From sequence record SRR20825019_2178: a stretch of 44,441 bases of DNA; one strand, 5' to 3'. This document shows positions 1-44,441 of the stretch, piece after piece. The notes beneath the pieces were generated by a model. That model ran no database searches and was not told the origin of the DNA. It saw nothing but the letters and a program-made list of their open reading frames with translations. The position numbers and the translations under genes are program-made. Numbering within the stretch: position 1 is the stretch's first letter; every line of letters starts with the position of its first letter.

Positions 1-77
1 GGTTTTGCAGCAATCTAATTTTGGGTCGGCCTGACTTGAAGCCATAAGAGGGCGGGGCGGTTTCCTATTTAATAGGA

Positions 78-108
78 AAAAGCCGCCCAGTTTTCCAAGG
101 CGGCTCTC
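78..108 (-). terminator. Probable intrinsic terminator downstream of ORF 126..305
   Basis: AAAAGCCGCC-loop-GGCGGCT hairpin; reads as hairpin plus U-tract on the minus strand. Confidence 0.5.
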
Positions 109-125
109 GCGATTTTCCTAATAAT

Positions 126-305
126 TCATTCTTCGCCGTTCTTCAGAAGCTCATAAGCTCCGTAAAGGCGCAGTGCCACTTCAGGATGTCCGAGATAGAT
201 GGAAGCGTGCAGCACGGAGTCGATTGCACTCGCTAGCCATTGATCGTCAGGCTGCTTGAGGCGTACCTGGCTATCGTCAATGATCCTTACTGGATTAATC
301 ATCAT
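126..305 (-). CDS. Small hypothetical protein (about 59 aa, MMINPVRIIDDSQ...ELLKNGEE)
   Basis: Translated by hand (below the ORF-track cutoff); AGGA upstream of the ATG; terminator downstream. Confidence 0.45.
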   Translation of the reverse strand: MMINPVRIIDDSQVRLKQPDDQWLASAIDSVLHASIYLGHPEVALRLYGAYELLKNGEE

Positions 306-538
306 GAAGGCTTTCCTGCGTGATGCTGCAGAGATTTGGGTTTTCGGCGAAAACCAAGCGATCCGGAGAATCCGAAGCGAATTCTAAACTCATGGTCTGT
401 TTCAAGCTAACCTCCCTAAAAGGATTTAAAAGCATGCCTCTGACCCGAATTTTGTTTTTAACGTTCTTCTAATTTACTTCAAGAATTATATATTACTTGA
501 AATTGAGATTTTGTCGAATCCTTACTTTTAAGGCAACA

Positions 539-736
539 TTAGTCGTTAGCCGCATTCGGAGGGGCGGGATTATATTTTCGAATCCGAGTTCTTCCCCGTA
601 GCAGCATATCGATTTCGTCACGGGCGTTATCGATCATAAAATAGAGCAGATGCGCTTCTTCCGAGGCTTCCTCCGCAAGCACCTGTGCCTTATTAAGCAA
701 TTGTTCGATTTCCCGATATCGTGTTTCATCATCCAT
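539..736 (-). CDS. Small hypothetical helical protein (65 aa)
   Basis: ATG-started ORF with protein-like acidic amphipathic composition in an AT-rich segment. Confidence 0.55.
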   Translation of the reverse strand: MDDETRYREIEQLLNKAQVLAEEASEEAHLLYFMIDNARDEIDMLLRGRTRIRKYNPAPPNAAND

Positions 737-1358
737 TTTGAATTCCCCGTGCAGCCAAGACTATTTATGACAAGCAGAACGCTTGACGCAATTGGCTTAT
801 TGCGCCGACATTCTACGTTCAGAAATGTTGCTGCGTTGCTGTGCTGAGGGCGGCAGACTATCAGGTCGAGCTTGCACCATCGGATGGCCTCAAGCCGCCT
901 CCGAAAACGATTGACGGGCGCGGTCTGAATCATACATCAAATCCAAGCGGCAGTGGAAGTAAATCGAGGGTGAACGAGGAGTTTACCGTGCCGCGAAACG
1001 ATGGAATCGACTGCGCCACAATTGGCGTTGACCGCAAGTATCACAACTACTTTGCCACATGCTGTCCCTACCGGCGAATAGGCGTTCCAGTGAACTTTGA
1101 TCACGTTGCCCCCGAAAAGCTGGTTACGCGCTTGAGACCTCGGTGTCTTCGATGCGCGGTCGGCGGGGGAGTTGGATCGGTATACCGAAAACCACGTTGC
1201 GCATATATTCCCATTTTTTGATTAGGCATGCCAATCTCAGAAGACGCATTGAACATTAGTCTATCCCGAGATCTATGTAGGTTGCTCGCATTGGTTTTAT
1301 CGGCAATGCTAGGCACGTAGAAAGGTCGATGGGGCCTTTCTGAATTGGTGGGGACCAA

Positions 1359-1700
1359 ATGAAATCTATATTGATCGGCACTGCAGTGGTCGCGGTGCTT
1401 TTGACTGGTTGTGCGCGTAGGCCAGACTCTATCAGCGCAACAAGCATCCCAATGGAAGCATATACGGGCGATAGCTGCAGTTCGCTAAATCAGCAGCTTG
1501 CCAACGAGAAAGAGAATTTGTCGACGCTCTCCAAGCAGCAACACGATGCCGCGAATGGAGATGCATTCGGTGTATTTCTCATCGGCGTTCCCATCGGGAG
1601 CCTAGCTGGCGCTGACAAGGAGGGCGAGATCGCGACGTCCAAAGGCAAAATCAATGCGATGGAAGCCGCGATGCACAAGAAAAAGTGCGCTGGCTTTTGA
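1359..1700 (+). CDS. Lipoprotein moron (113 aa), possible superinfection-exclusion factor
   Basis: Signal peptide ending in lipobox LTGC; later glycine-rich hydrophobic segment; own terminator; opposite strand to the phage late genes. Confidence 0.8.
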   Translation: MKSILIGTAVVAVLLTGCARRPDSISATSIPMEAYTGDSCSSLNQQLANEKENLSTLSKQQHDAANGDAFGVFLIGVPIGSLAGADKEGEIATSKGKINAMEAAMHKKKCAGF

Positions 1701-1706
1701 TCACCT

Positions 1707-1740
1707 AAAAGGCCTGCCTCTCAGTGAGGCGGGCCTTCTT
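1707..1740. terminator. Bidirectional intrinsic terminator
   Basis: AAAAGGCCTGCCTC-loop-GAGGCGGGCCTTCTT between convergent genes. Confidence 0.75.
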
Positions 1741-1743
1741 GTT

Positions 1744-1962
1744 TCAATCGAGCAGCGCGACCCGATGAATGGCGCGGGCGGCGGCCAGTAGGGAAGCCAG
1801 TCGCTCGATAGTGGCGTCGACCGGGGCGAGCGCGCCGATGGCGCTGTTGCGGCGGCCCTGGCCGATGTCTTCGGCGGCGAGGTCGACCTGGTTCATGATG
1901 TCCTCGGCGTCGCGCTGCATGGCCTTGATTATCTGGGTGATGGCGATTTTGTTGTCACTCAT
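1744..1962 (-). CDS. Hypothetical protein (72 aa)
   Basis: Strong SD AAGGAG before the ATG at 1962; GC-rich codon usage; ends at the terminator. Confidence 0.75.
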   Translation of the reverse strand: MSDNKIAITQIIKAMQRDAEDIMNQVDLAAEDIGQGRRNSAIGALAPVDATIERLASLLAAARAIHRVALLD

Positions 1963-2115
1963 GTCGGTCTCCTTTGTTGATGACCGGACCATCGCTCTCG
2001 TGGCGGCCGAAGACGAGCAATGGCAGTGCTTCCGTCGGGCGGACGTGAATCAGTTTTGCTCCCGCTGGCCTTATTCGGCCGCCGCGCGCAAAGACTTCGC
2101 TGGAGTGAGGATCTC

Positions 2116-2331
2116 CTAGTGCGATCGCTTTATTGCGCGGCAAACAACAGATCGGAGGCGGGGCGCAAGACGCGAGACCTCCGGCGGCAGAAGATAGCCG
2201 AATATGAAGCCGAGGCCTCCACAGATGTACATCCCGTTGAAGGCACCAAACGCCCCTGCGATGCCTATTCCAGTGCCCAGAAATCCGCCCATCACCAAAC
2301 CGAATATCCCCCAGAGAATCTGTTTCCGCAT
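2116..2331 (-). CDS. Small glycine-rich membrane protein (71 aa)
   Basis: Two Gly-rich hydrophobic segments with GxxxG motifs; GAGG SD; basic tail. Confidence 0.6.
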   Translation of the reverse strand: MRKQILWGIFGLVMGGFLGTGIGIAGAFGAFNGMYICGGLGFIFGYLLPPEVSRLAPRLRSVVCRAIKRSH

Positions 2332-2419
2332 GTGCTATGCCCCGCCTCATCCTAGCCTCGAATTAGGTTCCTCTAAAACAATGGTGATGGTCAACTGCCA
2401 AGAGGAAAGACGCTGTCAG

Positions 2420-3247
2420 TCAATCGCATTCAGTGTCGGCGGACGACGTATCAACTGGCGTGATAATGACCTCCTTCACGCCCTTCCCATTGCCGTCGCC
2501 GATCGAATAGGTGCAGTCGACCTCCTCGATGTCGAAGCGTGAGAAGGTTTCGAAGACGCCTTGAACGGCGTTCAAGGACAGGATGAAGGTGCCTTGAAGG
2601 TCGCTTAAAGCCTCCGTCATCGCCTCGAAGTCCTCCCGGCCGAAGACGCCCGCGCCATAGTCAGCCTCGTTTCCCCAATAGGGCGGATCGAGATAGAACA
2701 GCATGCCCGGCCGGTCGTAGCGGCGGATGAAGTCCTGCCAGGGCAAGCATTCGATGACGACACCGGAAAGGCGCTCGTGGATGTCCTCCAGCGTCGAGGC
2801 GAGCTTGACCAGGTTGAAGCGCGCGCCGGTGGTCTTGCTGACGCCGAAATTCCGGCCGGCGACCTTGCCGCCGAAGGCGAGGCGCTGGAGGTAGAGGAAG
2901 CGGGCGGCGCGCTCGAGATCGGTCAGCGTCGTCGGGTCCGTCTTCATCAGCCGCTCGAACTCCCGCCTTCCGGAGATCTGGAAGCGCAGCGTATCCATGA
3001 ACTGCGGAAAGTGCCGCTGCAGGATGCGGAAGAAGTTGGCGACATCGCCGCTGATATCGTTGATCACCTCCGTCCTCGGCTGGCGATCGCGGCGCAGGAA
3101 CACGCCGCCCATGCCGACGAAGGGCTCGGCATAGCCGTCATGCGGGATCGCATTGATCCTGGCGATGACGGTCTTCGACAGGATGCGCTTGCCGCCGATA
3201 TAGCCGGCGGCGGGAACGGTCGGAGCGACCGGGCGCTGATTTACCAT
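2420..3247 (-). CDS. D12-class N6-adenine DNA methyltransferase (Dam-like)
   Basis: Motifs YIGGK, EPFVGMGGVF and LDPPY; sits in the position of mom at the distal end of Mu-like genomes; ATG at 3247 chosen as start. Confidence 0.93.
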   Translation of the reverse strand: MVNQRPVAPTVPAAGYIGGKRILSKTVIARINAIPHDGYAEPFVGMGGVFLRRDRQPRTEVINDISGDVANFFRILQRHFPQFMDTLRFQISGRREFERLMKTDPTTLTDLERAARFLYLQRLAFGGKVAGRNFGVSKTTGARFNLVKLASTLEDIHERLSGVVIECLPWQDFIRRYDRPGMLFYLDPPYWGNEADYGAGVFGREDFEAMTEALSDLQGTFILSLNAVQGVFETFSRFDIEEVDCTYSIGDGNGKGVKEVIITPVDTSSADTECD

Positions 3248-3275
3248 TTCAAATATCTCACGACTCAGCCACAAC

Positions 3276-3390
3276 GCGCAGGCCCTTCGGGGTGCGGGTG
3301 CGGCGGTTATCGTAAAGTGCTGCCCGGCGGGTCATGACGCCAATCTAGACCCCGCCGCGCCATGGCCGTGAGGCCATGGCCACCTGCCTG
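3276..3390 (+). ncRNA. Putative multibranch structured RNA antisense to the methyltransferase leader
   Basis: C(UUCG)G and GUGA tetraloop hairpins on the + strand; GCGGGTG pairs with CACCTGC; TTCAAA-N16-CACAAC promoter-like element upstream. Confidence 0.5.
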
Positions 3391-3897
3391 CTATGCTTGC
3401 GAAGGCCACGCCGCCGTCAGATCGGCAAAGGCGTGATCGATCGCGGCCGTATCGGCAACGGAGCCATCCGCGATCGCGGCAAGCACCGCCGCTCGGCGAT
3501 CGAAGGTCGATTGCACGAATTCGCCGACGGCCGTCGCCAGCGCGATCGCTTCTTCGGCATCAAGCGTGACGACCCCGTCGCCGGCGTCGAAGCTGAAGGT
3601 CCTGTCGGCATCGCGCGCCGCCAGCGCCGCCATGCCGTTGATCAGCGCGATCGCGCCGTCGTCGCACCTGACCCGGACGCCATTGATATCCGTGCCGGCG
3701 ACGCGGATGCGCCATGACAGGTCGCGGGCATAGGCGGCAAGCTCGTCTTTAGTCGGCTCGGCCGGCACGGTCGGGACGGCCGTCCCGCTGTCCTCGTATT
3801 TCATCGGCGGTTCGACGCCGTAGGCCTGATAGTGGCGCGGAAAGCCCTTCGTGCCGAGACGCGCGCAATCGACCACCATTTTTGCCGGATCGCTCAT
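3391..3897 (-). CDS. DUF4376-like tail fibre-associated protein
   Basis: Motif INGVRVRCD...VVTLDAEEAIALATAVGEFVQSTF; directly downstream of the fibre gene. Confidence 0.75.
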   Translation of the reverse strand: MSDPAKMVVDCARLGTKGFPRHYQAYGVEPPMKYEDSGTAVPTVPAEPTKDELAAYARDLSWRIRVAGTDINGVRVRCDDGAIALINGMAALAARDADRTFSFDAGDGVVTLDAEEAIALATAVGEFVQSTFDRRAAVLAAIADGSVADTAAIDHAFADLTAAWPSQA

Positions 3898-5102
3898 GTC
3901 AGTTCCTCCTTGTCCGCTTCGGGGATCAACAGGCCCGTTTCGGGGTCAGCGTTCCCGAGCGTCTTGACCACCGGGTCGTTGCGATCGGCAACCACACGCC
4001 ACGCAACGAGGTCGACGCACGTCTCGTCATCGGCGATGATCTCGAACTGCCCTCCGGCAACGGGTCCGGGCCTTAGCCGCGCGAAACCCTGCTGGTTCTG
4101 CAGCGACGTGACGATGGTGTTCTGCGCCAGCGCCGCCCAGGTGCCTGTTGTCAGATTGCTGGCGGCGTCGATGTCGATCGTGACCCGTCCGCCCTCAAGA
4201 CGCGCAACGCCCCAGGCCTCGACGCCGTAATGCGGGCTTTCCGTCGAGGCGAAGATAAGGTCGCGATTGAAGGGATCGATCGGATGGTCGATCAGGAAGT
4301 TCTTGGAAGCCCCGTTGATCGATCCAGGCACATGGAGCGATCCATCAGAACGGAATTCAAGAGCCCTACCGTCGCCGCCAAAGTACAAATCCCAGAAGAT
4401 CGAATAGTAATTACCCTGCCATTCTCGCGCGCGCCAGACGGTCTGGACAGTGCCTGATGTATCCGATCTCAAACCTATCGATCTTGTATAAGCATAGCCC
4501 GGCTGGCTGGTATCGTAGCCAGTCGCAATAAGAGATTCTGTGATCGCCGGGCTACTCTCGTTAACTGGCGTGTAGCCAAGGATGGACTGCGCGCCGATTG
4601 TCGCCCTGGCCGCACCGGCGTCGGCATCGTCCAGCAGGGTTTTCGCGAACGTCGAGACGCCCAGCGTCGTCAACGCGGTGCTCGCGTTAGCGTCATCGAG
4701 CAGCGACCGCGCGAAGCTCGTCAGCGTGGTCAAAGCTGCAGTGCTCGCCCCGCTGAAATAGGCTAGCTTGTCAGCCTCCGGCGTCAATCCGGCCAAAGCT
4801 GAGAGCGCATCATTGTCGAGCCGCTGGATATAGTCCGCCAGCGCCACCGCATTGGCGATCACCTGGTTGGCGCCATCCTGCCGTGCCAGCGCATAGGCAT
4901 AGGTGCCGGAAGCGCCGACCCACTCCGTCGCCGCCGTGATCGCCGTGTCGCTGTCAACGCTCGCGATCGGCAGTGGGTTGCCCGCCGCCTGCGGATAGAT
5001 CACCCCGCCGGCGATCAGGGCCGTGGCCCAGCCAGTGCCGGTTCCGGCAACAGCCGCCGAACCGTTGGTGAGCGTGATCGTGCCTGTCGTGTAAGCGGTC
5101 AT
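3894..5102 (-). CDS. Tail fibre protein
   Basis: N-terminal GTITLTNGS anchor; FAR(K)S(T)LLDDA repeats; C-terminal SKNFLIDHP...STESP chaperone-like domain. Confidence 0.85.
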   Translation of the reverse strand: MTAYTTGTITLTNGSAAVAGTGTGWATALIAGGVIYPQAAGNPLPIASVDSDTAITAATEWVGASGTYAYALARQDGANQVIANAVALADYIQRLDNDALSALAGLTPEADKLAYFSGASTAALTTLTSFARSLLDDANASTALTTLGVSTFAKTLLDDADAGAARATIGAQSILGYTPVNESSPAITESLIATGYDTSQPGYAYTRSIGLRSDTSGTVQTVWRAREWQGNYYSIFWDLYFGGDGRALEFRSDGSLHVPGSINGASKNFLIDHPIDPFNRDLIFASTESPHYGVEAWGVARLEGGRVTIDIDAASNLTTGTWAALAQNTIVTSLQNQQGFARLRPGPVAGGQFEIIADDETCVDLVAWRVVADRNDPVVKTLGNADPETGLLIPEADKEELT

Positions 5103-5479
5103 CAAATTACCTCGTCGAAAATGAATGCTGTGATCGTCAAGGACCGGCCGACCATGTTGTAGAATTTGATCCGGTCGTAGTAGGGCTCGAAGCGCGCGTA
5201 GAAGGTCTTCTCGCCGGGAATGCTGTTGTCAGATGCCTTGAGCACGATGAACGGCGGAAGCGCGTAGTCTTTCGCCGTGTTGACGGTCACCGTGGAGGGC
5301 GGACTGCCCGAAGAGCGGGCGGGCACCGTCGCGGCCACCGTCTCTTTCGGCGTCAGCGGCAGCATGCCTTCCTTGATCGTCAGGTTCTGATCGGCCGCCG
5401 TCAGCGCATCGTGGCCCGGCATTGAAACGCGAAAGCGAAACGCGCCGCCGTCATTGCCGATAAAGACCCGTCGCGTCAT
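5102..5479 (-). CDS. Small tail-tip accessory protein (125 aa)
   Basis: ATG overlaps the upstream stop; VSMPGHDA motif shared with neighbours. Confidence 0.75.
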   Translation of the reverse strand: MTRRVFIGNDGGAFRFRVSMPGHDALTAADQNLTIKEGMLPLTPKETVAATVPARSSGSPPSTVTVNTAKDYALPPFIVLKASDNSIPGEKTFYARFEPYYDRIKFYNMVGRSLTITAFIFDEVI

Positions 5480-5946
5480 GTCGCCCTCTTCAGGATGATG
5501 TAATAGAAATCGAAATCCGCGTTGCGCGGGCCGGTGTCGGCGTAGGCCTTGGCCCTGATCGTCGCGTTGTTCTCCAGCCAGACGCCGAAGGAGAAATCCA
5601 CCTCGCCCAGGGTCGTATCGCGATTGGCGCAATTGCTTGTCGGGTAATAGTTGGAGTCCACGGGAACAGCGTTGGCATTGTGCGGATTGGCATAGGTCAT
5701 CGACCCGTAGAACAGCGGGGCATATCCGAGGTCGGGAAAGTTGACCGTCGCCCACCACGTCGAGTAGCCGTCGCCGGTGGTCCGTCCCATGCGAATGCGG
5801 CCCTCGGCATGCACGGCGACATTCTGATAACGGGAATCCAGCAGCAGGGCCCCCGTCGGATTAAAGACGTCGTCGCCGGGCCGGCTCAGGAATGCGCCGG
5901 AAACGCCGAAGGTCGGATGTCTGCCGATGATGATGCGTCTTGCCAT
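5476..5946 (-). CDS. Small tail-tip accessory protein (156 aa)
   Basis: LSRPGDDV...LLLDSR motif; tail operon position. Confidence 0.75.
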   Translation of the reverse strand: MARRIIIGRHPTFGVSGAFLSRPGDDVFNPTGALLLDSRYQNVAVHAEGRIRMGRTTGDGYSTWWATVNFPDLGYAPLFYGSMTYANPHNANAVPVDSNYYPTSNCANRDTTLGEVDFSFGVWLENNATIRAKAYADTGPRNADFDFYYIILKRAT

Positions 5947-5948
5947 CG

Positions 5949-6386
5949 TCAGACCCCGAAAACGCGATAGTGGATCAGGCCGGGATATCTGCGATACCAG
6001 CCGGAGATTGGCGGCCTGGCAAGCTCGATCCGGTCCGGATAGACCCTGGAACCGTCTTCCACGGCGCTGGTCTCTATCCGCAGTTCTCCAAATCCAGCGC
6101 CATCATAAGGCGTGCTCGCGCCCTGGTTCTCGAATGTGACATAGGCGGCGGGCACATAGCCGGGCGGCGGAAAGGGAATGACCAGCGGCGATGATGTCGA
6201 CGTCAGGCCATCGTTTCCGCCGACCGGCGCCGGGTCCGTAATCGTCCCGGCCGCGATCAGAACCCCTGAAAAATTCCAGTTGGAATCGAACAGCTTGTGT
6301 CTGTCAGAAATCCCGCCGTCATGGGCATCGTATCCCGGCTTCGTCAGCAGGATGCGGCCCGCCGTCATCAGAAATCGCGTTGCCAT
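5949..6386 (-). CDS. Small tail-tip accessory protein (145 aa)
   Basis: LTKPGYDA...LFDSN motif; coupled to the J-like gene. Confidence 0.75.
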   Translation of the reverse strand: MATRFLMTAGRILLTKPGYDAHDGGISDRHKLFDSNWNFSGVLIAAGTITDPAPVGGNDGLTSTSSPLVIPFPPPGYVPAAYVTFENQGASTPYDGAGFGELRIETSAVEDGSRVYPDRIELARPPISGWYRRYPGLIHYRVFGV

Positions 6387-9016
6387 CAGTCGCTCACCGA
6401 GAGGTAATCATTGTCGAGATCGAGCCTCGTCTTGCCGCTGGAGCCCAGCAGGAGACCTGCAACGATCGTGCCGATATGGCTGGCGTTGAGCTTCAGGACG
6501 CCGCCCTCGAACAGGAAGGGACGCTGGCCATTGTTGAGCACCACGAACTGATCGGCATTGACGGCAAAGCGTGACCGCTGCGCGCCGCCCTCGGTGTAGA
6601 TTTCGAGGTAAAGGCCGCTTTCATGATAGCCACCGCCCGTGCCCGCCCTCAGGAGGACGGAGAAGCGGGCATTGACGCCGCTCTGGTTGGCGGTGGCGGC
6701 GAATTTCACCTGGCCGGCCGCGAAGTTTTCATTCAGCAACGCCGTCACCGACGATGTCTGCTGCGCGATCGCCTCGTCGGCGGTGACGCGCGCCTGGCGC
6801 TCCTCGACAATCGATGCCGAGACATCAACGATCTCGGCGCCGACCAGTTCGAGCGTCTGGGCAAGCGCTTCATCCTCGCTTGCGCGCACCAGCTTTTCCT
6901 CGATGATCTGCGCCAGCGCCTCGCCGCTTTGCTGGCGCAAGACCTGACGGTCGAGAAGGCCGACGGACCCTTGCAACGAAAGCGCCATAGCAAGTTCGGA
7001 CGAGCGCCTGATCGAGCGGTCGAGATCGGCCTGAAGCTCCTCGAAGCGTTTGCGGACGTCCTCGCCGACAGTATCCAGTCTGACAGACAGGTCTTCGGCG
7101 ACATTTGGCGTTTCAACTTCAAGCCAGTCGGACCATGCCTGGTTGCGCACCATCTCGGAGATGAAGCGACCGCGCGCCTCGACCCATGTTCTGGACGGCA
7201 GCGGGCCGATCAGCCAGGCATAGGGTTCCTCGTATGCCGTGGTATGACCGGAAAACAGCACCTGGCCGGTATCGCGGACCCGGACCTGCACCACCACGGC
7301 CGTCACGCCATCGATGCCGGCGCCGCAGGAGACCTTGATCGCGGCCAACCGGCCGATGCCGTTGCCGTCGGCCATAGAGGCCGGCTCCACGGTCCAGCCC
7401 TTCATGATCTGCACCGGCGGCGTTCCCCGGCCGAGCAGGCCGGTGGTCGGCGGAATGACGATCGCCGGCGGATCGTAGTCGGCGGGATCGATCTCCTTGA
7501 TCGTCACCTGGCTGAGCGAGCCCGGCAACCGCGTCAGCGTGGTGATCTGGAAGGCCTTGTCCTGGTAATTGTTGCGCGCGCTCGTCCAGGCGATCACGTC
7601 GCCGGCTTCCAAGAGCCGCGAGGGCGGCGGCAGAACGAGCGTGTGAACCCGCATCCGCCGCCCGTCCTCGATCATGGTCTTTTGCAGATGCTGGACCTGT
7701 TCCGACCATGGCACGGCGGTGAAGCTCACCGATTGCGCCAGGCTGCGGCCATCGGCGGCAACCGCCGCGTCCTGGGCATATTCCGGCGCATCCTTGCGCG
7801 CCCATTTGTCGCCCGGCTCGGGATAGGAGGCGGAGATCGTGTTGTGGGTATCGGACAGCGACGGCCAGGGATCGAGTTGCTGCGGCTTGGTGATGATGAC
7901 ATCGGCGTCGGTGAAGGCATAGACGGCCGCGCCCGGTCCGCCGACCGAAAGTTTGAGCACGCCGCCGCCCTCGACGAATACGCCATTGCAGGCAAGTCGG
8001 AACTGCTCCAGCACGTCGAGCGGCTCGGCGCTGACATCGATCTCGATGCCGGCGCGGTATTGCGGCGTCCCGAACACGGACATGTCGCATTCATTGGCGG
8101 CGGCCATCCAGTCGGAAGGCGGAAGCCGAAGCGCCTCGACGTTCTGCCCGCCATAAAGCCAGTCGCCGGCATGCCGCATGCCGCGCGCGATATTGTAGGA
8201 AATCACCGCCGGGTTCCATGTCGGCTGCCAGGTGGCGGGATTGTCGAAACGCTGCGGGCCGGAACCGCCGACGGTATCGTCGAAGCGCAGGTCGTAGAAC
8301 GGCAACGGCGGTGGCTCGACGAGCACGGCCGGATTACCGGAAAAGAGATCGTCATTCTTGCGGAACGTCACGATGACGGCCTGCTTGCCCCGGCCGATCA
8401 TGGAGTGGCGATAAGGTTTCTCGGCGTTGGCGAACTTTGCGAGCAGAAAGGCGTCGGCCTCCGTCTGGGCGCCGTCGAGATAACGCACCCAGGCGTGATC
8501 CTTGCCGTCCTGGCGGAACTCTGAAATCGGATAGCCGCGACCGTCGCCGTGAGGCTCGCCGTAGAGGATCGTGCACTTGTCGCTGTCGATCCAGAGATGC
8601 TCGAGAGCCTGGCCGCCGGCGAAGGAGGGCAGCGATCCGATCTCCAGCACCTTGGTCAGATAGGCGTTCGGGGTTTCGCCGTCATAGCCCCATGTGCCCC
8701 AATATTTGAGCTTGCCGGCCGTAGCATAGCGTCCGGCCACGACCGACAGCGGCTTGTCGTCGCCGGTCTCCATGGAAAGCTTGACGCCAAAACTTTGCTG
8801 TTCCGCCTTCTTCTTTCCCGCAAAAGCGCGAGAGATCAGATTGGTGACCGCGCCGAACGCGACATTGACGATCAGGCCGCCAACCCAACTCGACGCCGCA
8901 AAAGCGCCGACCGCCTGAAATATCCCGACGACTGCGCCGACCAACGGGCCGGCATGCGCCTGCCCAGCCCCGAGCGTCAGAAAAGCCAGCAGTGTGAAAA
9001 GGGTTCTAACGCGCAT
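6386..9016 (-). CDS. Tail tip / host-specificity protein (lambda J-like, DUF1983-like C-terminus)
   Basis: 876 aa; FN3-like segment; coiled-coil ARVTADEAIA repeats; SRFAVNADQFVV C-terminal motif. Confidence 0.85.
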   Translation of the reverse strand: MRVRTLFTLLAFLTLGAGQAHAGPLVGAVVGIFQAVGAFAASSWVGGLIVNVAFGAVTNLISRAFAGKKKAEQQSFGVKLSMETGDDKPLSVVAGRYATAGKLKYWGTWGYDGETPNAYLTKVLEIGSLPSFAGGQALEHLWIDSDKCTILYGEPHGDGRGYPISEFRQDGKDHAWVRYLDGAQTEADAFLLAKFANAEKPYRHSMIGRGKQAVIVTFRKNDDLFSGNPAVLVEPPPLPFYDLRFDDTVGGSGPQRFDNPATWQPTWNPAVISYNIARGMRHAGDWLYGGQNVEALRLPPSDWMAAANECDMSVFGTPQYRAGIEIDVSAEPLDVLEQFRLACNGVFVEGGGVLKLSVGGPGAAVYAFTDADVIITKPQQLDPWPSLSDTHNTISASYPEPGDKWARKDAPEYAQDAAVAADGRSLAQSVSFTAVPWSEQVQHLQKTMIEDGRRMRVHTLVLPPPSRLLEAGDVIAWTSARNNYQDKAFQITTLTRLPGSLSQVTIKEIDPADYDPPAIVIPPTTGLLGRGTPPVQIMKGWTVEPASMADGNGIGRLAAIKVSCGAGIDGVTAVVVQVRVRDTGQVLFSGHTTAYEEPYAWLIGPLPSRTWVEARGRFISEMVRNQAWSDWLEVETPNVAEDLSVRLDTVGEDVRKRFEELQADLDRSIRRSSELAMALSLQGSVGLLDRQVLRQQSGEALAQIIEEKLVRASEDEALAQTLELVGAEIVDVSASIVEERQARVTADEAIAQQTSSVTALLNENFAAGQVKFAATANQSGVNARFSVLLRAGTGGGYHESGLYLEIYTEGGAQRSRFAVNADQFVVLNNGQRPFLFEGGVLKLNASHIGTIVAGLLLGSSGKTRLDLDNDYLSVSD

Positions 9017-9447
9017 CAGCCCACCTTGAAGGCCATGTCAGCGGCCGTCAGCCGCATCGTGCCCGTGCCGATCTGGCGCAGCACGACGATCCGCGCGCCA
9101 ATCACGACCCCAAGCGCGCCGCCGACTTCATTGTCGTCGCCAATCAGCGCGATATCGCCGACGCGGGCCATGGCGATCGGGCTTTCGGGCATCATCGACC
9201 GCATCAGGCCGGCAAGGCCGTCATGGCCAAGCTCGGCCAGCAGCGCGCCGGCGCTGACGGCATCGTGATAACAGCCGCGAAGCGGCGCGGCCGGGTCGAT
9301 CCCGGTCATCGTCTCGACCGCTCCGGCGGCAAGCGTCACGTAGCAATCGCCGGTGCCCCATCTGAAGTCCAATGTCTTTAGACCGGAAACAAATGCGAAC
9401 AGCCTCGGCCGCCAGTCGGTGCGTCTTGTCAGATCGAGCATCGTCAT
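9016..9447 (-). CDS. NlpC/P60-like tail protein (lambda K position)
   Basis: FRWGTGDC motif and ARVGDIAL; ATG at 9447 overlaps the upstream stop. Confidence 0.75.
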   Translation of the reverse strand: MTMLDLTRRTDWRPRLFAFVSGLKTLDFRWGTGDCYVTLAAGAVETMTGIDPAAPLRGCYHDAVSAGALLAELGHDGLAGLMRSMMPESPIAMARVGDIALIGDDNEVGGALGVVIGARIVVLRQIGTGTMRLTAADMAFKVG

Positions 9448-10073
9448 TCTCCTTTCTGTCCCCACCAGATCGTCCAGTCGCCAGCGGTCGAGGCGTAAAG
9501 CGACCACTCGTCGCCGTTCGCATGCGCCTTCTGGTCCTCGTAGGAGCTCTTGCGGGGATTGATGCGGGTCAGCATCGACATCAGGTCGGGCACGCAGGTG
9601 AGCGCGATCGCGCCCTCCTCGCCGGCGGCCGGCGTCGAAAGCGGCGCCTTGTCGACCTCGCCAACGAAGTCGAGCAGCGAGCCGATCATCGCGCCGGTTG
9701 CCGGATCGAGATAGAGCGTGTGCACCTCGACGCGGGCAAGCCGGATATCGAGGGTGCGCAACAATGCCTGGGCGACATCGGCGATCTGGGAAAGCCGGAT
9801 GGTCAGCGGCCGGATCGTCATATCGGTGGCGCAGACGATATTGCCGACATCGATCAGCGTGCCGCCGCCATAGTATGCGCGCGTCTCGGCCGCGCCGGTC
9901 AGTCCGGAAGCGAGCGTGATCGAAAGGTCCTCATCACCCGCCCAGACGCCCATTCCCGTCACAAGGCCGGTGACGCGATCGCGCGCATGGACATAGACGA
10001 GCTTGCGTTCCGAAAGCCCGTTGTCGGCGGCGTTCTCCAGCGCCGCGATGATCCCTTCGCTGGCATAGATCAT
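9444..10073 (-). CDS. Minor tail / hub protein (lambda L position)
   Basis: Synteny between Dit-like and NlpC/P60-like genes; coupled start and stop. Confidence 0.7.
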   Translation of the reverse strand: MIYASEGIIAALENAADNGLSERKLVYVHARDRVTGLVTGMGVWAGDEDLSITLASGLTGAAETRAYYGGGTLIDVGNIVCATDMTIRPLTIRLSQIADVAQALLRTLDIRLARVEVHTLYLDPATGAMIGSLLDFVGEVDKAPLSTPAAGEEGAIALTCVPDLMSMLTRINPRKSSYEDQKAHANGDEWSLYASTAGDWTIWWGQKGE

Positions 10074-10708
10074 GACGGCTTCCTCTTCTGGATGACTTCG
10101 ATCCGGCCGCCGCGCGTCAGCGCCGATGATGCCGTTCCGGGCTTGTGACCGCCGGGCGAGACGATCGCGGCGAAGGCGGGACGGATCAGGGTGACGACGG
10201 CATTGATCGAAAGCGAAAAAGGCAGAAGCGGAAACACCGGCAGATCGACCAGCCCGCCGGCATTGGCGGCGGTCGTGGCGCGGACCTCGTGGTAACTCAA
10301 AAGCGCGTCCTCGCTGAGTTGGAGCTTGTCGCCGACGGTCAGGACATAGCCCGCCGGCAGACCGGAAAGCCGTGCGATCGAGCGATCGGCGCCGGTGGCG
10401 CGCACATGAACAACCGAACCGCCAAGCGCCGCGCCGTTGAAATCGGCCTGCGGCCAGAGCGAGGTCGGATCACAAACCATGAAGGCGTCGCGCATGCCAC
10501 TGAGCGAACGGATCAGGGCGGCGGCTTGTTTCAGCTCGTTGTTGCGGGCGTCCCCCAAGGTAATCGTCGCAGTCCAGAGCGGCGGCGCGAGTTCGACGCC
10601 AAGCAGCGCGCCCGAGCCCTGGCCGGACAATTCGTCATTGCGTTTGATGTCGAGCTCGAAGCCAGAAATCGGCAGACGATCGAAGATGGCGGGCAGCGAA
10701 TAGATCAT
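10070..10708 (-). CDS. Distal tail protein (Dit-like)
   Basis: Immediately after the tape measure with TGATG overlap; APPLWTATITL and LTVGDKL motifs. Confidence 0.7.
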   Translation of the reverse strand: MIYSLPAIFDRLPISGFELDIKRNDELSGQGSGALLGVELAPPLWTATITLGDARNNELKQAAALIRSLSGMRDAFMVCDPTSLWPQADFNGAALGGSVVHVRATGADRSIARLSGLPAGYVLTVGDKLQLSEDALLSYHEVRATTAANAGGLVDLPVFPLLPFSLSINAVVTLIRPAFAAIVSPGGHKPGTASSALTRGGRIEVIQKRKPS

Positions 10709-13700
10709 CAGCGCCACCTCGGCCGGTCATTGATCGCCGCGACCCGATCCGGCAGGTGGCTGTCATATTCATCAAGCGCCTGCTTCATGCCGGCATAGGC
10801 GGCCTGACGGGCTTTCTCCTCGATTGCCCGGTCGCCCTCGGCGCCCTCAAGCGAGATGTTGATCGCGATCGACGGCCGCGCGGCCGATCCGGCATTGTCG
10901 TTGGACGCTGGCATGGCAAATGGCAGGCTCTCGACCACGCCGCCCATGGCATAGCCGCGCTTGCCAAGCCGCATTGCCTCGACCACGCGCACGCCGCCGG
11001 CGCGGGCGACATCGCTCTGCGACCAGACGACTTCGCCTCTGTGCACGACGCCGGCCGGTTCATGAACGCCGCCAGGGCCGGTATAGCCGCCGCTATCGTA
11101 AAGCCCGGTCCAAAGCCCTGCGGCGACATTCGCCTGGGCGATCTCCAACTGTGATTTGCCGCCGCCGCCGAACAGCGAGCCAAGCGCCGAAAGAAGTCCG
11201 CCGCCCGTGCCGCCGGACGGCTGATAGGAGGAGAGAAGCCCGCCGAACTGGTTGAGGCCATTTCCGAGCGTGCCGAGCCCATCGGTGGCAATCCCCGCAT
11301 TGCCGGCAAGTCCCGAAAGCGCATTGGCGGCTTCCGTCGCACGGCGCACCTGAAGATCGGCGGCATTCGCCCAGCCAAGTCCGACGCCGTTCGACGTGTT
11401 GCCCGACAGCATTTGAAGTTGCAATCCACCGTCGAGCAAACGCGATGCGCCGGTCGCAAGGCCGACATGCCCGCCCATCTCACCGGCGCCAAGTCCGCGC
11501 GAGTTCAACAGAACGTCGCCGCGCCTCAGGTTCGACGGATCGACCTGCACGCCCCAGTTCTGGAAGGCATTGGCAACCAGCGAGCCAGACCCATCAATGC
11601 CGACCTGGCTGAGCGCGGCGTTGACAAAGCCCGCGCACCATTGCGTCTGCGCGGCATTGATATCGACGCCGCCGGCACGCAGGAATGCGTTGATGTCGGA
11701 CAGTCCGTTGGTCTCGGTCGCGCCGAGCAGACCGAAGGCCTTGTCAACGCAGCTTGCCGCCAGTCCGCTGCCGGCATTGTCATTGGCGGCAAAGCCAGAC
11801 AGAAGACCGCCCGCGCCGGAAGCAATCCCGCCATTGACGATCACGGTCGCCGCCTGGACATTCATCGCGCTGACGCTCTGGCCGGTGAAAGCGGAAAACA
11901 GACCGTCAGCCGGCCGGTTCATGACATCGCCGAGCGTGCCATAATTTGTGCCGAGCCAATCGTTCTTCAGCGGATTGTTGAGGGTCAGGTCCATAAGGCT
12001 CTGACCGAGCGACGACGTCAGATTGTCGAAGATCGCGCCGAAATCGCCGTCTTTCAGATCGTCGAAATTGAAGATCGCGTCAATCGCGCTTTCGCCGGCC
12101 GATTTGACCTCACCCCAGGCATCGCGCATGCGCTCCAGTTCGCTCGTCTGATCGGCGATAGCGCGGACGTTCTGAATGCGCTGCACTGCTTCCCGATCGC
12201 CAAGGGACAGGCCTTCGCGGCGGATCGCCTGCATCTCCTCAAGCACGGCAAGCTCGCGCCGCCGCCTTGCCTCGCTGGCGCCGACAAGGGCGGCCTCGGC
12301 GCGAAGTTGCTCCACGGTTTCCGTCTGTGACCGCGCCCGGTCCCGACTGGCTTCCGCTCGTTCGACGGCGCTTGCGACCTCGGCCTCGGCGGCGGCAAGC
12401 GCCAGCCGGGATTGGGCGGCGGCGCTGTCGAGCGCGATACCCTCACGGGTCAGCTTCTGCTGTTCCCCGAACACCGCGATCGCGCGCCGGCGCTCAGCCG
12501 AGGTCGCGCCGATCAGGCCGAGCTGCAGCTTCAGACCGGCAATGTCTTCCTGCCTCGACCGGATTGCGTCGCGATTGCTTTCCGCGCGCGCCTCAACGGC
12601 TGCAGCCGCATAGGCTTCTTTCAGTCCGGTGACGATCCCTTCAAGCCTTCGCTTTTCCTCGCCCTCGGCCTCAGCGGCGGCGGCGATCAAAGGCCGGAGC
12701 TGCAACTCCTCCTGCAGGATGCGATTGGCGTCCGCCGCCGACAGCGCGCCGGCGGCAACCTGGGCATTCAGGCCAGCGCGAATATCGGTCTCGGTGTTGA
12801 TCTGGTCGATCTGAGACTGCGCGCCGGCAATCGTGTTTTCGATCACCCGGCTATAGGCGCGCTGCACCTCGGCATCGGCCGTCGCCTGATCGATCTCCTG
12901 CCCCTGCAGCTCAAGCCGCTTGCGCCGCGCCTCCAGTTCGGCGCGAAGCACCGGATTGCGCTCATTGGCGATCTGGATATCGAGCCGGTCGAGATCGTTG
13001 AGACGCTGCTGTTTGGTCAGCAGGCCGTCGAGCGCCCGTTCCTTGGCTTCAAGCGCCTTGTTAAGCCGATCGCCTTCGCCCGCCTCGATGTCGGCCGGCT
13101 TCAGATTGGTAATGCCGGTCTGAAGCGCTTCGATCTGGTTCTTGTAGGTCTCGATCTGATTGGTTGTCGAAAGCGCCGGCGATGCGTCAGCGATCGTGGA
13201 TGCTGCCGTCACCCGCGCCTGCGCTTCGGCGACCCGACGCTGTTCTTCTTCCTGCCTGCGATCGGCAAGCAGCCGGTCAAGCTCGACCTGAGCCTCAAGC
13301 GCATCTGCGGCGAGCGCGCCGGCGCGGGCGGGACCGCGAACCTGCGACCGTCCGCCGCGCACGATCCGCGCCTGCAGGGCAGCAATCTGTTCGTCGCGGG
13401 ACGGGCCATCAATCGCCCGGCTGATCTGCTCGCCGGTCCAGTTGAAGGCATTGCCCGTGCCGGTCGCAATCGCCTGCCATGCCCGGACGAATGCGTTGGT
13501 CGATTTTTCCGCGCTGGCGAGCTTATCCGGAAGCCGATCGAGGATCAGCGCCTGGGCTTCGATCAGCCGGTTCTGGGCGGAAAGGTTGCGAACCTGACGT
13601 GCGGTCGCAGCGTCGAGCAGATTGTATTGGCGCGAGAGCGTATCTGCCGCCTTGGCCGGATCGGCGAACATCTCGGCAAGCGCGTCACCGGCATCCGATG

Positions 13701-15261
13701 CCGAAACGCCAATGGTCGCGGCAAAGTCCCGGCTGATGCCGATCATCGCCTCGAAATTCTGCGAGCCGACCTTACCGGTCCTCAAAAATGCGCTCTCCAT
13801 CGAGCGCGCCGCGCTGACCGATATGCCGGCGGCGGCGGCTCCGGCCTGCGCCGACGCTTCCATCTCCGACGCCGTTCCGGCAACCGCCCGGCCGAGACCG
13901 GTGGCGGCGGTCTCGACTTCTTTGGTCGAGGACAGGTAGGCGCTATAGGCGACGACGCCCAGGCCAGCGGCGGCCGTCAGACCGCCAATGCCGAGCGTGA
14001 CCGGATTGATCAGCCGCGTCAGCCCGCCAAGGATCGACCCGAAATCCTTCAGCGCCATGTTGACGCCGCCCTGGCCGGCATAGAGCTGGACGATCTGCGG
14101 GCCCTGCTGCGCCATGATCATCGCCGGGTTCATGCCCATGGCGGCGGTCTGGCCGATGTCGAAGAGCTGATAGGTCAGGTTCTGGCGGCGGAACCGGCTG
14201 TTGCCATCGCCGACCATGCCGCCGGCCATCGCGGTATTGCGCCCCTTGATCGCGTCGATCGAGGCCAGCGTTGCCTGCCGCTGACGACTGATCGCGGCCG
14301 TCATCTCATCGGTGGAGATCGCGCCGAGGCGTTGGGCCTCGCGGATCTCCGAAACCTCCTGCCGATAGCGTTGCGTGACGGCGAACAACGGATTGTATTT
14401 GGCCCGCAGCCCGTCGAGTTCAGCGCCATAGGCGGCGATATCAGCGCCGCGATCGGGCGTAATGGTGGCGCGGGCGACGATACCTTCGGCGGCCTTTTTC
14501 TTTGCCAGGGCCGATCGCTCTGCCGCCGTTGTCACGGCGTTGAATGCGTTGCGCTCCTGCAATCTGATATCAATGGCCTGGCTGGCGGAAATGACGCCGG
14601 CGCTTTGCGCCTGATTGATCTTCTCGATTGCCTGCTGATAGCGTTGCTGCGCGGCAAAGAGAGGATCGAACTGCGCCTGAAGCGCATCAAGCTGAGCGCC
14701 ATAGGCGGCAATGTCGCCAGCCGAGCGTGCTCGCTCGCCGGTCACGCCGAGAAGGGCATCAGTTTGCTCGCGAAAGCTCGTGTCGACGAAATTGTCATAG
14801 GCCGCCTGGCGCTGGCGGATCGAATTCACTGCATTCCGGTTCGCCACCTCCTCGCGCATCGTGGCGGCGACCCATTCGTTGATCGAGATCGCGCCGCGCC
14901 GATAGGCTTCGTCAATCCGATCGATCTCGACATTATGCGTCCGTTCAGTTGCAAAAAGCGGGCTATAGCTTGCGCGGATATCGTCGAGCTTCATGCCGAA
15001 ATCGGCAAGCGAGGTATTGGCGGCTGTCAGCCCCGGGCCGATCCGGCCGAGGCCTGTGGAAGCGGCGATCACATTCTGCAGCGCTGAGGATGCGTCGCCA
15101 GCAGCGCCCGACATCACGGTAAAGCCGCGCGCGGCTTCGCCCCCGAAGGCGACCGCAGCCTTGCCTGTCGCCGAAAAGTCGTCGCGGGTTTCACGCATCT
15201 CGCGCTTTGCGGCGGATGCATCGGCTGTCAGAAGGATCGAGGCTTTCATCGGCTGGGCCAT
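10708..15261 (-). CDS. Tail tape measure protein with CHAP/NlpC-P60-like domain
   Basis: About 1517 aa, Ala-rich and helical; lambda-type QLFDIGQ...MAQQGPQI motif; WCAGFV...GGHVG...SGN hydrolase motifs. Confidence 0.93.
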   Translation of the reverse strand: MAQPMKASILLTADASAAKREMRETRDDFSATGKAAVAFGGEAARGFTVMSGAAGDASSALQNVIAASTGLGRIGPGLTAANTSLADFGMKLDDIRASYSPLFATERTHNVEIDRIDEAYRRGAISINEWVAATMREEVANRNAVNSIRQRQAAYDNFVDTSFREQTDALLGVTGERARSAGDIAAYGAQLDALQAQFDPLFAAQQRYQQAIEKINQAQSAGVISASQAIDIRLQERNAFNAVTTAAERSALAKKKAAEGIVARATITPDRGADIAAYGAELDGLRAKYNPLFAVTQRYRQEVSEIREAQRLGAISTDEMTAAISRQRQATLASIDAIKGRNTAMAGGMVGDGNSRFRRQNLTYQLFDIGQTAAMGMNPAMIMAQQGPQIVQLYAGQGGVNMALKDFGSILGGLTRLINPVTLGIGGLTAAAGLGVVAYSAYLSSTKEVETAATGLGRAVAGTASEMEASAQAGAAAAGISVSAARSMESAFLRTGKVGSQNFEAMIGISRDFAATIGVSASDAGDALAEMFADPAKAADTLSRQYNLLDAATARQVRNLSAQNRLIEAQALILDRLPDKLASAEKSTNAFVRAWQAIATGTGNAFNWTGEQISRAIDGPSRDEQIAALQARIVRGGRSQVRGPARAGALAADALEAQVELDRLLADRRQEEEQRRVAEAQARVTAASTIADASPALSTTNQIETYKNQIEALQTGITNLKPADIEAGEGDRLNKALEAKERALDGLLTKQQRLNDLDRLDIQIANERNPVLRAELEARRKRLELQGQEIDQATADAEVQRAYSRVIENTIAGAQSQIDQINTETDIRAGLNAQVAAGALSAADANRILQEELQLRPLIAAAAEAEGEEKRRLEGIVTGLKEAYAAAAVEARAESNRDAIRSRQEDIAGLKLQLGLIGATSAERRRAIAVFGEQQKLTREGIALDSAAAQSRLALAAAEAEVASAVERAEASRDRARSQTETVEQLRAEAALVGASEARRRRELAVLEEMQAIRREGLSLGDREAVQRIQNVRAIADQTSELERMRDAWGEVKSAGESAIDAIFNFDDLKDGDFGAIFDNLTSSLGQSLMDLTLNNPLKNDWLGTNYGTLGDVMNRPADGLFSAFTGQSVSAMNVQAATVIVNGGIASGAGGLLSGFAANDNAGSGLAASCVDKAFGLLGATETNGLSDINAFLRAGGVDINAAQTQWCAGFVNAALSQVGIDGSGSLVANAFQNWGVQVDPSNLRRGDVLLNSRGLGAGEMGGHVGLATGASRLLDGGLQLQMLSGNTSNGVGLGWANAADLQVRRATEAANALSGLAGNAGIATDGLGTLGNGLNQFGGLLSSYQPSGGTGGGLLSALGSLFGGGGKSQLEIAQANVAAGLWTGLYDSGGYTGPGGVHEPAGVVHRGEVVWSQSDVARAGGVRVVEAMRLGKRGYAMGGVVESLPFAMPASNDNAGSAARPSIAINISLEGAEGDRAIEEKARQAAYAGMKQALDEYDSHLPDRVAAINDRPRWR

Positions 15262-15602
15262 CATTCGCCTCCATTCAGTATGGCGAGCGCTTCGGCCTCC
15301 ATGATCTGGAGATCAGCGAACACCTCTTCGGGGAATGCCTGCCGGCGCATGACGACGTCGACGGCGCTATAGTCGAGCCCAAGCCAGATCATGCCGGCCA
15401 TCGTCGCCGCGACACGCCATTGCGTCTCGACGGCCAGAAAGCCCAGCATGCTGTCGCGATTGCTCGCCATGATCTCGATTGCCTCGGTCTCGAACGCATC
15501 CGGCGTGACCTCGACCGTCGCGCCCATCTTCTGAAAATCCGCTGCCGTGCCGTCATCAACCGTGACCGGCTCCCGCGCATCCGTCTTGCCGACCCGCGCC
15601 AA
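15261..15602 (-). CDS. DUF1799-like tail assembly chaperone, C-terminal part (made by -1 frameshift)
   Basis: TQWR...GLDYSAV...LQIMEAEAL motif; in the -1 frame from the upstream slippery site. Confidence 0.8.
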   Translation of the reverse strand: MARVGKTDAREPVTVDDGTAADFQKMGATVEVTPDAFETEAIEIMASNRDSMLGFLAVETQWRVAATMAGMIWLGLDYSAVDVVMRRQAFPEEVFADLQIMEAEALAILNGGE

Positions 15603-15625
15603 AGCCCAGGCGCGGGCCGCCGCCT

Positions 15626-16000
15626 TCAGTTTCCCAGGCGCGCTTCCTCGCCATTCAGACTGTCAGCGTATGCGTTATAAACCGCCTGCCGGAACCAGCT
15701 CTGATTGATGGCGCGACCGAAATTGTCGGCGTTGAAAGTCAGTTCATGCTCGTCGTCATCCTCGACGCCGCGCCAGTTCTTGCAGACGTCGAAGAGCTGC
15801 TTGCGCTCATGCTCCATGCGCTCGCGCGCCGAGGTTAGCTTGGCGGCGGCCTCGAGGCGGGCGATCGCCCGGTCCTGGCTTTCCGGTTCGAACAGGATCT
15901 CCAGCTCATAGGTGACGAACTTGCCCGGATTATCAGTGTCGGGCATGCGCACCTTGACGGGCCACCAGTAGCGATTGGTTTCGTTGAGGATGAACTTCAT
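15626..16000 (-). CDS. Tail assembly chaperone (lambda gpG-like)
   Basis: AGGAG SD; lies between tube and tape measure; ends LGN at the slippery site. Confidence 0.85.
   Translation of the reverse strand: MKFILNETNRYWWPVKVRMPDTDNPGKFVTYELEILFEPESQDRAIARLEAAAKLTSARERMEHERKQLFDVCKNWRGVEDDDEHELTFNADNFGRAINQSWFRQAVYNAYADSLNGEEARLGN
15629..15635 (-). other. -1 programmed ribosomal frameshift site G-GGA-AAC
   Basis: CTG GGA AAC TGA ends the chaperone; the -1 frame reads GKLKAAARAWALARVGK into the DUF1799 ORF, as in lambda gpG/gpGT. Confidence 0.85.
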
Positions 16001-16058
16001 GACGGCTCCTGCATTCAAAAGGGCTTCAAAGGGTCTTTGAAGGGCGCTTGAAGGGGCT

Positions 16059-16988
16059 TCAGCGGATGGTGATTTTCAGCTCGTCGAGACCCGCGACCGG
16101 GCAGAGCGCGAGCGGCAACGAATAGTTGACGATGTTGTTGGTCTGGCCCTGCGTCGGCTTGCCGATCTCGACCGCCGGCGCGGTGATCTCGACAATGTTG
16201 CCGGCGATATTACCGTGCGCGAGCGAGAGCGCGCCGCGCGTGCGGTTGCGGGCCGCATCGAACCAGTTGATCTCGGCAAGGCTCTTTGCCTCGACCACCG
16301 CCGTGCCGGTCGCTGACCGGTCGGAGATCGCCACCAGCTCGTCGCCGATCAGGAAGCGCGGTGTGACGGTATTGCCAAGATCGAGCGCGAGGCTTTCGGC
16401 AACCGATGCCCAGCCGTGAAGCGACATCGTCGTATTGGCTTTGGAAACCGCAAGCGGCGTCTGCCAACCGCCTTCGGAAACCGCCGGCATGACGCCGATA
16501 TCGGAGATCGTGCCGATCAGCCCGGTCATGGTGACGGTGTAATGCGGGATCTGCGACGGCGTGAAGTTCAGCCGCACCGTACCGCGCGCGCCGAGCATCA
16601 CATGCTGGACCTTGTCGGAGATGAAATAGATCGACGCCGACTCCTCGCCGTCCTCGATAATCTCATATTCCACCGAGGTGGCGGCCGTCACGGTCTGCGC
16701 CAGGCCGCAAGCCCGAAGGATCGCATCGTATTTCGGCTCTGTTCCGGCCGCCCCCGATCCAGCGACCTCGATGTCGAACTGCAGCGTTGCGTATTGGCCG
16801 GTGATGATCATGCCCTGATTGCCGAGATAAGGCAGGATCAGGTCGCGGCTCACCTCCTGCCCTTCGAGCGGCGTGAAGGTGACATTGGAGAAGATCATCG
16901 CGTCGGCGGCCGCCGGCGCGGCATCGCTTGCGTAGTCATCCTCGATTTTCACCAGGGCAGCCATTTTCTTGAAGCGGCGAACAGCCAT
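16059..16988 (-). CDS. Major tail tube protein
   Basis: 309 aa; AGSGAAGTEP...LRACG motif; no sheath gene nearby. Confidence 0.85.
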   Translation of the reverse strand: MAVRRFKKMAALVKIEDDYASDAAPAAADAMIFSNVTFTPLEGQEVSRDLILPYLGNQGMIITGQYATLQFDIEVAGSGAAGTEPKYDAILRACGLAQTVTAATSVEYEIIEDGEESASIYFISDKVQHVMLGARGTVRLNFTPSQIPHYTVTMTGLIGTISDIGVMPAVSEGGWQTPLAVSKANTTMSLHGWASVAESLALDLGNTVTPRFLIGDELVAISDRSATGTAVVEAKSLAEINWFDAARNRTRGALSLAHGNIAGNIVEITAPAVEIGKPTQGQTNNIVNYSLPLALCPVAGLDELKITIR

Positions 16989-16990
16989 TA

Positions 16991-17134
16991 TCAGGCTCCT
17001 TTGTTCTTGGTCGTCTCGGCCGGAGCCTCAGAACGGGTTTCCGGTTCGGCCTTGGCCGCGGGTTTTGCCGCCGGCGTCAGCTTTCCGGTCTTGGGATCGC
17101 GGACATAGCGTCCGCCTTTTGTCGGTCGTTTCAC
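16991..17134 (-). CDS. Small hypothetical protein (47 aa, GGRYVRDPKTGKL motif)
   Basis: Translated by hand; GTG overlaps the upstream stop; fills the gap before the tube gene. Confidence 0.6.
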   Translation of the reverse strand: MKRPTKGGRYVRDPKTGKLTPAAKPAAKAEPETRSEAPAETTKNKGA

Positions 17135-17556
17135 TGTTCGCTCCCTTCAAGAAACCGGCTGGTCTGCCAGGTCTGGACATAAATGCTGGCGCCATTGCCA
17201 AGTGCTGTTGCCTGCCCGCCGACCAGTTCCAGCGGCTCCTCGGCCGAGGGCGGCGTCCAGCCGGCAAGGGCGTTCTCGATCGCGGCCTTCAGATCGTCGA
17301 AGGCAAGCGCCCGCTTGCCGCCGCGCGCGTCGTATTGGCGGATGACGAAGGCCACGAGCATCTGGACCGCGACCATCTGCAGATGCCCGCCCATGGCGCG
17401 CTGGTTCGGCTCGGCTCGCTCGCGATAGGGCAGCACAAAGGCCGTGCCGCTCTTCGGGGCCGTCGCCTTGGTCAAACGTTCGATATCCTCGGCCGGCAAA
17501 ACGTCGGCGAGATCGGGCGCGGCATCCTTCAGCCTGGCAACGATGTCCGCGATCAC
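17131..17556 (-). CDS. Tail terminator (Mu gp37-like)
   Basis: GTG overlaps the gp36 stop; ALAGWTP motif; synteny. Confidence 0.75.
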   Translation of the reverse strand: MIADIVARLKDAAPDLADVLPAEDIERLTKATAPKSGTAFVLPYRERAEPNQRAMGGHLQMVAVQMLVAFVIRQYDARGGKRALAFDDLKAAIENALAGWTPPSAEEPLELVGGQATALGNGASIYVQTWQTSRFLEGSEQ

Positions 17557-17978
17557 AGCCAACCCTCCAACCTGTCTTTCGAGAAAGCTGGCTCCGGCCC
17601 GGTGACGCCGACATCGCCGGACTTCGAGGACGACGGATCGTCGCCGCCTGGAAGCGGCAATCTGATCCGGCCGGACGAGACTTTTTCGAGATCGGCGTTC
17701 GCGGCTTTCCAATCGCGCACCACATGATCGGGCGCGCCGTCGCGATGGAGGTGATAGCGGGCGATCGAGACCGCCCAGCCATTCACCTGCGACGGAATGA
17801 CGGCGAGCGGCAGGCGGTAGCGGACGGCGAGATAGCCGTCGATCGCGCTTGCCGCATTGGCGAGCGCCTTGGCGACGACCGCCGGATCGGCAACGCCATC
17901 GCCTTCGCGATCGGAGACCATCAGGATCTCGTCCTGGCCCGCGCGTTCGATCAGATCGTCGAGGGTCGCGTAATCCAT
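17553..17978 (-). CDS. Head-tail adaptor, Mu gp36/DUF1320 family
   Basis: YATLDDL...IDGYLAVRYRLPL...IARYHL motifs. Confidence 0.9.
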   Translation of the reverse strand: MDYATLDDLIERAGQDEILMVSDREGDGVADPAVVAKALANAASAIDGYLAVRYRLPLAVIPSQVNGWAVSIARYHLHRDGAPDHVVRDWKAANADLEKVSSGRIRLPLPGGDDPSSSKSGDVGVTGPEPAFSKDRLEGWL

Positions 17979-17980
17979 GC

Positions 17981-18388
17981 CTATTCCACCTCGACAGGCG
18001 TGCCGTGATCCCAGACCGGCGAAACCGCGCCGAGGCCCGCCAGTTCATCATGGCCGGCGCGGGAGACGGTCACCCGGCCCGCACGGGGAATGCGCTTGCC
18101 TTCAAAACGAACCGGCTTGAGCATGACGAAGCGGCGCAGGTTCGGATTGACGGTCTGCTGAATGGCTAAAGGTTCGGGCGTTGTTTCCCGCTGCACTTTG
18201 CTGTCGTCACCATTGGATGCGATTTCGGTCGCCGGTGCGGGCGCAGTCGCGGAAGGCTGTTCGGGCGTCGCGTTTGCGTTCTCGACCGTCTCACCTTTCG
18301 CCTCGGCGTTCTTCGCCGTCTCCGTCTCGGCATCCGCTGTGGTCGTCTCGTCAGCCTTCGGCTTAGCGGTCTGTTTCTGTCGTGCCAT
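17981..18388 (-). CDS. Mu gp35-position hypothetical protein (135 aa)
   Basis: GGAG SD before the ATG at 18388; low-complexity N-terminus; lies between capsid and gp36. Confidence 0.7.
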   Translation of the reverse strand: MARQKQTAKPKADETTTADAETETAKNAEAKGETVENANATPEQPSATAPAPATEIASNGDDSKVQRETTPEPLAIQQTVNPNLRRFVMLKPVRFEGKRIPRAGRVTVSRAGHDELAGLGAVSPVWDHGTPVEVE

Positions 18389-18446
18389 TGTCTGCTCCAG
18401 CTCTCGGGTTTTGCCGCGCCCGGCGATCAAGGCCGGGCGTTGCTCG

Positions 18447-19379
18447 TCAGGCGACGTTTTCGAAGAAGTAGCCAAGGTCCGGCGCGGAGATGACTTCCTT
18501 GACGCTCTCGCCGGAACGCACGCGATCGGAGCCGCGAAGGCCGATCTTCGGTTCGGGGATCGAGCCGGAGACGCGGGTCCCGAACTGCGCCGTCCATCCG
18601 AAGGTCGGCGTGGCGGAGACGCTGTCGGCAAGGCCTGCCTTGTGGAACAGCGCGCAGTGATTGCCCCAGCAGCGCCGGCGTTGAACCTGCTGGCCGGGCT
18701 TGGCGATATTGACCCAGCCCTCGCCGATAATGATGTCGTCGAGCTCAAGCAGATCGGCGACCGCGCGCTTGTTGGCGTAACCGTCGGCGGCGCCCGAGGG
18801 CGTGAGCGCGCGCAATACGCTCTGATTGGTGCGAAGCGCTGTCCAGGAGCCGCGCCCCATCACGGCATTGTTCGGGCGCATGACCATGCTGTCGGCGGCT
18901 TGCGCAAAGGCGATGATCGGCTTGGCGTCCGGGCTCGTCCATTTGTCGGCGCCGGCAAGCGTTTCCTTGTTGTCGTCGCCATAGAGATCGGGATCGAACA
19001 CCGTGTTGGCGACGCGGACCTCGCGGTCGAGCAGCACCAGATCGATCAGGCGCTGGGCCGCAAAGGCGCGCGGATCATAGCCCGCCGGCGCATTGGCGCT
19101 GTCGGCGATCGGCACGACGTCGTCGAGACCGTAGTCCTCGGTGCGGTCTTCCTTCTCCTTCGCCTCGAACTCGACTTCATTGGGCGAGGATTTGCGACCG
19201 ACCTTGGTGTCGTGCAGCGTGATGAACTGACCGAAATCGAAATACCACCACTTGAACTGCTCGCGCGGCAGCAGCGGATTGAGGCGCGGAAGAACCTGAT
19301 CGGCGATAAGCGCGCCGTTCCTGTAGGCCTGGACGATGCCGACAAGGACGGGATCGACGGGAAAGGGCTGACCGGACAT
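18447..19379 (-). CDS. Major capsid protein
   Basis: 310 aa; VDPVL...YRN...IADQVLP motif; follows protease and decoration genes. Confidence 0.88.
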   Translation of the reverse strand: MSGQPFPVDPVLVGIVQAYRNGALIADQVLPRLNPLLPREQFKWWYFDFGQFITLHDTKVGRKSSPNEVEFEAKEKEDRTEDYGLDDVVPIADSANAPAGYDPRAFAAQRLIDLVLLDREVRVANTVFDPDLYGDDNKETLAGADKWTSPDAKPIIAFAQAADSMVMRPNNAVMGRGSWTALRTNQSVLRALTPSGAADGYANKRAVADLLELDDIIIGEGWVNIAKPGQQVQRRRCWGNHCALFHKAGLADSVSATPTFGWTAQFGTRVSGSIPEPKIGLRGSDRVRSGESVKEVISAPDLGYFFENVA

Positions 19380-19403
19380 TGAATGCTCCTGATAAGGTTT
19401 AGA

Positions 19404-19784
19404 TTAGGCCGCGACGCCAGTCAGCGTGCCGCGCTGGACGATGGCGCGGGCGAAATCGCCGCTTTCCGCGCCGGTGAGGAGGAAGCCGGCAAGCGAGACG
19501 CTCTCGCCTTCGCCGGGCGCTGCCGCGACCGCCGCGCCATTGGCGTCGGACGTGATCGGATCGCCGGGCAGAATGTCGCCGCCGCAGACCACCTCGGCCG
19601 GGCCGAACAGCACGACATCGATGCGCTGGCCGGCTTCCGCGCCGGAGGGAAAGTCGACGACGCCGGCGATCGGATCGGTCGGGCTGGTTGCAAGCGCCAC
19701 CTCCCCGTCATTGGCGGTGAACGTCACCAGATGGCGATGCGCGATCACGCCGGCGGCGACGAAGGTCTTGACGATACGGGTCAT
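19404..19784 (-). CDS. Capsid decoration protein (DUF2190-like)
   Basis: 126 aa; GGDILPGDPITSDANGAAV motif; lies between protease and capsid. Confidence 0.75.
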   Translation of the reverse strand: MTRIVKTFVAAGVIAHRHLVTFTANDGEVALATSPTDPIAGVVDFPSGAEAGQRIDVVLFGPAEVVCGGDILPGDPITSDANGAAVAAAPGEGESVSLAGFLLTGAESGDFARAIVQRGTLTGVAA

Positions 19785-19794
19785 GAAAAAATCC

Positions 19795-20901
19795 TCAGTT
19801 GCGCGCCGTCAGACGCATGGCGGCGGCGGCCGGCGAAAGCGTCTCGCCCTTTTCGGCCGCCTTGGCGATTTCGGTTTCGATGGCGCTGGCGACATAAACG
19901 GCGTCGGAGAAGTCCGGCCCGTCGCCGGTGGCAAACTCGCCGGTCATCAGGGGCTTGGGAAGTTTGGCGAGGAGATCGCGAAAGGCCGCGCGCGGCGAGG
20001 TCTCGACGGTTTCGTCACCTTCGGAAAAAGTGAGGTCGTCGTCGCCAAGCTCGGAAAACAGCGCCGTGGCGGCGCCCTGCAGGCCGACGGGCAGACGCCC
20101 TTCCTTGACGACCCCGCTCACGAAGGCGGTATCCTCATCGGAGCGCCGCTTGCGCTCGGCTTCCGCGAACGCGGTCTCGCGGGTCTTCAGTTCGGCTTCG
20201 CGCGCTTCAAGCGCCGCCTGCCGTTCCTCGGCATTCGTATCCATGGTTTCGTCCTCGGTTGTGGTCTCGGAAAAGGCGGGGCGCGCCTCTTGCTGGCGGC
20301 CCTCGGCGCGCATATCGGCCGCCGCCCGCGCGAGATCGTCGATCTCCCAGTCGGGCAGGAATTTTTCCGCCGTCTCGGCGTCGGTGGTTTCGATGAAATA
20401 GTCCCTGAGGCCGCGAAACAGCTTGGTGAGGCTTTCCAGAGCCCAGGCATTGCGGAACACAAGGTCACTGTCGGAAAACTCGAACACCACCGCGTCGCCA
20501 TCGTCGAACTCGACCGGCTTCAGGCCCTTGACCGCCGGCGGCTGGGCACCGAGGAAGCCGACATGGCGCAGGTGATAGCGGCCGGGCGTCGGATTGCCGG
20601 CGCTTGAAGGCGCGTAGAAGGCAGCCGAAACCTTCTTGAAGGCGCCGGTGCGCACGAGTTCGGCAAAATCGGGATTGAGCTGGTCGGGTTCCGCCACCAG
20701 CCGGTCGCCCTCGACCTTCAGGGTCCTGATCCAGCCATAGGCCGGCGCGTCCTGCTTCGGATGGCCGACGACGATCGGGGCGAGATGGGCGTCCGGATCA
20801 TAACCGGAGGCGATCGCGCCGAGATCGGCGTCACCGAAAGAGAGCGTTTCGCCCTTCGATGTGGTATGCGTGCCGGTGCGGAAGATTTCGAATGTTTTCA
20901 T
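19795..20901 (-). CDS. Capsid maturation protease / scaffold (Mu gpI position)
   Basis: APIVVGHP, KKVSAAFY and LRHVGFLGAQPPAVKGL motifs; coiled-coil C-terminal scaffold. Confidence 0.88.
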   Translation of the reverse strand: MKTFEIFRTGTHTTSKGETLSFGDADLGAIASGYDPDAHLAPIVVGHPKQDAPAYGWIRTLKVEGDRLVAEPDQLNPDFAELVRTGAFKKVSAAFYAPSSAGNPTPGRYHLRHVGFLGAQPPAVKGLKPVEFDDGDAVVFEFSDSDLVFRNAWALESLTKLFRGLRDYFIETTDAETAEKFLPDWEIDDLARAAADMRAEGRQQEARPAFSETTTEDETMDTNAEERQAALEAREAELKTRETAFAEAERKRRSDEDTAFVSGVVKEGRLPVGLQGAATALFSELGDDDLTFSEGDETVETSPRAAFRDLLAKLPKPLMTGEFATGDGPDFSDAVYVASAIETEIAKAAEKGETLSPAAAAMRLTARN

Positions 20902-20939
20902 GCCGCCGACAATGCCAGCGGGCGGTCAGGCGAAACATT

Positions 20940-20954
20940 CACAAGCGCCTTGCG
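20940..20954 (-). promoter_or_regulatory. Candidate late-activator site of the head (PI-like) promoter
   Basis: CACAAG-CGC-CTTGCG; 14/15 identical to the reverse complement of the site before the lysis genes. Confidence 0.6.
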
Positions 20955-21138
20955 AGAGAGGCCCGGATTTGGGCTTCAGGGCCGGTTTCAGTCTTAAACC
21001 GGCAAACCGCCCCTGACAATCATCTGCCGGATCAAATTCGAAGCCCTTTCAAAGCCGCTGGGCGCGCATCAGCAATTTTTACGGATGACGAACCGGCCCG
21101 GACCTGCCTCACGCGTCCTGAGGCAAATATGAGGGTTT

Positions 21139-21642
21139 TCAGTCGGCGCTCGCAAACGGCTCGAAATGGTCCTGGATGATATCGAGAATGTCGGCGCGGT
21201 CCTTGTCGCTGAGACCGAGGAACGGACGCTTCGGAATGGTGACAGATTTCACCTTGATCGTCTTGCCGCCCATGGAGAACACCAGCGCCGGCGCGTCCTT
21301 GGCATTGATCACGCCGCCCTCATTGTGAATGCGGGCATAGATCTCGTTCGAACCGACCTCGACCGAGGCGTCGTCGACAAGTTGCCAGATGATCTGCGAT
21401 AGCGAACGGCTTTCGCCCTTCAGGATGCCCGAGCCCTTCTTGGTCTTTCGGTAAAGCGGATTGAGCGGCTTCCATGCCCGGCCGTCGGGGTCTTGCTCGT
21501 CGACGAAGCGCCGGCGCGTGGCGGCCGCCTCGTGTTCGCCGATATTCTTCAGCGCCGGCGTGATGGTGTCGGCGGCCTGGTAAAGTCGCGTCAGCCCGGC
21601 ATCGATATCCTCATCGCGGATCGTCAGCGTTGCGGCAGTCAT
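21139..21642 (-). CDS. Virion morphogenesis protein (Mu gpG / tail completion S family)
   Basis: RFVDEQDPDGRAWKPL, VGSNEIYARIHNEGG and IPKRPFLGLS motifs. Confidence 0.9.
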   Translation of the reverse strand: MTAATLTIRDEDIDAGLTRLYQAADTITPALKNIGEHEAAATRRRFVDEQDPDGRAWKPLNPLYRKTKKGSGILKGESRSLSQIIWQLVDDASVEVGSNEIYARIHNEGGVINAKDAPALVFSMGGKTIKVKSVTIPKRPFLGLSDKDRADILDIIQDHFEPFASAD

Positions 21643-21748
21643 TTGAAAACCATGCCTCCTGGCTTATGATGCTCTGGTCCGGGTGAGGCTTTCGGGAGCC
21701 CTCCGTAGCTCGGACACTGAGCGCGCCGCCCGACACGGCGCGTTTGAA
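21643..21748 (+). ncRNA. Putative antisense small-RNA cassette 1 (promoter, long hairpin, terminator)
   Basis: TTGAAA-N16-TATGAT; hairpin at about 21671-21722; terminator-like stem 21719-21745 with G-U pairs only on the + strand. Confidence 0.5.
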
Positions 21749-21860
21749 GTTTTCCTCGGGTTTGACTACATTCCCGTTCGCGAGCGCGTCTGGCTGTTCC
21801 GGCCACGATCCATAAAGCGCGTCGTCAGGGCGGCCGGGCCGGAGTGGCCGCCCTCTATTT
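21744..21860 (+). ncRNA. Putative antisense small-RNA cassette 2 (promoter, long hairpin, terminator)
   Basis: TTGAAG-N17-TACATT; hairpin at about 21780-21825; 9-bp stem AGGGCGGCC/GGCCGCCCT at 21827-21854. Confidence 0.5.
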
Positions 21861-23096
21861 CCTGCGATAGAGCATCGCTCCCTTCCTGAAATTGCGGATA
21901 TAGCGCGCATTCGTCTGAAACCCGGTCGTCGCGATCCAGCCCTTGGAACTCCATTCGAAGCGCACGAACAGCGACTTTTCATCCGGCAAAAGGAAGTTTC
22001 GCAGGTAGGATCGCTTCAGCGCCAGGCCGGATGCGACGCGCGCCCAGTCGGCCCAGATCTCGTCCGGATCGCGGATGGTATCGGCGAGCAGCAGCATGTA
22101 GGGACCGCGATCGAACTTGTTGCTCTTGTTGCCGGTGACCGCGCCGCTCTGGTCACGGGCGAGAAACAGGCGCTCCGAGAGCGTGACAATCCCGCCCGAG
22201 ACGTCGCGAAAATAACCATGCGATTCCCGCTCAACGCCGAATTCTTCCAGGAAGCGGCCGGCATAGTCCTCGTCCGAAAGCCCTCCTGGCAGCAGCCGCG
22301 CGGCGGGCACTGGCGTGGCGGCGGGAAGCGGCGGCAGGTCGGGGTCGGGTTTCGCGGTCTCGTCAAATGGTGCAAGCGGCTTGCGCAGCTCCGGCGGCAC
22401 GACGCCGTTCAGCCATTCCTCGCCGACATTGTAGGCCCAGCCGCGGTCAATCCCGGGATAGCGGGTTTCGGGTTCGCCGGTGCGCGGATCGCTGTCCTCA
22501 TAGGGGCGAAGATCCGGCGCCTGGTCGGGACCATCCTTGCCGAGCGCCTTCAACTGCCGCTCAGACAGCGCCTCAATGTCGCAGCCGCAACCCCAGCCAT
22601 TCGGCGGAAACATGATCCGCCAGGCCGGATCGGTTGCCGCGAGCACAAGTCCGTTCCAGGACAGATGGAGCTTACGCGGATGGAGCGCACCCGAATGGAC
22701 GTATTTCCAGTACGGACGGTATTTCAGGACATCGGGATCGGTGAGTTGCTTGTAGCGCCCGGCCATATAGGACGTGCGCATATTGGTGGTGTAGATGATC
22801 CGCGCGCGCCAGGCGCGGCGTTCCTCCTCGGTCTTGCCGTGCGAATTGTAGCGCCAGCCCGTCCGATCGACGATCGCGTCGAAGTCCTTGCGGAATTCCT
22901 TGAGGCCGGTGCCTGCCGCGCGCGCTTTCTCAATTGCCGCCCGGAAATCCGCCAGCATGTCGTCGCGGGTCACGCCGGCGACAGAAAAGCCGCGTACCTG
23001 GGCGGCATGCTTCAGGTCATCATGGCGACGCGTCGGCAAGTTGACCTTACCTGTCAGAAACTCGATCGCCTCCTTGAACGGTATCTGGTCAGCCAT
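21855..23096 (-). CDS. MuF head morphogenesis protein with C-terminal PBECR2-like nuclease domain
   Basis: MuF motifs IYTTNMRTSYMAGRY and FPPNGWGCGC; C-terminal LLADTIRDPDEIW...RSYL...TTGF...RKGAMLYRRK. Confidence 0.88.
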   Translation of the reverse strand: MADQIPFKEAIEFLTGKVNLPTRRHDDLKHAAQVRGFSVAGVTRDDMLADFRAAIEKARAAGTGLKEFRKDFDAIVDRTGWRYNSHGKTEEERRAWRARIIYTTNMRTSYMAGRYKQLTDPDVLKYRPYWKYVHSGALHPRKLHLSWNGLVLAATDPAWRIMFPPNGWGCGCDIEALSERQLKALGKDGPDQAPDLRPYEDSDPRTGEPETRYPGIDRGWAYNVGEEWLNGVVPPELRKPLAPFDETAKPDPDLPPLPAATPVPAARLLPGGLSDEDYAGRFLEEFGVERESHGYFRDVSGGIVTLSERLFLARDQSGAVTGNKSNKFDRGPYMLLLADTIRDPDEIWADWARVASGLALKRSYLRNFLLPDEKSLFVRFEWSSKGWIATTGFQTNARYIRNFRKGAMLYRRK

Positions 23097-24567
23097 CGGA
23101 GCCCACGCTGTCGTGGCCTTCGAGGCGGGCAAGCGTCATGCCCTGCTCCATCAGCTCCGCGAAACCGTCGACGCCCATTTCGGCCGAAAGCCGAGCAAGT
23201 CGCAGCGACAGATCATCGAAGTCGGTTGCCGCGTTCACCTGGTTGCGGATTTCTTCGATCATCGCGGCGATGACCGGGTCGCCGAGCGTCTCCATCTGAT
23301 CGGCGATGTCCGTCGCGGCGTCAGGCGGATGCGTGTGCTCGGCGAAGTCATGATCGTCTCCGGCCGCCGGCGGTTGCGCCTTCGACGGATCGATTGCCGG
23401 CTCCGGCGCTTTCCGCTTCACCCAAGCGCCGCCATAGGTCTCGCTGAAATAGTCCTCGTCTTCGGGCTCATAGCCCATTTCATAGATCGTCTTGTCACGC
23501 GCGACCTTGTCGTTGAGGTCTTCCGCCTCCGAGAAATCACGCCAGACCTCGGGGATTGCAGCCCCCGGCCAGTTGGCTTCGACGAACCAGCGCACCAGCG
23601 TATCGCGCACAGTCTCGCAGACGAGATCGGCCGCTGCCTTGGCGATCGCGATGCGGACCTCGTTATGGATCTCGCCGAGCGACCGTGCGCCGCGCTCGCC
23701 GGAATTGGTCGAAAGCGTCTCACCGAGCACCGCCTCGCTCATCAACTCGTCGAGATAGCGCGACAACGCCTCATAGACATCGCCGCCGCCGGAGTTCTTG
23801 GCTTCGAGCAGGCTGACATTGACCGTGTCCGGGACGGCAAGCCCGGTATCGCCCGCCATTCGGCGCAGCGCATCGAGCAGTTGATCCTGCTTTGCCTGAT
23901 CGAAGCCGCCGCTATATTGCGCAAGCGTCGTCGGCGTCGCGTGTTTTTCCGTGCCGCGCAGCCAGTGCGCCAGCACCTGCCGCTTGAACCAGGCCGGCCA
24001 GAACAGCACCGAGCCGATCCCGACGCCGTAAGGATCGTCGTCGTCATCGTCGATCGAATGGCGATGGACGATGAACTTGCGATCGGGAACCGGCTCGCCG
24101 TCCATGGTGCTGGAGCGGGTCAGCATGCGCAGCTCGCCCTCGACGGTGAAGCGGAAGCGGCGCTGCTTCTTGACCTTGACCGCCCCGGCCTTCCACATTG
24201 CCTCGTCGTTGATCCAGACGATTTCGGCGACGGCAAATCCCTTGAGCACCGCACCGAGCAGACCGCGCGTCAGCCGGTCGAAGTTGATCGCCTTGAGCTG
24301 GGTTTCGACGGCGTCGGCGATCTTCTTATCCGCGCGTTTCTCCGATGCCGGAAACACCGCCCATTCGCGTGAGACCACTTCAAGCTTCAGCTTGGAGAGC
24401 ACCGCATGGGCATGCGGATCGCGCCTGATCTCGTCATAAAGCTTCAGCGCGCTCGCGCCGCCGCGCGCCGCAAGCACCTCATCCATGGGCTGCAGCACGC
24501 CCTGAAACGACGGAATGAACGGATCGCTGGCAGCGGTGGCGATTTCGGCGCGTTCGAGTTTTGCCAT
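23089..24567 (-). CDS. Portal protein, DUF935 (Mu gp29)
   Basis: KGFAVAEIVW, PYGVG and AVLGETLST...SLGEIHNEVR motifs. Confidence 0.92.
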   Translation of the reverse strand: MAKLERAEIATAASDPFIPSFQGVLQPMDEVLAARGGASALKLYDEIRRDPHAHAVLSKLKLEVVSREWAVFPASEKRADKKIADAVETQLKAINFDRLTRGLLGAVLKGFAVAEIVWINDEAMWKAGAVKVKKQRRFRFTVEGELRMLTRSSTMDGEPVPDRKFIVHRHSIDDDDDDPYGVGIGSVLFWPAWFKRQVLAHWLRGTEKHATPTTLAQYSGGFDQAKQDQLLDALRRMAGDTGLAVPDTVNVSLLEAKNSGGGDVYEALSRYLDELMSEAVLGETLSTNSGERGARSLGEIHNEVRIAIAKAAADLVCETVRDTLVRWFVEANWPGAAIPEVWRDFSEAEDLNDKVARDKTIYEMGYEPEDEDYFSETYGGAWVKRKAPEPAIDPSKAQPPAAGDDHDFAEHTHPPDAATDIADQMETLGDPVIAAMIEEIRNQVNAATDFDDLSLRLARLSAEMGVDGFAELMEQGMTLARLEGHDSVGSDG

Positions 24568-24568
24568 G

Positions 24569-26188
24569 TCAGAACCTCGTGAAGCTGAAGAGATCGGTGA
24601 GGCGATTGGCGAGGTTGAAGCCCTTGCCGAATTCGCTCATGGACTCGGAGCTCGGCCGCACGCCGGTCGTTCCCGCGCCAACCTCGCCGCTGTCCTGTTC
24701 GCTCGCGAACACCGCGAGCGCGCCGGCCGGGGCCGCGTCGCCATGGCGCTCGAAACCGTCGGCGCCCATATTGTGGAAATCCACCGGCACCTTGGCGATG
24801 CCGCGCTGCATCTTCAGCGCCCGGTAATCGTTCAGGATATCGTCATCCTTCGGAAGCTCGATCAGCCCGTCGTCAAAGGCGGCTTTCAGCTTCGGCATGT
24901 TGACCATGTACCAGACCTCGGAAAGTTTGATCTCCGAGACATAGACCGCGCCGAACTCCTGCCGCGCCAGCTCGGCAAGCGCGGCACCATTGCCGGTCGC
25001 GTCGAACGCGGCATGAAAGAAGCGCGGCAAATGCTCCTTGATGAAACAGACGATCTGGAACTGCGACGTGTAAGGGACATCGCGGAGCTCAAGAATGAAC
25101 GGCGTTGCCAACGAAAGGTCCGGCCTCACCTGCAGCGGATGAATGACCGAAAGGTCGGCCGTGCGCCCAAAATCCTGGCCCAGACAGGAACGGTAATGCC
25201 GGTCGAGCTTTGCAAGATGCGGCAGGAGCTGCTCTTTGCAGAAGGCTTCCACCTCGGCCTCGCGCAGTTCCTTCGGCCAGTCGACGAAGCCTTGCGGCGG
25301 ATGCCAGCGAATGACCGGGATATCGTCCTTCATCCGCGAGACGATCAGCGCCCGCGAAAGATAGGCGCCGGAGGTCAGCGACGGAATGCAGAACAGCTCC
25401 TCATCCGCGCCGCTGCCATAGAACTTGATGATCGAGGCGCGCCACGCGGCTTCAGCCTCCGGCGACCATTCCTTGCCAGTGACAAGGCAGATGCGCTCGT
25501 AAAGCCCGTCGCGCAAAGCGTCGTCGAAGTCGATCCGAAGATGGGCGTAGCTGGACTTGCCGGCGAGGATATCCTGCACCTGCTCGTTGAAATGGTTCTC
25601 GAAGCCGTCATGGGTCGAGCAGACGATCACCTGGCCGCCCCACATGAGGAAGGCGAGCGCCGCCTTGAGGAGTTGCTCCAGGCTGTCGACGAAAGCCGCC
25701 TCGTCGATCATCACCACGCCCTGCTTGCCGCGAAGCGTACGCGGGGCGGACGAAAGCCCGACGATCTCGAAACCGGAAGCGAACTTGATGCGGAACGCCT
25801 GGATCGCGCGCTCGCCGTCCGTGTCGCTGTCGTCGAAGAGGAATTCCTCCATCTCCATCGCGGCCGAGGAGAAGGACCGCGCCCACATAGCGGCCGCGTC
25901 GATGAATTCCCGCGTCATCTCCTGGCTATAGGAGATGTACATGAAATCCATGCCGCCGGCCTCGCGGGAGCGCGCCGCGCGCAGAACGGCATAGGCGGCG
26001 CAGGCCCAGGTGAGTCCGATCCGGCGCGACTTCTCGACGAACAGCACCGGGCACGCGCCTTCGAGCAGCGATACCGTTCTTGCCTGATAGGGCAACAAAG
26101 CCTTGCGGCGCTCGATCCTCTCAAGCACCGCATCAGTCGACTGCCGCCGGGCGAGCGCCCATTCCTGTTCGGAGATCGGGCCACTCAT
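24569..26188 (-). CDS. Terminase large subunit (Mu gp28-like)
   Basis: EKSRRIGLTW Walker A-like motif; VMIDEAAF Walker B; GQDFGR, DATGNG and HGD nuclease motifs. Confidence 0.95.
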   Translation of the reverse strand: MSGPISEQEWALARRQSTDAVLERIERRKALLPYQARTVSLLEGACPVLFVEKSRRIGLTWACAAYAVLRAARSREAGGMDFMYISYSQEMTREFIDAAAMWARSFSSAAMEMEEFLFDDSDTDGERAIQAFRIKFASGFEIVGLSSAPRTLRGKQGVVMIDEAAFVDSLEQLLKAALAFLMWGGQVIVCSTHDGFENHFNEQVQDILAGKSSYAHLRIDFDDALRDGLYERICLVTGKEWSPEAEAAWRASIIKFYGSGADEELFCIPSLTSGAYLSRALIVSRMKDDIPVIRWHPPQGFVDWPKELREAEVEAFCKEQLLPHLAKLDRHYRSCLGQDFGRTADLSVIHPLQVRPDLSLATPFILELRDVPYTSQFQIVCFIKEHLPRFFHAAFDATGNGAALAELARQEFGAVYVSEIKLSEVWYMVNMPKLKAAFDDGLIELPKDDDILNDYRALKMQRGIAKVPVDFHNMGADGFERHGDAAPAGALAVFASEQDSGEVGAGTTGVRPSSESMSEFGKGFNLANRLTDLFSFTRF

Positions 26189-26769
26189 GTGTTGACGCCC
26201 AACAGCTTGTCGAGGATTTCGACGGCAGCTTCATCGGAAAGGCCGCGCGCCTTCGCCACCGTCTGGACCGCCTTCATGGCCTTGTCCGCGAAATCCGCCT
26301 CGACTTTTTGGCGGCGCGAAGAGGAAACGCTTTGCGCCTGAACCGCCGAGCGCAGGGCATTGGCAAGCTGCATCGCGCCCTTCGGATCTAGACCGCCATC
26401 CTCTGTGGCCTGCAGAAGTTCGAAGATCAGCGTCTTGATCGCCTCGGCCGCGATCAGCGTCAGTTCGTCCGAGCCTTCGGCGTCGATGCGCTCCGAGATC
26501 GTCGCGGCGATCTCGCGGGTCTCCTCGATCCGGCGGGTCATTCGCGCGAGATTGACCGAATAGCGATTGAAAGCGGTGAAGGAGGGAATGTCGAAACTGA
26601 CGCCGAACTCCCCCTGGATCGCGAGGAGCCTGTCACGAAACTCCGGATAGATTTCGGTCTGGGTCCGCTTCCGTTTCGCAAGCTCCTGCGCCGCCCAGGC
26701 AACGGCGTCGTCGCACTCGGCTGGCAGAAGATCGATATTGGAAAGCCTTCCGCGTCCTCGCTTTGCCAT
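26185..26769 (-). CDS. Terminase small subunit, DUF3486 (Mu gp27-like)
   Basis: GRLSNIDLLP N-terminal motif; directly upstream of TerL. Confidence 0.85.
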   Translation of the reverse strand: MAKRGRGRLSNIDLLPAECDDAVAWAAQELAKRKRTQTEIYPEFRDRLLAIQGEFGVSFDIPSFTAFNRYSVNLARMTRRIEETREIAATISERIDAEGSDELTLIAAEAIKTLIFELLQATEDGGLDPKGAMQLANALRSAVQAQSVSSSRRQKVEADFADKAMKAVQTVAKARGLSDEAAVEILDKLLGVNT

Positions 26770-26772
26770 GGC

Positions 26773-27072
26773 TCACACCTCCGGCGACGGGCGGGCGATG
26801 CCCTCGATGATCGAGCGGCGCTCCACATGATCGAGGCCGGCTCTGGTGATCGACGGGATCAGCACGCTGCCGGCCTCCGTCACCGTGACCGCGCCTAATT
26901 CCTCCATCTTGCGGATCTGGGTGCGCACATAATCGCGGCTGCGGTTGTGGCCGAAGGTGCGCAAAAGCATGGTCAGCAGCGTCTCGTTGAGCGTCCCGTC
27001 GGTCTCGGTCGCGAGACCCCGCAGGATGACCAGGCGCGCGTCGCGGGCGGAATATTCCTCAAACGAAACCAT
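26773..27072 (-). CDS. Mu gp26-like winged-helix protein
   Basis: DARLVILRGL...ITRAGLDHV...GIARPSP motif; synteny. Confidence 0.8.
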   Translation of the reverse strand: MVSFEEYSARDARLVILRGLATETDGTLNETLLTMLLRTFGHNRSRDYVRTQIRKMEELGAVTVTEAGSVLIPSITRAGLDHVERRSIIEGIARPSPEV

Positions 27073-27073
27073 G

Positions 27074-27403
27074 TCAGTCGTCACCCTTGGTTCTCAGATA
27101 ATCGTCAATGCGGGTTACGGTGGCGCCCATGCCGGCAAGCCGTTCGGTCAACGCCGACATCGCACCCTCGACTTTCGCCATCGCGATCTTCAGGTCGACC
27201 ACGCTGTCCTTGTCGGGGAGATGTCGCAGCTCCCCCTCGATCTCCTGAATGCGCCGCTCATGTTCGATCACGATCTTCTCGATGGCCGTGAGCTTCTCGC
27301 TGTTGCCTTTCGCCCGCGCCGTCAGCCAGGCATAGATGAACGAGCCGAGCGCGATCAGGCTGTTGATGGCCGTGAGCCAGGGCAGAAGCGGATCAATCGT
27401 CAT
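27074..27403 (-). CDS. DUF2730 family protein (Mu gp25-like)
   Basis: N-terminal TM helix, coiled coil and ELRHLPD motif; ATG overlaps the upstream stop. Confidence 0.8.
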   Translation of the reverse strand: MTIDPLLPWLTAINSLIALGSFIYAWLTARAKGNSEKLTAIEKIVIEHERRIQEIEGELRHLPDKDSVVDLKIAMAKVEGAMSALTERLAGMGATVTRIDDYLRTKGDD

Positions 27404-27618
27404 CGGCAATAAAACTCCCGCTCGCGCTCCGCCTGGCAGGCCGCGCAACGCCTGGCGAAGGGCGCTGCGTTGCGGCGCGCCTCCGGAATAAGCTCGCCGC
27501 AATCGGCGCACTGTTTCGCGCCTGGCGCAGCGAGTGCCCGGCGCGCGCTTTCAATTCGGCGCTGGCGCGCGGCGTCATGGCCCTCGGTTGCCGCCTCCAG
27601 CCTGTCTTCACGGTTCAT
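27400..27618 (-). CDS. TraR/DksA C4-type zinc-finger protein
   Basis: CADCGELIPEARR...RCAACQ. Confidence 0.9.
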   Translation of the reverse strand: MNREDRLEAATEGHDAARQRRIESARRALAAPGAKQCADCGELIPEARRNAAPFARRCAACQAEREREFYCR

Positions 27619-27925
27619 GCTGTCTCTCGTTCGCTTGTTTCAGGGCGGCATTCGCCGCGTCGATCGCCGCGATCGCGCCGGCCCGGCGCTGATCGCAGAC
27701 CTTCACCGCCATGCGGTCGTTTCCCCATTTGTCGACGACCTCGCGTTCCGAAAGACCGCCATCCTCCGGCAGATCGGAAAGCATCGGCGCGCACGACCGA
27801 CGCGCGCTTTCCGGTGCCTCGACAGGCGTCTGAACCAGCTTGATCGCGGGGGCCGGATCATCGGGGGAGGAGCTGCAGGCGGCGAGCGCTAACCCCGCAA
27901 CCATCGCCATCAGGCAATGCCGCAT
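27608..27925 (-). CDS. Outer-membrane spanin (Rz1-like lipoprotein)
   Basis: Lipobox LAAC; Pro-rich; overlaps the 3' end of the i-spanin gene. Confidence 0.75.
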   Translation of the reverse strand: MRHCLMAMVAGLALAACSSSPDDPAPAIKLVQTPVEAPESARRSCAPMLSDLPEDGGLSEREVVDKWGNDRMAVKVCDQRRAGAIAAIDAANAALKQANERQHEP

Positions 27926-28229
27926 TGTCGTCCTCCATCTGTTTGAGCTGGTCGTGGGCCGCCGCCTCGGCGGCCCGGATTTCGCCATCGGCGCGCATCG
28001 CCTGGCGGGCAAGTTCGGCGATCGCGCCGGAAAGCGCGGCATTGGCTTCGGTCACCTCGGCCCGCCAATAGGCATCGCGCTCGGCCGTCGCCGAGGCGAC
28101 CCGATCGTCGATCATGTCGGAAACCTTGCCGATGGCCGTGCGCGCCGTGACGCCGGCGACAGCCAGAAGCGCGGCGACCAGGATCACGGGCATCATCTGT
28201 TTCGAGAAAAGTGCGGAGAGCCAGGCCAA
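27858..28229 (-). CDS. Inner-membrane spanin (Rz-like)
   Basis: N-terminal TM helix plus coiled coil; lysis cassette position. Confidence 0.7.
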   Translation of the reverse strand: MAWLSALFSKQMMPVILVAALLAVAGVTARTAIGKVSDMIDDRVASATAERDAYWRAEVTEANAALSGAIAELARQAMRADGEIRAAEAAAHDQLKQMEDDNAALPDGDGCGVSARRLQLLPR

Positions 28230-28231
28230 CG

Positions 28232-28492
28232 CTATTCGCCCCCTCGGTCATGCCTCTGGCGCGCAAGCGTCTGCATGTCCTTCGACCCCGTGACCCGGTG
28301 AATGCCGAGCATGGCGGCAACCAGCCCGGCCATGATCGGGATCACCGTCGGCGCAAGCGACAGTGCGCCGGCGGAGTCCAGGCAGGCGGCGATCACGACG
28401 GTGAAGATCACGAACCAGGCGGCGATCTGGGAAACCAGCATGTAGCGCTTGGAGGACCGGTAATGCGGCTTCTGCATCGTCATGCGCCTCAT
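28232..28492 (-). CDS. Putative holin (2 TM)
   Basis: Two hydrophobic helices; charged C-terminus; lies between endolysin and spanins; ATGA overlap. Confidence 0.65.
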   Translation of the reverse strand: MRRMTMQKPHYRSSKRYMLVSQIAAWFVIFTVVIAACLDSAGALSLAPTVIPIMAGLVAAMLGIHRVTGSKDMQTLARQRHDRGGE

Positions 28493-29190
28493 GCCGCAAG
28501 CGCCATGAAGGGTGCCTGGCCGGCAAGCGCGCGCTCCATCTCGTCGCGGGTCTGCGGGCCGACGATGCCGTCGGCGACAATGCCCCGGAGCTTCTGGAAC
28601 CAGATCGTCACCATCTCGATCGTGTGATCGAAGGCATCCGTTGGCTGGACCGGCCATTGATGCCCGATCTGTTCGCGGTAGCGCGCAAGGTCATCAACCC
28701 AGGCGGCGACGGCCGGGCCGCGATCGCCGCGACGGAGCAATTCGTCCTTATACGGAATGACGTCGGCCATGCCGCTGAACAGGTGGCCATACTCGGCGCG
28801 GGCGTCGAAGCATGGGCAGGCTTTGCCCTTGTCGTAGTCGCGATGGCCGCTGATCCGCGTGATCCCGAAACGGTCGCGCAGATCAATGATCTCGGCTGTC
28901 AGCGCGTTTTCCTGCGCGAGCGTGCGCGTGTCGGTGGTGCGCTTCATATCGGCGGACCTACCGCCGACATAGACAACGCCGATCGTGCCAGTGTTGTGCC
29001 CGGCGACGTGCGCGCCGATCCGCTCGATCGGCCGCCCGGCTTCCCGGCGGCCGTCGAGATGAACGACGCGGTGATAGCCGATGCCGGACCAGCCGCGCTC
29101 AAGGTGCCAACGGTTGATCTCGGCGACGCTGACGGGCCGGCCAGCCGGGGTGTCGGTGCAATGGATGATGATTTCGTTAATGGGGCGCAT
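28489..29190 (-). CDS. Endolysin: N-acetylmuramoyl-L-alanine amidase with peptidoglycan-binding domain
   Basis: IIIHCT, IGYH, GAHVAGHN, GHRD and KACPCF motifs; C-terminal LRRGDRG...FQ...DGIVGPQT. Confidence 0.93.
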   Translation of the reverse strand: MRPINEIIIHCTDTPAGRPVSVAEINRWHLERGWSGIGYHRVVHLDGRREAGRPIERIGAHVAGHNTGTIGVVYVGGRSADMKRTTDTRTLAQENALTAEIIDLRDRFGITRISGHRDYDKGKACPCFDARAEYGHLFSGMADVIPYKDELLRRGDRGPAVAAWVDDLARYREQIGHQWPVQPTDAFDHTIEMVTIWFQKLRGIVADGIVGPQTRDEMERALAGQAPFMALAA

Positions 29191-29253
29191 GCTGGCTCCG
29201 GCTGCCTGTGTTGTGCTGCTCGGAGGATGCGGAAATCGAAGGCGAATTACCTA

Positions 29254-29270
29254 CCACAAGGCGCTTGTGG
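29254..29270 (-). promoter_or_regulatory. Candidate late-activator site of the lysis (Plys-like) promoter
   Basis: Palindrome CCACAAG-GCG-CTTGTGG upstream of the endolysin. Confidence 0.6.
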
Positions 29271-29276
29271 GAGCTT

Positions 29277-29636
29277 TCAGTCCTGATCGAAAAATGAGAG
29301 CTGACGCTTGTCTTCGTCCCTGAGATAGGACCGGATCGTCACGTCCGAGACATGTAGCTCGCGCGCGATGGCGAGAACCGAATAACCTCGGGCCTTCAGG
29401 GCCCGCGCCAGCCAGCGCCGGTTGATTGGCACCCGGTATAGATGACCCACGCCGAGCGTTTCGGCAAGAGCTTTGACTTTATCGGTACCGATCACCTGGG
29501 AAAGGTCTGAGCCCGCGCGCGGGTTTTCCGACAGATAGGCAGAGGCGCCGCCGAATTTCAGAAAGAAAGTGACGGCGAGGTCTTCGCCGAGCACCTCGAC
29601 ATAAGGTTCAAGATTGGCCGGGATCGGATCACCCAT
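29277..29636 (-). CDS. Mor/C-like late transcription activator
   Basis: EVLGEDLA...FGG motif; C-terminal HTH; last gene before the lysis cassette. Confidence 0.8.
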   Translation of the reverse strand: MGDPIPANLEPYVEVLGEDLAVTFFLKFGGASAYLSENPRAGSDLSQVIGTDKVKALAETLGVGHLYRVPINRRWLARALKARGYSVLAIARELHVSDVTIRSYLRDEDKRQLSFFDQD

Positions 29637-29904
29637 CCGCCCCTCCGTCACGATAGTCCCGCGAAGGCCAGTGCTTCGGATAGCATGAGACTACCGTATC
29701 CCCGCGAAGGATGAACTTCGCGCCGTCGGAGATCACGGCGGACGCGCCGAAGCGGACGCCGTCGACGCATCGGCTCTGGATCAGCATCCGCATGGTCTCG
29801 ACATCGATGCCCTGGAAGCGCTCGATAAACCGCAGGACCGCGCGGTCGGTGACGATCGGAACAATCAGTCCGGTTTCCGGCATGTTTTTGCTACGACCGC
29901 TCAT
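29629..29904 (-). CDS. Hypothetical protein (91 aa)
   Basis: VTDRAVLRFIER motif; ATGA-coupled to gemA. Confidence 0.7.
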   Translation of the reverse strand: MSGRSKNMPETGLIVPIVTDRAVLRFIERFQGIDVETMRMLIQSRCVDGVRFGASAVISDGAKFILRGDTVVSCYPKHWPSRDYRDGGADG

Positions 29905-30524
29905 GACGCTTCCGCCTTCATCGCTCGAACTCTTTCGCCAAGGGCATTCATGACCCTGATCCACTCGGCGCGAGTCAGGTCGCGGACGCCCGGCCTTGTG
30001 CCGGCCAACATTGGCACCGTCGACCAGAAATCGTTCGGGTCCTGCTGGAGGAACTTCCACTGCGCGACGGCGAGCTTGTAGCCCTCGGCCTGCCGCCAGA
30101 GCTGCATGGCGCGATGGACGCGCCAGTCGACACCAGCTTCCCGCGCCATCCACGCCTTCAGCGCCTCGATCGCCTTGGCGGCGTCATCCGCGTAGTGGAG
30201 GAAACGCGTGTGATCGATCCCGGTCTGGCGCTTGACGAACGCAAGCAACGCCTTGTCGTCGCGGTTTTCGATAATTCCGAGGTTCCAGGCGGCGATCCAC
30301 AATGCCTGGAGTTTCGGCGCGAAGGGTCCGGTGAGCTTTTTGCGGCCGTCTGGGCGAAGGTCGCCGCCAAGCCGGCGAAACTCTGCGGCAACGGCATCCT
30401 TCTCTATGTCGCTCATCAGCCTGAGCATTGGCTTGCCGGTGACGCGCTCGTAGATCGCTCGACGTGTCTCCTCGTCGAGGCCGAGCTTACCGGAGATCGC
30501 GTGAATGGTGCGCGCAGCAATCAT
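29901..30524 (-). CDS. gemA: GemA / Mu gp16 (DUF1018) regulatory protein
   Basis: LGLDEETRR...VTGK, KLQALW, ALLAFVKRQTG and AIEALKAW motifs. Confidence 0.88.
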   Translation of the reverse strand: MIAARTIHAISGKLGLDEETRRAIYERVTGKPMLRLMSDIEKDAVAAEFRRLGGDLRPDGRKKLTGPFAPKLQALWIAAWNLGIIENRDDKALLAFVKRQTGIDHTRFLHYADDAAKAIEALKAWMAREAGVDWRVHRAMQLWRQAEGYKLAVAQWKFLQQDPNDFWSTVPMLAGTRPGVRDLTRAEWIRVMNALGERVRAMKAEAS

Positions 30525-30586
30525 TGCGTAGCCTTCTGCAATTGACGAGACTGCACCGATAGGAACAAGAACCGGGGGCGAAACTG

Positions 30587-31321
30587 GTGAAAGATGACAT
30601 TCCCAAGTATGTGATTGGCGCAGTGGTGGGTGCCATTACTGTCGCGCTCGCGCTGAATGCCGTTTTCGGCGGGAAAGACGAAATTCCTGGTAACTTGCTT
30701 TATCACTACCAGACACTGATCACTGGACTTCTTGCACTTGGAGCTGCGTTTCTCACGGTTCGGCAGATGAAGCGCAGTGACGAGAAAACAGCGGAGTATC
30801 ACAAAGAGCAGATTGAGACTCAGCTTCGCCCGTTTGCTTTGAAAGTTGAGCGTCTTTGCAAGCCTGGAATACAAGACCTGCTTTTTTATCGCGCGTGCTT
30901 GGATCGGCTTGGGATGCCTCCTCGTCTCTCTGCGGGAGAAGAAGCGGCGAAGAGACTGAAATATCGGAACTGGTTGGGCAGAGCCAGCACGTTTTGCGCA
31001 GGCATCGAGGAGCTGCTCAATCGCCCCTGCTGGACAGAAGATAGTGAGGCGTTGGACGGTTGGACGAAAGACCTTCATTCCGTAATGCAGCGCACCTGTC
31101 GCGCGGTCGATATCGCAGTCGGCCGACGATTGGACTTCATTGAAGCGCTTGCCGATCAGGAACATGTGCCCGTTGGCCAGGAAGAAGCGGCCTATGCGGA
31201 AGCGGACTTCGTTAACCTCGTCAAGATTCTCGAATTGCACGAAATGACTGATGCTTTGGTGCGAGATCTCCGCAAGCTGGCTGCCCTTTACAAGATCGAT
31301 GTATCTGAATTCGATGAATAG
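30587..31321 (+). CDS. Antisense moron: 244-aa membrane protein (2 N-terminal TM helices plus helical domain)
   Basis: Opposite strand to the early operon; lower GC; hydrophobic helices; YQTLITGLLALGAA motif. Confidence 0.75.
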   Translation: MKDDIPKYVIGAVVGAITVALALNAVFGGKDEIPGNLLYHYQTLITGLLALGAAFLTVRQMKRSDEKTAEYHKEQIETQLRPFALKVERLCKPGIQDLLFYRACLDRLGMPPRLSAGEEAAKRLKYRNWLGRASTFCAGIEELLNRPCWTEDSEALDGWTKDLHSVMQRTCRAVDIAVGRRLDFIEALADQEHVPVGQEEAAYAEADFVNLVKILELHEMTDALVRDLRKLAALYKIDVSEFDE

Positions 31322-31365
31322 CATGCTGGCCGAAAAGTCGACGCCGAGGTAATATTCATCCTTCT

Positions 31366-32136
31366 TCACGCCCCAGCCCTCGCCAAATCGATCGTGATTG
31401 CCTGCCACCGGTCTTCGACCGTGCGCCGGTGATAAAACCGGACATACTGCTTCGACCCCGTCACCCGCATTGCGTCGCGGATCGCGCTCATGGCGCGCTG
31501 CCACCGCGCGTCCTCGATATTGTGGCGAAGTAAGCTGAATATCTCCGCCCGGTTGATCTGCCCTTCCTTGTCGGTGTTGAAGGCTCGCGTGACGATCGCC
31601 TGGATTTCCGGGCGGCTTTCCGCTGACCATTCGTTCAGGCACTCGTCGATCAGCCCCTTGGCGATCTGTAGCTCCGGGCCGAAGTCGATCCGCTCGGCAA
31701 CCTGCACCTGAACCTTCATAAGCCCGTCATAGGACTGATAGGTCCGGTTGCCCTTCTTGCCGCCCTTGGTGACCTCGTATTCCTGCGCCAGCAGTGCATC
31801 GAAGCCGTCGAGGTCGATCATCGTGTGTTCGAGGAACCGGCCGATCTGGGCGGATAGGTCGAAGGCAAAGGCGATGACCTTGCGCACAACCTCATCCTCC
31901 AGCTTGTGCTGCGGCTTGACCATGTCGAGCGGCACCAGCCGGGCGCTGGCATCGGTCATGAAATCCCGACCATTGACCAGCGTCACCCCGGTTCCGATTT
32001 CGCGGACCTGTGCCTGGTAAAGCGCCTCCGGCACGAACCGGCCGCGTACGTCCTCGACATAGCGCGCGCCGCCAATCTCGGCGATGCGGGCCTGCCGCTC
32101 TTCATTCTCAAGAATGCATGCTTCCATCGCGTTCAT
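31366..32136 (-). CDS. DUF3164 family protein
   Basis: GGKKGNRTYQSYDG, IDFGPELQIAKGLIDECLNEWS and GSKQYVRFY motifs. Confidence 0.9.
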   Translation of the reverse strand: MNAMEACILENEERQARIAEIGGARYVEDVRGRFVPEALYQAQVREIGTGVTLVNGRDFMTDASARLVPLDMVKPQHKLEDEVVRKVIAFAFDLSAQIGRFLEHTMIDLDGFDALLAQEYEVTKGGKKGNRTYQSYDGLMKVQVQVAERIDFGPELQIAKGLIDECLNEWSAESRPEIQAIVTRAFNTDKEGQINRAEIFSLLRHNIEDARWQRAMSAIRDAMRVTGSKQYVRFYHRRTVEDRWQAITIDLARAGA

Positions 32137-32372
32137 GCCGCGTTGCCTCCGTTGGCGTCGTCGTTCAGGGTCAGTTTCAGCGGCGGCGGGGTTTGCCGCG
32201 TCTCAGTGAGGAGGCGGTTTTCCGCCTCCAGCTCTTCGGTCAGCGCGATGCCGGTGTTGAGCCGCGTCACCATGCCCTCAAGCTCATTGATCGTCGGCCG
32301 CTTGCGCGCGCGGATGAAAACCCGCATCTCGTCGCGCACGCCGCCGACATATTCGGATGCCTGCAGGTTCAT
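32133..32372 (-). CDS. Hypothetical early protein (79 aa)
   Basis: ATGA-coupled at both ends. Confidence 0.7.
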   Translation of the reverse strand: MNLQASEYVGGVRDEMRVFIRARKRPTINELEGMVTRLNTGIALTEELEAENRLLTETRQTPPPLKLTLNDDANGGNAA

Positions 32373-32671
32373 CGCCGGCCCCCCGTGAAATCCGGACGGA
32401 CGATCTTGCCCTCCGGGTCGGCGACAAGCTGGCCGAGCTTGTGGCCGGCCTCGCTCTCCAGCACGCTCTTTCTGGCGTTGTGAGCCTCGGCCATCCGATG
32501 GATCGCGACTTCCTCCTCCAGGGTCCGCGCGAGCCTGCGCATGGCCTTGAGCTGCTTGACGAAGCGGAAGGTCTCCTCGCCGGAAAGCGAGCATCCGGTG
32601 TGGGAGCAGTCCTCGAACTGGACGGCATAGTTTGCGATGGTGTCGCTGAGTGTCGTGTCGAGGTGGCGCAT
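32369..32671 (-). CDS. Hypothetical early protein (100 aa)
   Basis: TGATG-coupled to MuB. Confidence 0.75.
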   Translation of the reverse strand: MRHLDTTLSDTIANYAVQFEDCSHTGCSLSGEETFRFVKQLKAMRRLARTLEEEVAIHRMAEAHNARKSVLESEAGHKLGQLVADPEGKIVRPDFTGGRR

Positions 32672-33699
32672 CAGGCGATGTCCTCCACGTCACGGTTCTT
32701 CCAGGCGGTTTCGACGTGGCGGGCGCTGATTGGCTCGTCGTTCGCCATCGCCAGCATGGAGGCAAGCTTCAGCGTCTTGTCGATCTGGCCGAGCGCGCCG
32801 CCCTTCAGCCCCATGCCGATCAGCGTCTTGACCGCGACCGGATCGGTCACGCCCCAGGCATCGATAAAGGCTTCAAGGTCCGCGCGAAGCGGCTGGCGGC
32901 GATTGAGCCGCTTGCCGATGCGGCGGCGAAGCTGGGCGTAGGACCGCCCCTCGGATTTGCTGGCAAACCGTCCATAGACCTCGTCATTGCCGACAAGCGC
33001 GACGCCGCAGCCATAGATATCGACGAAGTGCCGGAGCTGGTTGATCGCGTCGTCGACAAGGTTCTGCGCCTCGTCGATGATCAAAAGCGTGCCGCCGCCG
33101 ATCCGCTCCAGCTTCTTGCCGATCGCCCGCGTGAGTTTGGCCGGATTATGCTCCTGCACATTCAGCTCGGCCGCAAGCTCGATCAGCATCGCATGCACAT
33201 TCTTGGTGTGCGGGCTGACGGTCGCGAGATAGGCATTCGGGCGCGTGGCGCAGTAGTGCCTGCAGGCCATGGTCTTGCCCATGCCCGCCGCCAGCGTGAC
33301 GATCACGAAATCGGCGGTCACCTGCGCCCAGTTCAGCGTTTCCAGAACCTCATGGGCCGTTCGGGTTTTGAGGAAGGTCGGAGACTGCGGGACTTTCGCG
33401 GCGAATGCCGCCTGGTCCTCGACGTCATCGAGCCAGAGGCGCACCGTCTGGTTCTGCTTGTCGAGGCGACCGTTATATTTGCCCGAGACCCATTGCGAGA
33501 ATGTGCCGTCGGCCATGCCGCAGCGGCGCGCCACCTCGGCCTTCGTCCAGCCGTTCGCGTTGGCGACCTCGATCGTGCGGTCAATCAGCGACCACCAATG
33601 ATCGATATCATCCTGGCTGCGGTTTGCGGAAAGCTCCGGTCCCGCGACAGGGCGTTCCCAGAATGTCTTGGTTTGGCTTGTGCCAGCATAAATGTTCAT
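32671..33699 (-). CDS. MuB-like transposition AAA+ ATPase
   Basis: N-terminal HTH; Walker A AGMGKT; Walker B LLIIDEAQ; follows the transposase. Confidence 0.95.
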   Translation of the reverse strand: MNIYAGTSQTKTFWERPVAGPELSANRSQDDIDHWWSLIDRTIEVANANGWTKAEVARRCGMADGTFSQWVSGKYNGRLDKQNQTVRLWLDDVEDQAAFAAKVPQSPTFLKTRTAHEVLETLNWAQVTADFVIVTLAAGMGKTMACRHYCATRPNAYLATVSPHTKNVHAMLIELAAELNVQEHNPAKLTRAIGKKLERIGGGTLLIIDEAQNLVDDAINQLRHFVDIYGCGVALVGNDEVYGRFASKSEGRSYAQLRRRIGKRLNRRQPLRADLEAFIDAWGVTDPVAVKTLIGMGLKGGALGQIDKTLKLASMLAMANDEPISARHVETAWKNRDVEDIA

Positions 33700-33725
33700 T
33701 TATGGTTCCTTTGCTTTAGATTGTC

Positions 33726-33754
33726 GGGCGGGGGAGACCCCGCCCTCTTTTTTT
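33726..33754 (+). terminator. Plus-strand intrinsic terminator between MuA and MuB
   Basis: GGGCGGGG-GAGA-CCCCGCCC followed by TCTTTTTTT. Confidence 0.7.
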
Positions 33755-33795
33755 GGAACCGTACGCACTACATTTCGGTTGTCCGCCGGACATGA

Positions 33796-35754
33796 CTAGG
33801 CGTCCGACGCCTTCCCCTTGGGGAACTTGATCACCCCGCCATCGCCCCGGATCATGGACATGGCGCGGGAGAAACTCTCTTCGAAGTCGATCTCGTCTTC
33901 CTGCTGCCGCGGCTTCATCTGCGGCACGGTGGCAATGCGCGTGACGACCGGGCGCTGAGGTTCGGCAGGCTTCGGCGCGGCAGGCTTTTCGCCGCGGTAG
34001 ATGATCTCGCCCAGCTCCCGCGCCGTGAGCTTCCGCTTGGCCGCAAGCGCCGCCTTCTGCGCCTTCAGGTAAGCGCTGCGGTTCTTGCCATGCTCGCGCG
34101 CCTTGCCGATATCGCCGAAGCCGGTGTCATCAAGGCATTCGGCCTCGCAGATCAGAACGTCGTTCAGATCGTAGACCTTCACCGGCTGATGCAGATTGTC
34201 CGGGTCGAAGCGGACCGTGACCTTCTTGCCGGCATATTGCGTGAGCGCTGGCGACCAATAGCGGTTCTTCTGGAAATGGATCATGCCATTGCCCTTGGCC
34301 GCCTTGATCGCCTCGGAGGCGAGCAGCCAGAGCGAGCGCTGCGCCGATGTCGGCCAGCGCACAATGCTGGTCGGCTTGGCAAGGCTTGCCTCAAAGGTTT
34401 CGTCGAAGCTCCGGCCATTGCACGTCTCCGATCGCCTGCCTAGCTGGGCGTTGTGCTCGGCAATTTGCGCCGCCACATGCATCCTGAACTCCTCCAGCGG
34501 GATCGCTCGCGCGGCATAGTTCTCCGGCTTCTCCTCGGTATTGCGCCCTGTATAAGCGCCGGAGCAGAACGGGTGTTTCCCGATCGCCTCGGCGAGATCG
34601 CGCCATGCGCGTTCGATCGGCTTGGACTGACCGGAATAGGGCTGCGAGAAATGCAGATTAATGCCGAGCGTCGTCACCAGCCCGCGCGGGTCCTCGTCGC
34701 GGATCTTGAACCGGAAGCGCGTGCGGCTCTGCCCTGAAATCCATTTGCTGGCAAAGGCCCGGCCATTATCCAGCACCATGTCGTCGGGAATACCGAATTT
34801 CTCGACCATATCGCCGATGACGAGGCGCACCGTTTCCCATGTCTCCGCCTCGGAAAGACGCCAGGCGACGATCTTGCCGGAATAGACGTCCTGAATGCCG
34901 AGCAGATACATGCGCGTCGGTTTTTCAGACCATGGCACACGAACAAACACGTCGATCTTGTGCCCGTCCATATTGACCGCCTGCATGGCATGAAGGCTGA
35001 TCTTGCTGCGGCGCTGCGCCGGATAAAGCGCCTTTGCCTTATCCCCGCCTTCGCGGGCGATCACCTGTTCGGCCTTCGGCACTTCGGCCTCAAGGCGACG
35101 GCGCAGGGCGCGTTCGCCTGGGATCGGTGCCCAGCCCTCTCGGGCCGCGACTTTCGTCATCCGCCGATAGCAGGCAGAGAATGCGGGTTTTTCCGGTCGC
35201 AGGAAATCGGAAAGCAGCATCTGCCATGCTTGTTCCTGGCATTCTGAGGGCTTGGTCGCGGAAGCGAAAGAAGGCGCCAATGCCGCAAGCCAATCGGCCC
35301 GCTCCGATTGATCGCAGAGCGACTGCCAATAATAGAGGATGCGCTTGCTGACGCCTTCCATAGTGGAAACGACGTCGACAGCGTTCTTTGGGCTGACGCC
35401 TGCATCGATCATTTCCCTGAGCTTCGAAACGACCTTCAAACGGCCTTTACAGAGCTCTTTATGGCGCTTCGGCAGGGCATGGTATTTCGCCCAGAGCGCC
35501 TGCCGGTGTTTTTCGAGGGCCTGTTTTCTGGCCTGCTCGTCTTCCAGATAGCCGACCTTGATCCGCGTCTGGGCTGTTTCGGGCATCAGCGAGTAGTGGT
35601 ATTCAAACCCGCCGCCGCGGCCTTTGCGCTTGCGCGCCTTGCCGGTCTTTCTCCAGCCGTTCTGCTGGGCAAGATATTCCACTCCCTGACGGGTGGCCGG
35701 CATGCCGGGCAAACGATCATCCGCCAGTTCCTGCGCCGTAAACCACTCCTTCAT
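33796..35754 (-). CDS. MuA-like DDE transposase
   Basis: Mu DNA-binding N-terminus (GRGGGFEYHYS); DGH, DNGRAF and KPIER catalytic motifs; C-terminal VRFDP. Confidence 0.96.
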   Translation of the reverse strand: MKEWFTAQELADDRLPGMPATRQGVEYLAQQNGWRKTGKARKRKGRGGGFEYHYSLMPETAQTRIKVGYLEDEQARKQALEKHRQALWAKYHALPKRHKELCKGRLKVVSKLREMIDAGVSPKNAVDVVSTMEGVSKRILYYWQSLCDQSERADWLAALAPSFASATKPSECQEQAWQMLLSDFLRPEKPAFSACYRRMTKVAAREGWAPIPGERALRRRLEAEVPKAEQVIAREGGDKAKALYPAQRRSKISLHAMQAVNMDGHKIDVFVRVPWSEKPTRMYLLGIQDVYSGKIVAWRLSEAETWETVRLVIGDMVEKFGIPDDMVLDNGRAFASKWISGQSRTRFRFKIRDEDPRGLVTTLGINLHFSQPYSGQSKPIERAWRDLAEAIGKHPFCSGAYTGRNTEEKPENYAARAIPLEEFRMHVAAQIAEHNAQLGRRSETCNGRSFDETFEASLAKPTSIVRWPTSAQRSLWLLASEAIKAAKGNGMIHFQKNRYWSPALTQYAGKKVTVRFDPDNLHQPVKVYDLNDVLICEAECLDDTGFGDIGKAREHGKNRSAYLKAQKAALAAKRKLTARELGEIIYRGEKPAAPKPAEPQRPVVTRIATVPQMKPRQQEDEIDFEESFSRAMSMIRGDGGVIKFPKGKASDA

Positions 35755-36209
35755 GACCGCCCCCGCCGAATAGTCACCGGCCGCGCCGTCAGCGTCTTCA
35801 GTTCCGCCGTCAGCTTGCGCCGCTCCTGCTCCAGCCGGGCGATTTCGGCGAGGCGCGCCTCGTCACCTTCCAGCAACAGCAGCCCGTCATCGGAAACGAT
35901 CTCGTCCCAAAGCCACACCGCCCCGGTCGCCCGCACAAACGCCTTGAACCGCGCCAGACTGATGTCGTGGCCGTTCTTGCTTTCCGCCGTATAGGCATCG
36001 AGCGTTGCCTTGGAGATGTTGGCGAGGCCCAGATATTGGGCCATCCGCGCGGCAATGGTCGGCCGGTCGTAGGGGCATTCGCGGATCGCCCGCGCCATCG
36101 CCCGCTTCACCCGCGCCCGGAAGCGCTCAAGGTCGATGGATTGCGCCGCCTGGCGCACCGGAAACAGCGGCGCGGCAAAGAAATCGAGTTGATCGGGATC
36201 GGGCCTCAT
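35751..36209 (-). CDS. Putative DNA-binding early protein (152 aa)
   Basis: IAARM...ISKATLDAYTAESK HTH-like motif; coupled to the transposase. Confidence 0.75.
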   Translation of the reverse strand: MRPDPDQLDFFAAPLFPVRQAAQSIDLERFRARVKRAMARAIRECPYDRPTIAARMAQYLGLANISKATLDAYTAESKNGHDISLARFKAFVRATGAVWLWDEIVSDDGLLLLEGDEARLAEIARLEQERRKLTAELKTLTARPVTIRRGRS

Positions 36210-37015
36210 GCCGCGTCCTCTCGGCCGATTTCCGCCAGAAACGCCTTGCGCGTCGCGTCGTCGGCTTGGCCCCAGATATCCAGCAGCGCCTTCAGCATGG
36301 CGTCGCGCTTCGCCTCGGGCTTTTCCGAAGGGCGCACGGCTTTGACATGGCCGAGAGCCTTCTTCAGGTCGCCGCCCTCGGCGCGCAGCGCGATTGCCGC
36401 GCGCCGCTGCTCCTGCGGCTCCATCTTGGCGAGTTTCAGAAGTGCCGCCTGGTTATCGGCCAGTGGCGTACCGCGAACGACGGTGCGTAGATCGGAATGC
36501 AGGCGCTGCGCAATGCGGTTGAGGCGCTTAACCGCATCCGGCGATACGCCCATTCTATCGGCCACATGTTTTGAAAATCCCGCGCTGGCCTCGTCGGCAA
36601 TAATTAGGGGCAAGTTGCCCCTAATTGCTTTCGGCCCGGAAACGATCTTGCCAAACTTGCTTTCCCAGACATCACGATAGGTCTGCACAAAGACGGCACG
36701 GTCGATCACCGAAAGCTCATTGCGAAACAGGTTTTCCGTGATCTCCAGAAGCACCGCCTCCTGCTGGTCGGCGTCGACGACAACCGCGTCGATCTCCGTC
36801 TCGTCCAGCAGTTCCATGGCGCACAGCCGGTGCGCACCGGCCACCAGCGTGTACGCTCCGCCCTTGGCGGCGGGCGTGGCGCGCACCGTCACCGGGTTCA
36901 AAAGCCCGTGTTCGACGATGGATGCCGAGATTGCCAGTGCATGATCTTCCTCGACCGCGCGAAGCCGCTCCGGCACATGGATCTTCGCAATCGGAATGGT
37001 CTTGGAAACAGCCAT
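36206..37015 (-). CDS. ParB N-terminal-domain protein
   Basis: GLLNPVTVR, LVAGAHRL and ENLFRNELS motifs. Confidence 0.88.
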   Translation of the reverse strand: MAVSKTIPIAKIHVPERLRAVEEDHALAISASIVEHGLLNPVTVRATPAAKGGAYTLVAGAHRLCAMELLDETEIDAVVVDADQQEAVLLEITENLFRNELSVIDRAVFVQTYRDVWESKFGKIVSGPKAIRGNLPLIIADEASAGFSKHVADRMGVSPDAVKRLNRIAQRLHSDLRTVVRGTPLADNQAALLKLAKMEPQEQRRAAIALRAEGGDLKKALGHVKAVRPSEKPEAKRDAMLKALLDIWGQADDATRKAFLAEIGREDAA

Positions 37016-37368
37016 CACGCAGCCTCCTCGAACATTGAAAGCAGCAGCGCGCCGGCCCGGCCCGCCATAAAGGCGTAATGCGCCAGAAACACCGGCCGCT
37101 CGCTGCGATCGTCGATGATGCGCAAGGCCCGGTTCACCGCCTCGCGGGAGCGGCCCTGCATTTCCACCACGCGCCGCTTGGGCACGTTGAACCGACGGAT
37201 CATGATGTGCAGCGCGATCTGCCGCGCCAGCGCCGCGTCGAACATCTCATGCGGCGGATCGATGATCTCGCCGATCGTCAGATGGGGAAATCCCTCATGC
37301 ACAGCCATCACGCAGGCATGATAGAGCGCGCTTTCGCGTTCCAGGGCGCTGTGGAGATTGAAGGTCAT
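37015..37368 (-). CDS. DnaA C-terminal-like HTH protein
   Basis: ALARQIALHI...GRSREAVNRALRII; GGAGAG SD. Confidence 0.7.
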   Translation of the reverse strand: MTFNLHSALERESALYHACVMAVHEGFPHLTIGEIIDPPHEMFDAALARQIALHIMIRRFNVPKRRVVEMQGRSREAVNRALRIIDDRSERPVFLAHYAFMAGRAGALLLSMFEEAA

Positions 37369-37580
37369 GCGTCTCTCCGGCATGTCGAAGCCGCAAGCGC
37401 CATGTCTAAATCGCCGTGACGATTAGACTTGTGGTTGCGGCGGAAAACGGAAAAAATGCGAGTCGTGGAACGGAAGGAAAGCGCGCGTCGGCCGGGGGCT
37501 CGAGGTCTCGATAGAGATGGGCCTCTCCGGGAAACAGGAGAACTGGCCAGAACCGGCTGATCCTTCCGCTCCACATCCAT
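37365..37580 (-). CDS. Hypothetical protein (71 aa)
   Basis: TGATG overlap with ner and ATGA overlap downstream; composition uninformative. Confidence 0.4.
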   Translation of the reverse strand: MDVERKDQPVLASSPVSRRGPSLSRPRAPGRRALSFRSTTRIFSVFRRNHKSNRHGDLDMALAASTCRRDA

Positions 37581-37867
37581 CAGGCGGCGTCCTTTGTGGT
37601 CTTCTCGCCTGTGGACTCTGCCGCGTATTCGCGCGACAGAATGGTGTTCGACCGTTTGGGATAGCGGCCGGGGAAAAGCAGTTCGACAGGAACCTTGAGA
37701 AAGCGGGCGATGGCACGCTCCACTTTCTGATTTGGCCGCTTCCATACGGCGCGGAAGGTTCCGGGATTGAGTTTGTTGATCTCTGCGAGCTTCGTCAGCG
37801 TCATTCCGCGACGATGAAGCTCCGCCTTGATCGCGAACTGGTCCCACGTTCTGGGCTTATCCGGCAT
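37580..37867 (-). CDS. ner: Ner-like transcriptional regulator
   Basis: WD..AIKAELHRRGMTL...ERAIARFL...LFPGRY; divergent from the repressor. Confidence 0.9.
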   Translation of the reverse strand: MPDKPRTWDQFAIKAELHRRGMTLTKLAEINKLNPGTFRAVWKRPNQKVERAIARFLKVPVELLFPGRYPKRSNTILSREYAAESTGEKTTKDAA

Positions 37868-37955
37868 CTGTCTCTCCGGTCTGGGGCTGTTGGAGCAGCC
37901 CTTATTTTTGGTCAAACAATGCGCATTTGCCGTCAGCGAGTGCGCTACAGACATA

Positions 37956-37984
37956 GAGTTAGTCCAAATTTTTGGACCTGTAAA
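37956..37984 (-). promoter_or_regulatory. Early promoter with an operator in its spacer
   Basis: TTTACA-N17-TAACTC; the spacer contains the palindrome GTCCAAA-TT-TTTGGAC. Confidence 0.65.
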
Positions 37985-38000
37985 GCGAGTTTGGTAAATT

Positions 38001-38738
38001 ATGTCCAAATTTTTGGACCAAAGCACAGATGACGCAAAAGAGGCCGTCGAGAAATTTCGTCCGCAATGGGCGGAACTCTCGAAAGATAAGGCGCTTTTGG
38101 CTGAAAAGGTGACCGCCCTTACAGAATGGGCAGGAGGCCGGAAGGCGGCCGCCAAGGCCATGTCAGTGGCAGAAACTACCCTCGACAACTATCGTGCTGG
38201 AAAATCACAGCCCAAATTTTTGGAGCTTCTCAATCTTGCCCAAGTTGCGAACTTCGGTCTCGATTTCCTGACGGAAGGTATTGCGTCGAGCAGCAAGGAC
38301 AGCTCGAACAAGATCAATGATAGTTTCTTAAAGCTGCCATTCTTCGCTGCCGAGGCTGCTGCCGGTTTCGGTCGCATCGCCCTGGACGAGTTGCCAGCCG
38401 GCTCCGTTGCCTTCGAACGCGCCTTCCTGCGCAGCCTGGGCGCGTCGCCAGACCACTGCTTCGTCATGAAGTCCCGCGGCGACAGCATGCAGCCCACAAT
38501 CCCGGACGAATCCATCCTGGTCGTAGACCAAAGCCAGACCGAACAAATCGAACACGGCTGCCTCTACGTCTTCAGGGTAGCAGAGGTCCTCCTGGTAAAG
38601 CGAGCAAGGTGGCACATGGACGGCAAACTAGAACTCAGCTCCGACAACACGGCCTACCAGCCGGAGTTCCTAGACCAGACGCACGCGGACACGCTGAGCG
38701 TGCTGGGACGGGTAGTGTATTTTTGTCGGGTGCCATAA
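38001..38738 (+). CDS. CI-like repressor: HTH plus S24 autopeptidase
   Basis: HTH; Ala-Gly cleavage site AAAGFG; GDSMQP serine; LVKR lysine. Start codon uncertain. Confidence 0.92.
   Translation: MSKFLDQSTDDAKEAVEKFRPQWAELSKDKALLAEKVTALTEWAGGRKAAAKAMSVAETTLDNYRAGKSQPKFLELLNLAQVANFGLDFLTEGIASSSKDSSNKINDSFLKLPFFAAEAAAGFGRIALDELPAGSVAFERAFLRSLGASPDHCFVMKSRGDSMQPTIPDESILVVDQSQTEQIEHGCLYVFRVAEVLLVKRARWHMDGKLELSSDNTAYQPEFLDQTHADTLSVLGRVVYFCRVP
38003..38018. promoter_or_regulatory. Second operator copy GTCCAAATTTTTGGAC
   Basis: Identical to 37962-37977. Confidence 0.75.
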
Positions 38739-38823
38739 AGCTAGTAGCGGAAATATCCAGCGAATCAGCTATCTTATTTTCGGGTGAGTTTGAGAAAAAC
38801 AACAAGAGCTCAAGTAAGATGCA

Positions 38824-39252
38824 ATGATTTTCATTTCTTATGCAAAAGAAGACGCCGATTATGCGCAGGCTCTTTATAAAGCCCTTCGCGAACGCCAATT
38901 AGATCCATGGATGGATAAGCCTCCTGAGCCCTACCAGTATGATGGGCTAACGATCGGTCAGAAATGGGAGACCGTTCTCCGGCAGAAGCTTGCCGAGGCA
39001 GCGAAGATAATTTTAGTGCTATCAGACAACTCGATTAGAAAGCGTGGCTACGTCCAGAACGAATTTCGGATTGCGCTTGAGCGCATGAATCATCTTCCTG
39101 ATAATGACATTCTAGTTTTACCTTTGCTGGTTCACCAATGTGAGGTCCCTGCTTTGTCTGTGGGAAATATAAGTTTGACGCAATTACAATGGGAGGTTGT
39201 TCCGAAAGAATCTTTGGCCGATTTCGCAAAACACCTTTCGGAACTCGCTTAG
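38824..39252 (+). CDS. Stand-alone TIR-domain protein (142 aa)
   Basis: IFISYA..D, WMD, IILVLSDNS, YVQNEF (catalytic Glu) and VLPLL motifs; low GC. Confidence 0.9.
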   Translation: MIFISYAKEDADYAQALYKALRERQLDPWMDKPPEPYQYDGLTIGQKWETVLRQKLAEAAKIILVLSDNSIRKRGYVQNEFRIALERMNHLPDNDILVLPLLVHQCEVPALSVGNISLTQLQWEVVPKESLADFAKHLSELA

Positions 39253-39262
39253 GATACGTGCA

Positions 39263-40561
39263 ATGATAAAAGAGCAAAAACTATCAAATATCCTCAGCCA
39301 TGGTCGTGTTTTGTGGGATGTCGAGGTCGGTCGGTTTCACTATCGAAATAATATTGTCGCAGTTGATGAACTTCTTTTTGTAAGCACTTCAGGTGCTGAA
39401 AGGAATGTAGCAGATGATCGCGATGGCGTCGTTTGTCTTCATAAGACTGAAGGGCAACAGGTATGGCGTTTTAATTCGGTCGGGGATCCCAACTCAGTAA
39501 TTTACAAAGATCGCAAGGTACTCGGAGGAACGGACCAGGGCCAGCTGTTTGCTTTGAATTCCGAATCCGGAGATATTTCCGCAGAGTATCGATGCCAGGC
39601 GCCGGTGGCGGCTAAACCGGTTCTGATTGAAGAATCTGGACGTGATTTGGCAGTTTTCATTGCGGTATCCGGGGAGATCATTGGATACGATTTCTCTTCC
39701 TCTTCATTTTCGATGATGGGCAAAATCGATGGAGTATTTACGTCGGATCCGGCGACTAGCGAGGATCTGATACGGCAGAGCACGTTTTTTGTGGCGAGTG
39801 ACAACGGATTTATTTACCGGGCGAAAATAGTTGGCAATGAAGTGGACGCTACCCACTTAAGTACACTTGTTGGAGGGAGAAGCGATTGGGGACCTTCAGG
39901 GATCGTAGTGCGAGGTATTTCCACTTTAGTCATCCATGAGGACAAGCTTATTGTCTCCTATGAACGAGACACAACTTACGCGAATCCTCCAATTTCCTGC
40001 TTCGATATTCAGTCTGGGATTGAGATTTGGAGGGCGAAGCCCGTTAAGACTTTATCGAAGAGGCATATAGATTATGGGAATGGCCGTGTTTCACCCGTGA
40101 TATTTGGGAGGGAAGTGATTACGACCTTCGCCTACACTGACAGTGTTTATTCGTTTTCTCTAGATTCCGGTCGAGGCCTGTGGAGAGCCAAGCTCGACAG
40201 AGGTTTCTTCCAAAATTGGGCTTCCCCCAGCCTAGACATTTCGAACGGCGCTCGTTTCCTATACGTCCCTAGAGTAAATGGGGTTCTTCACAAAGTGGAT
40301 CTGCGTAAGAAGAAACTGGTTGATTCACTATCGGTTGAGGTTGGCAGATATCAAACCAATGATCACCCAGATACCTTGGGGGACCAGGAGGGATGGTGGG
40401 AAGGTACACATCCTATAGGCGAGGAAATGATCGGCGGCGATGGTAAACCCCCCTACCCAAGGGATGAACTAGAAGCTGGCTTGGCAGCTACCCCTCTAAT
40501 TTTGGACGATATGATTATCGTTGGTGGGGTCTCTGGTCGGCTGCGCGCATTTCGAAAATAA
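39263..40561 (+). CDS. PQQ/BamB-like beta-propeller repeat protein (432 aa)
   Basis: Repeated G..xWR blades (EGQQVWRF, SGIEIWRA, SGRGLWRA) and G.L.A strands; AGGA SD; no signal peptide. Confidence 0.8.
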   Translation: MIKEQKLSNILSHGRVLWDVEVGRFHYRNNIVAVDELLFVSTSGAERNVADDRDGVVCLHKTEGQQVWRFNSVGDPNSVIYKDRKVLGGTDQGQLFALNSESGDISAEYRCQAPVAAKPVLIEESGRDLAVFIAVSGEIIGYDFSSSSFSMMGKIDGVFTSDPATSEDLIRQSTFFVASDNGFIYRAKIVGNEVDATHLSTLVGGRSDWGPSGIVVRGISTLVIHEDKLIVSYERDTTYANPPISCFDIQSGIEIWRAKPVKTLSKRHIDYGNGRVSPVIFGREVITTFAYTDSVYSFSLDSGRGLWRAKLDRGFFQNWASPSLDISNGARFLYVPRVNGVLHKVDLRKKKLVDSLSVEVGRYQTNDHPDTLGDQEGWWEGTHPIGEEMIGGDGKPPYPRDELEAGLAATPLILDDMIIVGGVSGRLRAFRK

Positions 40562-40583
40562 AACTACGGTCGACCAACAGGAG

Positions 40584-41000
40584 TCATCGTCTAAGGCCGC
40601 ACTTCTGCAGTTCTAACGTCAGTCGAGAGAGTGCACCGCCCTCTCGGGCCTCACACTCCCAGATTACCTGCGTCCTCCACCCCAGTGCCTCCAGTTCGGC
40701 CATATGCCGTTGATCGCGCGCGACATTGCCGTCGAGCTTCTTCGTCCAGTAGTCCGTATTTGAGGCCGGCCGTTTGGCGCGCGGACAGCCTTCGTGTTGA
40801 TGCCAGAAGCAGCCATGCACGAAGACGACCACGCGGCGGCTTGGAAAGACCAGGTCCGGCTTGCCCGGCAGTTTCTTGTCGTGAAGGCGATAGCGCAGTC
40901 CGCTAGCATGCAGATAGCGCCGCACGATCATCTCAGGCTTGGTGTCGCGGGACTGGACGGCCCGCATCGTGCGGCTGCGCTGCTCCGGCGTTTCCTTCAT
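40584..41000 (-). CDS. vsr: Very-short-patch repair endonuclease Vsr
   Basis: RSRTM, TKPE, LPGKPD, FVHGCFWH and IWEC motifs. Confidence 0.95.
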   Translation of the reverse strand: MKETPEQRSRTMRAVQSRDTKPEMIVRRYLHASGLRYRLHDKKLPGKPDLVFPSRRVVVFVHGCFWHQHEGCPRAKRPASNTDYWTKKLDGNVARDQRHMAELEALGWRTQVIWECEAREGGALSRLTLELQKCGLRR

Positions 41001-41017
41001 GGCCTTTGCGCTCTTGG

Positions 41018-41950
41018 CTATTTGAACTCGATTTTCAGGCTCGGATCGGTCTCGAATTCTTCCACGATCTCATTATAGCGCCTGACGACATCGCCAACGG
41101 CCACGCGCCGCCCCTCGGCCGCAAAGCTTCCCAGCTCATAGAGATTGAGCGCCACGAACTGCTCGACTTCGAACACGTCGATCCGATCTCCAAGCCCAGC
41201 ATTTTCAGCCAGAACCTCGGCGGTCGTGAGGCCGCGCGCCGTAGTAACAATCATAGCTCGATGCCCATTATTAATATTGTCGCTACAGCGGCGGACCACC
41301 GCTTCGCCGGGCGCTGTCGTGACATGGATAGCGACATCGCCGATAAAGAAATCGCCATGACGGCCAGTCTGTTGGTCTGAAGTTGAGAAGCTATTGTGCT
41401 CAAATTTGACGTCCTTCAAAGCGCAATCCAACTTCGCACCGACGAGATGCTGTAGAACGGCACCAGCATATTGCATGCCAGGGGCCTCTTTCTGACGTTC
41501 TACAGCTTGACCAATTACATCTCTGACCACGTGCCGGAGGCTCCGAGAAGCATCAAGTTTGATCTTGAAGGGCTGGCTGGCGAAGAAAGCTAGAACACGC
41601 TCAATCCAAAAGCGCTCAACGAAAGACAAGTCTACGGGTTCTTTTGCCGCAAGTGAATTTAAGAAAGCAACGTATTCACGCATGTTGTCAATGCTACCGC
41701 GGCTTGTTCGCCCGGCTTCTGAAGCCAACACTCTGAAGATGCTATGTCGCTTAAGAATGTTTTGGACGCCACCCTTGCCCAAGCCACTTACCTGCCCGCC
41801 TTTTGGCGATAGAAGATCATCCGGATTCAGCGGTAACCCTCGCTTGCGCGCGTGCTCTGTCACCACCAGCGCAACTGACAAAGTTCCCTTCCCAGAAAAT
41901 TTGTGAGCTTTGGCAAACTCCTGCAGCGATTTTTCGATTTCACTTGCCAT
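41018..41950 (-). CDS. DUF4928-like protein, putative restriction endonuclease
   Basis: EAGRTSRGS, GAVLQHLVGAKL and GDF.IGDVAIHVT motifs; lies between C5-MTase and vsr. Confidence 0.7.
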   Translation of the reverse strand: MASEIEKSLQEFAKAHKFSGKGTLSVALVVTEHARKRGLPLNPDDLLSPKGGQVSGLGKGGVQNILKRHSIFRVLASEAGRTSRGSIDNMREYVAFLNSLAAKEPVDLSFVERFWIERVLAFFASQPFKIKLDASRSLRHVVRDVIGQAVERQKEAPGMQYAGAVLQHLVGAKLDCALKDVKFEHNSFSTSDQQTGRHGDFFIGDVAIHVTTAPGEAVVRRCSDNINNGHRAMIVTTARGLTTAEVLAENAGLGDRIDVFEVEQFVALNLYELGSFAAEGRRVAVGDVVRRYNEIVEEFETDPSLKIEFK

Positions 41951-41952
41951 TC

Positions 41953-43107
41953 CTAGGCTGCCGCCTTGCCATTACTCTCATGCACGGCGCTCAAAAGCGG
42001 CTCAAGGATATTTTCCGCCAGAAAGCGGACGACGGGCACGGCCACGCCATCGCCGGCAAGATGATAGGCCTCATTGTAGCTGTCCGGCAGAATATAGTCG
42101 TCATCCAGTCCCATGAGGCGCGCAGCCTCGCGCGGCGACAACAGCCTGGACCGCACGCTTTTTCCCTCGACGACCATGATGGTCTGGCGACTGGAGCCGC
42201 CCGCCGGCGTGCGCAGGCAACCCGCAACGTCGTCGAAGCGGATCTCCGCGCGCTGGATTTTCTCGCCGTTTTTTCCGGTTAGGCGGGTGCGCTTGTAGAT
42301 CGTGCCAACCATGCGGCGTCCGGTTTTGCGCGCGGCGTCGACCTTGGCTAGGTTGACCGGGCTCATCATGTCCAAAAGCCGTTGGGTTTCTTCTGCGGTG
42401 TGCCACTGGACCCGTTTCGGCTGATCTTCAACGAGGTCGGCAAAGACCGTGTTGCGCGCCGGCGGGGCCGGCAGCCGCCACCAGACCCAAGCGCCCTTCG
42501 CCTTCCACGACAGCTTGTCATAAGCCTGAATGAGGCTTTGCGGATGCCACTTTGGATCCGGCTCTACGCTGGACATCGCTTCGACGAACGGGATCGACTC
42601 CTTGCGCGCGCCAATGATGAACAGGCGCGGCCGCGACTGCGGGACAAAGTCGACCGCATTAGCGACGATGGCGCCGACGAGATAACCCGCGCGCTCCATC
42701 GCTTCGCAAATCGCGGCGAAATCCTTGCCGCCATGCGAGTTCAGCGCGCCGCAGACATTTTCGAGGGCAATCAGATGCGGCGCGCGGCCTTCTTCTTCAA
42801 GGCCGGCAATCAACCGCCAAAACGGCCAGAACGTGCCCGAGCGATCGCCGCTCAAACCGGCGCCGCCGCCGGCAAGCGAGAGATCCTGACACGGGAAGGA
42901 GGCCCAGGCGAGATCGGCGCGGCCCGGCAGATCGGCGCGGGTCAGCTCGGCGACATCGCGCACGACCAGATGATCGTCGCCCCAATTGGCCGCATAGCTT
43001 GCCGCCTTCTTCTGGTCGAGATCGTTGGCCAGCAGACATTCCCAGCCAGCGCCCAGCCCTGCCCGCGCCATGCCGCCGCCAGAAAAGAACTCGTAAAATG
43101 CGTTCAT
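41953..43107 (-). CDS. dcm: C5-cytosine DNA methyltransferase
   Basis: FSGGG, FPCQD, ENV and QSRPR motifs. Confidence 0.95.
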   Translation of the reverse strand: MNAFYEFFSGGGMARAGLGAGWECLLANDLDQKKAASYAANWGDDHLVVRDVAELTRADLPGRADLAWASFPCQDLSLAGGGAGLSGDRSGTFWPFWRLIAGLEEEGRAPHLIALENVCGALNSHGGKDFAAICEAMERAGYLVGAIVANAVDFVPQSRPRLFIIGARKESIPFVEAMSSVEPDPKWHPQSLIQAYDKLSWKAKGAWVWWRLPAPPARNTVFADLVEDQPKRVQWHTAEETQRLLDMMSPVNLAKVDAARKTGRRMVGTIYKRTRLTGKNGEKIQRAEIRFDDVAGCLRTPAGGSSRQTIMVVEGKSVRSRLLSPREAARLMGLDDDYILPDSYNEAYHLAGDGVAVPVVRFLAENILEPLLSAVHESNGKAAA

Positions 43108-43270
43108 CTGCTGCCCCAAATCGAAATCGCTTTCTGCGCGACAGGTTAGACGGTAGGCCCAGAGCACATCAAGGCGCGATTATCAAACGCCATGATCGAG
43201 GCGTGGATAACGCGCGAATTGGAACGCGTCCGATACTGCCGAAGCCTCGACGCTGTCTTGCCCTGCCTTT

Positions 43271-43285
43271 GTTCTTATAATGTTC
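43271..43285. promoter_or_regulatory. Alphaproteobacterial LexA (SOS) box GTTC-N7-GTTC
   Basis: GTTCttataatGTTC overlapping a minus-strand TTTACA-N16-TATAAG promoter that points to dcm. Confidence 0.7.
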
Positions 43286-43788
43286 TCACTATCCATGTAA
43301 AGACCGTTAACGGCATCGTGAAAACCCGCTTGCAGGTTCAAAAAGCCGCCTTTTCCGGCAATCGCTTTGATTTCTTTGATATTTTTTCAAACATGCAAGC
43401 GTCTTGCATGTTCGGTTTGGATTTTTGTCCGTTATGACCGCCGGTAGCTGCCCGCTCAGGGATTCTTCAAAGGCTCTTTGAAGGGCATTTGAAGCCTGCC
43501 CGTGAAAATGCTAAAGGGTCGGTGAAGCCTTATGACGTGGGCGATTGGCGGGAGATGCTTGCTCAGTTCCATAAGCCGCCTTATTTCACACCGTTCTTGG
43601 AATCAGTCGGTTTCGCGCTCTTTGAAAAGGTTTACTGTGGTCGGCGTGCCACCCTTCTGCAGGCTGCTTTGCAGTGCGCTCTGCTGTCAAAGACGTCCTA
43701 CAGAAAGCCTGCTCATTCTATCGCCACATCCCCTGATATACGGGGCATTTGCGGCCGTTCCCAGCTGTTTCCACCTATTCCCGGATAT

Positions 43789-43812
43789 TGCACCCTCACC
43801 TGACAAACAACA
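43789..43812. repeat. Candidate phage terminus with transposase-binding site
   Basis: TGCA-N8-TGACA followed by AACAACA, ending in CA. Confidence 0.5.
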
Positions 43813-44441
43813 CGCGCGGTTTTGCAATTTTGACACTTGGTTTTGCAGCAACACAATTTCATAAAGCCGTATATGCTGGCTAACTTTGATCGATTGTTTC
43901 GCCCCATCTCGGACACGAAACATGCTTCTCTTCTCGAGAGTAATAGTGACATTTCCCATGATTTCTGCAGCCACTTGCGGGATCACGTAAAAAGTTGGGA
44001 TTAGCAAGCAAGTCGCGGCACAGTCCAATATGGGCGTTTGACGGCAACCCTTTCCTTTTCGGGAAAATTTTCCCCGACATAATAAAATGCTGCTCTGGGA
44101 AACGTCTTGCCACCGATAGGCCGTCCGCGATTCGCTCTAAAATGATCTCATCCCTACTAGGATAGATCAGTCTCTTATCGATGTTGTAGAATCCGGAGGA
44201 TAAGTCGATCAGATCAAACTCTGCACCGACGACGTCGGAAAAAAAACGTCTTGGCCGCGGGCGTCAAAATTTGGTTCTCCGCTTCGAAGTGAAACACGGA
44301 TCGAAGTTTCTATGCCCAATGATTTGAGCCGAGCGGATTGAACCGTCAGCCATTCAAGTATGTTGTCCGCCTTGGCGTAAATTCGTTTGTCGACTAATAA
44401 GCTAAGGAGATAGTGACCTGAGCCCCTGAACTTCCTCCAAA

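Follow-up and report, generated by a model that had tools for sequence, protein, structure and literature searches.

Two predicted structured small RNA genes in the MuF-gpG gap of a Mu-like prophage and their possible partnership with the PBECR2 domain of MuF

Background

The stretch of DNA analyzed here (record SRR20825019_2178, 44,441 nucleotides; referred to below as the window) is a complete Mu-like prophage whose late genes lie on the - strand. Its Pfam matches include the Mu transposase, MuB, GemA, gp27, the Mu-type portal, MuF, gpG and tail genes, and an S24 repressor is found on the + strand. Between the genes for the MuF head protein and the virion morphogenesis protein gpG (Phage_tail_S) lies a gap of 212 bp, and the question raised by this locus is what that gap encodes. 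A sequence-only reading of the window had proposed that it is filled by two small RNA cassettes, antisense to the late genes, at the place where a MuF toxin would be expected to have its immunity gene. Here we compare the gap with its counterparts in related phages and ask which parts of this proposal are supported.

The 425-residue MuF protein (PHROG 220, minor head protein and DNA pilot) has the architecture of MuF proteins from temperate phages, namely a MuF amino-terminal domain (PF04233) and a carboxy-terminal effector-type domain (PF18810). The latter is a PBECR2 domain by Pfam assignment and spans residues 293-423. The protein is a mosaic: its amino-terminal part is 94% identical to that of two related loci (L001 and L002), while its PBECR2 part shares 52-55% identity with the same two and 68-71% with two others (L007 and L003). 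A blastn search of the MuF-gpG region against a phage collection returned no match.

Results and discussion

Two tandem units on the + strand

The two proposed units, each consisting of a promoter, a hairpin and a terminator in tandem on the + strand, are present in the gap (Table 1), and comparison with relatives backs them. The unit 1 promoter adjoins the gpG start codon, matches the consensus boxes at 10 of 12 positions and is the sole sigma70-like site between 17 and 27 kb; shuffled sequences contain 1.6 such sites on average, so that one site is not above chance. The Shine-Dalgarno sequence of gpG (AGGAGG, 21655-21660) is located on the opposite strand within the spacer of this promoter. 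The unit 2 promoter is weaker (8 of 12 matches, under the threshold of the promoter scan), and its -35 box sits inside the T-rich tail of unit 1. The same promoter string is found in L016, and in L001 with TGCATT as the -10 box.

Table 1. Coordinates of the two RNA units in the window and of the genes on either side
Feature	Position	Strand	Details
gpG, virion morphogenesis protein (Phage_tail_S)	21139..21642	-	Pfam PF05069, E 3.1e-28
MuF-gpG gap	21643-21854		212 bp
Unit 1 promoter	21643..21670	+	-35 TTGAAA 21643-21648, 16-nt spacer, -10 TATGAT 21665-21670
Unit 1 RNA (family B), ~80 nt	21677..21757	+	Model R1, 65.9 bits, E 1.7e-12
Unit 1 P1	21677-21684 with 21708-21715	+
Unit 1 P2	21685-21690 with 21697-21703	+	GAGGCT paired with AGCCCTC
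Unit 1 3' internal loop	21704-21707	+	CGTA
Unit 1 invariant sequence	21699-21708	+	CCCTCCGTAG
Unit 1 terminator hairpin	21718-21746	+	T-rich tail to ~21757
Unit 1 kissing loops	21692-21696 with 21729-21733	+	TCGGG with CCCGA
Unit 2 promoter	21744..21772	+	-35 TTGAAG 21744-21749, 17-nt spacer, -10 TACATT 21767-21772
Unit 2 RNA (family A), ~85 nt	21779..21863	+
Unit 2 P1/P2 hairpin	21780-21825	+	3' internal loop CCATAAA 21810-21816
Unit 2 terminator hairpin	21827-21854	+	Terminator scan
Unit 2 candidate kissing pair	21798-21804 with 21837-21843	+	TCCGGCC with GGCCGGA
MuF head protein with carboxy-terminal PBECR2 domain	21855..23132	-	Pfam PF04233, E 4.4e-10; PF18810, E 1.3e-31

The terminator scan of the same 10 kb (17-27 kb) lists 17 sites against an expected 9.7+/-3.5, and its two best hairpins are both on the + strand and both within the gap, each a GC-rich stem followed by a T-rich tail. 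The tail of unit 2, CTATTTCCT, overlaps the MuF stop codon (21855-21857) and about the last two MuF codons; apart from this tail, the unit 2 RNA is complementary to the intercistronic spacer only. The stem of unit 1 contains two G-U pairs among eight, an arrangement that favors the + strand. Folding of the whole gap gives -93.4 kcal/mol (z -1.75) for the + strand and -82.2 kcal/mol (z -0.21) for the - strand, a difference that by itself is weak evidence for the + strand. Taken alone, the promoter, terminator and fold signals of the window are suggestive of small RNA genes, and it is because related loci support them that they rise above chance.

The gap was also searched for other kinds of content. 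The Pfam search of open reading frames crossing it gave no match, the lengths of related gaps differ modulo 3, and the longest open frame in one of them (L110) is no more than 30 codons; with no conserved open reading frame, a protein-coding reading was rejected, as the sequence-only reading had anticipated. Tandem Repeats Finder reported no tandem repeats between 21500 and 22000, and a repeat search reported no inverted repeats in the gap either, a result given no weight here, hairpins being evident there from both the terminator scan and the folds. The Rfam search suggested by the sequence-only reading identified no known family: Rfam 15 gave no match at E up to 10 in 21300-22200, none at gathering score across the window and none at E up to 0.1 in five related loci. 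No description of small RNAs at this place turned up in a search of a literature collection that covers few subscription journals. Mimicry of the 16S rRNA 3' domain by the conserved loops was considered and rejected, as these loops performed no better than shuffled motifs.

Related loci and the modularity of the slot

Loci related to the window were collected from three sources: 14 from genomes of Martelella, Shinella, Rhizobium, Neorhizobium, Mesorhizobium and others; 163 from viral and metagenome contigs via gpG (two profile scans, of which 80 of 99 and 80 of 492 matches were kept); and 24 further loci via a MuF query. The MuF stop and the gpG start were located in each locus to define the gap.

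The gaps can be grouped into families based on the RNA units that they contain. Both units of the window occur together in L001 and L016. The gpG-proximal unit, which corresponds to unit 1 and defines family B, occurs alone in L002 and L015, whereas family A, which corresponds to the MuF-proximal unit 2, occurs alone in L007/L099, L003, L004 and L006/L020. In more distant phages the equivalent slot is held by two other families that have the layout of A and B: family C, in a second PBECR2 clade (L126, L131, L132 and L137), with a 7-bp kissing interaction (GCCAACC/GGUUGGC) and an antisense promoter TTGAC(C/T)-N17 in three of the four loci; and family D (L009), likewise with a 7-bp kiss (CUGCAAC/GUUGCAG). 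The comparison thus supports a modular slot, in which relatives carry A alone, B alone, A and B together, or other families, in line with the proposal that the units are stackable cassettes.

Ten gaps are unclassified (L008, L010, L011, L017, L120, L123, L129, L135, L139 and L149), and detection of kissing loops in them from minimum free energy folds gave nothing clear. Among 11 other gaps, seven have a strict promoter pattern (TTG-N16-18-nAnnnT) on the antisense strand and one has it on the late-gene strand. In other, more distant relatives the slot contains unrelated small sense-strand open reading frames, and for those of other clades Pfam and PHROGs gave no usable name or family match; one of them, of 82 residues, accompanies intact as well as decayed PBECR2 domains. 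Many Mu-like phages, close relatives included, have no MuF-gpG spacer at all.

The RNA of family B appears to be confined to this slot. Searches with a covariance model of it (R1, see below) gave a single strong match in the window and a single copy in each of three host genomes. Among 151 genomes of the order, with scoring limited to 30 candidates in each, the center genome alone gave a match, which carries little weight. A scan of viral contigs for the invariant motif yielded at least 118 stretches, of which 80 were fetched; ten of these passed R1, and all ten are MuF-gpG gaps that were already known.

Conserved structure of the RNAs

Family B is represented by 22 gaps (alignments A2 and A3). 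Invariant across them, or nearly so in A2, are TTG of the -35 box, TA...T of the -10 box and the RNA segments GAGGC and CCTCCGTAG; the core formed by GAGGC and CCCUCCGUAG is identical in all 22 rows. Of 20 family B gaps, 17 show the strict promoter pattern on the antisense (+) strand and none shows it on the late-gene strand; the three gaps that lack it are each one base off. In gaps with family A alone it is found on the antisense strand in four of four and on the late-gene strand in none of four; at the site homologous to the unit 2 promoter their boxes are stronger (for example TTGAAA-17-TATTAT). In most family B members P1 starts 6-7 nt past the -10 box.

The covariation analysis that had been proposed as a check on the two units was carried out with R1, built from A3 with a hand-written structure, to which the 22 rows were then realigned. 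Of the 538 cells in this alignment 90.7% are paired, and compensatory changes are seen at 17 of the 25 pairs; none of 500 shuffles attained these figures, and sliding the partner by 1-3 columns lowers the paired fraction to 37-45%. Since the R1 alignment is fitted to the structure and its pair counts are thereby inflated, a second, ungapped count was made for P1 by stacking outward from the invariant anchors, which gave 172 Watson-Crick, 29 G-U, 10 A-C and 31 other combinations among 242 cells. On the model alignment G-U exceeds A-C on the + strand by 33 to 14, and the two counts agree on a ratio of about 3:1, extending to the family the strand preference seen in the stem of unit 1. The 8 nt after the terminator include at least four T in 22 of 22 rows on the + strand and in 3 of 22 on the other, a tail that is partly encoded by the MuF stop codon and the Lys/Arg-rich last codons. 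The promoter pattern, the G-U excess and the T-rich tails therefore place the family B RNA on the + strand of the window.

The sequence of the P2 apical loop complements that of the terminator loop, and the two covary, which gives a kissing-loop pseudoknot in families A and B. In family B, cognate loops form on average 6.1 contiguous Watson-Crick pairs, with at least five in 20 of 22 rows, as against a mean of 3.7 for non-cognate loops (at least five in 35 of 398) and 3.4 for shuffled loops (at least five in 12%). At least five sequence variants of this pairing exist, among them UUCCGG/CCGGAA, GCCGG/CCGGC, UCGGG/CCCGA (the window), CGUCGGCG/CGCCGACG and CCGUUCG/CGAACGG. This complementarity and covariation therefore point to a compact kissing-hairpin fold, of which the invariant asymmetric loop containing CGUA is probably the hinge.

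The evidence for family A is thinner than that for family B because few sequences are available: seven RNAs from about five lineages. Their individual folds consist of P1, P2, a 3' internal loop of the AUCC.UAAA type and a terminator, and the P1 sequences are unrelated among the seven despite this common architecture. RNAalifold pairs a CCGG(C/U)C segment with G(G/A)CCGG of the terminator loop, with one change from C-G to U-A. R1 matches the family A copies weakly, always on the same strand (15-25 bits, E 0.005-0.8), and unit 2 of the window at 18 bits (E 0.17). The claim that the two units share architecture but not sequence thus stands for the architecture, which extends to the kissing loops; the likeness is greater than had been noted, although beyond the 18-bit match units 1 and 2 have no alignable sequence in common. 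The comparison with relatives makes it highly probable that the units are RNA genes on the + strand with the fold described here.

Association of the cassettes with PBECR2

In the available text of Iyer et al. 2017 (PMC5512222), the F protein of phage Mu is itself described as ending in a PBECR-type domain, which is called inactive, and active PBECR versions in Mu F orthologs as likely RNases delivered with the virion. The combination of MuF and PBECR2 is therefore ordinary Mu F architecture rather than an exotic toxin fusion, and the premise of a MuF toxin, from which the sequence-only reading started, is weaker than it was put.

To relate the cassettes to the domain, the last 140 MuF residues were aligned in 55 rows, six of which duplicate another row. 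In all 36 rows with a cassette of families A to D, four conserved PBECR2 positions are occupied by K, K (E in two rows), R and T, and the window MuF has the same K, K, R, T. This combination is absent from all 14 rows that lack a spacer, where the immediate neighbor of MuF is gpG or a sense-strand open reading frame. In the remaining five rows, whose spacer is unclassified, the positions are KKRT (three), KART and APR-. Among short MuF proteins without a carboxy-terminal domain, seven of seven abut gpG with a gap of at most 10 nt.

On the tree of the PBECR2 domain the rows lacking a cassette occupy at least two distinct places. One group joins L113-115/L305 with L116/L307, which are also together on the gpG tree (support 83, with a long-branch warning); the other, the L125 group, is nested beside the cassette-bearing L132/L137 on the domain tree; and a divergent subgroup (L119, L156) is likewise cassette-less. 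The association of cassettes with PBECR2 rests on two or three evolutionary events. The proposed link to PBECR2 holds as a correlation only, in which the cassettes of families A to D occur only where the four positions are kept. The slot is, moreover, not exclusive to PBECR2, since in L149 a spacer is present and the conserved positions are absent, and in L017, L123 and L135 antisense promoter cassettes lie beside MuF carboxy-terminal domains that Pfam does not call PBECR2.

The type of unit also follows the domain. On the domain tree the unit A loci form one clade except for L001, which has both units and groups with the family B loci L002 and L015; therefore every A-clade PBECR2 locus has unit A and every B-clade locus unit B. 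This match is what physical adjacency alone would give. In L001 the B-clade domain directly adjoins unit A, and in the window unit B is retained although the domain is not of the B clade.

Comparison with known systems

The closest known counterpart is the prophage small RNA at a moron site. The AsxR and AgvB 'anti-sRNAs' of lambdoid prophages in E. coli O157, as described in the available text of Tree et al. 2014 (PMC4104026), are Hfq-bound RNAs of 51-60 nt that sponge host small RNAs and are encoded downstream of PR'. The RNAs described here resemble them, to the extent of that description, in being short, in having their own promoter and terminator, in occupying a conserved insertion-tolerant site of the late region, in being convergent with or antisense to the late transcript, and in forming related but non-identical groups. 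Unlike AsxR and AgvB, they are ~80-85 nt long, have a covarying kissing-hairpin fold and lie in the MuF-gpG gap of Rhizobiales Mu-like phages; their presence tracks the state of a neighboring protein domain, and neither sequence nor Rfam relates the two groups.

Jamet et al. 2017 (PMC5576092), in the text available, report small open reading frames after 89.4% of 191 MuF toxin genes and after 25.5% of 952 short MuF genes, and leave open whether the carboxy-terminal extensions of proteobacterial MuF proteins are toxin domains. The PBECR2 domain is probably an extension of their 'Ct_MAD' type. The locus is like a MuF polymorphic toxin, as outlined there, in having a carboxy-terminal effector-type domain and a downstream slot that is occupied in the presence of the domain and vacant where MuF is short. 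It differs in that the immunity gene of those systems is an open reading frame of less than 150 residues, on the same strand and immediately downstream, whereas here an RNA gene is found on the opposite strand and no open reading frame is conserved.

A further comparison is with toxins that are controlled by RNA. Type III antitoxins such as ToxI of the ToxI/ToxN system consist of tandem short repeats that lie upstream of the toxin gene on the same strand, separated from it by a terminator, and are cut by the toxin, which is an RNA-processing endoRNase. The likeness is that of a structured, pseudoknotted RNA beside a protein of endoribonuclease type, to which it might bind as an inhibitor, and lost as the conserved positions of the protein decay; the differences are that the RNAs here lack repeats, are convergent with and downstream of MuF and have a promoter for each unit, and that the protein is a component of the virion head. 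RNAs antisense to the 3' end of a gene are also known, such as the OOP RNA of lambda and the Bacillus type I antitoxins RatA and SR4, and like these the RNAs of the window would be short, convergent and made from a constitutive promoter and an intrinsic terminator, with a possible counterpart of the 3' overlap in the tail of unit 2, which spans the stop codon of the upstream gene and about two codons. Type I toxins are small hydrophobic peptides. In contrast, the partner here is a 425-residue virion protein rather than a small membrane toxin or cII, only its last few codons are overlapped, and the RNA has an invariant core and a kissing fold. Racrs, phage RNA anti-CRISPRs that mimic CRISPR repeats, are similar as small phage-encoded RNAs proposed as decoys; the hairpin sequences here differ between loci and the invariant part is a non-repeat core only, which may set them apart from Racrs.

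Alternative explanations

The RNAs pair perfectly with the intercistronic RNA between MuF and gpG and with the 3' end of the MuF message, and could be cis-antisense regulators of the late transcript, causing its cleavage or decay, silencing leaky MuF expression in the lysogen or uncoupling the two halves of the late operon. The convergent orientation, the full complementarity to the late-mRNA spacer and a terminator tail that reaches over the MuF stop codon agree with such a role, as do four unrelated sequence families with one layout, which would be expected if only complementarity in cis mattered; and if the MuF message were the target, loss of the cassette alongside decay of PBECR2 would fit too. 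Neither the invariant core (GAGGC and CCCUCCGUAG) nor the intramolecular kissing fold is needed for antisense pairing, however, the overlap with MuF coding sequence is limited to the last few codons, the Shine-Dalgarno sequence of gpG lies in the promoter spacer, outside the RNA, and many Mu-like phages manage without a spacer; we regard cis-antisense regulation as unlikely. A similarly low probability is given to the units being accessory ('moron') small RNAs of the prophage that act in trans, regulating RNAs of the host or of competing phages or serving as decoys for host defense, with no direct connection to PBECR2 and in a slot that is simply tolerant of insertions. For this explanation there is precedent in the convergent small RNAs at lambdoid moron sites, one of which is antisense to and 3' of stx2 in the available text of Tree et al. 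2014 (PMC4104026). Units that can be swapped and stacked, and that bring a promoter and a terminator of their own into a late operon, are consistent with it, as is the occupation of the slot by unrelated small open reading frames in other relatives. Yet the complement of the invariant motif, searched as a trans target, occurs in the window at chance (12 matches against 13.5 expected), the conserved CCUCC is mostly paired within P2 and so is not exposed as a seed, the family was found in the MuF-gpG slot only, and the absence of cassettes exactly where the PBECR2 positions decay or the domain is absent is left unexplained.

A further possibility is that the conserved elements are signals of the late (-) strand or of the DNA itself, such as a late promoter with an activator dyad, hairpins that process or stabilize the mRNA, or chance GC-rich palindromes. 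Read on the - strand, the P2 dyad would be ~42 bp upstream of a -10 box, where the Mor and C proteins of Mu are bound; the -10-like box is nearly identical on the two strands, and hairpins form on either. The strict promoter pattern is nevertheless found on the - strand in none of the 24 family A and B gaps, and it is the + strand that carries the T-rich tails and the excess of G-U over A-C. Covariation in P1 and between the loops has no explanation at the DNA level, the other late operons of the window have no further copy of the motif upstream of them, and close relatives lack the spacer altogether. The promoter strand, the tails and the lack of a second copy led us to reject a late promoter or activator site as the main explanation, and signals of this kind as a whole are very improbable.

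A proposed partnership between the RNAs and PBECR2

Our tentative preference is for the RNAs being a partner of the PBECR2 RNase-like domain, most likely as an inhibitor or immunity factor, a grade that applies to the whole statement, the inferred function included. Each unit would be a gene of its own for a small, structured non-coding RNA, transcribed independently from the + strand in an orientation that converges on MuF and is antisense to the late genes. A host sigma70-type promoter would set the 5' end of each RNA at the base of the P1/P2 hairpin, which has the conserved asymmetric 3' internal loop and would be followed by an intrinsic terminator whose loop pairs with the apical loop of P2. 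The RNAs may then work with the carboxy-terminal domain of the adjacent MuF, most likely by binding and inhibiting it, which would protect the cell in which virions are made and also the lysogen from PBECR2 injected by related phages. They would fill the place held by a small immunity protein next to other MuF toxins; with units A and B each matching its own PBECR2 clade, two stacked units could widen the protection.

This reasoning parallels the argument for immunity genes in the available text of Jamet et al. 2017 (PMC5576092), and both the toxicity of PBECR2 and a catalytic role of K, K, R and T are assumed in it. The convergent orientation and the absence of repeats, unlike what is seen in RNA antitoxins that bind their toxins, count against a partnership. 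A more specific version is doubtful: the RNAs would be immunity factors against an RNase delivered with the virion, in which each kissing-hairpin family specifically inhibits its own PBECR2 clade, the prophage expresses them constitutively and stacked non-cognate units give protection of the orphan-immunity type against rival Mu-like phages.

Conclusion

The RNAs described here make up a structured class that is absent from Rfam, with at least four sequence families sharing one kissing-hairpin layout, at a constant position in Mu-like prophages from Rhizobiales and a few other Proteobacteria. Even if the proposed function is wrong, the locus represents a modular small RNA slot inside a phage head operon. 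The loss of the RNA genes together with the conserved positions of PBECR2 offers a concrete candidate partner for this domain, and suggests that immunity to a phage-delivered effector can be borne by RNA and stacked. Should the RNAs prove to be clade-specific immunity factors against PBECR2, they would constitute a new class of protein-binding phage RNA and, among polymorphic-toxin-like systems, the first immunity partner made of RNA.

Mosaic structure of MuF

The MuF head protein of the window (21855-23132) is a mosaic when compared with the related loci L001, L002, L007 and L003. Its N-terminal 260 residues share 94% identity with the Martelella loci, whereas identity to those loci falls to 52-55% in the C-terminal RNase-like PBECR2 domain, which is closer to its Rhizobium and Shinella counterparts (68-71%). 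This contrast between the two parts of the protein indicates a domain swap, with the breakpoint in the linker.

The MuF-gpG slot in related phages

The spacer between MuF and gpG is not general among Mu-like phages, since only 1 nt separates the two genes in the Mu-like Pseudomonas phage JBD25 (L300, 2499-2501). In L118, where MuF is fused to a different domain (see the table), the fusion is followed by a 316-bp gap containing two small sense-strand ORFs; this is the arrangement classically seen when a candidate immunity gene accompanies a MuF toxin. In a second PBECR2 clade, a conserved ORF of 82 residues lies directly upstream of gpG and has no match in Pfam or PHROG. It occurs whether or not the conserved PBECR2 positions (K, K/E, R, T) and the family-C RNA, from an RNA family that fills this slot in more distant phages, are kept. 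Some loci carry an additional ORF of 83-84 residues, many of them hydrophobic. The 148-residue ORF inserted in L005 weakly matches a PHROG of unknown function (E 0.0025) and nothing else.

Features of the window and related loci outside the small-RNA units
Feature	Location	Strand	Context
MuF fused to ADP-ribosyltransferase exoenzyme-type domain	L118:40-2160		
82-residue ORF	L125:2250-2498	sense	homologues in L126, L130-L132, L134, L136-L138, L140
148-residue ORF	L005:4376-4822	sense	between MuF and family-B RNA gene; also L101, L102
Non-coding gap, 237 bp	window 20902-21138		between gpG and next late gene (19795-20901)
Terminator-like site	window 21057-21073	+	inside the 237-bp gap
TIR-domain ORF overlapping beta-propeller/PQQ-like ORF	window 38824-40561	+	
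DUF4928 protein adjoining C-5 cytosine methylase	window 41018-43167	-	
D12-class N6-adenine methylase	window 2420-3274	-	prophage end opposite the DUF4928/C-5 cytosine methylase genes

The gap downstream of gpG

Anti-CRISPR loci occupy the G-I position in Pseudomonas Mu-like phages. The gap downstream of gpG in the window gave no match to R1, the covariance model built from family-B RNAs. It contains hairpins and, on the - strand, the string CATCCGTAAAAA, which is reminiscent of the family-A loop motif.

Genes at the prophage ends

The overlapping TIR-domain and beta-propeller/PQQ-like ORFs lie immediately beyond the prophage end that carries the repressor. The TIR-domain ORF matches TIR_2 and, more weakly, ThsB_TIR, and the two ORFs may constitute a defence gene pair. 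The DUF4928 protein and the C-5 cytosine methylase look like a restriction-modification pair.

Follow-up and report, generated by a model that had tools for sequence, protein, structure and literature searches.

Two co-oriented genes beside the repressor of a Mu-like prophage, one encoding a TIR protein and the other a beta-propeller, raise the question whether they act together, what they would do for the lysogen, and whether they correspond to a described system. An earlier note on this DNA had put them forward as a candidate anti-phage system. We analysed the pair and its homologues, starting from the window, i.e. the whole stretch of 44,441 nucleotides, which equals one whole assembled contig.

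Gene arrangement

The genes concerned are the following:

38001..38738, plus strand: S24-type phage repressor, the upstream border of a cargo slot, co-oriented with the TIR gene and 85 nt upstream of it
38824..39252, plus strand: TIR_2 protein (Pfam) of 142 aa, 'PWMDKPP' clade, with catalytic Glu80; candidate NADase effector
39253..39262, plus strand: spacer of 10 nt, with AGGA overlapping the TIR stop codon
39263..40561, plus strand: eight-bladed BamB/PQQ-like beta-propeller of 432 aa, predicted to be cytoplasmic, with a conserved polar pocket; proposed sensor

The arrangement is as described earlier, i.e. two low-GC genes 10 bp apart, directly downstream of the repressor and in its orientation. 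The ORF finder also gives a longer propeller ORF with a TTG start at 39197, but the N-termini of homologues align with the ATG at 39263 and not with that TTG, from which the gap of 10 nt follows. The spacer suggests that the two genes are translationally coupled; stop and start codons overlap in four split homologous pairs. The GC-content of the TIR gene (0.457) and the propeller gene (0.479) lies 15-18 points under that of the phage core (0.633), that of the repressor being 0.562. A scan for promoters and terminators around the pair stayed at chance level. A programmed frameshift yielding a fusion protein was considered and rejected, since the frame offset between TIR and propeller varies among pairs (as derived from coordinates, +1 in the window and at locus L010, -1 at L001, L003 and L004). 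As already noted from the sequence, no ThsA-type (SIR2/Macro), cyclase or NTPase gene adjoins the pair in a Pfam and PADLOC scan of the neighbours.

The TIR protein

The TIR ORF matches Pfam TIR_2 with E=2e-18 and 67 bits (cut-off 28), and ThsB_TIR with E=8e-5 and 23.5 bits (cut-off 21.2). The PADLOC ThsB models match at E-values of at least 2.5e-3, the ThcB4 profile gives 19.5 bits against a cut-off of 220, and the matches to PADLOC Aga_TIR concern the TIR part alone of 430-aa models. A weak comparison by hhalign to one ThsB-class TIR, with a single-sequence template, gave no match. Glu80 (codon 39061-39063), the catalytic residue that had been recognised in the motif YVQNEF, is present in all 23 close homologues that were aligned, and its counterpart in BtTir is the Glu of WTEYEL. 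The structure model (pLDDT 90) matches AbTir and the SPARTA TIRs, and the closest solved TIRs are BtTir, SPARTA TIR-APAZ and AbTir, which show NADase activity upon oligomerisation. Judged by these similarities the protein is an intact TIR of the NADase-like TIR_2 class.

Elsewhere members of this clade have beta-helix, pYEATS or NACHT-WD40 domains as fusion partners. Its movement between C-terminal domains, taken together with BtTir, AbTir and SPARTA as nearest solved relatives, points to the layout of an effector. Such fusions occur at loci L002, L014, L019, L020, L023, L024 and L030, that of L002 being located in a prophage, where it adjoins an endolysin gene.

The propeller

The AlphaFold2 model of the propeller (pLDDT 86, pTM 0.86) matches eight-bladed BamB at E~1e-18 in Foldseek and, under VIA, with a Z of 33.4, an rmsd of 2.4 and 318 aligned. 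It has the same fold and blade type as the eight-bladed PQQ-type propellers BamB, YxaL, Rv3035 and tetrathionate hydrolase, yet it reaches only 35.9 bits against the BamB equivalog TIGR03300 (cut-off 285.2) and is without a lipoprotein signal. The names 'BamB' and 'PQQ-dependent dehydrogenase' under which homologues are filed are automatic labels; for P0002 there was no match to the PQQ-dependent dehydrogenase family TIGR03075 and no signal peptide. A crude hydropathy scan found no signal peptide or TM segment in the window propeller, the best 11-residue window within the first 45 aa (1.95) lying barely below the cut of 2.0 and the best 19-residue window reaching 1.58; in the model the N-terminal region is predicted as a helix plus propeller strands. 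This agrees with the lack of a signal peptide remarked upon before.

Within the profile sets used (PADLOC-DB 2.0.0 of 2023 and NCBIfam 20.0), the propeller had no match among 5027 PADLOC models at E<=1. Among solved structures none was more distinctive than the generic PQQ-type repeats (the alignments being to BamB and the designed Cake proteins), the ESM Atlas search returned generic BamB/PQQ clusters only, and the BFVD search generic propellers only. Propeller queries against viral contigs, annotated phages and plasmids gave no propeller match, one plasmid search matching the nuclease part only.

Recurrence of the pair

The note had allowed for the outcome that homologues of the two genes never stand together; they do co-occur and, as set out below, co-evolve. 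Starting from the close homologues (14 from the propeller search, 21 from the TIR search), inspection of gene neighbourhoods gave adjacent, co-oriented TIR and propeller genes at five DNA-level loci (the window, L001, L003, L004 and L010), with the TIR gene first and the propeller gene second in all five. Three further pairs follow from accession order, i.e. consecutive in Agrobacterium (EMS99433/4) and Brucella pseudogrignonensis (ANG98671/2) and near-consecutive in Sinorhizobium medicae (WQO64669/67), and five more from contigs of identical size. The DNA-level pairs were found through the TIR, except L001 (Aquabacter), the single genome locus from the propeller search, where a TIR gene lies directly upstream. 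There the pair lies at one edge of an element of ~7 kb (L001 8761-17082) that encodes two serine recombinases and interrupts comM of Aquabacter cavernae, which shows that the pair is not confined to prophages.

The 29 metagenome loci reached via the TIR comprised three split pairs, one fusion and 25 loci without a propeller of this family, mostly since this broader set of TIRs has other domains as fusion partners. Among 401 family genomes the TIR was found in four, and three more TIR-propeller fusions (one frameshifted) were recovered; in order, class and phylum samples of 401 genomes the propeller turned up only in the genome already known (1/401). For fourteen of the 21 close TIR homologues, including three Bradyrhizobium genome proteins, no contig with a propeller could be assigned, five of the fourteen lying on contigs too short for both genes, and eight of the 14 close propellers were unmatched to any TIR. 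The proteins left without a partner include the TIRs XUM19471.1, WP_092021718.1 and WP_334396946.1 and the propellers ANN55965.1 and XQZ54829.1. No recognised defence gene was seen in the small flanks of L003, L004, L010 and L011, where some neighbours were scanned. One locus of another make-up (L025, 598-3140) holds four TIR-type genes, two ThsB-class and two TIR_2, around a small membrane protein, and is Thoeris-like.

Co-phylogeny and probable origin by fission

The TIR and propeller trees are congruent, with a Mantel rho of 0.88 for 12 split pairs (p=1e-4) and of 0.77 after addition of nine fusions (21 in total, p=1e-4), a congruence that can partly reflect shared host ancestry. In the propeller tree (a quick tree with SH-aLRT support and no bootstrap) the 36 stand-alone propellers, including that of the window, constitute one group (SH-aLRT 85), which has five TIR fusions as its sister group (support of 94 for the branch uniting them) and is nested among fusions. 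As the closest relatives of the pair are TIR-propeller fusions, the pair is probably a fission product of such a fusion, and because the stand-alone propellers group together within the fusions a single fission would be the simplest reading. One fused lineage (G155, G245, G331) looks sedentary: it has host-like GC, lies near tRNA-Met and is frameshifted in one genome.

Fission yields a separable pair, and with the tight coupling and the constant gene order it could suggest that the propeller is a guard or antitoxin, which holds the TIR inactive or, as an enzyme, removes the activator of the TIR, so that NAD+ cleavage would set in once infection, or loss of the element, deprived the cell of the propeller or of its ligand. 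The pocket of the propeller does hold enough Asp, Arg and Tyr for catalysis. We nevertheless regard such an arrangement as quite unlikely: the ancestral form appears to be fused, in which case differential stability cannot work, and the fusion of the propeller to many effectors (see below) fits an allosteric sensor.

A variable slot in Mu-like prophages

The window is a Mu-like phage genome, with MuA, MuB, Ner, head, tail and lysis genes. The features that place the pair within it are:

32671..35754, minus strand: MuB and MuA transposition genes, which identify the element as Mu-like
40584..43167, minus strand: Vsr, DUF4928 type II REase and C5 cytosine methylase; a known mobile RM cassette and a separate system
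43481..43851, no strand: segment common to the closest Mu-like relative, then two GGTTTTGCA repeats; probable phage end region

The RM cassette, which had gone unmentioned before, lies downstream of the pair and is convergent to it. It is ~70% identical to cassettes on many plasmids, and its methylase and Vsr also match phage Menos; the latter was rejected as a relative, since it is P2-like and has the RM cassette alone in common with the window.

A search with MuA gave 28 related loci, the closest of which (L037) has a MuA 84% identical to that of the window. Positions 43481-43812 match L037 at 67%, ~10 kb upstream of its MuA, where the similarity ends, and between this segment and the repressor L037 has genes different from those of the window. 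The common end segment with other genes in between implies that the pair and the RM cassette occupy a variable slot inside the phage, which supports the claim that the pair is prophage-borne. A repressor match was found in nine of the 28 MuA loci, and the cargo beyond the repressor was scanned in seven; four of these seven related prophages carry clear defence-type cargo and one has a weak match, the location of the cargo inside the phage ends being confirmed for L037 alone:

L037: type II RM and Schlafen-NTPase
L039: C5 methylase
L042: ABC-three-component genes
L045: PDC-M11B
L038: UvrD helicase, weak GajB matches
L044: Hsp70 cluster
L052: nothing recognised

The regions concerned (L037 375-7071, and upstream of the repressor in L038, L039, L042, L044 and L045) make up the variable cargo slot of alphaproteobacterial Mu-like prophages, of which the repressor-proximal end is thus a place to mine for defence genes. 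Slot genes that are as yet unannotated, and candidates for new defence systems, include a 203-aa gene in L037, a 647-aa gene with the Hsp70 cluster in L044, a four-gene set in L045, and the cargo of L052.

With regard to the phage ends, an 18-mer scan for inverted repeats at the termini gave nothing convincing. Both window ends (1-13; 43812-43851) carry the 13-mer GGTTTTGCAGCAA in the same orientation, short contigs hold a near-copy of 43812-43851 flanked by the start sequence of the window, and just outside position 1 lies a tandem unit of ~67 bp at ~1.8 times the contig depth. The end repeats are probably transposase-binding. In run X2, 60-bp contigs at ~3,500x map with 4-6 differences to 31568-31644, and a low-depth contig skips 30315-31878; both possibly derive from related phages or repeats. 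At the other phage end a low-GC gene of 113 aa with a lipoprotein-like N-terminus (1359-1700, plus strand) is directed opposite to the phage orientation; it had no PHROG match at 1e-12 and is a possible moron.

The propeller family and its effectors

A propeller search of 1.84 billion representatives gave 656 matches. In 66 longer homologues among the 150 matches listed, a scan for effectors found fusions to TIR_2 (at least 14), caspase (at least three), GT4-conflict (at least three) and PBP transpeptidase domains (at least six), together with single fusions to SIR2, RES, deaminase, EAD1, trypsin and Tox-PL-2; one more homologue (P0054) has an LmuA-like nuclease in the N-terminal effector layout. 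The fused TIRs represent three separate lineages. A constant propeller under changing effectors argues for the layout of a sensor, and the family, unnamed and hidden under the 'BamB/PQQ' labels, would serve at least eight effector types.

From 159 proteins and five locus ORFs, 119 alignment rows were kept (at least 10 of 19 signature residues, 72% coverage). On a tree they separate into two clades. Hydrophobic N-termini occur in 34 of the 46 members of the first and in two of the 73 members of the second; by this measure the former is taken as an exported sister clade and the latter as cytoplasmic. The conflict-type effector fusions are all in the 73-row clade, except two exported caspases, the trypsin and the Tox-PL-2 protein, and at least nine of its members are fused to non-TIR modules. 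The exported sister clade comprises lipoproteins and fusions to PBPs and proteases. Six proteins (P0071, P0088, P0092, P0110, P0129 and P0137) are class B PBP transpeptidases with the propeller at the C-terminus, and in P0041 the propeller is joined to a GroEL apical-like domain; these PBP and GroEL-like fusions would be the best clues to the ligand of the propeller.

Exported relatives bring up the possibility that the propeller senses stress or a metabolite and is not phage-specific, an envelope or metabolic ligand causing the TIR to impose dormancy or to signal, and the pair being a fitness moron. The pocket is common to exported lipoproteins and to the six PBP-transpeptidase and the exported protease fusions, and a sedentary fused lineage exists; the low GC, the rarity in the three samples of 401 genomes, the location on mobile elements and the conflict-type fusion partners all count against it, and make this explanation distinctly improbable.

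The conserved pocket

The pocket consists of N29, N48, D51, D54, D75, N77, D91, R235, T237, N273, R275, Y291, W319, S321 and R337. All 15 polar positions that are conserved in at least 75% of the 119 rows lie in top-face loops, faces being assigned from DSSP and propeller topology and not from coordinates; the chance of this outcome between top and bottom loops alone (162 and 51 positions) is ~0.016. Blades 1-2 bear an acidic cluster, and blades 5-7 one of Arg, Asn, Tyr and Trp. The cytoplasmic and exported clades differ at two positions of the pocket; position 28 is Arg or Lys in 69 of 73 cytoplasmic rows versus Leu in 29 of 46 exported ones. The near-invariance of a pocket that is common to exported proteins would make the trigger directly accessible to ligand screening.

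In the window copy one position stands out:

39401..39403, plus strand: propeller codon 47, AGG (Arg), Trp in 68 of 73 cytoplasmic-clade rows

An Arg in place of a near-invariant pocket Trp means that this allele may be impaired, and the pair family could then be real with the window copy being decaying or retuned cargo. The codon is one base from TGG and has the same letters in two runs of one study, so that a slip in the assembly of a single run does not account for it. The Aquabacter homologue at L001 has the Trp. On the other hand neither reading frame is interrupted, the copy retains 18 of the 19 signature residues, and Arg also occurs at position 47 in seven of 46 exported members; on balance we think decay or retuning unlikely.

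Proposed mode of action

The reading that we favour, with a probability of roughly 0.55, is that of a two-gene, sensor-gated NADase module of the abortive-infection type, derived by fission from a TIR-propeller fusion. The propeller would bind an infection-associated trigger in its top-face pocket; in view of the two residue clusters of the pocket, this trigger is probably an anionic small molecule or the end of a peptide, a metal ion perhaps taking part. Once bound to it, the propeller would cluster or release the TIR, the oligomerised TIR would cleave NAD+, and the infected lysogen would arrest, so that the incoming phage fails. The use of the repressor-proximal slot for defence cargo, the recurrence of the pair and the swapping of effectors support this reading, while the strong conservation of the pocket and its presence in exported proteins are unlike an arms-race sensor.

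Two mechanisms had been offered in the note, i.e. a propeller that senses an invader and oligomerises the TIR, or one that receives a signal made by the TIR. The first of these is favoured by the joining of one propeller type to many non-TIR effectors and by exported relatives in which the pocket recurs. The second would be Thoeris-like: the TIR would sense the phage and make an ADPR-derived signal, to be received in the Arg-rich pocket. A small stand-alone TIR that resembles ThsB, with the weak ThsB_TIR and ThsB matches given above, and a basic pocket suited to an anionic nucleotide are in line with this. However, neither a TM helix nor a recognised toxic domain is present in the propeller, which hence has no visible means to kill, the TIR_2 score is far above that for ThsB_TIR, ThcB4 remains far below its cut-off, and the non-TIR fusions of the cytoplasmic clade and the hydrophobic N-termini of its sister clade make it unlikely that the pocket ligand is TIR-made. 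We therefore consider a TIR-made signal a poor candidate, and retain the propeller as the putative sensor.

As to what such a sensor would detect, exported versions ride on PBPs, proteases and lipoproteins, and the pocket may for that reason bind a cell-wall fragment or peptide end. The propeller might be a new kind of small-ligand immune receptor for a conserved damage molecule, e.g. a muropeptide, rather than for a phage protein, an exported pocket having been transferred into the cytoplasm and coupled there to exchangeable death effectors. The ligand is here a guess from the fusion partners, and we would call the idea a long shot. Animal NOD1 and NOD2 detect a damage-associated molecule in a comparable way, but the propeller would do so without an NTPase. 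If true, bacteria would detect infection by a conserved damage molecule released by phage entry or lysis enzymes; the identity of the pocket ligand would help to decide whether bacterial sensing extends from phage proteins to damage signals. With its two genes the pair is a minimal form in which the putative sensor and effector are separable.

Comparison with known systems

No PADLOC model matches the pair and the literature searched does not describe it, in keeping with the earlier note; neither the TIR-propeller pair nor the propeller family was found in the open literature (subscription papers and bioRxiv supplements being outside the scope). The accessible texts of PMC13069673, PMC13581612, PMC13728456 and 10.64898/2026.05.01.722283 do not describe it either. 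In the part of PMC7159879 available to us, propeller systems are vWA-MoxR ternary systems, and in that of PMC8195603 an identical set of effectors (TIR, caspase, trypsin, GT4, EADs) occurs on other scaffolds.

Thoeris types I-XI (Yirmiya et al. 2025, 10.64898/2025.12.03.692087) are, according to the main text, two-gene operons of a small catalytic TIR and a partner. There the partner is a signal-activated killer, whereas the window propeller lacks a killing domain and is phylogenetically sensor-like. A Thoeris effector (SIR2-SLOG, Macro, caspase, TM or toxic domain) is absent beside the TIR, its partner being a lone propeller and the neighbours the repressor and RM genes. The word 'propeller' is absent from that main text; Figure 1 and Table S1, with 29 putative types, could contain the pair.

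SPARTA TIR-APAZ, AbTir, BtTir and SpbK are the closest solved TIR sequences and folds, with the same proposed output, but the pair has no Argonaute or coiled-coil partner and activation would come from the propeller; no CBASS, Pycsar or SPARTA partner (cyclase, short Argonaute) adjoins it. Avs and bacterial NLR (STAND) proteins with WD40 sensors have, in the accessible text of PMC13581612, effector swapping on a sensor scaffold and propellers as sensors in common with this family, but there is no STAND NTPase in either gene or the neighbours scanned, and the blades are of the PQQ type, not WD40.

Closest in layout are two systems with anti-phage activity. The Mrr-nuclease–beta-propeller (Vassallo et al. 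2022, PMC9519451) combines, as described in the text at hand, an N-terminal effector with a beta-propeller, has no NTPase and is phage-validated; by that description it is set apart by seven blades, a nuclease effector and a single gene, P0054 being a member of the present family with the same layout. TIR-II of E. coli (Wang et al. 2024, PMC11350192), of which the anti-phage activity was shown, joins a TIR to a repeat-domain partner in one protein or split over two. This partner is a TPR domain, often with an ATPase, and 'propeller', 'WD40' and 'PQQ' are absent from the main text; in the window it is instead an all-beta, PQQ-like propeller with a fixed polar pocket. The pair would thus be an apparently undescribed form of the systems that couple an effector to a repeat-domain sensor, with an unnamed family of propellers as its basis.
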